Shown in pieces: positions 1-64,000 of a stretch of DNA of 64,000 bases. The translations under genes and the position numbers were made by a program. Positions within the stretch are counted from its first letter, which is position 1. The number at the start of each line of letters is the position of its first letter. Source of the DNA: Hypanus sabinus (taxonomy: Eukaryota); contig NC_082721.1 of NCBI RefSeq assembly GCF_030144855.1, positions 43,958,001 to 44,022,000 of the forward strand. Reading direction: 5' to 3'. The notes below the pieces were generated by a model. The model did no database searches. It was not told the DNA's origin and saw only the letters and a program-made list of their open reading frames with translations.

Positions 1-69
1 GGCGAAAGTTCCATGTGTCAGTGCTCATGAAGGGTTTGAAGTTACCATAACTCTACAGTAGGCTCTTCA

Positions 70-1612
70 GAAACAGACAGGTCTGAAGTTAGATATATGT
101 CATGCAGACCAGATGGTGTACACTCAAGAGATCTGAAAGAGGAGGCATTAGTAATAATCTTTCAAGAATATTTAGATTCTGGAATGGTTCTGGCAGATCA
201 GAATATTGCTAATGTCACTCTGCTCTTCAAGAAGTGAAGAGAGGCAGAAGAAGAGAAATTATAGGCCAGTTAGTCTCACCTCAGAGGCTGGGAAGATGTT
301 GGAGTCAATTAATAAGGAAGTGGTTTTGGGGTACTGGGAGGCACATGATAAAACAGTTTGTAGCAAGAATTGTTTCATTAAGGGAAAATCTTGCCTGACA
401 AATCCGTTGGAATTCTTTGAAGAAATAACAAGTAGGATAGAGAACGGTAAATCAGATGATGCTGTGTGCTTGGATTTTCAGAAGGACTTAAACAAGGTGC
501 CTCACATGAGGCTCTTAACAAGCTATGAGGTCATTGTATTCCAAGAAAGATGGTAACATGGATAAACCAGTGGCTGGTTAGCAAGAGGCAAAGAGTGGCA
601 TTAAAGGGAACCTTTTCTGGCTGGCTACTGGGATTACTGGTGTTCCACAGGGGGCTCTGCTGGGACTGATTCTTTTTACGATACATGTCAATGATTTGGA
701 TGATGGAATTGATGGTGTTGTTGTAAAGTTTGCATACAGTATGAAAACAGATGGAGTGGCATGTAGATTTAAGCAAGTACAGAATCTTGAGAAGGACTTA
801 GACTAATTCAGAGAAAGGGTAAAGAAATAGCAGTTCAAATAAAATGTTGGGAACTGTATGGTTCTGTACTTTGGTAGAAGACATGAAACATTGGACTATT
901 TTCAAAATGGAGAGAAAATACAAAGAAATTGAGGTGCCAAAGGACTTGGGAGACGTGCAAGATTCCCTGAAGGTTAATTTGCAAGTTGCACCTTTGGTGA
1001 GGAAGGCAAATTAATGTTAGTATTCATTTCAAGAGGACTACAATCTAACAGGAGAGAGATAAATTTGATACTTTATAAAGCACTGGTGAGTCCTCATTTA
1101 GCATACTGCTGGCAGTTTGGCACCACTAATCTTAGAAAGGATGTGTTCAAAGCGGAGAAGGTTCAAAGGAAGTTCACAAAAATAATATCAGCTCATATAT
1201 AGAGCATTGGATGGCTCTGCGCCTGCATTCACTGGAATTAATAAGAATGAGGGGTGACCTTACTGAAATCTATTGAATGGTGCAAGGCCTTGATAGTGTA
1301 TGTGAGAGTCAAAGACCAGAGGACACACCCTCAGAATAGAAAAGTGTCCTTTTGGCATGAAGATGAGAAGGAATTCCTTTAGCCAGAGTGGTGAATCTGT
1401 GGAATTCTTTGCTACAGGCAGCTGTGGAGGACAAGTCATTATGTATATTTAAGGCATAAGTTGGTTGAATTTTAACTAGTGAGGGCATGAAGGATACTGA
1501 GGGAAGACAGAAGATTGGTCTGAGAGCAAAATTGGATCAGCCACGATGAAATGGTGGAGTGGATTTGATGGGTTAAATGGTCTCATTTTGCTTCGATATC
1601 TTCTGTTCTTAT
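70..1612 (+). mobile_element. CR1 LINE, 5'-truncated (RT domain to 3' end), decayed
   Basis: ORF 206-556 has NYRPVSLTS and LDFQKDLNKVPHMRL, typical of CR1 RT. Ends in a CR1-type 3' UTR and a ttctgttcttatg tail. Confidence 0.85.
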
Positions 1613-1901
1613 GAACTTCTGGAATTGAAGGAAAGTGTAGAAAGCATGATATCAATCGTGGTGATCCCAGGCTTATGTCCTTTGCTTTATTCTTTGGGTT
1701 CCAAACATGCAAGATAGAGGAGCTAAATACTTGCATGAATAAATAGAACAGGAGAGAGACTGTAGACATATGGATGATTGAGTGCACATCACGGGGTGGT
1801 ACAATCAGCCCAGGCCAGATAGAAGAACCAGGGCTAGGCCCAGTGTCCTCATGGGAAGTTTCCAGTGGAAGGAAAGAAAGAGAACACAGTGTAAGGGAGT
1901 G

Positions 1902-2105
1902 TGTGGTAAAGTACGTATACCTATCTGGACACACCCCTCTGCTGACTGCTCCTGTGGCTCCTCCCACAGACCCCTGTATAAAGGCGATTGGAGACACTGC
2001 TCCAGGATGTTGTGTCGTGATCTCTTGCTGCTAATCGTGGTCTATTGCTGCTAATAAAAGCCTATCTTTCGCCTCCTGTCTCCGAGAGTTATTGATGGTG
2101 CATCA
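1902..2105 (+). mobile_element. Solo LTR (Gypsy-type)
   Basis: Starts TGTGG and ends GCATCA, with a TATA-like tataaa and an aataaa inside. Flanked by gagtg/gaatg (5-bp TSD, 1 mismatch). Confidence 0.72.
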
Positions 2106-2547
2106 GAATGAAAACAAAACCAGTGTACGGGAGGATAAAAGTTGCACAAAAAAAAGAATCAGGAGAGCAGAAATAATATTTTTTGCAAAAGGCAGATTGT
2201 GGGCAAGTACAAGAAGCTCCACAATACATGAATAGTGTACCTAAATTTCAGAATCTTATCCAACAAATTTGTCAAACTCTAAGGGGTTATATGGTTCCAG
2301 ACATTTCAACTTATCTTTTTAAGGGTCTGAGGTGAGAACCGTATTCTCAAAAGACCAAAACTTTGTTTGAGCAACACTCATACAAAATGCAGGAGGCACT
2401 TGACAGGTTATAGGGTTTGAAGGCTTGTTTCTTACTTTCAGGCTTTGGGCGGGGGACTATTAGATTAGTGTTTTCTCAACTGGGCGGTTCTAACTTTCTC
2501 TCAATTTTGACATCACTCCTGGTCAAATCAGTGCTTTTTTTGGATTA

Positions 2548-2731
2548 ACACGTACAAACAAGCTAGATGAACTCAGCAGGTTGGGCAGCAGCCGTTGAAA
2601 TGAGCAGCCATCGTCAACCCAAAACGTTGACTGCTCATTTCAATGGATGCTGCCTGACCTACTGAGTTCATCCAGCTTGTTTGTACTGTTGATTTGACCA
2701 CAGCATCTGCAGCATACTTTGTGTTTACTTT
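2548..2731. repeat. Penelope-derived foldback (inverted repeat) insertion
   Basis: Arms 2552-2607 and 2631-2686 are reverse complements with about 6 mismatches in 56 nt. Flanked by duplicated ttttttggatta. Confidence 0.75.
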
Positions 2732-2902
2732 TTTTTTGGATTAGTGTGTGCTTGTGCAATAGTTTTTTATAAAACTTTAAATTAAATCTTAAACATGGAT
2801 GCTAATAAAATTAATATAATCTCTTGGAATCTGAATGGCATAAATCACCCTATTAAGCATAAAAAGATATTTAAGAAATTAGAAACACTTAATGCGGATA
2901 TT

Positions 2903-3482
2903 AATCCGGCCTCCCTACCAGCGCGCACCATTTTGTGAGCCATTTCAAGTGCGCTGGAAAGTGGGTCGCCACACTGGAATCAATTCTTGAGTATTTACGA
3001 TGAACGTGTGAAAAAAAATCTTTGTCATTAGGGTGTTTATATCTCCAGATATCGACCAGGCCATATTATAATAGAAAAGAGTTAATACAGGTCGCCGCTT
3101 TATTCGGAAGCGACAGATTGGATGATGACCTGTCAATCGCTGGGTTTAGACAACAGTTAAAATCACCGCCCATGATCAATTTATGCTCATTCAGATTCGG
3201 TAGCTCAGAAAAAAGCTTCTTCAAAAGTTCAGGACTATGTGAATTAGGTGCGTATACACACACCGAAGCTACCTTTTGACCGCATATTAAACCAGTGACA
3301 ATTAAATATCTTTCTATCGAATCAGTAATAGTATCAAAATGTACAAAATGGATTTTAGAGTTAACAAAAATAGATACCACTCTAACTTTATTTGTTGATA
3401 AAGAATGATATAAAGGATCCTTCCAGAGTTTGAAAAAGCAATCATCATCCTGTCTGCATACATGAGTTTCTTGTACAAATAT
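2903..3482 (-). other. Inverted segment of the L1 endonuclease region carrying ~68 nt of the Gypsy LTR start
   Basis: Minus ORF 3066-3380 (VYAPN, MGGDFNCCL). The plus-strand frame ...GCG GAT ATT (ends 2902) continues exactly as ATA TTT GTA CAA from 3482 on the minus strand. Confidence 0.85.
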
Positions 3483-3490
3483 CTGGATTA

Positions 3491-3755
3491 CCAGTGAATC
3501 TGCAGATCCTGGAAATAAATAAAAAACACAAAACGCTGGTAGAACTCAGCAGGCCAGACAGCATCTATGAGAGGAGGCAGTGACAACGTTTCGGGCCGAA
3601 ACCCTTCATCGGGAGTGAATTAGCATGGGATGGTCGAGGGGGGACAAGAAGTAGGGGGAGGGATGAAGTAGAGGGCTGGGAAGTGATAGGCTGGAGGGAA
3701 ATAGGCTAGTGGAACTTCCCAGCTCTCCATCCCTCCCCCCACTTATTATCCTCCC
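3491..3755 (-). mobile_element. Penelope-like element 3' fragment with hammerhead-like core
   Basis: Same repeat family as 44160-44310. Minus strand reads CCGATGA-AGGG-TTTCGG-CCC-GAAACGTTGTC at 3582-3612. Confidence 0.72.
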
Positions 3756-3902
3756 TCGCTTCCAAATATAGCAGAGACCTGTACTAACTCTTTTCTATTA
3801 GAATATGGCCTGGTCGATAGCTGGAAATATAAACACCCTAATGACAAAGATTTTTCTTTTTTTTTCACAAGTGCATCATAAATACTCCAAAATTGATTAC
3901 AG

Positions 3903-4170
3903 TGTAGCGACCCACTTTCCAGCGCACTCGAACCAGCTCACAAAATGGTGCACGCCGGCAGGGAGGCCGGCCCCAAAAAGGGCGCCAGGCCTTCTTCACC
4001 AGCAAGGGTAAGGGACTGTGAATATGTGCCCCCTACAGCATTCCCACCGGGGAGGGTGGAAACTGGAAGGCTTAAAAGCGAGGCCGCCAAGTTTGAATAA
4101 AACTTTAACACAACTGCAACTCACCGAGTGCGTGTCATTATTCCAGCGCTGTGTGTAGCACACTGCTACA
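3903..4170 (+). repeat. 5' LTR of Gypsy element
   Basis: tgtagcgaccc...ctgctaca, homologous to 6685-6938. Confidence 0.9.
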
Positions 4171-4172
4171 AT

Positions 4173-4186
4173 TAATGACCCCGACG
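4173..4186 (+). promoter_or_regulatory. Degenerate primer-binding site (tRNA-Trp type)
   Basis: taatgaccccgacg directly after the 5' LTR resembles TGGTGACCCCGACG, the complement of the tRNA-Trp 3' end. Confidence 0.65.
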
Positions 4187-4189
4187 GCC

Positions 4190-6045
4190 CAAATGATATT
4201 TGGACCGAAGATTAACGATGTTGTATCTGTTCATGCAATTTCGTTAAAACTCCCAAGCTTCTGGATGCTTCCACCTCACCTATGGTTCCAACAAGCAGAA
4301 GCCCAATTCCACATTCGGCAGATAACCTCAGATTCCACAAGTTACTAATATGTGGTGAGCTCCCTTGACCGGGAGACGGCCGCCCGGGCTGAGGAATTCA
4401 TAAAGTCACCCCCAGAGGCCAGCAAATACACAGCATTCAAAGCCCTGCTCATAAGGACTTTTGGACTCTCATGGAGCGAGCGAGCTGCCTGCTTACTGCA
4501 CCTGGATGGTTTGGGAGACAGGCCGTCTTCAGCACTGATGAACGAGATGCTGGCCCTGACTGAAGGACACAAGCCCTGCCTCATGTTTGAGCAGGCGTTC
4601 CTAGAGCAGCTGCCCGAGGACATACGTCTGCTGCTGTCCGACGCGGATTTCAGCGACCCCTGGAAGGTGGCGGCTGGGCAGATGTGCTGTGGAAAGCCAA
4701 GGAGAGTGGGGCATCAGTTGCACAGATCACAAAGCCACGTGCCCAACAGCAGACCAGACCAGGCCCGGCAGCAGAGCCCACAAAACTCAGAGGCAGGAGT
4801 GTGAAGGCCAACGTACAATGATGCTTCTACCACCAGCTGTAGGGCACAGAAACCTGTCCTGCATTTCCCGGGAAACGCCAGGTCCAGCCGCTGCTGATGG
4901 CTACAGCGGCTGGCCATAAGGATAGCCTCCTGTATGTCTGGGACAAGCAGTCGGAATGCCACTTTTTGGTCGACACCGGGGCCAAGATCAGCGTCTTACC
5001 TCCGACGAGTTACAACACCTGCAACAGAGATTTGGGACCCACTCTGCGGGTCGCAAATGGCAGCACAATATGGACCTAAGGTGCCCGTACGGTGCGGCAC
5101 CAGATCGGCTCCAGCTGGTTCATGTGGGACTTCACACTGGCTGCCTTGGCCCAACCACTCCTGTGAGCGGATTTTTTGCGAGCTCTCAGCCTACTGGTCG
5201 ACCTGCAAGGGAAGAGCCTAGTCCACGCCAAGATTTTTTCAAACGTTCTCCCTGGGTGAAACCAAGTTGCCCTCCCACACCTGGACTCCATCATGCTGTC
5301 ATACTACAAATTCACCAGAGTCCCGGCAGATTTCGCATCAGTTCTGACACCGCATTTCACGGCAGCCATGCCCAGACACGGGGTACAGCACCACATCCCG
5401 ACCCAGGGACCACCCCTCCACTTCCGTGCTCGAATGCATCCCCCGGACAAGCTCCGACTGGCGAAGGAGAAGCTCATGAGGATGGAAGAATTGGGGATCA
5501 TACGGCGGTACGACAGCCCATGGGCCTCCCCCCTGCACATGGTGCCCAAAGCGACAGGGGGCTAGAGACCATGCGGCGACTACCGCAGACTGAACTAGGC
5601 TACAACACTGGACAGCTACCCTGTGCCGCACATTCAGGACTTTGCAGCAAACCTGTACGGTGCAAGGATCTTTTCCAAAGTAGACCTCGTCCGGGGATGC
5701 CATCAAATCCCGATGCATCCGGACGACATCCCCAAAACAGCACTCATCACTCCGTTCGGCCTTTTCGAATTCTTCCGAATGTCGTTCTGCTGCACATACG
5801 TTCCAGCGGCTCATGGACGCGGTAGGACGCGACCTGGGCTTCGCATTCATCTATTTGGACGACATCCTCATAGCCAGCAGTAAGATGTCAGCAGCACCTG
5901 TCCCACCTCCTCCAAATCTACGCCCGACTGAGTGAATACGGCCTAACAATCTACCCGGCCAAATGCCAGTTCGGACTCGATACAATCGACTTCCTGGGCC
6001 ACAGGATTACTAAAGACGGGGCAACCCCTCTGCCTGCTAAGGTAC
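4190..6045 (+). pseudogene. Gypsy gag-protease-RT, broken by stops and frameshifts
   Basis: ORF pieces 4151-4348, 4352-4804, 4897-5079, 5293-5565 and 5623-5883 carry gag, PR and RT motifs in the expected order. Confidence 0.85.
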
Positions 6046-6669
6046 ACTCAGGTCGCCACATAAACAGCCCCCACCCCCCAGAACTGGCGATACACCCCCC
6101 AATGTCCACACCTGAAGTCGGCTCTCATGGTCCGCCTGAAAGGGCCTAACTGGGTGTTTGAACTTCCCTGGGTCCTGCTCAGAATCCGCACGGCTCCTAA
6201 AGAGGATCTGCAGAACTCGTTGGCAGAGTTGGTGTACGGCGCACCCCTGGCCGTCCCAGGAGTGTTCATACCGTTCCCAGGGGCAGGAGGAAGAACCCGC
6301 AGCAGTCCTGGACAGACTACATGAGAGACTCGGTAACTTGGCCCCCATACCCACTTCACAGCATGGACAGAGCCCCTCCTGCGTATCCGAAGAACTGCAA
6401 AACTCTAAGTTTGTTTTTGAACGCTGGGGCGAACATCGGGCACCGCTACAGCGGCTCTACGAGGGGCCGTTTAACGTGATCAGGAACAATGGGTCCACGT
6501 TCGTACTGGACATTGGGGGGAAAGAGTTGGTTTTCACGTAGACCGACTCAAACCAACCCATATGGACTTGGCGCCGCTGGTCGAGATTCAGGCACCGCGG
6601 CGCAGAGGCAGACCTCCCAAACAGAGACCGATTCAGACTGTGGACATTGGGGGGTGTGTTGCCGGTTCT

Positions 6670-6681
6670 GGAAGGGGGGGG
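6670..6681 (+). promoter_or_regulatory. Polypurine tract
   Basis: ggaagggggggg three bases before the 3' LTR. Confidence 0.8.
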
Positions 6682-6684
6682 TTA

Positions 6685-6938
6685 TGTGGCGACCCACTTT
6701 CCAGCGCACCCGAACCGGCTCACAAAACGGTGCACGAAAAGGGCGTCAGGCCTTCTTCACCAGCAAGGGGAAAAGCCCACGCGCGGGACGGGACTGTGAA
6801 TACAGTATTCCCGCCCGGGGAGGGCGAAAACAGGAAAGCTTAAAAGCGATGCCGCAAAGTTTGAATAAAGCTTTAACGCAGCTGCAACTCACCGACTGCG
6901 AGTCGTTATTCTAGCGCTGTGTGTAGCACGCCTCTACA
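6685..6938 (+). repeat. 3' LTR of Gypsy element
   Basis: tgtggcgaccc...cctctaca followed by TSD acag. Confidence 0.9.
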
Positions 6939-9900
6939 ACAGTACTTTTTTTCTAGATACACGGCTGTTATGCTTCGTTGTTATGTGTGTATGACGTCAT
7001 TGCGCTGTCGGATCACGCGTCTATGAAATTGACTCTGAAGCTCTGACTTTTTTTGAAAATGTCACAGTGAAGATTGAATCCCATATTGTTACAGGATCCA
7101 GCCTTTGTTAGTTTTATGAAGGAGCAAGTTTCTATATTTTTTGAACTTAATACAACTGAAGGAATGTCAAATTTGGTTATATGGGATATGATGAAATCTT
7201 TTCTTTGGGGACAGTTAACTTCATATTTAGCAGCTTTAAAAAGGAAAACCAAAGTGGAACTTTTAGTGATTACTAATAGAATTAGAGAAATAGATAAAGT
7301 GTATTCAGTAAGACCTACTGAAGATCTATATGAGGAAAGGGTTGAACTTCAAACACAATATAATCTGCTTTTGACCTTTCCGATCGAGTAGCAAATTTTT
7401 AAATCTAAAAGTCTATTTTATATAAATGGTGATAAATCAGCTAAACTGCTGGCTGGTCAGTTAAAATCAAACATGGTCAGAAGACAGATTTTGAAAATAC
7501 GCAGACCAAATAGAACTGAAACATTAGACCCTTAGGAAATTAATAAGGTATTTATGGATTTCTATTCTAATCTTTATAAATCTGAATTCTCTGATAATAT
7601 TATTATTATGAACAGATTTTTGTAAATATTAAATATAACTAAAATTTATATTCAAGGTATTAATGCACTAGATGCTTCTATTAAACAAGAGGAAATAACT
7701 AAGGCTATATCCTCTATGCAACTAGGGAAAGCTCCGGGACCAGATGGAATTTTTTAAGACCTTCAATGAAATGCTGACACCACATCTTTTTCAAACTTTC
7801 ACTGATTCTACATGCTCCAGGAGTCTTCCAAAAACCTTTTATGAGGCAATAATTTAATTGATTCCTAAAAAAGGAAAAGATCTATCTGAATGTGCCTCTA
7901 ATAGAAGTATCACCTTATTGAATGTGGAAGTTAAAATTCTCTCTAAGATTTTAGCCAATAAACTTGACAATCTATTGCCTACTGTTATCTCAAATGATTA
8001 AATTGGATTTATTAAAAAATAGGTTCACAATTTAATATTCAAAGACTGTCAAATATTATTTACTCCCCCTTGGCTAAAGAATCCAAATGTATCGTGTCTC
8101 TGGATGCAGAGAAAGCTTATGATAGGGTGGAATGGCCTTATTTGATCCAGGATTGAAAGAGAGATAATTTTGACCCCGGATTTATTTCCTGGATCAATTT
8201 ATCAAGCCCTGATGGCTGCAGTTATAACTAATAATCAAAAATCTCCTTAGTTTAGAGTATTTATTCAGAGAAACTCGTCAGGGCTGTCTTCTTCGTCCTT
8301 TATTATTTAATTTGGATTTATTATTTATTATTTAATTTGCTATTACTCTTAGGGATTCTAACTCCCGTTCAGGGTATTAAGAGAGGGGATAAGTTGTATA
8401 AGGTTTCCTTATATGCAGATGACTTATTAGTTTTCATTTCAGACCCTAGGAAATCTATTCCCACTATGCTATCCATATTTACTGAATTTCATATTTTCTC
8501 TGGATATAAACTAATTTACATAAAAGTAAACTATTTTCCATTAATAATTACTTAGATTATTATGATCAAATACAATTTAATTTTGCTAAAAATGATTTTA
8601 CCTATCTTGGTATTAAAATTAATAAATTGTATAAAGTTTTATATCAGTATAATTTTCTTCCTCTATTTGAATATACACAACAAACGTTTTCTAAATGGTT
8701 GCCTATGACAATGTCATTAATTGGTTGTATAAGTGCCATAAAATTGGTAATTTTACTGAAATCTTTATATACGTTTCAAGTGGTTCCATCCTTTGTCCCG
8801 AAAACGTTTTGTGATATATTAGATTCTATGATCCTGTCATACATTTGGAATAATAAAAGTTCTAGAGTGAATAAATCTTTATTGCAAAAATGAAAAAAAA
8901 GATGGAGGACTGGCATTACTAAATTTTAGATTTTATTATTGAGCAATTACTATTCTTTATATCACCTTTTGTATTTATGGTACAGATAATCAGGACTGTC
9001 CTTCATGATTAGACCTGGAAGAGAATCGGTAAGGGGGTTTTCTTTGGCTTCTTTACTGTGAGCTCCTCTTCCTTTTATGTTCTCCAGGATATGTAGACAA
9101 AATCTTAGTCTAAACATACGTTAAGAATTTGGTTTCAGTTTCGCTGATTTTCGACTTAAATAACTCTGTTCTCTGTAGTTCTCATTTGACTTTGTTCTCA
9201 TTTTAACTTTTTGTAAACCATTATTTCTAGATAAGGCTTTTTTAACATGGAAAACTAAGGGAATAAAAACTTTTTTAGATTTGTTGTTAAAGGATTGTTT
9301 AATGTTGTTTTTGCAGCTAGTGGATAAATATGTTATATCTAATGCACAATTTTTTATATACTAACAAGTTAGGAATTCTTTACACAATTTTCTACCAATT
9401 TATCCATTTGCTCGTTTACCAAATATGATGGATACTATTTATCAGTTTAAACCATTTTAAAAAGGATAGGTAGCTGTTATATATAAACAGCTAGTGAATT
9501 CACGAATGATGCCTAATGATAAGGTGAAACATGCTTGGGAAATGGAACTTCAGGAGTCCCTTTCAGATGATCAAATGAATAAAATTTATTATTTAGTTAA
9601 CAATTCATCTATCTGCGCACGTCACTCCCTAATTCAGTTGAAGATAGTGCACAGGGCACATATGTCAAAGGATAAACTACCACATATTTTCTAATATAAA
9701 CTTCACCTGTGATAGATGCAATGCTGAGGTGACGATTATAACTGATACGTTTTCGTCCTGTATAAATTTAAATAACTTTTGGAAAGATGTTTTTAGAACA
9801 TTATCCAAAGTCATAGGTGTGGACTTACAACCTAATTCACTTACATCAATCTTTGGGATCACTCCAAAGGAAGTGGGAAATGTTCCTGCTTCCTCTCAAC

Positions 9901-10494
9901 ATGTGATAGCCTTCTCAACTTCATTGGCTAGGACAGTTATTTTGTTGCATTGGAAGGATCCCAATCCACTTACTGTATTTCACTGGCTTTCTTACATTAT
10001 GCTTGGAGAGAATTAGAAGTCGGACGTTTGATACATCTTCCAAATTTGAGCAAACCTGGTGACCTTTTATTCAATATTTTCATATGATCTTTTCTACTCT
10101 TTTCTATTTTTAGGTAATTTTTTTTCTCTCCCTCCATGAAGTTTCAGATTTGGCCTGAAGGATGTTTTCTCTTTTTTTTTTGTAATTTTATCCTCAAATG
10201 GACTGCCCAGTAACATTTTTGTTTTGTTTTTTTTTTGTTTTAGTTTAGTTTAGTGGTTTTTTTCCTTCTTAATAATAGAAAATTTCCAGTCTTTTTTTTT
10301 GTATAAATTGTAAAGAGTTGTGGTTCTCTGTTATACATACTAGCCCAATATTATATTATACATGATTTTGACAGTGTATGTTCCTTTCTTTGTATGCTTA
10401 TTGTATTATGTATTTCATATAACTTCTCCTCTCTTTTGTATCCATTCATATACATTTTTAAATCAGTAAAAAAGATTGAAAATGAAACAAGAAA

Positions 10495-13115
10495 ATGAAA
10501 CAAAACAATGAAAACTGGGGAGAAACCCACTGGCATGATGAAGGAAACACTGAACACTACGAAGACCAACATTGCTTTTTGGGATGTACAAATCCTGTAC
10601 AATACTGGCAAGCTAGAACAAATATCTGTCAAAATGCGTCAGTACAATCTACATATACTGGGTGTCAGATGGAGAGGGTCTGGCAAACTCATGGCAGCAA
10701 CTGGTGAAACAGTTTTATGCTCAGGAAGGGAAGACATTCAGCATCATGTTGGTGTAGCTATGATTTTGAATGAAGGCATTGAGAAGTGCTTGCAGGAGTG
10801 AAAACCAATCAACAGTAGGCTGATTAGAGTCAGGCTGAAAGGGAAGCATGTGAATGTAACTGTGATCCAATGTTATGCTCCGAATAATGATAGTGACATT
10901 GAAGAAAAGGATGTTTTCGACAAACAGCTGCAATTAGAGGTAGAGTCATCATCACGGGGGATTTCAAAGCCAAAGTAAGAAATACACCTCACACTTCAAT
11001 TGGGCCATAGGTGTATGGATATGGAACAATGAATAACAATGGTGAACGACTGGTGGAATGCTGTACCATAAACAATCTGGTTATAGGAAGGACCTTCTTT
11101 CCACACCATGAAATCCACAAACTGACATGGTTCTCATCTAGTAGATGTGACAGGAACCAGACTCACCATTTGATAATCAATGGTATGTGGAGACGATCCT
11201 GGCAGGATCTAAAGGGGAAGAGAGGAGTAAATACGGGAAGTGATTGCCACTTTGTTGTAGCAGTGATGAAAGTCAAACTGAGATGCAATGGGACAAGAAC
11301 TCATATACAAAGAGGTTCTGGTGATCAATGCGAGGTCTGCCTTCACTATTCAGTTTATGAACAAATTCCAGGCCGTGCAAGACCTTAACGAGGATGTGTC
11401 AATAGATAACATTGAAACAATATGGAACTGGTTGCCCCAGTCTTCAAGGAGTGCAGTGAGTCTTTCCTAGGATACAGAGCTGGAAAGAAGACGAAATAAT
11501 TGATACGGCTGTAAACATGGACAGCTGGAGAAGATAAATGGAAAATAAAGAAGAAAATGTCAGATTTAAAGAAATTCTGATTTAGCTGAAACTTCAACTA
11601 GCACACATGGAATCTAATAAGAAAGTTAAGAGTCTTGTAAGAATGAATAAGAGATTCCATGTGGAAGGCCCTGAAGAGGAAGCTAAAGCAGCAGCGAATT
11701 GATTTAAAAACTGGTAGGTTCCAGGTGAGATCCAGTAGTCGCAGGAGAGATAAGAACAGTCTACTTTTCACAACTGGGAAAGAAGAAGAAGCATGATGGG
11801 CAGAGAATTTCAGAGAATTACTGCATAGATCACCTCTGAATGAGGAACCTGATATAAAAGAGGCAGCAGTGGACCTTGACATAAACACAGATCCACACAA
11901 GAAAGAAGAGATTGTTACTGCAATTAAATCAATAAAGAAGAGCAAAACTCCAGGATATCACAATTTGAAATCCAAACTGTTCAAACAGAATCAAAAGTTG
12001 CAGTGGTCATACTACAACCACTGTTTGCTATAATCTCGACTTGGGGACATGTACCCAAGAAATGGATGAAAGGAGTATTGTTACGATCCCCGAGAAAGAA
12101 GTGCTAAATAATTGCAACAACTGGCATGGCACCACACGTTTGTTGTTACCCAGCAAGTTGCTCTCCAAAATCATTGCCAATGGATTACACATGCTGTCGA
12201 CATCTGTCTGAGGAAGAAGCAAGCTGGCTTCAGGAAAAAACAGAGATTGTGTCGACCAGATCTTCATGCTATGTATCATCATAGAAGAGTGTTAGAAACA
12301 AATGTATGTGGATTTTGTGATTTTAAAAAGACTTTTGATAGCATCTGCAGGTAGAGATTTTGGCTAACTTTCAGATCATACAGGGTCCCTTCCAAAGTTA
12401 TCCAGTTTTCCCAGAATTTTTATCCTAATTTAACCAACATATTTTGGGTGTGCAAGTGAGCTTTTAAGGCAATACAGGCAAGGCTGTGTGATGTTTGAGA
12501 TATTGTTTAATCTGTTTATGAGGCAAACAATTAAAAACAAAGCAGAGAGACATCAGGTGGACCCTATTCTCTACTTGAGAAGACCTTGGTTTTGTGGATA
12601 GCCTCACAATACTATCACATACACACCAGAAATTGCAAGAGAAAATTTAGAACCCTGTGTACTTTTGATGGACAGTGTAGACTTACAGTCAGCCAGAGAA
12701 AGAATGAGACCATGTCCCTTAATGTAGAGTCTCTTCCTCGTATCAAGGTATCTGGTCTCTGCATGATCTTCCATATTTTCTGGCCAAGATCCATCTCCAA
12801 CCACACCCTATTCCTTCAGTGTCATCAGGACAGCATGGACACCATCTTCATGAAGAAACAGGAGATGAATTGGACATCTGATGAGATGAGAGGCCAACTC
12901 TATTATCAGGACAGAACTTCATTGTGGAGGAAGGAGAAGGGTCGAGGAATCCAAGAGACTATAGACAAGATTATGCTGTACCATAGAGGAAGAAATGAGG
13001 ACACTGACCCACAGCTGGGACACAATAGGATCAGGGATACAGAGGATAAACAGAGACTGAAGACCTTCATTGCTGCCCTGAAAACCAGCAATATAACAGG
13101 CAGTATGTAAGGAAG
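10495..13115 (+). mobile_element. RTE-clade LINE (EN + RT), decayed with internal deletion
   Basis: EN N-terminus KTNIAFWDVQILYNTGKL...RWRGSG and IQCYAPN. RT region CNNWHG...KQAGFR...FCDFKKTFDSI. RTE-type 3' end. Confidence 0.85.
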
Positions 13116-13119
13116 TTAA

Positions 13120-13634
13120 TGAAATCAATCTTCATTTGCAAGGAAATGATGTGAATCTTATCAAAGTGAAATCAATCATCTTCACACTTTTCTCCATTAA
13201 TCTTAGTTAAGTGTAACATTGGCCATCATGATCTTTTCCATTTTCCAGGGCTCCCTGTGTGGAAGAGAAAGAAAGAATGGCAGATGATGAACTTCAAGTA
13301 TACTGTGCCCTCCTGTGTGAGCTACATCAAGGCATATCACAGAGATTTCAGTATATTCTCCCTATGCCAATTCCCAATTGGATTTATTACCCAGTCCTGA
13401 ACAATAGCAATAACAGGAAGGATGAAGGAAGAACTGATCTCGCTATAAAATTTTGATCTGAAGCCGAGATGTATAGCAAGACTTTGGGCTGCAGAAAAAA
13501 TCATGGAATGTGATCATGCACGGTTGAAAAAGGTCAAGATGTTCTCCATTACGTTTACAGCATCATATTAAGTGACATGGACTTTCAATGTGGTTGCCCA
13601 ATGTCTTTCAAAGCAATGAAATAGACCGCAAATT
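13120..13634 (+). mobile_element. Ancient hAT (Buster/Charlie-like) transposase C-terminal fragment, left part
   Basis: Translates as LQGNDVNLIKVKS...EEKERMADDELQVYC...LPMPIPNWI...KKVKMFSITF, resembling SCAND3/ZBED5-type transposase C-termini. Resumes after the L1 at 19177. Confidence 0.65.
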
Positions 13635-16600
13635 TTCTTTTTTCCAGTGACGTCATCGTCGAGAATGGCCGCTTAAGTCACTAGCTCCTCCAGAAAAATG
13701 CATATTAAGACCCATTAACCCATCAAATATAGTATTTTTCAGAAAATATTTGATCTCAAAAGAAGGGCAAGAATGGGGAAAAAGAATGAAAATATAAACA
13801 ACGACTCTGCGGAGCCTTAGGCCAAGAGTGGTGCAGAGAGTGGCTCTCCTACCCAACCACGTGCTAGCGAGGCGGACGCTGGGCCTCATTCAGGCAAAGC
13901 GGTGAATATGATCGAAATTTTGAAAGAGATAAGGGAGTTCCAGAAAGATATAAAGCAGCATCTACATATTAATTCAGAGCTTGCCAACGTCAATCAAAAT
14001 AGCGGTGGCAAAGACTCGAATTGAGAAGGTGGAAGATTGCATTCAAAATGTGGAACAGATACTGAGTAAGTTGATAAAAATACTAAATCACCAAGTATCA
14101 CTGCTTGACCTGCTTGACCTGGAGGGAAGATCACGGCGAAAAAATATCAGAATATACAACGTTCCCGAGGAGTGGAGGGCTTGTCTATGACGGAGTTTGT
14201 CAGAAAGTTGCTGCGGGTCATGCTGGAGCTTTCCTCAACTATGGAGCTGGAAATCAAGAGAACACTTTGTGCGCTCATCCCGAAGCCTACCCGAGATAGA
14301 GCAGTTAAGACATGCTTAAAAATAATTAAATTCCTTAGGTACAGTACCAAGGCGGAGATTCTACAAAGGGCCTAGGGTAAGAAGAAGGTGTCTTTAGACG
14401 ATAAACTAATATATTTCGACCAAGATAATCCGCCCCCTCCCACCGCGGTCATGCAGAAACGTAAAGAATACTCTGAAGTAAAGCGAGTACTAAAGCAAGA
14501 AAGGATTAGATTTCAAACTCCGTACGCTGCTGAACTTCCAATGTTTTATGAAGATGGGACACGACATTAAGTCCAGTGGGTTGCCCATCAGCGCGATCAA
14601 ACCCAGGGAAAGCCTGGCAGAGGAATTATCCCACTCTGCTTGGGAAATAGTGCGAGAATCAAGAAGGCAGGAGACGGGAGGAGGCTGAGAGAAGTATATC
14701 AGGAAGAGACTGGGAGTTTTCCAAAGACATTCCTCACCCCCTCCAGAAGAACCATAAGGTTTGGCTAACTTTAAAAATGTTGAGAAGCTAAACAGAAGCA
14801 AAAGTACAAATGTTTGTAGATGGTGATATATCTATCTCTAGAAATACTTATTATAATGTGAATTTTATATTACTTAGTTGTTATTCTTTATTCGCTCACT
14901 TACTCCTTTTTCCCCCACCAAAATAAGAATATATATTGTCCACTGACTTTTATGAGTTTTGCAATGAGGGCACTCAACTCACAAGCTGGAGGGGTTATCC
15001 CCCACAGCTAGACATTTCCTCTAGCTCAATGCAGGATCATCTACTAGAGACCTCAGCCTTGGAATCACACGTTCGTTGCCATTGTTGTTATTATTTGCAT
15101 TTGTTGGTTCTTATTTGTTCAGGGAGTATATTCATTAAGTTTTATTCTGCTAATTTCTATGATACATTGACAGATAAATACAGATGGTTAAGGACAAGGT
15201 AAAATTCATTTCTTTTAATGTCAATGGGCTATTAAATCCAAGCAAATATAATAGAATTTTATCCAAAATGAAAAAAAGAACAAGCTCGTGTAGTATATTT
15301 ACAGGAAACTCATTTAAGTGATAATGAACATAGAAAATTAAAAAGAATGGACTTCACTAATTTGTTTCTCTCCTCATATAAAGCAGGATATAGGAGAGGA
15401 GTTGCTATTCTTATCTCAAGTAAGCTAAATTTTGAAAAAAATATACAAAATGGGAGGTAAAGAGGGCAGATATATTCTAGTAAGGGGGAATATAGACAGA
15501 AATTCAGTTACTCTACTGAATATATACACAGCCCCGAGAAGTGATGTTGGTTTCTTTCAGAAAATTACTGTTATTATGGTAGCAGAAACAGAAGGTTTCC
15601 TGATGTGTGGTGGGGACTTAAAGTAACAATTAAAACCAAACTTCTTCCAATTGAAACAAAATCCTTACATAAGAAAGTTAATACACTTTTTGAGGATGTT
15701 GGTTTAATTGATATATGGAGGGACCTTTTCCCCAACAGAAGGGATTACACTCATTATTCTGCTCCCCATTCTGTATATACAAGAATAGAATATTTCGTAT
15801 CATTTGAAAAAAAAACAAAGACAAAATAAACACCTGTGGAATTGGGACAATAGATGTAATTGACTATGCACTTACATATTTATCTGTTGATATTGACCTA
15901 CAACAAAAGAATACTATTTGGAATCTAAATTCAAGTCTACTCAATGCTCCGTACTTTAAGGAACAAATTAAAAAAAAAAAATGGTCTCTACTTAGAATTT
16001 AATGATAATGGAGAGGTTTCACCTCGTGTTTTATGGGATAATCTGAAACCTGTTTTAAGAGGGAAAATTATAGCGATATCATATAAGAAAAAAGATAAGG
16101 AATAAAACATTAGAGGAATTACAAAGTAGGCTGAAGCAACTAGAGAAAAACAAATTAAATCTAGCACAGGATACATTAGTGGAAATTAAAAGAATTAGGA
16201 ATGAAATTAATAGTTTGGCTGCACAAGAAATCAGGAAAAAAATAATTTTTCTGAAACAGAGACATTATGAAAATGGATCAAAATCTATGAAAATACTAGC
16301 ATGGAAACTGAAAAAATAGCAGAAAATATAATTCATAGAATTAGGAACCCAAGAACTAAAATGATAAAAAAAGATAAGCTAAGTGCAATTCAAGAAGCTT
16401 TTGAAGTGTTTTACAAAACTCTATATTCCAAAGTTCAAGGGGGAAGTATAACCCAAATTGACACCTTCTTGAATTTTCTAGATTTACCCACATTAAGCGA
16501 AGAACAAAATAGAATGATGACTGCTGACAAAACTGAAGTTGAATTAAAAGCTGCAATTTCTAGGCTTAAATTAAGAAAGTCACCAGGATCAGATGGGTAT

Positions 16601-19176
16601 ACAGAGTGGTACAAGGAATTTAAAAATGAGTTAATTTCTGTTTTACTCCCCACGCTGAACTGGGCTCTAAAAAAGGCACAAATGACACCCAGTTGGAAGG
16701 AACAGATAATCTCAGCTATACCGAAAGAAGGAAAGGATAAAATAGAATGTGGTCATTTAGCCCTATATCCGTTTTTAATGTAGATGATAGATTATTTACC
16801 TCCATCATGGCCAAATGATTATAGGAGTTTCTACCCATACTGATACATAACGATCAGACAGGTATTATAGGACAACACCAAACACAAGACAATATATGAA
16901 GGACACTTCACATTATGGATCATATACAAAAAAATAAAATTGAAGCAATAGTGATAAGCATGAACAATGAAATGGCATTTGATTCATTAATTGGAATTTT
17001 CTTTACAGAGTTTTAGATAGATTTGGTTTGCAAGACACAATTATTAAAACTATACAGACGTAATATGACAACCCTACTGCTAGGATTAAAATTTATGGAT
17101 ATTTACCAAATAGTCTTACCCTAGAAAGGGGCACGAGACAGGGTGGTGCATGGTCACTGCTACTCTTCGCATTATATCTGAAACCATTAGCTCAATACAT
17201 CAGACAAAATGAAGATATCAGGAGAATTACTTTTAAAGGGACAGAGCAGAAATTGGCTTGTTATGCAGATGACATTTTGATCTATCTAGGGCAACCAACA
17301 TACTCTTTGCCTAAATTGATGCAATCCTTTGAACAATATGGTCAATTATCAGGATGCAAGATCAACATAGATAAAACCCAATTACTTTCATATTACTATA
17401 GCCCACCAAGAGAAATTGAAAGTAGATATCCCTGGGCATGGCACAAAGAGTCTTTCAAATATTTGGGCATCATTATGCCAAAAGATTTGGCAAAATTATC
17501 AGAATGTAATTATCAGCCTTTAAATAAAAAAAAATAAGGAAGATATGGCAAGATTGAACCTGATTCCTTTTTTCAGTCTCATTTCTAGGATTGAGTCTAT
17601 TAAAATGAATATACTGCCCAGACCGTTATATCTCTTTCAGACCCTACCAATAGAGATTAATCAAAGTCAATTCAATGAATGGACCAAGATGCTATCAAGG
17701 TATATTTGGCAGGGTAAAAGGCCTAGAGTTCATCTCAAAACTTTGCAATCAGCAAAGGAAAAGAGGGAATGGGACCTACCTTCTCTTAGAGATTATTATT
17801 TTGCAGCACAGTTGAGAGCTGTGATATGTTGGTGCAACCCATCATATGACGCTCAATGGAAAAACATTGAGGAGTGGGTACTTTCCATCCCCATAGAAAC
17901 AATTTTGGCTGATAACAACCTGCAAAGGTACATAAATAATATTGATAACCCATGTGTGAAACTGGCTCTTAAAATATGGAAAACTACTATAAAATAATAT
18001 AATCTGGAGAGAGATATTGCAATTTAAATGGTGTGCATATGATTCGAATTTTATACCAAATAAAATTGGATGCTAGATTTAAGGACTGGGAGGCTAAATG
18101 AATAATAGTTCTTTGCAACATACTGAAAGAAGGAACACTGTTCTGTTTTGAAATAATTAAAGAGAAACACTTCTTACAAAAACAAGATTTTTATCGATAT
18201 TTACAGATGCGACAATATGTTAATAAGATGCTTAAAAATATAACCAAGGCAAGTACATGTTTGATAGAGCTCTTCATATAAGCATATTATTCCGATAATG
18301 GTAGTAGAATCATTTCAAGCATGTATAAGGGCTTTTCAAATCTTAAAACACATTCGACTTCATAAATTAAAACAAAATGGGAGAAGGAAGGAGGGATAAT
18401 TATATCTGAGGAAAAATGGACAATAATATGGAGGTATCAATGGAAGTGTACCAGTTCACAGAGATGGAGGGAGTCTGGATGGAAAAACTTGATAAGATAT
18501 TTTATTACACGCTCTCAGAAATCCCATTATGATAGTAACCTCCCTGTTTGCTGGAGAAATTGTGGAAATCAACATGCAAATCATTATCATATTTTTTGGG
18601 ACTGCCCTGTTATCAAAAACTATTGGAGAGGGATACACAATACCCTACATGACATCTTTAAATGTGAAATACCCTTAGAGAGTAAGACCATATATTTTGG
18701 ATATATATCTCAAGAATGTTTGAAAATAGATAAATATTTAATGAATATATTCTTGGTGGCTGGTAAAAAGACTCTTACTATGAAATTGTTATCACTGCAG
18801 AGACCAACTTTAAATACATAGATGAAAATTACAGTGGACATTTGCAAAATGGAGAAGATAGCAGCATCTGTTAATCATAAGCTGGAACAATTTGATTCAT
18901 ACTGGGAAAAATATAATGCCTCATAGGCCTGATTTTGTTCTCACAAATCAATGAATATGTTGTAAAAAACGATCACCCCCTACTTGTACATAGTTTTTTT
19001 TTCCTTTTGCTTGTTTTTCCTTTCTGCTCTTCTCTATAAGTGTATACCTCAGTAAATACTTTGTGGAGATTTGTGATATATATGATTATATGATATATAT
19101 GTACAATGTCCGAAATACATCTTATGGAAATGTTTGTTTTATGATGAACTTCAATAAAAAATAAGTTACAAAAAAG
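13635..19176 (+). mobile_element. Full-length L1/Tx1-like LINE (5' UTR, ORF1, ORF2, A-tail), frameshifted
   Basis: ORF1 LEGRSRRKNIRIYNVPE and RFQTPY. ORF2 EN ISFNVNGL, YLQETH, CGGD. RT CYADDILIYL (~17260). AATAAA at 19153-19158. TSD tagaccgcaaatt (13622-13634) / tagaccacagatt (19177-19189). Confidence 0.9.
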
Positions 19177-19380
19177 TAGACCACAGATTGCTGAACATGG
19201 GGTTCTGAGTCCGCTTCTGAGTGACGTTGAGCCTGATGTTCAGAAACTGATAATCATTTCTCTGTCCATCCATCAGAGTGAAAGGTGAAAAAGCTCTGAA
19301 GTACTGAATAGTTGCACTGTTAATGTCTCTCTAAACTTATTGATGAAAATTGTTTTTACTCTAATTACCGAAAATAAAGA
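19177..19380 (+). mobile_element. Ancient hAT fragment, right part
   Basis: RPQIAEHGVLSPLLSDVEPDVQKLI continues the transposase C-terminus broken off at 13634. Confidence 0.6.
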
Positions 19381-19384
19381 AATA

Positions 19385-20208
19385 CAGTGGGTCCCAGTTA
19401 ATTGGGATGAATCAGGAACAATGCACAGTGGCCCAATTAAATGGCTGCCCCAATTTGCAGATGTTTCATGGAAATCATTAAAAAGGTTTAAAAATTTGAA
19501 TATATTTTATCTGTATAACAGGTAATGTTTTTAAATGAAATGAAAAACAATTTTGAAGACAACCAAAACTATTCACTTGTATTAAACTGTGTATTACTTT
19601 TTAACAGTTATTGATGGAGGAAGTAATCTAGTGTATGCTGCCATGTTCTTTTGATTGACTATAAATGAGCAAAATCAGCACAGACATCTAATACAGGTAA
19701 TGGACTGCCTTCATACAATGCCTTAATAATTGCATCCTCCAAATTTTCATTTCCATTGTACCATACAAGATATCTTTTTATACCTTCACATTCTTTGTAT
19801 GTCCTAACTTGCTGAAGTAGTGACATTGTTTCTTTGTCAGTACATGATGTATTTGGCACCTCCAAGCCAAGTAAGCAAAACAGTAATGGATTGCTTTACT
19901 GCTTACTGCTCACCAGTATCAGTGACAAAAATCACTATATATTGAATGCAAACACAGGCAAGTGATGCTATTTAAAAACTGTTCACTCTCAGCACAATTT
20001 AGTGCTTAATGGCCACAATACATGCAGGTGACTGATGCTAGTTAAAAATGGTTCAACACAGTGTCCTGTCCCAATTCAGTCGAAAAGTGTCGCAACTAAA
20101 CAACAGGAATCTAGGCTATTTTTTTTATTTGGTTTATGTTCTTTGAATGTTGTCCCAAATAAGCAGCTGTCCTAATTAACTGATGGCCTAATTAACTGGA
20201 ATCCACTT
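19385..20208 (-). mobile_element. Tigger/pogo-like (Tc1/mariner superfamily) non-autonomous element
   Basis: TIRs cagtgggtcccagttaattgg / ctaattaactggaatccact, flanked by TA. Minus ORF 19659-19865 resembles a Tigger transposase C-terminus. Confidence 0.7.
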
Positions 20209-20923
20209 AATTTTATTTGTAGCTTTAAATAGTTTTTTGTATATGTGGATAAGGGGTACTGAAGTCTTAACCAACAGAGGTGTACATAATTATTAGTGTG
20301 ATAGTTGGATGGATACTAAGAATATTTTTACAACTGAATGAGTGCCTACAATGAGAGGACATTAGAATAAGGTAAGAGGTAAGATACTGAGAGGGAATCT
20401 GAGTAAGGATTAGATTCACTCAGAGAGTGAAAGTTCTCACAGCAATCTTGCATGGTCTGATAAATGGCAAGTAACATTCACATCACCGAAGTGCTGGACT
20501 GGGATCATGTCCAACAAATGTGTGTACGAAATCCTAGGCATTTATTACCATCAACATCTCTGAGCCAACTACCCCCAATGTCTTGGGGATCACCATTGAT
20601 TATCAATACAAAAGGATCAGCTACATGAATATTGCTGGTACAAGAGCAAATCAAAGACTGATTCAACTGCTTTAACAAAGCCTTTTCACCATTTCTGATG
20701 TCTAAGAGAAGAGGAGGATGCAATATTTTCCTCTTGTGGAGATGTGTATATCTCCAACTACATTCCAAAATGTCAGCACTGTACAAGATAAGGGAAAACA
20801 ATTGACTGGCACTCTACCTGTCAACAGAAACTGTTATTCCCTCCTCCACTTGCATACCATGGATACAGTGTGATTCATTTACAAAATGTCCTGTTGTTAT
20901 TTATCCAGATTACTCCATCATCA

Positions 20924-21830
20924 TGTTATGTGTGCTGAACAAACCAGATGGAAATGGGATCCAGAGCTGAACTCCACCCCCCCCCCCACCCCCGGAAACT
21001 ATGCTGCTAATGAGAGAGAGAGAGAGAGAGAGAGATGAAGAACAGAGGTAGAGGCATCTGCTACAGATAAGAGAGAGAGAGAAAGACGGATGATTCATGT
21101 ATTATGGCTTCTTCACTGATTATTTACCTTTTGCTACAAGGACACTTCTTTGCTCATTAACATTCCTGAGGAGACAGCAGGGAGTGGCCAGTTTGTTGGA
21201 CATAGAATTGATGGATGGCTGATACCCCATCAGTGGGGATAAAAGATGGGACTGTGGAGACACCCACAGATACACCAGTGGACACTGAAAGAGTGTGGTG
21301 CACCCACAGGAAGGTGGGGGCCTGGGGGATCGGTTCAGGAGAATCTGTCCAGAGCACAGAGGATGAAGGCAGACTGATGGGGACTTGTATTTGTGTCTGT
21401 CCTTGCCTGGGTACGAGTCCATCACTAAAGAATGGTCTAGCCTCATATGGAAGGGTCATAATCAGTGACCTCAATGGTACAACAGAACAAGAAGACAATG
21501 GAATGTTTGCCTGCTGCAGCTGCTCATCTCTTGATCGTTCTCTCTCTCTCTCCAACATTGAAACACAACAACAACTACCTCAACACGAACTGAGTTGATC
21601 ATTATATTCTCTGATGACAATTCATTTTCCCCTAGACTTTGATAGCTTGGTTTTGATTCTTATTGCTACACCTCTGTATTTATCATTGCTAACCTGTTTT
21701 ATATGTATATTGGCATTTTTGTACTGTACTGCTTAGTTTACTAATAAACACCTTTAGTTACAGTACACCAGACTCCAATGTATCATTCCATTTCTGCTGG
21801 TCTGTTCACCCAGTTACGGGGTATGTAAAA
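20924..21830 (+). mobile_element. Solo LTR (~907 bp)
   Basis: tgttatg...ggggtatgtaaaa (expected ...gtaaca) with 4-bp TSD ATCA on both sides. TATA-like gataaaag and aataaa. 3' end resembles the LTR at 49137-49955. Confidence 0.75.
21011..21034. repeat. (GA)n microsatellite inside the LTR
   Basis: About 11 uninterrupted GA units. Confidence 0.9.
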
Positions 21831-22079
21831 ATCATTTGATAAATTTGTGAGCTCTACTACCAAGAAAACAAGGGCAGAATATGCCCGGGAGCACCAGCAC
21901 ATGCAGGTTCACTTCCAAGTCACCCACCATCCTGACATGAAAATATACTGATGGACCTTCATTGTCACTGGTCTCCCCATCCAACACCACCATGGGAGTA
22001 CTTTCAGTAGAGGCACAATGGAAGTCCAAGAAGGCAACTTATCACCACTTTCTCAAGGACAGTTCAGACAATGAAGGGC

Positions 22080-22480
22080 TGATGGAGAAATGAATGAATA
22101 ACTGAACTGTGAGGAACTCGAGATGCATGGATGTATAGGCAAAACTGCTAATATTTAATAGTAGAAACTAAAATAACAATGAAAAATAGATTAGAAAGGG
22201 AGAGGATGTTTGCATCAGAAGAGATTCAAGAACTAGGTGATATGAAATTACAGGGAATGGCAAAAGTGACATGAAGATAATATTCCTCACACAATGAGTG
22301 ACAAGAGAATGCATTGGCAGGGGTAGCAGACAGATTCACTTGGAATGCTTAGAGGGGAACAAGATAAATGTCTATATTTGTAGAGTTATGGAAAGAGGGT
22401 AGAGGGATTGGATTTGCTGGAGTATTCTAACATCAAGCTGGTCTGAGCTCAATAGGCCAAATGGCTTCACTTCCTCAGGT
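22080..22480 (+). mobile_element. Decayed CR1 3' fragment
   Basis: Ends aataggccaaatggcttcacttcct, a CR1-type 3' UTR. Confidence 0.5.
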
Positions 22481-23954
22481 ACTCATTCTGTGACACTGAA
22501 TTGTTTAGGTACCTCTAATGTCAACGTCGGATTCTGAGAGTGAACTGAAACTTTGCAACTCCCTTCAAAGTGAAATCCTCCTTGATTTGAAGTAGTTAAC
22601 AAGGTAGATAATTATCTAATATTTCCCAGTGTATTCATTTGATTTGGTTCTGTAGAGTCACTGGGATTAAATAAAATTAAATTAAATGAGCTCACAATTT
22701 CAGTGAAAAACACCCTTTGTTACACTACAGTGGGATCCATTATGCTTACCCTGTGACTCTGTCATTGTATTGAATCCTTCCAAACCCGAGTACAATGACA
22801 CACATGAGAAGTCCCATTATTGACACATATTCACCAGCGGAACAGCCGAAAAATACCCTTCACATCAGAGTGCTATCTGCAAAATATTTAAAACAGAAAC
22901 CTGATGCAAAAATACCAGTAAACATTTCAATTATACTTTATACGAAATTACTGTGTGTTTATTTCCAGTGAATTAAGGAATTAAGCTACTCACAGTCTTG
23001 GGAATGACATTATCAATAGTACTGATATATTGATGCCATTGACTATCACATTCAAACTTGTTATCAATGAACAGTAGAATACTAATATGCTCATAGTCTA
23101 ACCATAAACAAAACATCATGAGATTATATACTACTTCAAATAAAATAAGAACTTGGTGGGGGGGGGGTCAGCTGCACTCATTATAGTACAGAAAACAATT
23201 GTTTAAAGCATGGCTCAAGAGAATTGGTCCTGCACCAATCAATTGACAGTAAAGAAAACAACTTAATCAATTTGGATTAAATTATGAATGGAGAAGAACA
23301 AGACATGAATCCAGTGAGAAAGAACTGTATGTGAAATTGGACATTATTGAGCGGTGTTAAAATGGGAGAAGCAAATTATTTAAATTTCCCAATTTTAAAA
23401 CAAAAATTGAAAAACAACCTTTTGTCTTGTTCAGGGTGTGAAATTAACAAATATCTGTGGCAACAACAGAAAATTAGATGTTATTTTAAGGAAGGTGATG
23501 GTCCAGAGGCCATTTGCACCTATCTTTCTACTCAACTATCACAGTTTCTGTTCCAGCCGATGATACTTAAAGACACTTGGCTGTTAAAAGGACAATATCT
23601 CTGATGCTTTCTTTCTGTGGCAGTAAGAAGAACAATTGCCTCACAAATTGTTCCATGTCAGTTGGCTGAATCACTCCACAGATCTATAGACTGAAATCTG
23701 GGAGAAGGAAACTTTGGTTGAGGCGGATTGTTTCAATGGGTATCAGTGAATCCATTCGAATTACATTGTCTAAGTCTGTTTTTGTTTTCCATTGACATCA
23801 AAGATGATGTGTTGCTTTAAAGTTTTGCAGATATTTGGGAAAGTTTGAGCTTAAACTGAATGAATCAAACAAATGAAAAGTGGGGGAAGGGAGGGAGAGA
23901 GAGAGAGGGAGGGAGGGAGAGAGAGATAAAGAGGGCTGTACAGAAGGAAGGAAT

Positions 23955-24050
23955 GAGAGATAGATGTTGCCTGGAATGCTGAGATCATCCAGCATTTTGT
24001 GTGTGTTGCTTTGATTTCCAGTATTTGCAGATTTTCTCTTGTTTGTGACG
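23955..24050 (+). repeat. Short Penelope-derived 3' remnant
   Basis: atagatgttgcctgg...ccagcattttgtgtgtgttgc...tgcagattttctc, same family as 44230-44310. Confidence 0.6.
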
Positions 24051-24369
24051 GGACTTCTAATGTGTTATTTGGTTTTAGAAAGTTATTTGATCACAACAAA
24101 AGGGATAAAGGATTGATAGGTTATAAGTGACTGGAATTCAATGCACTATATAATATTGACTAAAAGATGTTCTTCAATACTTGTGGAAACCTTTCAGAGT
24201 TTGCATTCCATTGGATAGTTCAAAACTGAATGAATCAAAAACTGCAATTTTCAATGAGTATTCATTAAATTAACTTATTAATATTGAAGTTATTTATTTT
24301 GACTTGGTGCCATTAAATCAGTTTTTGTGTCTGCATTTCTGCACTTTGCTCTATATTAGGGGGAACTAT

Positions 24370-25040
24370 GCAAGTTGTTCAGATACTTGGAGAGAAGATT
24401 TATGAACTTTGAAGACAGCATTTGGGAAAGAATTGTCTGATTGTGGAGAGTCTGCATGGCTTTGTGCGGATCAAGTCAAGTCTCATGAGCTTGGATGAAT
24501 TGTTTGAGGATGTGACAAAGAACATTGTTGAAGATAGAGCAACGGTTGTGGTGTAAATAGACTTCAGTAAAAATACACTTTGTATATATAGGGTTTTGCA
24601 AACTGCTTGTTGAGGTTCTCCATGGTAGGCTCATTTCAGAAGTCAGGAGGTATGAGATCCAAGGAAACTTGGCCATGTGTATGTAGAATTGATTTGCCCA
24701 TGGAATACAGAATGTTGTTTTAGAAGGAGAGATTTCTGCCTGAATGTAGGTGAACATGGTGGTCCACAGGGATCTGTTCAGGGGTCCTTGCCCCTTGGGA
24801 TTGTTATAACTGACTTGGATCAGGGAGTGAAAGAGTAGCCTGGTAAGACTGTTTATGATTAAAAGGATAGTAAAGTTGTGGAGACTGTGAAGTTTTGTCA
24901 TAGTTAGCAATAGGACGTTGACAGGATGCAGAAATGGGCTGAGAATTGACAAATGCAGTTCAACCCAGAAGATGTCAGGTGATTTACTTTGGAAGCTGAA
25001 TTTAAAATGTCTGCAGAGCATTGTAAGCCAAAATAAGACC
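24370..25040 (+). mobile_element. CR1 RT fragment
   Basis: gacttcagtaaa (DFSK), tcaggggtccttg and aactgacttgga, matching CR1 RT motifs. Confidence 0.65.
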
Positions 25041-25044
25041 GTGA

Positions 25045-25430
25045 CCATAAAACACTGAAACAAAATTAACCCTGCCTTGTCCCTGTAACTGTTTATTCTC
25101 TAACCAATCAAGAATCTATCTACCTCTGTTTTAAATAGAGCCAATGAGTGGTCCTCCACAGCGCACTGTTCCAATGATTACACAGATTCATCAACCTCTG
25201 GCTAAGCAAATTACTCTTCATCTCTGCCCTCAATGGATGTCACTGTATTCTGAGTCTATGTCATCTGGTCATTGACTCCTCCAATTTAGGAGTCATCCTC
25301 TACACTCTTTCCAGTCCTTTGCATGTTCAAAGATATCAATGAGAGCACCAATCTTTGTTCAAAACTCCATCAAGTGCGGGCTTAGAGCCATCAAACAGTC
25401 CTTAAACATTAACTCTTTTATTCCTGAAGT
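25045..25430 (-). mobile_element. CR1 3' fragment
   Basis: Reverse complement of the CR1 C-terminus and 3' UTR (gattcatcaacctctggctaagcaaatt). Confidence 0.55.
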
Positions 25431-25879
25431 CACTTTCATTGTCACAACTGCTTCAAAACAAACTTGAGAGTTGCTGAGAGGCTGCACAAGGGAGTATTGT
25501 ACCATATGACATACTTGCAAATAATTAAATTCCAACTCAAAAAAGTATGCTCAATCCTTTATGACAAACCAACAATAAAATTAATTGGCTCTTCCTTAAT
25601 TTATGTAAAACAAAGTTGAACAAGACAAATCTAGTTATATCAAATTCAAACAAAGACAAGCAAGGTGAGTGTAATTGGAACAAATCAAAGAAAGAGGAGT
25701 GGTCAAAAAAAACATACATTCCCAACTCGCCCCCTCACTCTGCAGCCACGCAGGTGAACGGGTACCTCTGTTTATTTATTTCTACTGTTACCCAAACCCA
25801 TGTGACAAAGCATATTAACCCAGACTGAGCACGTGCAACACAAATACACTATACACAGTCAGTAAATAGATACAGGACT

Positions 25880-26330
25880 CCTAAAACTATGAACATCCTC
25901 TGGATGTTCTCCAGTCACAGCACATCTTTTCTTAGATAAGGAGCCCAAAACTGCTCATAATACTCTTAACACAATCTGACCAATGTCTTGTAAACCTCAG
26001 CATTGCATACTTGTGTTTATATTCTAGTCCTCTTGAAATGAATGCCAACTTTGCATTTACCTTACATTCCACTGACTCAACCTACAAGTTAACTTTTACA
26101 GAATCCTGTACGAGGACTCCCAACTCTCTTTGCACCTCTCAATTTTGAATAGTCTCCCCATTTACAAAATAGTCTACACCTTTACTCCTTCAACCAAAGT
26201 GTGTGACCATACACTTCCCTACACTATATTCCATCTGCCAATTCTTTGCCCATTCTCTTCATCCGTCTATGTTTTTCTGTAGACTCCCTCTTTAACATGA
26301 CCTGCCCTTCTACTCATCTTCTTCTCATTA
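25880..26330 (-). mobile_element. CR1 RT C-terminal fragment
   Basis: Reverse strand matches the CR1 region after the FADD motif (ctagtcctcttgaaatgaatgccaac). Confidence 0.7.
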
Positions 26331-26369
26331 ATAAACTTGATCAGACAACCATCGATTGCACATCCGAAT

Positions 26370-29300
26370 CATTGACATGTAATGTGAAATGAAGCGGTGC
26401 CAACACCAAAGAGGGGAGAGGGGAACCAATGTAGTGATAGGGGATTCCTTTTTTAGAGGATTAGACACAAGATATTGTGCATGCGATAGAGGCACGCAGG
26501 TGGTATCTTGTTCCCCCTTCACAGATACAGGCACATCTCAGGTAGGTGTGCAGTTTTGGTCTCCAAATTTGAGGAAGGAAAGTGTGAAGTATTGGTCTCC
26601 AAATCTGAAGAAGGACTTTCTTGCTATTGAGGGAGTGCAGCTTAGGTTCACAAGGTTAATTCCCAGCATGGCGGGACTGTCATATGTTGAAAGATTGCAG
26701 TGACTGGGCTTGTATACACTGGAATTTAGAAGGATGAGAGGGGATCTGATTGAAACATGTAAGATTATTTAGGGATTGGACACGTTAGAGGCAGGAAACA
26801 TGTTCCCGATGTGGGGGGAGTCCAGAACCAGAAGCCACAGTTTAAGAATAAGGTGTAGGTCATTTAGAACGTAGTTGAGGAAAAGCTTTTCCACAAAGAG
26901 AGTTGTGGATATGCGGAATGTTCTGCTGCAGAAGGCAGTGGAGTCCAGTTCTCTGGATGCTTTCAAGAAAGAGTTAGGTAGAGCGCTTAAAGATAGCAAA
27001 GTCAAGGGATATGGGAAAAAGGCAGGAATGGGGTACTGATTGTGAATGATCAGCAAAAATCACAGTCAATGGCTGCGCTGGCTTGAAGGGCCGAACGGCC
27101 TATTCCTGCACCTATTGTCTATGACATTCTGAAGAGGGAAGGTGAGCAGCCATAAGTCTTGGTACATACTGGCATCAATGACAGAGGTAGGAAAAGTGAG
27201 AAGATCCTGAAGAGAGAATTTAGAGAGCTCAGATGAAAGCTGAAATGTAGGACGTCCAGGGTAGAAATCTCTAGATTGCTGCCTGTGCCACGCATCTGTG
27301 AGGGTAAGAATAGGATGATTTGGTATATAAATATACGGCTGAGAAACTAGCGTGGGGGCGGGTTTCTGATTTCTAGATGATTGGGATCCCTTCTGGGGAA
27401 GGCATGACCTCTACAAAAGAGATGTGTTACAACAGAACCTCAACTGGACAAATATCCTTCCTGACATGTTTGGTAAAGCTGTTGGTTTGTGTTTAAACCA
27501 ATTTGACATAGGTATGAGAACCAGAGTGATATTGGCCTTTGTATAACAAGCAAAAACAGTGTGTAGTGAGACTGGCAGGAAGGAGAGGCAATTGATAGGG
27601 CAAGATTGCAGTGAATGGCATCAGTTGTACTGTAAAAGAAGGACAAAATCAAAAAGGGTGATGGATCCAGAACTGAATGTGTTACATTTGAATGCAGGCA
27701 GAATACAGAATAAGGTAGATTATCTTGTAGTGTCGTTATTAAAGACTGGCAGATATGACATTGTGGGCATCACTGAGTTCCTCAATGTACAGAAAGGACA
27801 GCCAGTTTGGTCGAAGAGTGGCATGGATCTTTTGGAAAAAAGTAAAACCAAATCCTTAAAAAGAGATGACATGGGATCAGATGATGCAAATTACTTGTTG
27901 GCAGAGTTAAGAAACTGCAAGGGTAAAAAGACCATGATGGGTTTTATGTAGGCCTCCAAACATGACAGGATATGGGCTACAACTGCAACATGAGAGTGGA
28001 AAGGCAAGTCTAAAGCCAATGTTGTGATAGTCAAGGAGGATTTCAATAAGCATGTAATCAGGTTGGTACTCAATCTGGAAAGAAAGGTTGTGTAGAATGC
28101 CTACAAAACAGCTTTTAGGAATAGCTTCTTGTTGAGCCCACTAAGGGATCAGCTGTTCTTCATTGGGTGGTGTGTAATGAACCGTATTTGTTAACAGTGA
28201 TCGTAATACAATTTAATTCACACTGAAATTTGACAGGCTGTAGCAGAAGTCAGATGAATCAGTATTACAGTCCAGTAAAGTCCTGAAAGAGCAGATGACC
28301 TAAGTTAGTTGGAAGGGGTCTGTACCAGGGATAATGGCAGAGCATCAATGACTGGAGTTTCTGGGAGCAATTAGGAAGGTACAGGGTAGACACATCTCAA
28401 AGATACAAAAGTATTCTAAAGGCATGATGACACAACCATGGATGAAAAGGGAAGACAAAGCCAACAAAAAAGCTGAAGTGAAGGCATATCATAGAGCAAA
28501 AGTTAGTGTGAAAATAGAGGTTTAGTGAACTTCAAAAAAAAGAACAACAGAACGTAAATGAAACTACAGAAGGGGGAAAGATGAAATCTGAAGGAAAGCT
28601 CAGCAGTAGCATTAAAGAGCATTAAAAAAAACAAAAGTTTTTTTTCAGATATGTAAAGTGCAAAAAGGGAGGCAAGAGTAGATATTTGACTGCTGGAAAG
28701 TGATACTGGGATGGTAGTAATGGGGGGAAACAAGGAAATGGTGGGTGACTACAATATTTTGCATCAGGTTTTGCTATGGAAGGCACTAGGAGTATCTCAG
28801 AAATTTGAGAGTCAGGGGCAGAAGAGAGTACAGTTGTGATTAATTGGGAAAACCTGCTTCTCAAACTGAAAGATCAGAAGGTGGATAAGTCACCTACACC
28901 AGTCAGGCTACACATCAGGGTCCTGAAAGAGGTAGCTGAAGACATTGTTGAGTCATAAGTAATGTTTTCACATGAAGAATACATTCTACATGCTTCTGTA
29001 GGACTGGAAATTTGCAAATGTTACTCCGCTCTTCAGGAAGGGAGGGAGGCAAAAGAAAGTAAATTACAGACCATTTGGCCCTACCTCAGTGGTTGGGAAG
29101 AAGATTGAAGTTGGTTTGTTAAGGATGTAGATGCAGGTATTTGGAATCACATCATAAAATAGGTCAAAGTGAGCATAGTTTCCTTAAAGGCAAAGTTTTG
29201 CCTCACAAATCTGTTGGAATTCTTTAAGGAAATAAAAAGCAGGATGTACAAAGGAAAACTGGGGGATGCTATGTGCTTGGATTTTCAGAAGTACTTTGAC

Positions 29301-30395
29301 AAGGTGCCACACATGAGGCTGCTTAATAAAATAAGAGTCCATAGTATTTCACAAAAGATATTAGCATTGATGGAGTACTGGTTGATTGGCAAGTGGCAAA
29401 GCATGGGGACAAAGGGAACCTCTTCTGATTGGCTGCCAGTGACTCATGGAATTCTGCAGAGGTCAGTGTTGGGACTGTTCCTTTTAACATTGTATGTCAA
29501 TGGCTTGGATGATGGAATTGATGGGTTTCTGTCTAAGTTTGTGGACAATACAAAGACAGGTTCAGGGGGCTGCAGAAGGAATTAAACAGATTAGGAAAAT
29601 GGACCAAGAAATGGAAGATGGAGTATAGCATCAGGAATTGTATGGTCATGCACTTTGGTAGAAGGAATAAAAGCACAAACTATATTCTAAACAGGGAGAA
29701 AATTCAGAAATCCAAGGTGCAAGGTGACTTGGGAGTTATTGTGCAGGATTCCATAATGGTTAATTTGCAGGTACAGACAGTGATGAGGAAGACAAATGCA
29801 ATGCTAAATTTCATTTCAAGAAGACCAAAGTAAAAAGGCAAGGATGTCACACTGAGGCAATGGTGAAGCTTCACTTGGGAGTATTGTAAGCATATTTGTG
29901 CCACTTCTTTAAGAGAGTGGGGCTGACATTGGAGAGGATCCAGAGGAAATTCATGGGAAAGGTTCTAGGAATGAATGGCTTCTCAGATGAGTTCTGTTTG
30001 ATGGTTCTGAGCCTTTTCTTCTTGCTTAAATTTAAAGAATGAGGAGGATTCATTGAAATCTATTGAATGTTGAATGTCCTAGAAAGAGTGGATGTGTTGA
30101 TGATGTTTCCTATGGTGATGGTGACTAGAACCAGAGGGCTCCTCCTCAGAGTAGAAAGATGCCCATTTAGAATGGAGTTGAAGTGGAATTTCTTTTGCCA
30201 GAGGGTGTTGAATCTGAGGAATTTGTTCACAGGTGGCTGTGGAAGCCTGGTCACTGGGTGTAATTTAGGCAGAGATTCACAAATGATTGACCTGTTGGAG
30301 CAAGAAAGGTCATGAGGAGAAGGCAGGAGAATGAGCTTGAGAGGGAAATGGATCAGCCACAATGATATTTTTATGTCTTATGGTCTTATGTTCAT
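26370..30395 (+). mobile_element. CR1 LINE with ORF1 esterase (GDSL/SGNH), EN and RT, decayed
   Basis: VVIGDSFFRG (26389 ORF), EN VLHLNAGRIQNKVD...YDIVGITE, RT LDFQKYFDKVPHMRL and KFVDNTK. Tail ttatgtcttatggtcttatg at ~30372-30391. Confidence 0.85.
26546..27123 (+). mobile_element. Younger 5'-truncated CR1 nested in the ORF1 of the older CR1
   Basis: CR1 3' end (IEGVQLRFTRLIPSM...cctattgtctatg) interrupts the esterase ORF1, which resumes at 27124. Confidence 0.8.
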
Positions 30396-32790
30396 ATGGA
30401 TATGCACTGAAGCCTCTCTTTTACTCTTTACATATCTGAAACAACTTTTTGTATCCACTTTTATTTTATTAGCTTGCTTACATAGTTTATCTTTTTGCTC
30501 CAACATAAATACGTCTGGTTTAAGATGACACATCTGAAGGCGGGTGACAACTTGTGATGGTTCGTAAAGGAAGAATTAAAACTAAATAATTAATAACAGT
30601 TTATATGTAACAAATTGTGGTAAATAATCTCTGCAAACAGTAAAGAGGCGAGCAAAGCTGAAGATGACTCAAGGGTCAAGGCCTGTTGAAGAAAAGTGGT
30701 CGGAGACAGAGAGGGAGCTGGAGTGAGCGGAGTGGGCAAAAGACCATGCAGAGGAGTTTCCGAGCCTGATCAACTAAATTGAGACTGAGGAATGATCGAT
30801 GGAAAGGTTGGGTTCAGGTGCAGGGTCCAGGCCCAGAGGGAGTTTTTGTGACAGTGCTTGGCTCCTAGAGCGAGGAATGCCCCGATGTTTGGATGATTTT
30901 ATCATCAAATTGGAGGTATGGGTCAGGTCTGTTCTGATTGCTGCTGCACTCTTTGCTGCTCAAAGGCTCAGGGTATGGGTCTGTACAGATGTTCCAGTCT
31001 TCATGTCTATGGGTCCCACGATGTTTTGCTTTGGCAGGTGATGAACTGAGCCTCTGGCTGTGGGCATTGTGTCCATGGACTCAGCTTCCTTCTTAATGCT
31101 GTTTCCTTGCTTTAATTGTTTGCACAATTTACTTCTATTTCTCTCTCTGAATATTGGTTGTTCCATTTTTGCACTGAGTCCCTTTGGGCTTCTTGGTTTT
31201 TGGCTGCCTCTAAGGAAAAACAACTCAATGCGTATAATATGAGGGGTGATTGATAAGTTCGTGGTCGAAGGTAGAAGGAGTGAGTTTTAGAAAACTTTGC
31301 ACATTTATTTTTCAACATAGCCCCTTCTTATGGATCATGGACATCCAGAAAGTGTCCTCAGTATGGGTAATTGATATGTTCACAGCCTAAGGTAGAAGGA
31401 GATGAGTTCTACAGCTCTCGTTACATGCACATGCAGGTCAACTCTATGAGCGATTATGCAGAAAATTTGAAGTTCATAACTTATACTTTAGGTCACAAAC
31501 TTATCAATTACCCCGATGAATCATTAACTTCAAACTTTCTGCATAATCACTCAAAGAGTTGAACTGTATGTCCATGTAACCAGAGTTGTATAACTCAACT
31601 TCTTCTACCTTTGGCCATGAACTTATCAATCACGCCTGCTGTGGACACTTTCTGGAGGTCCAAGATCTGTATGCTCCACAACCGCTGGACTAAGTGTGTA
31701 ACCGTTGGAGGGAACTACGTTGAAAAATAAATGTGCAAGTTTTTCGAAAATTTACTCCTTCCACCTTAGGCCACGAAATTATTAATCACCACTTGTATGT
31801 ACATACTTAGATCATAAATGTACTTTGAAATTTTGGTGTTTTTTTAATCGCCTGTTATTCATTTTTAAAAGCTTCCAAATCTTCTAATTTCCCACTGACA
31901 TTTGCAATCTTATTTGCCCTCCCTTTTGCTTTTTTGCCTGTACTGTGCTGTTATGTTCTATTCAATTGTTCTATGTAAAAAGTTGTACATTTATGGTATA
32001 AACTTAGTAAAGAAATTAAATGGTGATTCAGTATGTTCAAAACAAATTTGCGTAGGTTTGCCGTTTCTTTAAAATTGACTTCTGGGATCTGGGCATCGCT
32101 GGTAGGCCCAGTATCAATTACTCATCCCTTGAGAGAGGGAGGGTGAACTGTGGTTTTGCACTGCTGTTGTCCTTCTGGGGAAAGGTGCTCCCACAGAGAT
32201 CTCAGGGAGGATGTTCCTGAACTTAGGTGAAGGATCAGCAATACATTTTCAGGTCTAGCTGTTTGGCCAGTTGGAGGTGAGCCTGCAGGTGGTGGTGTTC
32301 CTCTAAATCTTCTACACTTATCCCAACCTTTTATACAGAATGCCAAGGACCAGTACCATGAACCAAGAGGTAACTGGACTCCAGGTTTGGAACCCCGGCT
32401 TTGGGAGGTGGTTTGGGAGGTGCAGTCGGAGGAGGTGAGTAAATAACTGAGGTGCATTTTGAAGATATTCCACAATGTAAGTGTAATAAGGTGATTGTGA
32501 ATAGAGGAATTATTCCAGGTGGCAGTAATCAAGAGGGTTGTTGTGTCAAAGCTGACGTTAAACCCTTTCAGATTTGTAACAACTGAATGGAGAGTATTCA
32601 GTAAGTGGAGAGAATTCTTATATAAGTATATTTTTTACAATTTCCCAAATTGCATTGAACTGAAGTCCCAATTTACATCTGACATTAATGTTCTGTTCCT
32701 TTGATTTCAATGGAAATTAAACCAAGCGTTGGCAAAGTAAGTGAGTGGGAGGGGGCTGAATTCACCATCACCTAGTTAAACCATCAGACT
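29200..32790 (+). repeat. Segmental duplication, copy A (paralogous to 54755-59990)
   Basis: Same order and junctions of CR1 3' end, AT-rich spacer, repeat fragments and a minus-strand LINE as copy B. Antisense ORFs 32122-32532 and 59254-59541 translate to clearly similar peptides. Confidence 0.85.
31240..31795. mobile_element. Mariner-derived MITE with nested second TIR pair
   Basis: Outer TIRs tgaggggtgattgataagttc... / ...gaaattattaatcaccacttg, with TA TSD (31238-39, 31796-97). Inner TIR pair at 31364-31408 and 31592-31636. Confidence 0.8.
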
Positions 32791-33639
32791 TATCTAACAT
32801 TTCTTTCTCTCGGTACTGAATGAAAATTCTGTAGGGTGAGGTGACTCAGAAAACTAAACAGCACACAATTTGCGGTTTGGCTGCCACAACAGAAGAATAC
32901 ATGAAATCATGCCCCTTTAAGCCTTCAAGTGTCTGACAGATATTTAAAGTCAGGTAGACCAAAAACTATGATATTTGGGTAGTGAGATATAAAAAGCAGG
33001 TGTAATCATCTTGACTCAGCTCTGGGCCGTTCCTCTCCTTAAAATAACACTTCATTTCTTCCTGGTGCAGCAGATCTTTGTTATTTTCTCACCCAGATAG
33101 CTGCAGACCTGAGCTGCACCAAAGCTACTTTTTTTTAAAATGATAAGGCAATTTTTATTGTTAAAATTAGATTATAAAAATGTTTTATTTCCACCATGCT
33201 AACAAGGTTTATAATGGCCAATTAATTTGCACTGTATTAGATAACTTTCCCTTTCCATTCATAACTTAGTAGCTAATTTATAATACTGTAAACTGATTGG
33301 AACAGGACCAACTCACAGCATCGTTTCCTCAACTAATCCTCTTTCTGCATTATAAGGAATTCAGTTGCCTTTCAGTGTCCATGTTTTATATGAGGTATCA
33401 AACAATCTCATAATAAATCATCTGAATGAATAGAAAATAAAGGTTTCAATTTTCTGATGTTCATAGATAGCAATTTGGTATATGATAGTCAGATGGCATT
33501 AGTACATCAGTATTAATTGCAATGTCCATTTCTCTCTAGTGTCATCATCGTCATTAGGTGCTGTGTCATATGACATAGGTGATCACGGTCTTCCATCTGT
33601 CTTTAATCTGAGAAGTCCTAATTATCTCTCCCAGAAGCA

Positions 33640-34710
33640 CTCACATCTACCTAATGAAATGCTTTGAGAGGCTTGTCATTGCCAAAAACAACTCCCGCAT
33701 CAGCAAGGACCTGGATCCACTGAAATTTGGCTATCACCACAATAGGACTGTGGCTTGTGCAGACTCAATGACTCTGCATGCAGTCTCAGATCACCTGGAC
33801 AATGCAAACACCTACGTCAGGATGCTGCTCATTGACTATAGCTCAGTGTTTAGTGCCATCATTCCGACCGTCATCATTGAAAAGCTAATGAACCTAGTAC
33901 GACGTACCTGTCTCTGCATTTGGATCCTTGACTTTCTAACTGGAAAACCACAATCTGTGCACATTGGTAATCTCTTCCCTCATTGCTAATCAGCTCTGGT
34001 AAACCTCAAGGATATTTGCTGAGGTTACTATTCTGCTCTCTCTAGACTCGTGGATTGTGTGGCCAGGCATAGCTCAATTGCCAGATATATATTTGCTGCT
34101 GATACAACCATTGTTGGCAGAGTCTCAGATGTAGATGAGAGGGTGTACAAAACTGAGATAGACCAGTTGGATGAGTGATATCGCAGCAACCACCTTGCCC
34201 TCAACGCTTGTAAGAGCTGATTGTAGACTTCGGGAAGGGTAAGGTAAGGGAACATAAACAAATTCTCATAGAGGGATTTGAAGTGGAGAGAGTTGTTGGG
34301 CATCAAGATCTCTGAGTATCTAACCTGGTCCCAACATATCGATTCAGCTAAAAATAATGCTAGACAATGGTAATATTTTATTAGGAGTTTGTGGAGATTT
34401 GGTTTGTCACCTAAAACTCTTGAAAACTTTACAGCTGTACTGTGGAGAGGATTCTGAGGCTGCATTACTGTCTGGTATGGGGGTGGGAGGGTTCTACTTC
34501 ACAGGATCGAAAGAATCTACAGAAAGTTGTGTAATTGGTCGGCTCCATCATGTGGTCTCGCCTTCATAGTATACAAAACCCTTCAAAGCAGCGATGCCTC
34601 TGAAAGGTAGCATCATTGTTAAGGACCCACAACACCCAGTACATGCCATCTTTCCATTCTTACCTTTAGAAAGGAGGTACAGACGACTGAAGGTGCATAC
34701 ACACACACAC
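33640..34710 (+). mobile_element. Rex1/Babar-like LINE RT and 3' part
   Basis: MKCFERLV...DPLKFGY...YVRMLLIDYSSVFSAIIP (33654-33989) and the 3' segment PSERRYR. Confidence 0.8.
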
Positions 34711-34799
34711 TACTCAGACATCTCAACTACAGTCCCATTCATGTCATTGGAGCTACCCTGTATCAGTTCCTCCTTCAACCCATGATTAATTCCTTTTTT

Positions 34800-35330
34800 T
34801 TTCAACATTGGGGGAGAGGCTGTTTTCTTGGCAGCACTGTGTCAGGGCATTGACCTCCTCTATAGGCTGCCCCATCATTGTTGGAAATAAGGCCTATCAA
34901 TGTCATGTCATCTGCAAATTTGAGCTGTGCGTGGCAACAGTCATGAGAGTAGAGAGGATGCTTAGGACACAGCCTGTCTTCAATCAGAGAGCCAGAGGTG
35001 AGGGTGCTCATCCTTACGACTTGCCAGTGATTCAAATTAAAAGTCCAGGATCCACTGCACAAGGCAGGATGCAGGCCAAGGTCTCTGAGCTTCTTGTCAA
35101 GCCTGGGGGAATTACGGTGTTGAATGATGAACTGCAGTTTAAGAACAGCATTCTAACATAAGCTTCTCTCTTCTGCAGGTGAGTAAGAACGGTGTGTAGT
35201 GTTTCAAGTCTCCAGTGACAATGAAAATGCGCAATGGATGCATGGTTTCCTGGATGCTAATATTTGTTTGAGAGCCAGGTCACACAGCCATGAAGTCTCC
35301 AGTCAGTTGAAATGGCCGATAGCTAAGTAT
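34800..35330 (-). mobile_element. Rex1/Babar-like LINE RT fragment
   Basis: Minus ORF 34802-35062 has LKFADDMTLIGLISNND. Confidence 0.75.
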
Positions 35331-35639
35331 ACGGTAGGTACTCCAGATCCTGAGAGCAAAAGCATTTGAGAGTGTGCACATTACGTGGGTCACACTAAGT
35401 ATTATTGACCATAAAACATACCCCCACCCCCACCCATTTTACTTTTCCCGAATAAGTCTTTAGACCTGCCTGCTCAGAACACAAAGAACCCTTCGATGAC
35501 ATCAAGAAGTATAAAAGTATACTTAATATGGGAATCAGAAGCAAAAAACGAAACAGAAAAGAATGGTATGTGATGGATTTGGCAGGTACAGTTATTCCAA
35601 AGATATATTAGGAGCAAAAAGAGTGTCAGGGAGAGTATT

Positions 35640-36310
35640 GCTGGATGATGTGATCAGCGAAGTGAGTGGTCCAAGGATTTGCAAATAGATTTCAGTTCAG
35701 GTCGGTGTGACGTATTGCATTTAGGGAACTCAAAGCCGGTATGACTTAGACAGTAAATGGTGGGACCCTTTAGAGTTGTGAAAGAGGACCTAGCTGTGCA
35801 TGTACAAATTTTGTAAAACTGACATTGCAGGTGGATAAGGTGGTGTTCAAGAGCATTTGGCACGCTGGCCTTAGTTAGTCCAGGAGTTGGAACATTGCAT
35901 TTCAGTGGTACAAGGTGTTTTTGAAACTGCATTTGGAATGTTGTGTACAATTTTGTTCTTTGTTTTCAAAGAGACTGGAGAAAGTGCAGGAAAGACCTAT
36001 GAGGATGCTACCAGCACTCAAGTTCAAGTTATGTGACTGGATGTATAAGACTGGGACTTTATTCTTTAAAACATATCGGTTTGAGAGGCGATTTTACAGA
36101 GGTTTATAAAGTCATGGGTGTCTATAGAGGGTGAATGTACGTACATAGACGTACACATTGAAGTGGGAAGTAAAAGCTAGAGTGCATAGGGTTCAAGGTG
36201 AGAGGTGAAGGGTAGAATTTTAATGCAAAGTCTCATGCATATATAGCAGGGTATCTCAAGCTGGGTTCCACGGCAGATTGGTATTTTAAAAAATGAACAT
36301 AGTTTTTTTA
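35640..36310 (+). mobile_element. CR1 RT C-terminus and 3' fragment
   Basis: LHLECCVQFCS...LEKVQERPMRMLP (35915-36109). Confidence 0.7.
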
Positions 36311-36639
36311 AATGTGGTGTAACACGGGATGCTAGTGCTCGCAGTGGTGGGCAGTGACCGAGCAGCCCTGTCAGCAATCTCAGTGCTTTATGGCAGTGAG
36401 CCATGGGGTGGTGTTTGTTTGGATGAGTCCATTCTCTGTTTTTGGGAGGCCCTTGATAACTGATGAGTGTTGTATTGCACGGAAGGGAGGATTTCCAGCA
36501 TCTGCAGGTCTTCTCTTGTTTGTTTTCATTTTTTACAGTTTTCTCATTTTGTTATTTATTATGCTGTTCTTTTCTATAATTTATAAACCCATGTGTTTTA
36601 CACACGTCTGACAGTGCAATCTTCTGCATTATTTCACTG

Positions 36640-37795
36640 CACTAGTGCAACAATCAACACAAGAAAGTCCATCTTTACAATGAAAACAAGTTATCAATGA
36701 GCTTTAGATGGACTAGTGTGGCAAGTTGTCCTATTCCATTGTTCTTCATCTGTGGCAAACAACTTACAAATGTATCAATGACTCTGGCAAAATTTAAAAG
36801 GCACTTAACAGCCATATGACAAGTAAAAGTTCTGATTATTTTAAACAGCTATTCACAACAGAATAAAGCTTCTGTTAATAAAGTCACAATCAGTAAAAAT
36901 TCTCAGGAAGCAAGTTATTTAGCAGTAGAGCTTATTAAACAGAAAAGACTAAGTCATATAATTGGTGAGAACCTCATAATGCTGGCATGCATAATTGTCA
37001 TGGGTAAAATGCTCAGACAAGATGCAGTATGAAAAATTGAAAAGGTTTCAGTCTCAATATGATAAGTCAACCAATTGATGGAATGTCAGATGATGCTGAA
37101 GAGATATTGTGAGATAACCCAAAATCAACAGCTTCTCTATCCAGGTTGATATGTCAACAGACTTCACCAATAAATATCATGTTATAGTATTTGTAAGATC
37201 TGTAAAGTATGGTGAAATTCAAGAAAACTACTTCCTGTTGCAAGGAGCTACAATCAAGCAAAGGCCAAGATATATTTAATGTTTTGTATTCATAACTGTA
37301 AAATAAGGTCTATTTTGGAAACACTGTCTGGCTCTGGCTTTTGGTTTTTAGTAACTTATTCAACATTGTCAATCAATTATCATGTTGTAAATAGCATTAA
37401 TTAAAATCACATTACAACCTTGTATTTATTTTAAATTTACTGAGCCTGCTTTTAGAAAATTAAATCCTATTTTGGCTTTAGCCAGTTATCAAACAGAAAC
37501 TTATTATGTTTGCCTTAAGAGTTTAAAATTTATGAAAGGAAACAAAAGAGAATAATTTCAGGAATAATAAAATAAGCTTAACTACCTGTTTTTTTCAACG
37601 AAGATTGGCTAAAAATTCAAACTCTAATTAAAAGAGCATTGATAATTATTTTGGGTTATTGTATCTACAATGTACTGATCATACTAATGTATTGTGAGCT
37701 GTAGATAAAATAATTCTTACATAGTTGTGCTCTGAGACCTGAAAGTTATTTCAACAGTTCTCCCAGGGCAAACAGGTTGAGAAAGGCTGAACTAG
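36640..37795 (+). mobile_element. Decayed hAT (Buster/ZBED5-like) transposon fragment
   Basis: BED-finger-like remnant (PIPLFFICGKQLTNVSM...AKFKRHL), QEASYLAVEL and HIIGENLIMLAC. Right TIR aggttgagaaaggctg near 37768-37783. Left TIR not found. Confidence 0.65.
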
Positions 37796-38949
37796 AGCCT
37801 TATATTTAGATATTTTTTATTGATGGAATACCTCCCCTTCTCAAATGGCAGGTGTTTTGTGGATACAACCATTAGTAGACATTTGTCATAATGGCTCATC
37901 TGATGCATGAAAGAGATGACAGTACCTGTTGTGAATAGAGAGTCAAATATTACATCTAAAACTCAGGTGGTTAAATACAATATGGATCGAGAATGACAAG
38001 TACTGCACCTACAGAAATGCATTATTGAACACTAGGTGGAATGTGCCATCACCTCCTTCTTGACTCACTCCCAGCATACAATCCCAATTTTTGTACATTT
38101 TATTTCAAAGAGATTAGGCTTCAATCTGGACAGGGAGCGGGCACTTCTGAGCAGCAAGAGAGTTGCATTGTGCATGATTCCAGGCTTTGGAATTTTTTTC
38201 CTTTGTTTACACACAACACAATATTCAGAATGATCCAAGATGCCACAGGTAGTCAGTGTTGATTCCATATTAAACACATTCACTTTTGTCTCACGTCTGG
38301 AGTTGAGCTAGTTGTCCAGATTTGGACCAAATCTCTCAGGACTACATTTGTATATATACACTAATACATTATCTGTGAGTGCTGGTGACAGCCACTTCCA
38401 TTCATATGCTGATGATAAGTAGTTTCATGGGACAGCATTGATTACATTACATATATCCCTATTTTTGTACCAGTGCATACATGGACATTCTTCCTGATTT
38501 CTGCATTGCAGTTATACAACATGTATTGCAATTCCTGAATGACTTTACATCAGTAACAGGTCTCAACAATGTCTGTAAGGACAGTGTGAAAAGTGCATAG
38601 AAACATCAGCACATGCAATTTCCCAAGTCATTCTGATTCAGGATTATTTCTCATTTCCCTTTTTGCTGAATCAAAGTCTTAGACTTCCTTAACCATAATC
38701 GCTAGCTGGTACTTTAAGACAATTGCAGCATTTTAACAAGACAGCTCTCTACCTGCTCAGTGTTTCCCATTTGGAACGTGCCCATCCTCTATGAATTGAC
38801 AACCAGTCAATACTACTTCAGGTGGAAAACGGTAGGTATCAACAAGGAAGTAAAAAAATACCAGAATTGTCACTGACCATTCACTGCAAAAACAGATGAA
38901 TCAGCGTCAGCATTATCAGACAAAATGTCATCCCTTTTACCAAACCCTT

Positions 38950-39290
38950 GATTGCTCTCAGTTAGCAACACTGGGCAGAATGTCAGTTGTGTATTTGAAA
39001 CCTGCTATTCTCATGTCCGTTATGCAAAGGGATTTCCAAGCTGTAATGAAAAAATAATCAAGGACAGACTGAAGAAATGCAATCTCCACACTAACTCCTG
39101 GGAATGTCTGACCTATGACCAGCCAAAGTAGAGAAGTAGCCTTTGGGATGGCACTGAGAATCTCAAGATCATGCACCAGTAACACACAGAGACCCTGTTT
39201 AAGTAGCAGAAGAAGCAGACCACCCTACAAACTACCCATCCACCCATCCTGCTTCCCACTACCTTTTCCAAATCTGGAAGAATGCATTTC
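38950..39290 (+). mobile_element. RTE LINE 3' fragment
   Basis: aaggacagactgaagaaatgcaatctccacactaactcctgggaa, typical of the RTE C-terminus. Confidence 0.55.
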
Positions 39291-40159
39291 TCACTTTAGC
39301 ATGATTTCTTTGTTTCAGCAGCTTTGGGCAATGTTCACTTCACACTGCACCTTCTGTCTACAACAAAAACAATCTGAACTGGATGGCTGATTGGGTACAG
39401 GTTTGAGCATAACAGTGTCATTCCAGAAGAGGACAGTAGATTTACACACAGTTGCCTTTACTGGGGGCAGATCCATAACTCTAGCAACTGTGGAATGAGA
39501 AACTTTTGAAGTACTGTGACCATTGGTATACAGACTGACTATCAGCTTACACAGCAGATGTCTGATCATCCACAGTAGCACCCTTGCATTCATGGTTTCT
39601 GCACGTGCTTCAATGAAAAATGGAATATAGGCCATCTAATTCTACTTGGTGATCCGTGGTGCTAGAATGGAGCAGTTGAACATTCATCCTGGAATGGATG
39701 TGGTTCAGACACCACAAAATTACGTCTGGAGTAAGAAGTGGATTTTTTAAATATTTTTGTCATCTCACATATGAACACAGTCCTATGTACCAAGCATCTT
39801 ATGTTCCAATCTCAACAACAAACATCCACAAACTGCTCCTTCATAGTCATCTCCTGGTCCCTCATATACAGCCTTGTCCTCTTTGTAACTGGTACTTGGG
39901 TTAGCCTTCACTTCTAGTGTGACTACAGGACATGCAGGTCCAATCTAATATGCATGATACAGAAAGTGAACACTTACATTCTGCTTAGTTTAAGAATCAA
40001 ATCAACAGACCAGATGCTTTGGCCAGACGTGACCTGATCGTCATTTGAAATTAAATGAACAAAGGTTAGAATATGATACCATTGTGAGTCAAGGAGGATG
40101 TTATTTTACATTCCATCTGGTGTTCAACAACACTCTTCTCTGTTATTGAAAACTAGATT

Positions 40160-40960
40160 CAAATTTCAAGGTGTATTTATTTTCAAAGTAAGTCTATGTT
40201 AGCATATACAGTTCAAAGTACTTTTACTTTCAAAGTATGTATGTTATATACATCCTTGAGAGTCACCTCTTTAAGGGCAGCTACAAAACAAAGACTTCCT
40301 TAAAATTCATTTTCTTGCTGGTCTTCACAGGAGAGAAATAAATGTTATAGAAGTAAATGAAAAATTACATTAAGAAAAACAGACAAACAAAAACTGTGCA
40401 AAAGAGGACAAACAGTGCAAATAAAATAATATTGAAAATATTAGTTGTTAAAGAGTCCTTGAAAGTGAGTCTATAGGCCATTGAATCAGCTCAGAGTAGT
40501 GGTGAATGAAGTTATCATTGGCTATTCAAGAAACCATGCTATAGGGTTATAACTCTCTTTGAAACTGGTGGTGTTGGATCTGTATCGCCTGCCTGATGAC
40601 AATCATGAAAAGAAGGCATGGCCTAGATGGTACAAGTCTTCGATGATAAATGCTGGTTTTTATGGCAGCCCGGCAAGTAAATGTACTAAATGGAGGGGGG
40701 ATATTTGCCTGTGATAGACAAGGTTGTATCCACCACTTTCTGGAGTTTTATCCATTCCTATCCATTGGTGATTCCGTACCAGGCCATGATGCAACCAGTT
40801 AGGATGCTCCCTAATATGTGCATATCTAGAAGTTTGTCAGAGATTTTGGTGATGTGCTAAATCTAAGCAAACTTCTAAGAAAGTAAAAGTCCTATCGTGT
40901 CTTCTTTGTAATAACTCCTATGTTGTGATCCCAGCACAGCTCCTCTGATATATTAGAAAG
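40160..40960 (-). mobile_element. Rex1/Babar-like LINE 3' fragment
   Basis: ttcaaatttcaaggtgtatttatt 3' end and gattccgtaccaggccatgatgcaacc, reverse complement of the family C-terminus. Confidence 0.6.
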
Positions 40961-41289
40961 CTACTGACCCACTCTACCTCTGGTTCCCTAATAAGAACTG
41001 GCTCAATGACTTCTGATTACTTCAACATGAAGCTGATAATTAGCTCTTTGGCTTTTTTGATGATGAGGGAGAGGTTGTTGTGGCACCACTCAGGTTTCAA
41101 TTTCTTTCACATGCCACTTTTGTTCTGACTCACAATGCTGATGTCATCTACATCTTAAAAATCAGGGGACAAAATATATGTGTTGATGGTGACTGTGAGT
41201 GATGTCAATATATACTGAATGGGATCTGCCAATAAGGAAATGGTTGGGACAGTTAGATAGGGAGGTACCGAGGCCCAGGTCTTAGAGAT

Positions 41290-44200
41290 TAGTGATGCCT
41301 CCACCTTCCTCCTACTTCACTGTAAACCTTCTCTCTCATCAGACATGGCCAACCATCTCCCTGCCCCCTCTGATCCCAGCTTTCATCTCTGCTGGGTTTT
41401 CACAATTCCCTTCAACCTTCCCTTCTCTGAGGCAGAATGTTCTGTCTTCAGTAAGGGACTCACCTTTGAACCCATGCACCTGCACCTCAGTGGGTTTCAT
41501 GCCCTCCATGATGCTGAGCTCTCCTTCTGTTGCCCCTGTCTCCATGCCTACTTTCTTGACATGGACACTCCAGCCCGCAATGATGACCCCCATCTCCTGT
41601 CTTCAACCCTCCTCCTCTCGTGAACACTCCGCTCTGATCACTAACTGCCAATGGTACATCAATCATCTTGACTTAAGCACTCCACTACCCAATTCTAACA
41701 TCACTATCTCTGAACGCGCTGCTCTCAACTCTCTCCACACTAATCCCAAACTCACCATCAAGCCTGCAGATAAGGGACAGGGGTGCATGCTATAGTTCTC
41801 AGGCAGTCTGACCTCTATCATTCTGAGGTTAGGTGGCAACTCTCAGAACTTCCTCTTACTTACCCTTTGAACAGCACCCCACTACGGAGCACCAGGCCAT
41901 TGTCTCCCACACTATGACTGATCTTATCCACTCTAGGGATCTCCGATCCACTGCCAACAACCTCATTGTTACTTTACCCTGCACCTCCCCTTTCTACCTC
42001 ATACCCCCGATCTATAAATCTGACTGTCAAGGCAGACACATTGTTTCTGCCTGCCCATGCCAGCTGAAATTGTGTCTGCATATCTCAACTCCATTTTATG
42101 CCCCTGTCTCAGTTCCTTCATGCCTACATTGGTAACACTTCACACATTCTTGCTTTTTTGCAATGACTAAGTTCCATGGCCCCGATCATCTCATTTTCAC
42201 TATGGACGTCCAATCCCTATACACCTCCATCCCCCATTGGAAGGGCCTTAGAGCTTCAGCTTCTTTCTAGACAACAGACTCAACCAGTTCACATCTACTA
42301 AACCTCTCCTCCATTTGGCAGAACTGGTCTTCGCCCTCAAGAGTTACTCCCTCAACTTCTGCCACTTCCTTCAAACCAAAAGCGTAGCCATGGGTACTCA
42401 CATGAGTTCAAGCTACACCTGCCTTTCATTGGCTACATAGAACACTCCATGTTCCAAGCCTACACTGACATCATTTTCCAAGGTGCTGCTTTCTGCATCC
42501 AAGCTGAGCTCATCAGTTTCATCAAGATTTCGTCCAGCTTTCACCCTGCCCTCAAATTTACTTGATCCATTTCAAACAGCTGTCTGCCCTTTCTGGACCA
42601 GTCTGAGTCTTTATCTCAGGCAGACTATCTACTGATGTCTTTTATAAATCAATGGCCTCTTACACAGTTCTGAACTACTCCTCTTCCCAACCTGCCAGCT
42701 GTAAAAATGCCATTCCCTTCTCTTAGTTCCTCCTCCTCTGTTGCCTCTACTCTCAGGACGAGGCTTTCATTCCAGAACTATGATATGCTCCTTCTTTAAA
42801 GAAAGAGGTTTCTCTTCCTCTACTGTCAACACTGCCATCATCTCCATCTCTTCCATTTCTTACACATCTGCCCACCGCTACACCAGGTATTGGGTTCCTC
42901 TTAACCTCACTAGATTCCATGTCCAGCACACAGTTCTCTGTGAATTGCATCATATCCAATGTGATCCCACCATCAAGCACATCCTTCCCTTCAGCCCCCC
43001 TCCCAAACATTCCATTTATCACAGGGATTGCTCCCTACATGACTGCCTTGTCTACTCTTTCATTCCCACTGTTCTCCCTCCTGAGACTTACCCTTGCAAG
43101 TGGAGCATGAGCCACAACTGCCCCTACACGTCCTCCTTTACAACTATACAAGGCCCCAAACAATACTTCCCAGTGATGTAACACTTTGCCTGCAAATTGG
43201 TTGGGATCCCCTACTGTATCCGGAGCTCCTGGTATGGCCTCTGGTATGTCAGTAGACTGGGAGACTGTTTCACCAAGCACCTTCACTGAGTTCGCCACAG
43301 AAAGCAGGATCTCCAAATGGTCATCTATTTCAATTCTACTTCCCATTCCCAATCTGACAGGTCAGCTCATATCCTCATCCACTGTCACAATGAAGCAATA
43401 CTCACCTTGGAAGAGCAAAACCTAATATTCCATCTGGATAGCCTCTAATCTGGTAGCATGAACATCAATTTCTCTAAATTCTGGTAATTGCCCCCCTCCA
43501 TGTCTGCACTATTCCCCATTCCTCATTCCCTCTCTCACCTCATTTCCTTACCTGCTCATCACCTACCTCTGGTGCTCCTCATAATTCGTTTTCTTACATG
43601 ATCATTGGTCCTATCCAATCAGAGTCGATTGTTAACTTGTTCCATTTAATATCAGAGAACGTATACAACATAAAATTCCTGCTCTTTGCAGACATCCACA
43701 AAAGAAAAACTGGAAAGAATGAATGACAGGAAAATGTTAGAAACCCAAGACCCCTCCCCATGCACAAACGGCAACAAAAGCATCAACCCTCCTCCCTCCA
43801 CCTTGCCCTACCTACCTCACCAAAAGCATCAGCCCCCCGTCACCCGCCATGCAAGCCATAGCAAAGCCCCCAGTGAGACCGTGATCCAGAGAGCATCACA
43901 AAACCACTGTCCTTCCCAACACATTGATATCCACAGGCTCTCTCCCTGACAATGGTGAGAGAGATTTTCCTCCTAGCACGCTGAGAAGGAAATCAATAGC
44001 CCACTGTTTCAACATTACAATTAGTAGCCCACTTCTCCAGCCTTTCATCTCTTTCACCAATCAACTTCTAGCTGTTTACCACAGCCACCCCCCAGCTTCT
44101 TCAGGTTTCACCTATCACCTTGAAATATTTTACTCCGCTCCCCCACTTTCTTTCTCTGACTTCTCCCCTTTTTTCTCAGTCTGATGAAGGGTCTTCACCC

Positions 44201-44310
44201 AAAACACTGACTCTTTACTCTTTTCCATTGATGCTGACTGAACTGCTGAGTTCCTCCAGCATTTTGTGTGTAATGCTTTGGATTTAGAGCTTCTGCAGAT
44301 TTTCTCATGC
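41290..44310 (+). mobile_element. Penelope-like element (N-terminal domain, RT, GIY-YIG endonuclease, 3' repeat), decayed
   Basis: VFTIPFNLPFSEAECSVFSKGLTF, RT motif FTMDVQSLYTSIP (~42195), VAMGT (~42385), GIY-YIG-like TIQGPKQYF...PYCIRS (~43150-43290). 3' CTGATGAAGGG...CCC motif at 44181-44200. Confidence 0.85.
43625..43990 (-). mobile_element. Rex1-like 3' fragment inserted in the Penelope 3' region
   Basis: ccatttaatatcagagaacgtatacaacataaaattcctgctctttgcagacatccac, a family 3' end on the minus strand. Confidence 0.5.
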
Positions 44311-44619
44311 CCATCAGTAAAAACATCCATGTATGCACTGACACAAAAATGTGGAGACAACTAATATATTCAATATTGTCCCATCAAGAAGAAACTCATT
44401 ACCAGCACAAAAATTGAAGTGGCTGTCACCAACGCTCATGAATAATGTACCAGTGTGCAATATATGTACAAATGCAGTCATGAAAAATTTGGTCGAAATA
44501 TGGACAAATTGCTGAATTCCAGAGGTGAAACGAGAGTGAGTCTTTGATTAGAATACTGCACAGATGCAGTGGACGAAATCCCGCACAAGTCTGGTTAAAA
44601 TCTTTAAAAACCCAGTCTC

Positions 44620-47050
44620 CATAAAAGAGGGCTACCTGCTAATGGTGTGGTTCGAGTCAGTGGTTGGGCTTTGGCTGAAGAGGGCTTAAGCGACAACAGG
44701 CGAAGCAAGGTAAGTAGGTAAATTCATTCCTTATTTCTTACCTAACTGTTGAGAGAATGGGGGTATGTCCACAGGGCCACTGTACTGTTTTGGGTGTCAA
44801 ATGTGGGATTTCGAGGAGATTATCAGCTTCTCCAATGGTCACATCTGCACAAGGTGCACCCAGATGCAGTTCCTTAGACACTGTGCTAAGGAACTGGAGA
44901 TACAGCTCGATGACCTTCAGCTTGATTGCGAAAGTGAAGAAGTGATAGACAGGAGCGACAGGGAGGTACTCATCCCGAGGCTACTGGAGACAGATAAATG
45001 GGTGACAGTCCGGAGGGGAAAAGAAGAATGTCAGATAGTGGAGACCAACTCTGTGGCCATTCGTCTGAACAATCATTACTCCATTTTGAGTACTGGTGGG
45101 GGTTACAACCTAGCAGGGAAAGCAACATCAACTGTGTCTCTGGCACAGTGTCTATGGCTTAGAAGGGTAGGGAACTGAAGAAGATGGCAGCAGTAATAGT
45201 TGACTCTATAATTAGGGGGGCAGTTAGATGATTCAGTGGATGTGAAAAACAAACACAGATGGTAATTTGCTTCTCAGGTACCAGGATGCACGATGTTTTG
45301 AATGTACCCACAATATTCTGTAAAGAAAGGGTAAGCAGCCAGAAGCTGTGGTGCATACCGGTACCACCAACATAGATAGGAAAGGGAAGGAGGTCCTGAA
45401 AACAGAATACAGGGAGTTGGGAAGAAAGCCGAGAAGCAGGACGTCAAAGGTAGTAATCCCAGCATTGCTGCCTATGTCAGGCGACATTAAGGACATGAAG
45501 AGAATGAGGTGGCAGAATAATGCACGGCTGAAGAATTAGGGCAGGGAGCATGGATTGAGATTTCTGGATAATTGGGACCTCCCCTGGGGCAGCTGTGACC
45601 TGTACAAAGGGGATGGGTTGCACTTGAATCTGAGGGAGACCAATAATTTTGTGGGCATGTTTGCTAGAACTGTTGGAAGAGGTTTAAACTAATATGGCAG
45701 AGGGATGGGAACCAGTATGACAGAGCTGAGGATGAGCCAGCAGGTTTACAAGCAGATGATGGAGGTAACATGAATGCAAGGAAGAACAAGCCAGTGACTG
45801 GGTACAAGTGCAGGCAGACCTATGAGTTAAATTGTACCACAGAAGAAAAATACAAAAGGGCAAAGAATGCAGGACTTAACATGCTGTAGCATTCGGAATA
45901 AAGTGGATGAACTTCTGGCGCAATTAGAGATTGGTTGGTATGTTGTTGCGGGCATCACTGTGGGTGAAAGAAGGCCATAGTTGGGAGCTTAAAGGATATA
46001 CTTTGTATTGAAAGAACAGGCAGGATGGCATAGGCACTGGTGTGGCTCTGTTGGTAAGAGATGTATTTATATCTTTAGAAAGAGGTGACATAGGGTGAAA
46101 GAATACCGAATCTTTGTTGGTGGAGTTCAGAAACTGCAAGGTGAATAAAACATTATTATAATCATATACAGGCCTCAAAATAGTAGCCAAGGAGTAGGTT
46201 TGAGATTGAAAAAAGAGCTGGAAAAGGCACAAAATAAGGGGAATGTCACAATTGTTGAGATTGAAAAAGAAGCTGGAAAAGGCACGATATTCAAGCCTCA
46301 AAATAGTAGCCAATGGGTAGGTTTGAGATTGAAAAAAAAGCTGGAAAAGGCACAAAATAAGGGAAATGCCACAATTGTAAAGAAGGTCTTCAATATGCAA
46401 GGGGATTGGGAAAATCAGGTTGGTGTCGGATTACAAAAGAGGGAATTTGTTGAATGTCTACGTCATGAATTTTTAGAGCTTCTTGTGCAGAGCCTACCAG
46501 GAAAAATGCTATCTTATACTGTATTGGGTGTTGTGTGATAACCCAGATCTTATTAGGGAGCTTAACATACGTAAAGCCTTAGAATGTTGTGATCATGATA
46601 TGATTGTGTTCATACTGCAAATTGAGAGGGAGAAGAATTAGTCAGATGCATCAGTATTTCAATGGAATAAAAGGAGTTGCAGTGGCATAAGAGAGGAGCT
46701 TGTGCAGGTGGATTTGAAGAAGATACAGGAGGATACTCCTATGGTGAGTGTATCAAGAACTAGAGGGGACACCCTCAAAATTGAGGGGCAATCCTTTAGA
46801 GCACAGGTAAGGAGGAATTTTTTTGAGCCAGAGTAGTGAATCTGTGGAATGCTCTGCCACAGATTGTGGTGGAAGCCAAATCTGTGGGTATACCTAAAGT
46901 GGAAGGTGATAGTCTCCTGATTGATCAGAGCATCAAAGGATATGGCGAGAAGGCAGGTGTACGGGGTTGAGTGGGATGGGAGATCAGCCATGATTCAATG
47001 GTGGAACAGATTCGGTGGGCTGAATGGCCAAATCTGTTCCTATATCTTAT
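44620..47050 (+). mobile_element. CR1 LINE with 5' end, ORF1 (zinc finger + esterase) and EN, with RT deleted and 3' end retained
   Basis: ORF1 YCFGCQMW...HICTRCTQMQFL (44765-45178), esterase VIVDSIIRG, EN region 45880-46680, then a jump at ~46735 to the CR1 3' end (cctatatcttatgg). Confidence 0.85.
46172..46378 (+). repeat. Internal tandem duplication within CR1 EN (84-bp unit x2 plus a 30-bp partial copy)
   Basis: gcctcaaaatagtagccaa...acaattgt at 46172-46255 and 46295-46378. Partial copy at 46256-46285. Confidence 0.9.
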
Positions 47051-47099
47051 GGAATGTAGTAGTCATCAACATTTTTAAGCCCAAGATCCTTTACCTCAC

Positions 47100-48080
47100 C
47101 TTCAATACAGCCGGCAGTAAAACGCCGCAACCTGTAAGTACAAATAACGTGAAACCGCGTTTCTTTTTGCACCATGGCCAGTATAATACCGACAATATTC
47201 TTGCGGACCGACTGACGGGCAGGTGTGGTGTGGGTGTTAAACGATACTCTATACGTTAACGTAATGATAAGTGATACACGAAGCAAGTTCCTGAAGTCCA
47301 GTCTATTCCGCAATTTAGTTGACGTGGCTCTTAGCTGCTGTCCCGTTTACTCACGGGGGAAAAAAACTCAATGGGTTTGTCTTTAAGTGCGGTGGGGGGG
47401 GGGGTAGTACTCAGGGTACGGAAGCAGATTTGAGGGCTTCTTCGCCTCCCTGAGCTCCAGCCTCCTGCCCGCCCGCCACCTGGGCCAGCTGCGTCTGTTC
47501 CCGTACCGGGGCCGCGGTGGTCGCAGTCCGGAAAGAGAGCGACCGATCAAGTGGGGAGTGCATTCGGACGCGCGGCCGCCCCCCTTTGTAGGATCTATCG
47601 GCCGACAAAAGTTTCTTTAAGTATATCGCAGCGAGGGAGCTTACGCAACCCTGCGCCCAAATGAGGTCTATGAATATTTTAGCACGGGGTTCCCCACGAA
47701 CATTCGTGTGCTAAACATGTTCGGAGGAGAGTCCGTGCTCCGGGCCGGTTACCCGAGGCCGAGCAGTGATCCCTGGCGCGCTTGGGTAATGATCTCGCGT
47801 GTATTTAAGTTCAACAGTGGACGTGACAGGGAATGAGGAAAGGTGCAGCTGACTCATATTATTTCCTTTGGCCCGGTGGTCGCAGACCACTGAAGTACAC
47901 TGTGTAGTGCGGGGCGGGGTAAGGGGTACAAGTATGCACACTGGGCCGAAAGAGCGGAACTAAAACCCCGCAACCCGGAAACAGTCTCAACTGTATTTGT
48001 GTATTTTTTTTCGGAATCTACTTGGAAAGCCTCCAAGATCGACGAGTCGATTGCGATCGAAGCATTGGCGACATCAAAGC
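47100..48080. promoter_or_regulatory. CpG island, probable promoter of an unidentified transcript
   Basis: Dense CpG in non-repeat DNA against a CpG-poor background. GC box GGGGCGGGG 47911-47919, ETS-type CCGGAA at 47528 and 47975. Confidence 0.65.
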
Positions 48081-48949
48081 AGCTTTAACAAAGTGTGGTA
48101 TCTTGGATCGTTCTGAAAATTGTGTTGATTTTAAATGAACAACATCTTTCCAAAGCTTGGTCTCATACACAATGCAACTTTTTTGCTGCTCAGAAGTGCC
48201 CCCTGTGCAAATGGGTGCTTAAGCTCTTTAAATTTAAAAGCTGCAATGGTTAGATTATGTGAAGGTACTGAGTCAAGGAGGGGGTGGGTTCACATTCCAT
48301 CTTGTTTGCAGTAAGGCACTTCCATGGGTACAGGATCTTGCTCAATCTGTCCTACTGTTGAACAATATCTCCTCTTTCTTAGGTGTAAATTTTGGTTCTC
48401 CGTTCACAATTGTGTACTGTCATCTCATGCATCAGCTAAAGCATTGAGACTAATGTCTACCAATGAGTATATCCAGAAAACACTCCCTGTTAATGGGAGA
48501 AGGAATCATATCAATAAGAATTATTTAACTAGAAACGTCGATAATCCACATAAAATATGCTCATGGATCGTGCAGTAAACAGTATTGTATTGGCTGCACT
48601 TTAAAATCATAATAATGTCATTGTTGTATAACACTTTTCTCATGGTCTCAAAATAAACCTCCATGAATTTTAATGATCTTATTAACTATCAATAACTTTA
48701 GATACATCTATTAAACATTACCCTGCTGTTAATACTTTGTTAGCTTTGGAATATTGAACATCTAACTATTACAAGGATCTCTTCCTATTTTACTGTGACC
48801 ATTTCCAGTTCTTCCAACAATTCTACAACCTACTCAGATGGACGTGTTACGTAAGCCATATAAATCTTTCCACGGCATAAATGTTCTCTCATAGGGTATG
48901 AAGGAAACCTAACTGGAAGACAAGACTTTGGAACACTGGGAGATTTAAA

Positions 48950-50340
48950 TGTAATAATCAGAATCAGGTTTCTTATCACCGACATGTGATGTGAAATTTG
49001 TTAACTTAGCAGTAGCAATTCAATACAATACATAATCTAGCAGAGAAAAAAATAAATCAAATAATAATAATAAATAAACAAGTAAATTAATTATGTATAT
49101 TGAATAGAATTTTTAAAATACATGCATACTGTATACTGTTACGTATCCCGTAACTGGATAACTCACCAGCAAAGAGAGAGAGGTCCGTTGGAGTCTGATG
49201 GCACCATTTTCGAATGGTTTTATTCATAAAGGGGGGCACAAAAGTCAGGTTAATACAAACATTCAGAACATATACATCGGCAAAACTCAATCTAAAGCGC
49301 GGATATAGCAATAATCATTATCAAGAAATAATCTCGACTGTTGTCTAGGGGATGATATATTGTCCGTTGGAAATATAAAAGTCACTCAGAAGTCTGCAGA
49401 CTTCAGTCTTTTTGGGGAATTGCTGGGTTTTACGTGTTTCAGAGAGAGTGAGGAGAAACGATAAAACTTGCCCGGGTCTTTGACAAAGCAACACTGTTGA
49501 ATCAGGGGACCGTTGTTTCCCTGTTATTAGTTCGAAGTCTTTCTCGGTATTATCAGCCACCCGCTCCCCAGGCAGAGAAGTTACGTGGCTTTTTGACTGG
49601 CTTCCAGCTATCACGGGAGCGTTGAGCGATCGAGTCCTTCTGGTGCATCTCTCTGGGGTACCGCCTTCTGCAGTCCCCTTTTATCTTGACTTGCAGAGTT
49701 GTAGATGTCCATCAAAGTAGGGTGATGCAATCCCCACCCCCACATTGCCCGAGGGTGTCCATATCCATGGTAGCTGTCACGTAGCAGGGTCATGCCCTTA
49801 GCACAGGTGTCTCAAAGAGCCCTGGCCAGAACCGTTACATTGTCTCTCATTTGCCTGGGTCCGAGACCCGAATTAATAGTGCTCTTGCGATTCTCCGGAA
49901 GGAGGGGGCTGCTCCCGCCCCTTCGGCCCCTCAGAGCTGTGGTACATTCATAACAATATTAACAAAAAAGTGAGATCGTCTCCAAAGATTCAATGTCCAT
50001 TTAAGAATCAGATGGCAGAAGGGAAGGAGCTGTTTCTGAATTGCTGAATGTGTGCCTTTATGCTTCTGTACTTCCTACCCGATGGTAACAGTGAGAAAAG
50101 GACATGCCCTGGGTGTTGGAGGTCCTTAATAATGACGCTGCCGTTCTGAGACACCGCTCAGATGTCCTGGGTACTTTGTAGGCTGGTTCTCAAGATGCAG
50201 CTGACTAGATTTAATCTTCTGCAGCTTCTTTCGGTCCTCTGTCATAGCCCCTCCATACCAGACAGTGATGCAGCCTGTCAGAGTGCTTTCCATGGTACAA
50301 CGATAGAAGTTTTTTTGTATTTGTTGATATGCCAATTGAG
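48950..50340 (-). mobile_element. Rex1/Babar-like LINE 3' fragment split by a solo LTR
   Basis: agaatcaggtttcttatcacc 3' end. Minus ORF 50126-50335 FYRCTMESTLTGCITVWYG. Confidence 0.75.
49137..49955 (-). mobile_element. Solo LTR (819 bp)
   Basis: tgttacg...cataaca, TSD atac/atat, AATAAA on the minus strand near 49220. Confidence 0.8.
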
Positions 50341-51179
50341 AAAGTGTTCGAAAATATCCACAGGTCGGGTGACATTATGAGAAGTGAATGTTTCAGATCA
50401 ATAATCCTTTATCACAAATGGAAAAATAAGAAAACCATTGTGTAAATATAAGTAAAAGCAGAGACACAGGATGCTGACTGAGGCAGTGAGGTCCAGTATA
50501 GCGATGCAGTATTTGGTTTTGCCTGTGACATTGCTGAGTTTGTCAAATGCACCAATTTCATGTCACATCCCAAAGATGTGCAACTGTAAATGACACTTTG
50601 TGTAGTCAGGTGAAAAAAGTGGTGGTGGGGGGAGGTGTTAGTTGTCTGAATGAGAAAATAAGGGAAATGAAGAGAGTGGAAATAGAACCGTAGGGATTCC
50701 TCTGTTGTTAGGAGTCATCATTCTAATGGGCTGAATGGCCTCATTCTCTATTTTAATAAATAACAGGTATATAAAGGGTTTTTTGTTGTAGCGTTTGAAT
50801 ACTGTCTTGTTCATGTAAAGTATTTATGATGATTTTGCTCTTGTATCCATGACTTGTTCAGCAAGGGTTACTGAGAAGGGAATGCATCAGGGTTAGATTT
50901 CTCTGTTTGATGGGAATGACAAGTCTTGGCCATTGAATGGAGGTTATTATGGTGAGTGTGTTTTCTTTCTGATGAGCCCAATGCTGCAGCGCCAGTGATA
51001 TTGCAAATCAAAACTGGGGAGCAGTTTCAACATTCTGAATGAGGGAACACCCAGAAAAGGAAGCCTCTTCCGAACAAGGATGCTGCTTGACTTGGCATCA
51101 GAATTGTGGGTGTTCAAGCTTCCAGCCAGCTGCTAACATTCCACTGAAGATGGTCTGTGTCTCTCCCTCATATTAGGAA

Positions 51180-51790
51180 ATTAGCCTGGCCAATTGATTG
51201 AGTTCAGTGGGAGAGTATTTAGTGAATACTGATCAAAAACACTTAGGACAAATATAAAGAAGGACAAATTTGGAAGTTGGGGGGTTTTGCACTGAGTAAA
51301 TTAGTGGAAGGCAAATTTCAGCATTATTAAATAAGAGGTAGGGGGGTATATTTGGAGCAGATGTTATTAGAATTGTTCGTATCTGGCATGTGGGGTTGTT
51401 TAATGGGACTGTCATGTTCCAATAGAGAGGGATGAAAATATTCAAAGGTTGCAGAATCCTGGATGATTAGGGATGTGGCAGATTCAGTCGAAAAGGATGA
51501 GAAAGCATATGTAAGATTCACAAAGCTGATAATAGGCAGCTCTCTGAATGAATAAACAGAAATAGAAGAGAGCTCAAGAAGAGAAGTAGGAGATCCAAAA
51601 TTAGCCATGAGATCTTCTTGGTGAGTAGGATTTTAAAAAATCAAAAGGCATTTTATCAGCATATTAAAACCAAAATAGTTTTTTGACCAGATGAGAAAAA
51701 TTATTGCTGAGGATTAGGCAGTGCATGTAGTGTACACAGACTTCCTGATGGAAGGCTGATCCAGAACTCTAGTCTATATGAGATCTATGA
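51180..51790 (+). mobile_element. Highly decayed CR1 EN-RT linker fragment
   Basis: gcatatgtaagattcacaaagctg...gagctcaagaagagaagtaggagatccaaaattagccatgag matches the CR1 linker. Confidence 0.5.
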
Positions 51791-51824
51791 TAACTTGGTC
51801 GACTGACTTTTAAATTACGGCTGA

Positions 51825-51970
51825 ACAGTAGTGTAGTTGTCAGCATAACAACATTACAATGCAGCAACATGGGTTCAACTTCTGTTTGTAAGGATTTTGT
51901 TTGAACTCCCCTTGACCAGGTAGGTTTCCTCTGGATGCTCTAGTTTCCTCCCACACTGCAATCCTGTATG
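51825..51970 (+). mobile_element. tRNA-derived V-SINE-like fragment
   Basis: Decayed A/B boxes (tagtgtagttg, gggttcaact) followed by the V core ggtttcctctggatgctctagtttcctcccac. Confidence 0.6.
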
Positions 51971-52054
51971 ATTTATTTGTTTATTTGAGGCATGGATGCA
52001 ACTGGAAGGGGTCCAGTGGAAGTCCGAGGGAGGTTTCGCTAGATAATCATAATA

Positions 52055-52200
52055 AAATAAACTGGAGAAGGGTCTCAGCCCAAAATATTGACTGTTCACT
52101 CTTTTCCACAGATGATACTATCCTGCTGACTTCCTTCGGCATTTGTGTGCGTTGCTTTGGATTTCCTGCATCTGCAGACTTTCCCATGTTTACCCTTCTG
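52055..52200 (+). repeat. Penelope-derived 3' remnant
   Basis: gaagggtctcagcccaaaatattgactgttcactcttttccacagatg...gcatctgcag. Confidence 0.65.
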
Positions 52201-52379
52201 CTGTTTTGACAACCATGCGTTATTTTCAGTTGACATGTCCGGTACCCAGTGAGACTTCATGCGCCACCTTCTGAAGATGCAACCTCTCACTTTCCCCTCT
52301 ATGAAACCGACATTACAGCTGACAAGCACAGAATTGAAGGGCACATATTGGGGACACAGTACTAGAAAGCGAACTCAAT

Positions 52380-54550
52380 AACAGAAATGATTAATTCATG
52401 TTTATTTCTTAGGAAATAGGGCAGGGGCCCAAACAAAGATGTTCAGAATGTCCTGAGCTGCAGGTGGTGTGCAGGAAGTTTGGACTAGAGCTCAAGTTGT
52501 TCCGTTCTTTAAGAAAGGCTCTAAGAAAAATATAGGTTGTTGACTCTGACGAAAGTAGTTACTAAGTTTTTGGAAGACATTCCAAGAGACGGGGTATATA
52601 AGTATTTGGGTAGACGGGGCGGATAAGAGATAGTCAATGTTGCTTTATATGCGGTAGGTCATGCCTAACCAATCTTAGGAGTTGTTTTGAGGAAGTTACC
52701 AGAAAAGCTGATGAAGGCAAGGGTATGGATGTTGCCTTAATGGACCATCAAGACCTTTGACAAGGTCCCACATGGGAAATTGGTCAAGAGATTTAAGTTG
52801 CATGGTAGTCCAGTAATTGGCATTGTGGGAAAAGCCAGAAAGCAGTGGGAGATTGCCTCCTCTCTGACTGGAGGCCTGTGACTACTGGTGAGCTAAAGAG
52901 ACTGATGCTGTGTCTGTCTGAAGGTAGATAAGTCAGCTGGACCAAAGGCTGTACACCCCAGAGGTGGCTGAAGAGATTGTGGAGGCATTAGTAATGACAT
53001 TTCAAGAATAACTAGATTCTGGAATGGTTCTGGAAGACTGGAAAGTTACAAATGGCACTACTCTTCAAGAAGGTAGAGAGGCAGAAGAAGAGAAACTATA
53101 TGTCAGGGAGTCTGCCCTCAGTGGTTGGGAAGATGTTGGAGTCGATTATTATAGATGAGGTCTCAGGGTACTTTGAAGCATATGATAAAATAGGGCATAA
53201 TCAGCCTGTTTTCCTCAAGAGAAAATTTTGACTGACAAATGTGTTGGAATTCTTTGAAGAAATACCAAGCAGGATAGACAAAGGGGCAAACACGAGGAAA
53301 TCTGCAGATGCTGGAAATTCAAGCAACACACACAAAATGCTAGTGGAGCACAGCAGGCCAGGCAGCATCTACAGGAAGAAGCACAGTCAACATTTCGGGC
53401 CGAGACAAAGGAGAAATGGTTGATGTTGTGTACTTCGATTTTCAGAAGCCTTAGACAAGGTGCCACACATGGGGCTGCTTAATAAGCTACAAGCACGTGC
53501 TCCTACAGGAAATATTTAAGCATGGATAAAACAGAAGCTGATTGGCAAGAAGCAAAGAGTGGGCATAAAAGGAGCCTTTTCTGACAGGCTGCAGGTGACC
53601 ATTGGTGCTCCACAGGGGTCTGAGTTGGAACCATTACTTTATATGTCAATCATGTGGATGATGGAATTCATGGCTTTGTTGCAAACTTGCAGAGGATGTG
53701 AAGATAGGTATAGTGGCAGGTAGTTTTGAAGAAGTAGAGAAGCCACAGAAGAGTTTAGACAGATTAGAAAAATAGGCAAGGAAATAGCAGATGGAATGCA
53801 GTGTCTTTAGAAGTGAAAGAATTAACTATCTTCTAAATAGAGAGAAAATACAAATATCTGAGGTGCAAAAGGCTTTGGGATCCCTAATGCAAGATTCCCT
53901 AAAATTTAATTTGCAGGTTGAATCTGTGCTGAGGAAGTCAAATGCAATGTTTGCATTCATTTCAAGAGGACTAAAATATAAAAGCAAGGAGGTAAGGTTG
54001 AGACTTTATAAAACACTGGCAAAGCCTCACTTGGAGCATTGTGTGCAGTTTTGAGCCCCTTATAAAGCATGTGCTGAAACTGGAGAGGGTTCAAGTGAGG
54101 TTCATGAAAATGATTCCAGGATTTAATGGCTTGTCATAACGAAAAGCGTTTGATGGCTCTGGGCCTGTATTCGCTGGAAGTCAGAAGAATGAGTGGTGAC
54201 CTCATTAAAACCTATTGAATGATGAAAGGCATTGATAGGGTGGATGTGAAGAGGAGTCCTATGGTGGGAAAGTTTAAGACCAGAGGACACAGCCTCAGTA
54301 TAGAAGGGCTTCCTTTTAAAATGGAGATTAAGAAAAAATCCTTTAGCTGGAGAGTGGTGGATCTGTGGAATTCTTAGGCAGCCGTGGGGGCAAGAATTTA
54401 TTCATATTTTAGGCAGAGGTTAATAGGTTCTTGATTGGTCAGGGCTTGAAGGTGTATGGAGAGAAGGCAGGAGGTCTGGGCTGGGAGGAAAATTGGAACA
54501 ACCATGAAGGGCCAAATGGGCTAATTCTTCTCCTGCATCTTATGGTCTTA
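52380..54550 (+). mobile_element. Two abutting CR1 fragments (RT at 52380-52900; RT to 3' end at 52905-54550)
   Basis: KTFDKVPH at ~52750, DFQKP-DKVPH at ~53440, CR1 3' tail ttatggtcttatggtc at ~54540. Confidence 0.8.
53285..53402 (-). repeat. Penelope-derived short insertion in CR1
   Basis: Family 3' end in reverse, flanked by duplicated agacaaagg (53276-53284, 53403-53411). Confidence 0.75.
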
Positions 54551-56175
54551 TGGTCATTCATATAAACAAACTGAATGCTAATGTGGTAAACTGAATCAAC
54601 AAATCTGCAGATGACACTAAGATTGGTGAAGAATGGACAAGCCATGCTTGAAGTACATTCTTGTTCAGCTACAAGAATGGGCAGAAAAAAATCCAGATCG
54701 GATTTAATGCTGACAATTGTGGGTTGTTGGAATCTTAAGGGAAGATATTGCCTCACATTCTGCTGGAATTCTTTGAGGAAATAAAAAGCACATAGTCAAA
54801 GGTAAATTGGTGGATGCTGTGTACTTGGATTTTCAGAAGGCCTTTAACAGGGTGCCACACATGAGGCTGCTGAACAAGATAAGAGCGCATGGTATTGCAG
54901 GAAATGTACTAGCATTGATGAAGCACTGGCTGGTTGGCAAGAGGCAAAGTGTGGTGCAGAAACTGAGACATATTAGGAGATTGGACAATGTTGTGGCAGA
55001 TGAAATTTAGTGCCAGGAACTGCATGGTGATGTACTTTGGTAGAAGGAATAAAAGTACAAAACTATTTTATAAACAGAAAGAAGATTCAAAAATCTGAGG
55101 TGCAAAGTGACTTTGGAATCATCATGCAGGATTCCACGATGGTTAATTTGCAGGTTGAGTCTGTGGTGAGAAAGACAAATGCAATGTGAGCATTCATTTT
55201 GAGAGGACTACAATATAAAAACAAGGATGTAATTTTGATGCTTTATGAGGCATTTGTGAGACCTCACTTGGAGTATTGTAAGCTGTTTTGTCCCCTTACT
55301 TAAGAAAGCATGTGCTGACATTGGAAAGGGTTCGGAGGACAATCGTGGGAAGGATTCCAGGAAGTAAAGGCTTATCGTATGAGGAGCGTGTGATGGCTCT
55401 GAGCATTTTTTTTCTGAAACTCAGATAATTGAGGTGGGGAATTCATCAAAACCTGCTGAAAGTTGAAGGACCTAGAAAGAGTGGATGTGCTGATGATGGT
55501 TCCTATGGTGACTGAGTCAAGAACCAGAGGTCTCTGCCTCAGACTAGTGAGATGCCCATCTGGAACAGAGATGAGGTGGAATTTCTTTACATGGAGGGTG
55601 TTGAATCTGTGGAATTCATTCACAGGTGGCTGTGGAGGCCTGGTCATTTGATGTTTTTTATGCAGAATTTGACAAGTTATTGATTAGTTCAGGCATTAAA
55701 GGTTAAGGGGGAAGGCAGGAGAATGAGCTTAGAGGGAAATGGATCAGCTGTGATAACGCTTATGGTCTGTGGTCCTTTGGAAATGCAATTTTGTCCCTCT
55801 TTTATTCTTTATATATATCTGAAAAATTATTTTGCATCCACTTTTATATTATTGGCTAGTTTACCTTCATATCTTTTCTCCCAGATGTAAAAAGTTCTGG
55901 TTTAAAATGGTGCATCAGAAGGTTGGCAACAACTTACTAAGTTTACTGAGAGCTCTCAAAGCAAGGATCGCAACTAGATAATTTATTAATGACACTATCC
56001 ATAAAAAAATAATAGTGAATGATCTCTGCAAACAGCAAAGAGGCAGGTGAAGGTGAAGATGACTGGAGGATCGAGATATGTTCAAGGAGAAGAGGTCGAA
56101 GTCAGAGATGGAGTTGGAGTGAGCGGAGTGGAGAAAAGTCAGTGCAGAGGAATTTTCAAGCCCATCCACCTATAC

Positions 56176-58420
56176 CGGGGGTCGGCAACCTGCGGCTCCC
56201 GAGCCATTTGTGGCTCTTTCACCTCTGTGCTGCGGCTCCCTGTGGCTTTGGGAAATAATTGGTCAGTATTTAATTAAAATGTATTTTATGTTAGTTTGTT
56301 AGCTTTTGAAATGTAATTCTAAATTTGAAGATTATGGTGATCTTGTACAATCTAAGTGTGGCGACACATTTCCTGGCAGATCCGAAATGGCTCACAATTA
56401 GCCAGCATTCCGGCTAAGGGAGATAGCCTACGGGGGTTTGTGAGTACGCGTCTTTTGCAGCATCTGCGTCCATGGGGGCTGGGTTGAGGGAGGCTTAAAA
56501 GCAAGGCTGTTTAGTTCGAATAAAATTATTCGACTGCAGTTTACTGACTGCGTGAGCACACCGCTACAACGTGTTTTTATCGCTATTAATATACGTCACC
56601 ACTGCCAATACCTGACACCCGCCAGTGCGCGATTTCTTTAATTTTTCGATCCAAGGTAAGCCAACTATGGAGAATTCTAAAAAAAGAAAAGTGACTGAAG
56701 AAAACAGAACGTTTAATGATACGTGGACAGATTCATTTGCTTTCACTGTTGACGAGACTGGTTTACCGGTATGCTTAATATGCAATGAGAAACTAGCAAA
56801 CAACAAAAAGTCAAATGTCGCAAGGCATTTCCAGAATAAACACGCAGCCTTTGCTCAAAAATATCCGGATGGAGATGAGAGAAAAAAAGCCGTTTCGGAA
56901 CTGATGCGGAAGGTTGATCTGAGCAAAAATCATTTCCAGAAATGGATGAAGTCTGGAAAATCAACGACATACGCCAGTTATATTGACGCTCAGGAAATAG
57001 TCAGGCACGGGAAGCAGTTTACAGATGGTGAATATATAAAAGAATCTTTCATTAAGATTTCAGAACATCTATTCACGGACTTTAAAAACAAGAGTGAAAT
57101 TGTGCAGAAAATCAGGGATATGCCCCTCTCTGCAAAGACTGTCAAAGACAGAACCATAAAAATGGCAGAAGACATCACAAGACAGCAAATTAAAGACATC
57201 AATTCAGCTGTGGCCTACTCGATTGCCTGTGACGAGTCTAAAGACAAAGGTGATATTGAACAAATAGCGTTGTTCTGCCGGTATGTAAACTCTGCCGGGC
57301 CACAGGAAGAACTGATTGAGTTGATACCTCTAAAAGACCAAACACGGGGGGAGGACATCTGTGAGGCTGTCTTGAATTGTTTAAGAGCCAAAGGAATAAA
57401 GACCACCCATCTGGTGTCAGTAGCTACTGATGGGGCACCTGCTGCACAACACAGTCCAGTGGCTGTCCAAAGGGGAGGTGCTGAAACGCTTTGTCGCGTG
57501 TCTGAAAGAAGTGAAAACTTTCCTGGGCAGCAAAGGGCTCAACTTTCCTGAGCTGGAACAGCCAGAGTGGCTGGAAAAGCTACACTTCATGGTAGACATG
57601 ACAGCGCACCTGAACACGCTGAACACAGCTCTTCAACGGGGTAAGGACGTACAGCCCTGCACATGTTGGAGGATGTTTTGGCATTCGAGCGCAAGTTGAC
57701 GTTGCTTGCCAGAGATTTACAGAAAGGCACATTGTCTCACTTCCCCAATTTGAGAGAGTTCAAACAAGGTCACGACATGATAAATTCGGAGTATTTACAT
57801 TCTGCAATCATCGCAATGCAAACATCGTTTGGGAAACGCTTCTGTGAGTTCAGAGAGGAAAAAAACACATTATCCTTCCCGGTCACTCCCCTAAGCATTG
57901 ATCCATCCCTACTAAATACGACTGCATTGTCAGGTGTGAGTCAACCTGAACAAGTATGATAAATATTTTAATTGCCTATTATTTTACGTATATTCATATG
58001 TTTTCATTGTTCAGTGAAATAGTCCTTTTATTTTTCAGGTTGACAGCTGGCTGACGTTATTTTTGGTTTGCTGCTGGCGGCAAATTTAAGTTTGGCGTTT
58101 TTCATAAATACAAGAAGGACTCAAATAGACGTTGAGTATTTTACTTAAAAGTAACCTTCAACCCAACGTCTTTTTTTCGGAGTTCAAAATGTTTTTGTTG
58201 CATGCAGAAATGTAATTTCATTTTCTCTGCAGGAGTTCATCAATTTCATAAATGCAACACATTATAGTTTGTTTATACATAGCATAAAGGCAAAACAAAA
58301 CGTTGTATGCAGTGTTATTTCATTTTAAATGTCAAGCGGGTTTTGCGGCTCCCAGTGTTTTCTTTTCTGTGGGAAACGGGTCCAAGTGGCTCTTTCAGTG
58401 GTAAAGGTTGCTGACCCCTG
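56176..58420 (+). mobile_element. hAT (Buster-type) DNA transposon, internally deleted
   Basis: TIRs cgggggtcggcaacc / ggttgctgacccctg. Perfect 8-bp TSD ACCTATAC (56168-56175, 58421-58428) with central TA. Confidence 0.93.
56667..57950 (+). pseudogene. hAT transposase (GTF2IRD2/EPM2AIP1-like family), two internal deletions
   Basis: MENSKKRKV...PVCLICNEKL...RHFQNKH (BED-like finger), ACDES (first catalytic D), ATDGAP. Jumps at ~57440 to LLHNTVQWLSKGEVL and is cut at ~57947 before the catalytic E region. Confidence 0.88.
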
Positions 58421-59987
58421 ACCTATACTGAGAGTGAGGTTTGTTTGATATAAGTGCTGGTCCAATTTGGAAAGGTTGAGTATGGGCCAGAATGTGGCAG
58501 TGGGATCCAGGCCCAGAGTGTAACAATGCAACAGGGCTTATGTCCAAAAGTGAGGAATGACCTGATTTTTTGCATGATTTAACTGCCGGGATGGATGATT
58601 GGGACGTGCCTGTTCTGACGTGCCACTCCACATTGTTTCCTCCGCTCTTTGCTGCACTAAGACTGATGCTGTGTGCCTGGTACAGCTACTCCAGGCTTCA
58701 TGTCTGTGGGCTCCACAACATATTGCTCTGTTGTGTGATGAACTGAGCCTAAAGCTGTGGGCTTTGTGTCTATGGACTCAAGACCATTCTGAATGTTGTT
58801 TGCTTGTTTTTATTGCTTGCACAATTGATTATTTTTCTCTCTCTGCACATTGGGTGTTTGTTGGATGTTTTTCAATGGGTTTCATTGGGGTTACTTGCTT
58901 TGTGGCTGCCTGCAAAGAGACAAATTTCAAGGTTGTATAATGTATACACACTTTGTTAATAAATACACTTTGAACTTTGAATTTTGAACTTTTTATGGGT
59001 TTTTTTCATTGCCTTCAATTGGTTTTTAAAAGCTTCCAAATCTCCTTATTTCTTACAAATGTTTTCAATCTTATTTACCCTCTCTTTTGCATTTATGCCT
59101 GTACTGTACTTCTATGTTCTATTCTCTATGTTCTATGTTAAAATACATACAACATGTACAAGTCAGTCTGTGAATAGTTTACTTTTATGATATAAACTTA
59201 GAAATCAAATTAAAAAGCGATTCAATAAATGTTCAAAAGAAGTCTCAGGAGGTTTACTGATCCTTTAAAATTAATTTCTGGCATCTGGATAATGCTGGCA
59301 GGCCTGATATCAATTGCCAATCACTTGAGGGAGGGATGGTGAACTGTGGTCTTGCACTGCTAGTGTCCTTCTGGGGAAGGTACTCCCACAGTGATCTCAG
59401 GGAGGATGTTCTTGAACTTAGGTGAAGGACTAGTGAAACATTTCCAGGTCTAGATGGCTTGCCTGTTGAAGGGGAGCCTGCAGGTGGTGATGTTTCTCTG
59501 AAACTTGTACACTTGTCCCAGCCATTTTTACAGTATGCCAAGGACCCCTACCATTAACCAAGGTACCGTGGACCCTAGGTTTGGAACTCCTGCTCTAGGT
59601 GGTCGAGGTGGTGGTTTGGGAGCTGCATTCGGAGGAGATGAGTAAGTAGCTAAAGTGCATTTTGTTTATATTCCACACTGCAGCTATGGAGGTGAGGTGG
59701 AGATGGAGGGTATAAATATTTAGAGGAGTTATTCCAGATGGTAGTAATCAAGAGGGTTGCTGCTTGCTGGATGATGTTAAACTTCTGCAGAGTTGTTACA
59801 ACTGATTAGTGGAGAGTGGAGAATGAAGAATTCATTTGTAGAATATAAATCAATTTACTAATTTTCCAAATAACCCTGAACTGAAGTCCCATTATACACC
59901 TTGCCTTACCTCTCTATTCCTTTAATTTCAATGGAAAGGAAACCAAGCTTTGGCAAAGGAAGTCGTTGGTATGGGGCTGAATTCACT

Positions 59988-60480
59988 GTCATCCTATGGG
60001 ACAGGCTGCATCACTGTCCAGTATGGGGAAGGTGGATTCACTGCACAGGGTTGAAAGAAGCTAGAGAAAGATGTGAAATTGGTCATCTCCGTCATGGGTA
60101 CTAGCCTCTGTAGTATACAAGACATCTTCAAGGAGCAGTACATCAGAAAGGTGGCATCCATTATTCAGGACCCCCATCACCCAGTGCATGCCCTGTTCTC
60201 ATCCTTACCATCAGGCAGGAGGTACAGAAGCCTGGAGTCACACCCTGAAAGATTCTGGAACAGCCTCTTACCCTCTTAAATCAAAAATAAAGTGGACATT
60301 GGACCCATTACTCACCTTTTTATCATTTCTGTTTTTTGCATAATTTGTAATTTAACTATTTAATATACAAATGCTAATTTATTGCAATTTATTTATTTAT
60401 TTTCCCTAAATTTATCATGTGTTGCATTGTACTGCTGCCACTACGTTAACATATGCTGCTGCTATTAAACTTGGTTCTGA
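59988..60480 (+). mobile_element. Rex1/Babar-like LINE 3' fragment
   Basis: ORF 60073-60279 IIQDPHHPVHALFSSLPSGRRYRSL. Confidence 0.75.
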
Positions 60481-60819
60481 TGGTGAAAACTTTTGCCTGT
60501 CCATCCTTTGATGTAACTAATGAATGCAATGTGCTGTCGACCCTGACTTTTTCTTCCATCATTTCTTCCTATCATTGCTAGACGTTTGAGCTTCTCTTTC
60601 CTCTGTACATGTCCCAGAAATTACGGCTGCCATTTCCTAATTGATGAGACCGATAATGGGTTGTGGATCGGAGAAGGGATGTGCAACAGGCAGAGAAGGG
60701 GGAGTTGGGTCCAATCCGCGGGAGTGTCCTTCTTCTCTCCTCCCACCCAGTATGAGAATGGTAAGAGCATGCAAGGTATGAAGACGTACAAGACGGAAAT
60801 CATTCCTGCGCTGATAATC

Positions 60820-60825
60820 TTTATT
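60820..60825 (-). terminator. Putative polyadenylation signal of the IgL gene
   Basis: AATAAA on the minus strand about 340 nt after the C-exon stop, the first canonical hexamer I found downstream. Confidence 0.55.
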
Positions 60826-61165
60826 AGCAGTTCTCAGCTGTCACCATCTGTCACTGATCAGAAGTCATTAGGGCACCCATTAATTATTTTAATTAAATCC
60901 ACCCCCGGTGACACAGAAAACTGTTCAGTGGTTTATGTTTCTGATAAAGCCAAATAACTAGCCACTTTTACCCCATGTAGCTTCTCGGCGGGAGAAAGAG
61001 AACAAAACCAGCCTCGGGTGCAAATATTCCAACAACAGTGAAAATTACAGCGAGCTGATCAGACACAGAGTACAGTGAGGAAAGTAATAAACGGGGTGAA
61101 AATGCAAAAAAAAAAAGGTTATCCCCTATTAATCAGGGAGCAAACAGTCCGAAGCCGCGCTCGGT

Positions 61166-61488
61166 TTAACAGCTGGATTGTGTGACTGTTGCGGATATTG
61201 TCGAGGCTGCTCCTTGCTGAACTGAGCAGGAGTACCTCTTCCCACTGCTCCAGTCTGCGCCGGGCACCGTCAGGTAGCTGCTGAGACTGAAGGTTTTGTC
61301 TGCATTCTGAGTCACCCCGCTGGTTTTCACCCCACTGCTCGTCGGACTGCCGTTCACTGTCCAGCTGACGACAGGGAAGCCCACCGACAATTTACTGACC
61401 AGGCAAACTAAGGTGCCGGTTCCTTTAGCGGAGATCTCCTCGGCTGACGGCCCAAGCAGTTTCACTGAAGGGTCGGGGAGCTGCTGAT
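61166..61488 (-). CDS. Ig light-chain constant (C1-set) exon, intact
   Basis: Acceptor ttcccgatccag. (D)QQLPDPSVKLLGPS...TLVCLVSKL...VSWTVNG...FSLSSYLTV...YSCSVQQG...TQSSC-stop has both domain Cys, the Trp and the terminal Cys for the H-L bond. Confidence 0.95.
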
Positions 61489-62640
61489 CTGGATCGGGAA
61501 CAAGAGGAGACATGAATGAGTCACTGAATATCTTGCGATATTCACATTTGGATGGAAGCGTGAGTGAAAGGTTCCAGCTTCCAAGAATGGGGCCCAGGGT
61601 TTCGCTAGGGTGCAAGGCAGTGTCGATGGAGGGCAGAGCATTTTAGTCAACACTGAAGGACTGGACGTTTGTGGCCAAATCCTGCAGAGTCGCTGGATTA
61701 CAACATCACCAGCTCATTGACATCAATTCCAGCTCTTGGGATCTTCCTCGGCCTGTGATACCAGTGACACGTTCCTTCCCTTTGCTCCATCCACTCATCA
61801 CCAATGTGCCCCCTCCCACCTGTGTCACCCACAGCTGTACTGTGAGTAAACCGGTTTCTTGCCTACACAGGCTGCAACGCAACATGTGCGTGGTCCTGAC
61901 TTTCACAGAGCTGGTTTGGGGAAGTCACACTGTGACGATGTGGAAGCAATTACTGTGGGCGAAGTAAGGTGGGATTCTCCCTAGACCCGAAGCTCTGGCC
62001 TGAGTCTGTGTAGCGACCGGAATCACTGAGCGGCCGGACCCCAAAAGGAGCAGTGTTCAGTTGAAAAGGTGGCAGGAGAGAGGAGGGAAGAACCAGGGAA
62101 TTGGATGGGTGTCTGCAAGAGTGTTCTAGCCTGACCGGGAGAAATGGAAGTTCAGTGAAAGTTGGAGGGAGGTATCACCTGAAAATCCTCATACAATAAC
62201 TTGAAACTTGTAGTTGTGTTGTCTTGACAACCGTGGGCTACATCATATCCCCGGTGATACCCTCAGGCCGCATTCTGAGAAGCTGGAACTCCTCACGCTG
62301 GCTTCCAACAAACCAGAGCAAAAGTGGCCAAGCTGATAGGATTGAAACCGCGCAAACATGGAGTTGGATGGACAATTTCAGAAACGAAATATTAAAGTGC
62401 AGAGCCAGAGACACAACACACGGCACCAGCGAGAAAACACAACCGAAAAGACAGCTTGTTTAAAGGCGATAACAATTCACACACAACTCTATATTCACCG
62501 AACACAATTTCATCGACCCACGGTATGTGGAACGACCGGATCGTAAACTTGCGTTTTCATAATCAAATTCGCCAAGAAATAACAACGTATAAATTATTAT
62601 TTGCCAGGTGACCATATGCATGCAGCTCGAAATTGCAGGA

Positions 62641-62650
62641 GGGGTTTCCC
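62641..62650. promoter_or_regulatory. NF-kappaB-type site at the start of the J-C intron (with E-box CAGGTG at 62605-62610)
   Basis: GGGGTTTCCC fits GGGRNNYYCC, 10 nt inside the intron. Motif match only. Confidence 0.4.
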
Positions 62651-62660
62651 TGTCAGTTAC

Positions 62661-63004
62661 CTGTAACAAAGAGCTTGGTCCCTGGGCCGAACATGTAATA
62701 ACTGCTCGATGAAACCCACTTTTCGCAGTTATAGACGGCAGCGTCATTCAGCTCCACATTTTTTATGTTTACCTGGTAAATGGTGCCGGCGCTGTTGACT
62801 GCCGACGTGAAACGGTCGCTGCTGAAGCCAGGCCCATAGGTCGGGGCGCTGAGTGAGTCAAGGTAGTACAGGATCCATTGTGGAACCGTTCCCGGTGTCT
62901 GCTTGTACCAAAATCCTTTGTTCCGATGTCACATTCCAGCGCGGCCGTGGCTCCTGGACGCACCGACACGGTCGGAGGCTGAGTCAAAGTCTGGCATTCT
63001 CCAG
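62661..63004 (-). pseudogene. Ig light-chain V-J fused exon
   Basis: (S)GECQTLTQPPTVSVRPGATAALECDIGTKD / frameshift / WYKQTPGTVPQWILYY...DAAVYNCEKWVSSSSYYMFGPGTKLFVT, then donor G|GTAACT. No heptamer/nonamer between V and J. Confidence 0.92.
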
Positions 63005-63108
63005 CTGTAAAAAAACAGGAATTCAGCTTTAACCATTGACTGTTTAATGTGTCCCCTGAAGCCCACATCAACAACCGCTGGTGGTGCAGACATTCTGCCT
63101 GTACTTAC

Positions 63109-63157
63109 AGCCCAGCCACATTGCCAGAGACCAGAAAAAGCACAACGTCCGTATCAT
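63109..63157 (-). CDS. Ig leader (signal peptide) exon
   Basis: ATG...MIRTLCFFWSLAMWLG plus 1 nt, donor GTAAGT, 104-nt intron, acceptor tttttttacag. Confidence 0.88.
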
Positions 63158-63234
63158 TGCTGTCCGTCAGCCTCCTACGTCCCTTCAAGCCGATGGATCC
63201 GTGACAGACTGTGGCTGCCGTCTCCAATGGTACC

Positions 63235-63279
63235 TATTTATTGAGGCGTTCATACCAGGGAGGAAACCCATGCAAATCA
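63235..63279 (-). promoter_or_regulatory. IgL promoter: decamer/octamer plus TATA-like box
   Basis: TGATTTGCAT (63279-63270) is the light-chain-orientation decamer. AATAAATA (63242-63235) lies ~28 nt downstream and ~80 nt before the ATG. Confidence 0.85.
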
Positions 63280-63304
63280 GGGCTACTCACACTGACTAAC
63301 CAGA

Positions 63305-63545
63305 GCAACACACACAAAATTCCCGAGGAACTCAGCAGGTCAGGCAGGATCTAGGAAAACAGTATCATCGCCGTTTCGGGCCGAAAGCCTTTGGTAATAT
63401 TTGTCCGCTTCTCTGTCCTACACCGGATTCACGCTTTCAATCTCTATTCACTCTTTCCCAAAATGCTGCCTTTCCTGCCGAGTTCCTCCGGTATTTTGCG
63501 AGTGTTGCTCAGATTTCCAGCATCTGCAGATTTTCTCTTGTTTCT
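63305..63545. repeat. Penelope-derived foldback immediately upstream of the IgL promoter
   Basis: gcaacacacacaaaattcccgaggaactcagcagg (63305-63350) pairs with cctgccgagttcctccggtattttgcgagtgttgc (63474-63508). Decayed tttcgggccgaaa between the arms. Confidence 0.75.
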
Positions 63546-64000
63546 GATCAACTAGAACAAAGTATTTGAAACCTTCCTATTCACCGTCTCACACTATCAG
63601 CATGAGGCGGTGTCACTGGTGGCAAAAGCCAGATCAGTTGATAAAACCAAAGTGTATGAACAGACTTTTCTGTGTCCAATATCTCCCAAATTTGAACAGA
63701 GGGATGCCGATACAAAGGTCCGTGTCCTCTTTTGTCCCCAGCTAACGTGTAATAGACAACCCTCAGATCTACAGGTTGCGACGAAGTGCTGCTGGAAGCT
63801 CGGTGGGAGACTGATGAACGCTGCCGACTGCGCAGTCCAGCAGTACGTGCATTGTAGTCGGTGCAGCCAAAGTTAAAACTGCACAGGCTGGAAAGACTCT
63901 TGATCAATTAAAGGAGAATCTCCAGGGGGAGCCACATGAGTGGCGATCGTGCCATGTTTGTGTGTACTTTTTAAAGTTCATCTCACTGAATATCATAATC

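What the first reader, a model, noticed from the sequence alone, without database searches (positions are those of the whole stretch)
62661..63004. Pre-joined V-J in a sigma-like Ig light-chain cluster
Seen: V framework 3 (DAAVYNC) runs through an 11-aa CDR3 (EKWVSSSSYYM) straight into J (FGPGTKLFVT) and a splice donor. There is no RSS or spacer, while the leader intron and J-C intron are kept, so this is not a retrocopy. Established: cartilaginous fish have germline-joined IgL genes, attributed to RAG activity in germ cells. As I recall these are described mainly for lambda (type II), sigma-cart/sigma-2 (type I) and some kappa clusters, with sigma (type IV) described as split. Inference: the long CDR2 and C motifs look sigma, so this may be an undescribed germline-joined sigma gene. 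The alternative is a somatic rearrangement captured from lymphocyte DNA.
Basis: partly seen in the sequence, partly recalled or inferred. Interest (0 to 1): 0.85.

Follow-up and report, generated by a model that had tools for sequence, protein, structure and literature searches.

The report
Germline-joined sigma light-chain pseudogene in a ray
This is a sigma-type antibody light-chain gene of a stingray-like ray whose V and J pieces are already fused in the genome, but this copy is dead because 13 bases are missing from CDR1; related fish show the fusion is inherited, and that sigma genes are still split in skates and a shark but fused in sawfish.

Summary
On the minus strand there is a complete light-chain minicluster: octamer, leader, 104-nt intron, one 344-nt V-J exon (62661-63004), 1172-nt intron and an intact C exon. 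There is no recombination signal (RSS) at the V-J junction.

The isotype is sigma. C is 74-75% identical to GenBank-named shark sigma chains. The gene nests in a clade holding XP_051894291, which a 2025 paper uses as sawfish IgL-sigma. CDR2 is about 6 residues longer than in human lambda or kappa.

Aligned to split sigma clusters I fetched (three skates, one sevengill shark), the window lacks exactly the 379-381 bp from V heptamer to J heptamer, while promoter and both introns stay colinear. That is a RAG-type coding joint. Three sawfish sigma clusters on one chromosome are joined in the same way, which argues against a captured somatic rearrangement.

The finding text omits that this copy is a pseudogene. 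A 13-nt deletion in CDR1 shifts the frame to a TAA at 62769-62771, and YYC has become YNC.

I found no paper reporting joined sigma genes, but key papers were not readable. First-stage notes (unchecked) list at least 8 more joined sigma clusters upstream on the same piece of this genome.

Verdict: a new member of a known kind, of moderate interest.

The parts
63270..63277 (-). Octamer ATTTGCAT of the V promoter
   Evidence: It aligns with ATTTGCAT in Pristis and ATTTGCAC in skates at the same position.
63234..63242 (-). TATA-like AATAAATAG
   Evidence: Read. It aligns with TATAA(C/G)TGG of the Pristis and skate clusters. Promoter function is inferred.
63109..63157 (-). Leader exon (MIRTLCFFWSLAMWLG + 1 nt), donor GTAAGT
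   Evidence: 87-91% DNA identity to the leader exons of Pristis and Leucoraja.
63005..63108 (-). Leader intron, 104 nt
   Evidence: 82-84% identical to the Pristis leader introns.
62661..63004 (-). Single fused V-J exon, 344 nt (357 nt in the intact Pristis L006 gene)
62911..62912 (-). Site of the 13-nt CDR1 deletion. Two nt (TT) stand where 15 nt (5 codons) stand in relatives, and the frame shifts here.
   Evidence: tblastn break between 62913 and 62910. Kabat CDR1 is 11 aa in 46 of the 49 homologues where it could be read and 6 aa here. A 13-column gap appears in the DNA alignments.
62769..62771 (-). First in-frame stop (TAA) when read from the leader ATG, after 94 codons and 108 nt upstream of the last exon junction
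62728..62730 (-). AAC (Asn) where relatives have TAC (Tyr) in the Y-Y-C motif
   Evidence: The Asn is otherwise seen only in P0012.
62691..62700 (-). V-J coding joint: V end ...AGTTATTAC, one A, then TGTTCGG of J
   Evidence: Split skate genes end V at ...TTAC(G/A)|CACAGTG and start J at CACTGTG|GGGGGTGTTCGG.
61489..62660 (-). J-C intron, 1172 nt
   Evidence: The first 150 nt are 72-75% identical to Pristis J-C introns.
61166..61488 (-). C exon, open and intact, 107 codons ending QSSC plus TAA
   Evidence: 95% identity to Hypanus and Mobula C; 74-75% to named shark sigma.
60820..60893 (-). Candidate polyadenylation signals: ATTAAA at 60888-60893 and AATAAA at 60820-60825
   Evidence: Motif match only; not tested.

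Best explanation
This is a V-J-C minicluster of the sigma (type IV) immunoglobulin light-chain isotype in a myliobatiform ray. Its V and J segments were fused in the germline by RAG-type recombination.

The ancestral arrangement is V, heptamer, 12-bp spacer, nonamer, about 340 bp, nonamer, 23-bp spacer, heptamer, J. That whole signal-to-signal segment was excised and the coding ends were joined in frame. This left one V-J exon with a fixed 11-residue CDR3, while the promoter, leader intron and J-C intron remained.

Such a gene needs no somatic rearrangement. It would give an invariant sigma chain, variable only through hypermutation.

This copy has since died. A 13-nt deletion in CDR1 shifts the reading frame, so translation from the leader ATG stops at a TAA after 94 codons, which probably makes the transcript a target for nonsense-mediated decay. 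A framework Tyr has also become Asn.

Shown here: the anatomy, the isotype, the exact absence of the RSS-to-RSS segment, the frameshift, and the same fused architecture in three sawfish genes.

Inferred: that RAG acted in germ cells, that the allele is germline in this individual, and that the transcript is degraded.
For: - Anatomy and frames.
- Domains.
- Sigma identity:
  - C is 74-75% identical to ABO64185 and ABO64184, both named 'immunoglobulin sigma light chain'.
  - The tree puts the window inside a myliobatiform clade (SH-aLRT 100), within batoids (100), within the clade holding those named sigma chains.
  - P0023 is XP_051894291.1, which PMC12227049 lists as 'Prpe IgLS'.
  - The CDR2 region is 6 residues longer than in human lambda or kappa, as PMC5985310 and PMC5192425 state for sigma.
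- RAG-type joint:
  - Split sigma clusters of Leucoraja (L002), Amblyraja (L003), Rhinoraja (L008) and Heptranchias (L007) carry CACAGTG, a 12-bp spacer and ACAAAAACT after V, and a 23-bp spacer with CACTGTG before J.
  - The window lacks exactly that 379-381 bp segment and aligns on both sides of it.
- Germline rather than somatic:
  - Three Pristis sigma clusters at 6.02, 6.07 and 6.22 Mb of one chromosome are all joined.
  - The window's exon is 13 nt shorter than Pristis L006 and has the same junction register.
  - The nearest relative, P0002, spans 2016 bp against 1992+13 bp here. That leaves no room for a 380-bp V-J spacer unless its J-C intron is shorter by about that much.
- Pseudogene: 13-nt gap and premature stop.
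Against: - I could not see raw reads or non-lymphoid DNA of this individual, so germline status here rests on comparison.
- The 13-nt gap could in principle be an assembly error or one of two alleles.
- DNA of the closest relatives (Mobula, Hypanus, Hemitrygon) could not be fetched, so whether their sigma genes are joined is not shown directly.
- RefSeq models cannot stand in for that DNA. Models that look joined (P0032, P0036, P0048) come from split genes.
Confidence: 0.85

Rival explanations
1. It is a working germline-joined sigma gene. The 13-nt gap in CDR1 is an assembly error, or the null allele of a heterozygous pair.
For: Everything else is intact: octamer, all four splice sites, the 190 codons from FR2 to the end of C, and the C-terminal Cys. 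A single lesion points to recent damage or an artefact.
Against: - A 13-nt loss is not the usual long-read homopolymer error.
- A second oddity, YYC>YNC, affects a framework position that is Tyr in nearly all homologues.
- No RefSeq protein identical to this gene turned up among the hits.
Confidence: 0.08
2. It is a somatic V-J rearrangement from lymphocyte DNA that entered the assembly, and the germline locus is split.
For: The junction looks like any coding joint. Split sigma genes exist in skates and sharks.
Against: - An assembly consensus reflects most cells, not one B-cell clone.
- Three separate sawfish clusters are joined in another assembly.
- The junction register equals that of Pristis L006.
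- The gene span of the sister Mobula gene fits a joined exon.
- Unchecked first-stage notes list at least 8 further joined sigma clusters on the same piece of this genome.
Confidence: 0.04
3. The fusion arose by a non-RAG route, either a random deletion or a partly processed retrocopy.
For: None specific.
Against: - Both introns are kept and are homologous to those of split genes, which excludes a retrocopy.
- The breakpoints fall within a few nt of the heptamer/coding borders and keep the frame, as expected of V(D)J joining and not of a random deletion.
Confidence: 0.02

Closest known systems
Germline-joined type I (sigma-2/sigma-cart) and type II (lambda) light-chain clusters of skates, and joined lambda, kappa and sigma-2 clusters of nurse shark (as reviewed in PMC5192425 and PMC4279169)
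   Same: A V-J-C minicluster with V and J fused in the genome, no RSS, leader and J-C introns kept, and the fusion attributed to RAG activity in germ cells.
   Different: The isotype here is sigma (type IV). The reviews I could read do not list sigma among the joined genes. In the three skates I checked, the sigma cluster examined is split, although skate sigma-2 genes, and lambda genes in all species studied, are reported as all joined.
Shark and skate sigma (type IV) light chains (GenBank ABO64184-ABO64188, Criscitiello and Flajnik 2007; 'Prpe IgLS' XP_051894291 in PMC12227049)
   Same: C is 74-75% identical. The CDR2 is long. The same 11-residue Kabat CDR1 is seen in the family, the J motif is the same FGxGTKLFV, and the chain has the same C-terminal Cys.
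   Different: The shark (Heptranchias) and skate genes are split, with a V 12-RSS and a J 23-RSS 379-381 bp apart. This gene is joined and broken.
Joined sigma-2 genes of spotted gar, coelacanth and turtles (PMC5985310)
   Same: V and J are joined at the genomic level in a minor light-chain isotype.
   Different: A different isotype and different lineages. Those are one to four genes per genome, whereas here there is apparently an array.

Membership tests
Ig sigma (type IV) light chain | The C domain groups with reference sigma chains rather than lambda, kappa or sigma-2. | tested here: met
   74-75% identity to GenBank-named sigma of Heterodontus and Ginglymostoma. It is in the same clade as XP_051894291, used as IgL-sigma in PMC12227049. 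No sigma-2, lambda or kappa shark references were in the tree, so exclusion of those isotypes is indirect.
Ig sigma (type IV) light chain | CDR2 longer than in other isotypes (IMGT 9-10 residues, per PMC5985310). | tested here: met
   There are 47 residues from after FR2 Tyr55 to Cys104, against 36-39 for FR3 alone, which gives about 9-10 for CDR2. The region is 6 residues longer than in human lambda and kappa in HMMER alignments (rule).
Ig sigma (type IV) light chain | Characteristic, conserved CDR1 length. | tested here: not met
   Kabat CDR1 is 11 aa in 46 of the 49 homologues where it could be read, while this gene has 6 codons plus 2 nt. This is the disabling deletion, not a different isotype.
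Germline-joined Ig cluster of cartilaginous fish | V and J are contiguous in one exon, with no RSS and no spacer. | tested here: met
Germline-joined Ig cluster of cartilaginous fish | Introns and promoter are retained (not a retrocopy), and split homologues exist whose RSS borders match the breakpoints. | tested here: met
   The 379-381 bp RSS-to-RSS segment of L002, L003, L007 and L008 is exactly what is missing.
Germline-joined Ig cluster of cartilaginous fish | The joined form is present in non-lymphoid or germ-cell DNA and is inherited. | not testable with these tools
   Indirect support only: three joined clusters in the Pristis assembly, the same junction register, and the gene span of the Mobula sister gene.
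Functional light-chain gene | One open reading frame across leader, V-J and C. | tested here: not met
   A frameshift at 62911-62912 leads to a TAA at 62769-62771 after 94 codons.

The most novel reading that the evidence does not exclude
Sigma, the one cartilaginous-fish light-chain isotype not reported as germline-joined, may be joined throughout sawfish and myliobatiform rays while it stays split in skates and sharks. That would be the reverse of skates, where sigma-2 and lambda are joined and sigma is not. Different junctions in sawfish (10, 11 and 13 codons) would then record repeated germline RAG events in one gene family. The split-versus-joined distribution across batoid orders would allow those events to be dated.
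Probability: 0.45. Interest if true: 0.55.

Novelty: new member of a known kind. Interest (0 to 1): 0.4.

Why it matters
Germline-joined antibody genes are the clearest sign that the V(D)J recombinase has acted in germ cells, and they fix part of the antibody repertoire in the genome. If sigma is joined in sawfish and stingray-like rays but split in skates and sharks, all four light-chain isotypes can take this path. That would also give a dated, lineage-by-lineage natural experiment in how often it happens and what becomes of the fixed genes, including decay, as in this copy.

There is also a practical point. Automatic RefSeq models cannot be used to score joined versus split, because they imitate rearranged transcripts even when the gene is split.

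Tried and rejected
- **RefSeq models as evidence of joining.** I first took the full-length V-J-C RefSeq models of rays as evidence that their genes are joined. I rejected this because P0032 (Amblyraja), P0036 (Rhinoraja) and P0048 (Heptranchias) look joined but their loci are split. P0033 (Leucoraja) reads through its RSS.
- **Genomic DNA of close relatives.** DNA for Hypanus, Mobula and Scyliorhinus could not be fetched because the files are too large.
- **Protein search with the V-J exon.** This was meant to find genomic ORFs of other rays and gave one unrelated-length hit.
- **PDB search with the C domain.** It was dominated by multi-domain heavy chains and said nothing about isotype.
- **Logan contig L001.** It is a cDNA, so it says nothing about germline structure.
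- **Single-base homopolymer error as the cause of the frameshift.** I rejected this because the gap is 13 nt in the alignments.
- **Other Ig exons in the window.** None were found.
- **Literature.** Seven full-text searches found no report of joined sigma genes. Criscitiello and Flajnik 2007, Hsu et al. 2006 and two J Immunol papers I requested by DOI from memory (on nurse shark Ig genes) are not held, so prior description cannot be excluded.
- **Species.** The species of the window was not determined. It is about as far from Mobula hypostoma as M. birostris is.

Full report
**What is there**

The feature lies on the minus strand at the right-hand end of the window.

- An octamer ATTTGCAT (63270-63277) and a TATA-like motif precede the leader exon.
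- The leader exon is 63109-63157 (MIRTLCFFWSLAMWLG plus one base) with donor GTAAGT.
- A 104-nt intron follows, then one 344-nt exon (62661-63004). This exon runs from FR1 through DAAVYNC and an 11-residue CDR3 into FGPGTKLFVT and the donor G|GTAACT.
- A 1172-nt intron leads to an open C exon (61166-61488) ending QSSC-stop.
- Pfam calls V-set (E=2e-12) and C1-set (E=7e-18).
- No heptamer lies at the V-J junction.
- tblastn with six relatives finds no other Ig exon in the 64 kb. The rest is transposon-rich.

**What the finding text left out**

FR1 is in the leader's frame, but FR2 through J and C are in another frame.

- The Kabat CDR1 is 11 residues in 46 of the 49 sigma homologues where it could be read. 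This gene has six codons plus two bases.
- In DNA alignments with sawfish and skate genes the difference is one clean 13-column gap.
- Read from the leader ATG, the spliced message stops at a TAA (62769-62771) after 94 codons, 108 nt before the last exon junction.
- The second Tyr of the Y-Y-C motif is Asn (AAC at 62728-62730).

The copy is therefore a pseudogene with otherwise intact signals. An earlier first-stage note (s1-146855) had flagged the same two lesions, and I confirm them.

**Isotype**

- A search with the C domain returned 53 elasmobranch light chains. The best were 95% identical (Hypanus sabinus, Mobula hypostoma).
- It also returned GenBank entries named 'immunoglobulin sigma light chain' from Heterodontus and Ginglymostoma at 74-75% identity. 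A zebrafish chain scored 41%.
- One sawfish hit, P0023, is XP_051894291.1. PMC12227049 lists this accession as Pristis IgL-sigma.
- In a maximum-likelihood tree the window's gene is sister to Mobula hypostoma XP_062888156.1 (90% identity). It sits inside a myliobatiform clade (SH-aLRT 100), inside batoids (100), inside the clade holding the named shark sigma chains.
- Against human lambda and kappa V domains, the CDR2 region carries six extra residues. This matches the long CDR2 given as the mark of sigma in PMC5985310 and PMC5192425.

I did not have shark sigma-2, lambda or kappa sequences to add as outgroups, so their exclusion is indirect.

**How the fusion arose**

Genomic DNA could be fetched for seven related sigma clusters.

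- Four are split: Leucoraja erinacea (L002), Amblyraja radiata (L003), Rhinoraja longicauda (L008) and the sevengill shark Heptranchias perlo (L007).
- In these, V is followed by CACAGTG, a 12-bp spacer and ACAAAAACT. J is preceded by a conserved but weak nonamer, a 23-bp spacer and CACTGTG.
- The distance from the first base of the V heptamer to the last base of the J heptamer is 379-381 bp in all four.
- Aligned to these, the window's cluster matches through the promoter, leader, leader intron, V, J and the start of the J-C intron. It lacks exactly that signal-to-signal segment.
- The joint reads V end ...AGTTATTAC, one A, then TGTTCGG. Skate V ends at ...TTAC(G/A) and skate J starts GGGGGTGTTCGG. 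The joint therefore needs only a few bases of J trimming and no clear N addition.

Precise loss of the RSS-flanked segment, with an in-frame coding joint and retained introns, is what RAG-mediated joining produces. A retrocopy or a random deletion would not look like this.

**Germline or somatic**

I cannot see reads or other tissues, so this step is inferred. The support is as follows.

- Three sawfish sigma clusters (L004, L005, L006, at 6.07, 6.02 and 6.22 Mb of one chromosome) are all joined and have no RSS. One B-cell clone dominating an assembly at three loci is not credible.
- The sawfish L006 exon is 357 nt, exactly the window's 344 plus 13, with the same junction register.
- The window's nearest relative in Mobula spans 2016 bp from start to stop, against 1992+13 here. 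That leaves no room for a 380-bp spacer unless its J-C intron is shorter by about that much.
- Unchecked first-stage notes report at least eight more joined sigma clusters 72-837 kb upstream on the same piece of this genome. I could not test these.

The three sawfish junctions differ (10, 11 and 13 codons), so either several joining events or later indels occurred.

**A caution that changed my reasoning**

I first read the many full-length RefSeq models as proof of joined genes. That is wrong.

- The Amblyraja, Rhinoraja and Heptranchias models show clean V-J junctions, yet their genes are split.
- The Leucoraja model reads through its RSS.

Gene models therefore cannot score joined versus split. 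The state of sigma in Hypanus, Mobula and Hemitrygon remains unverified at DNA level, because their files could not be read.

**Comparison with what is known**

- They also say a few nurse shark kappa genes and one sigma-2 gene are joined, and attribute joining to RAG activity in germ cells.
- Joined sigma-2 genes are also known in gar, coelacanth and turtles.
- None of the texts I could read mentions joined sigma genes, and seven searches found no such report.
- The primary sigma paper and three other papers I requested are not in the library, so prior description cannot be ruled out.

**Verdict**

This is a germline-joined sigma light-chain cluster, which I could not find described for this isotype, but the copy is a pseudogene. 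The phenomenon is a further case of a well-known one.

The more interesting result is comparative. Sigma is split in three skates and a shark, and joined in sawfish and in this ray.

Noticed in passing
L003:10001-12490, L008:3001-5704, L007:3001-8058, L002:10001-12736: RefSeq/Gnomon protein models P0032, P0036 and P0048 show clean, rearranged-looking V-J junctions although their genes are split by RSSs. P0033 instead reads through RSS sequence (AHRNHTLWG). Annotated light-chain proteins of elasmobranchs therefore mimic rearranged transcripts and cannot be used to infer germline joining.
   Followed up: yes
L002:10460-10840; L003:10467-10846; L008:3453-3831; L007:3482-3862: The V-heptamer to J-heptamer distance is 379-381 bp in three skates and a hexanchiform shark, and the spacer sequence is highly similar between Leucoraja and Amblyraja. 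Such constant spacing over a very old split is unexplained.
   Followed up: partly
L002:10802-10840 and the same place in L003, L008, L007: The J-side nonamer (GGATAACTG in skates) is far from the GGTTTTTGT consensus. It is nevertheless conserved at 23-bp spacing across the skates and, one base off, in Heptranchias.
   Followed up: no
L004:10440-10470, L005, L006 (same region): The three joined sawfish sigma genes have different junctions. L004 keeps the full TGGGTGTTCGG J start (13-codon CDR3), L006 has the same register as the window (11 codons), and L005 is shorter (10 codons). This suggests more than one germline joining event, or later indels.
   Followed up: partly
window 62769-62776: A Leu-to-Val change (TTG to GTA) in FR3 creates CAG|GTAAAC. 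This sequence supplies the TAA that ends the shifted frame, and it also resembles a 5' splice site inside the V-J exon.
   Followed up: no
L003:20684-20956 (-) and 22042-22140 (+): Further V-like sequences (48% and 67% identity to the sigma V) lie 8-10 kb downstream of the Amblyraja sigma cluster. Their isotype and state are unknown.
   Followed up: no
window 17064-17534 (+); 56616-57548 (+): The rest of the window is transposon-rich. One ORF is a reverse-transcriptase fragment (RVT_1, E=4e-16). A 311-aa ORF has a Spin-doc-type zinc finger (above Pfam's cut-off) and a sub-threshold DUF4371 match (22 bits against a cut-off of 32), which may be a domesticated or decaying DNA-transposon gene.
   Followed up: partly
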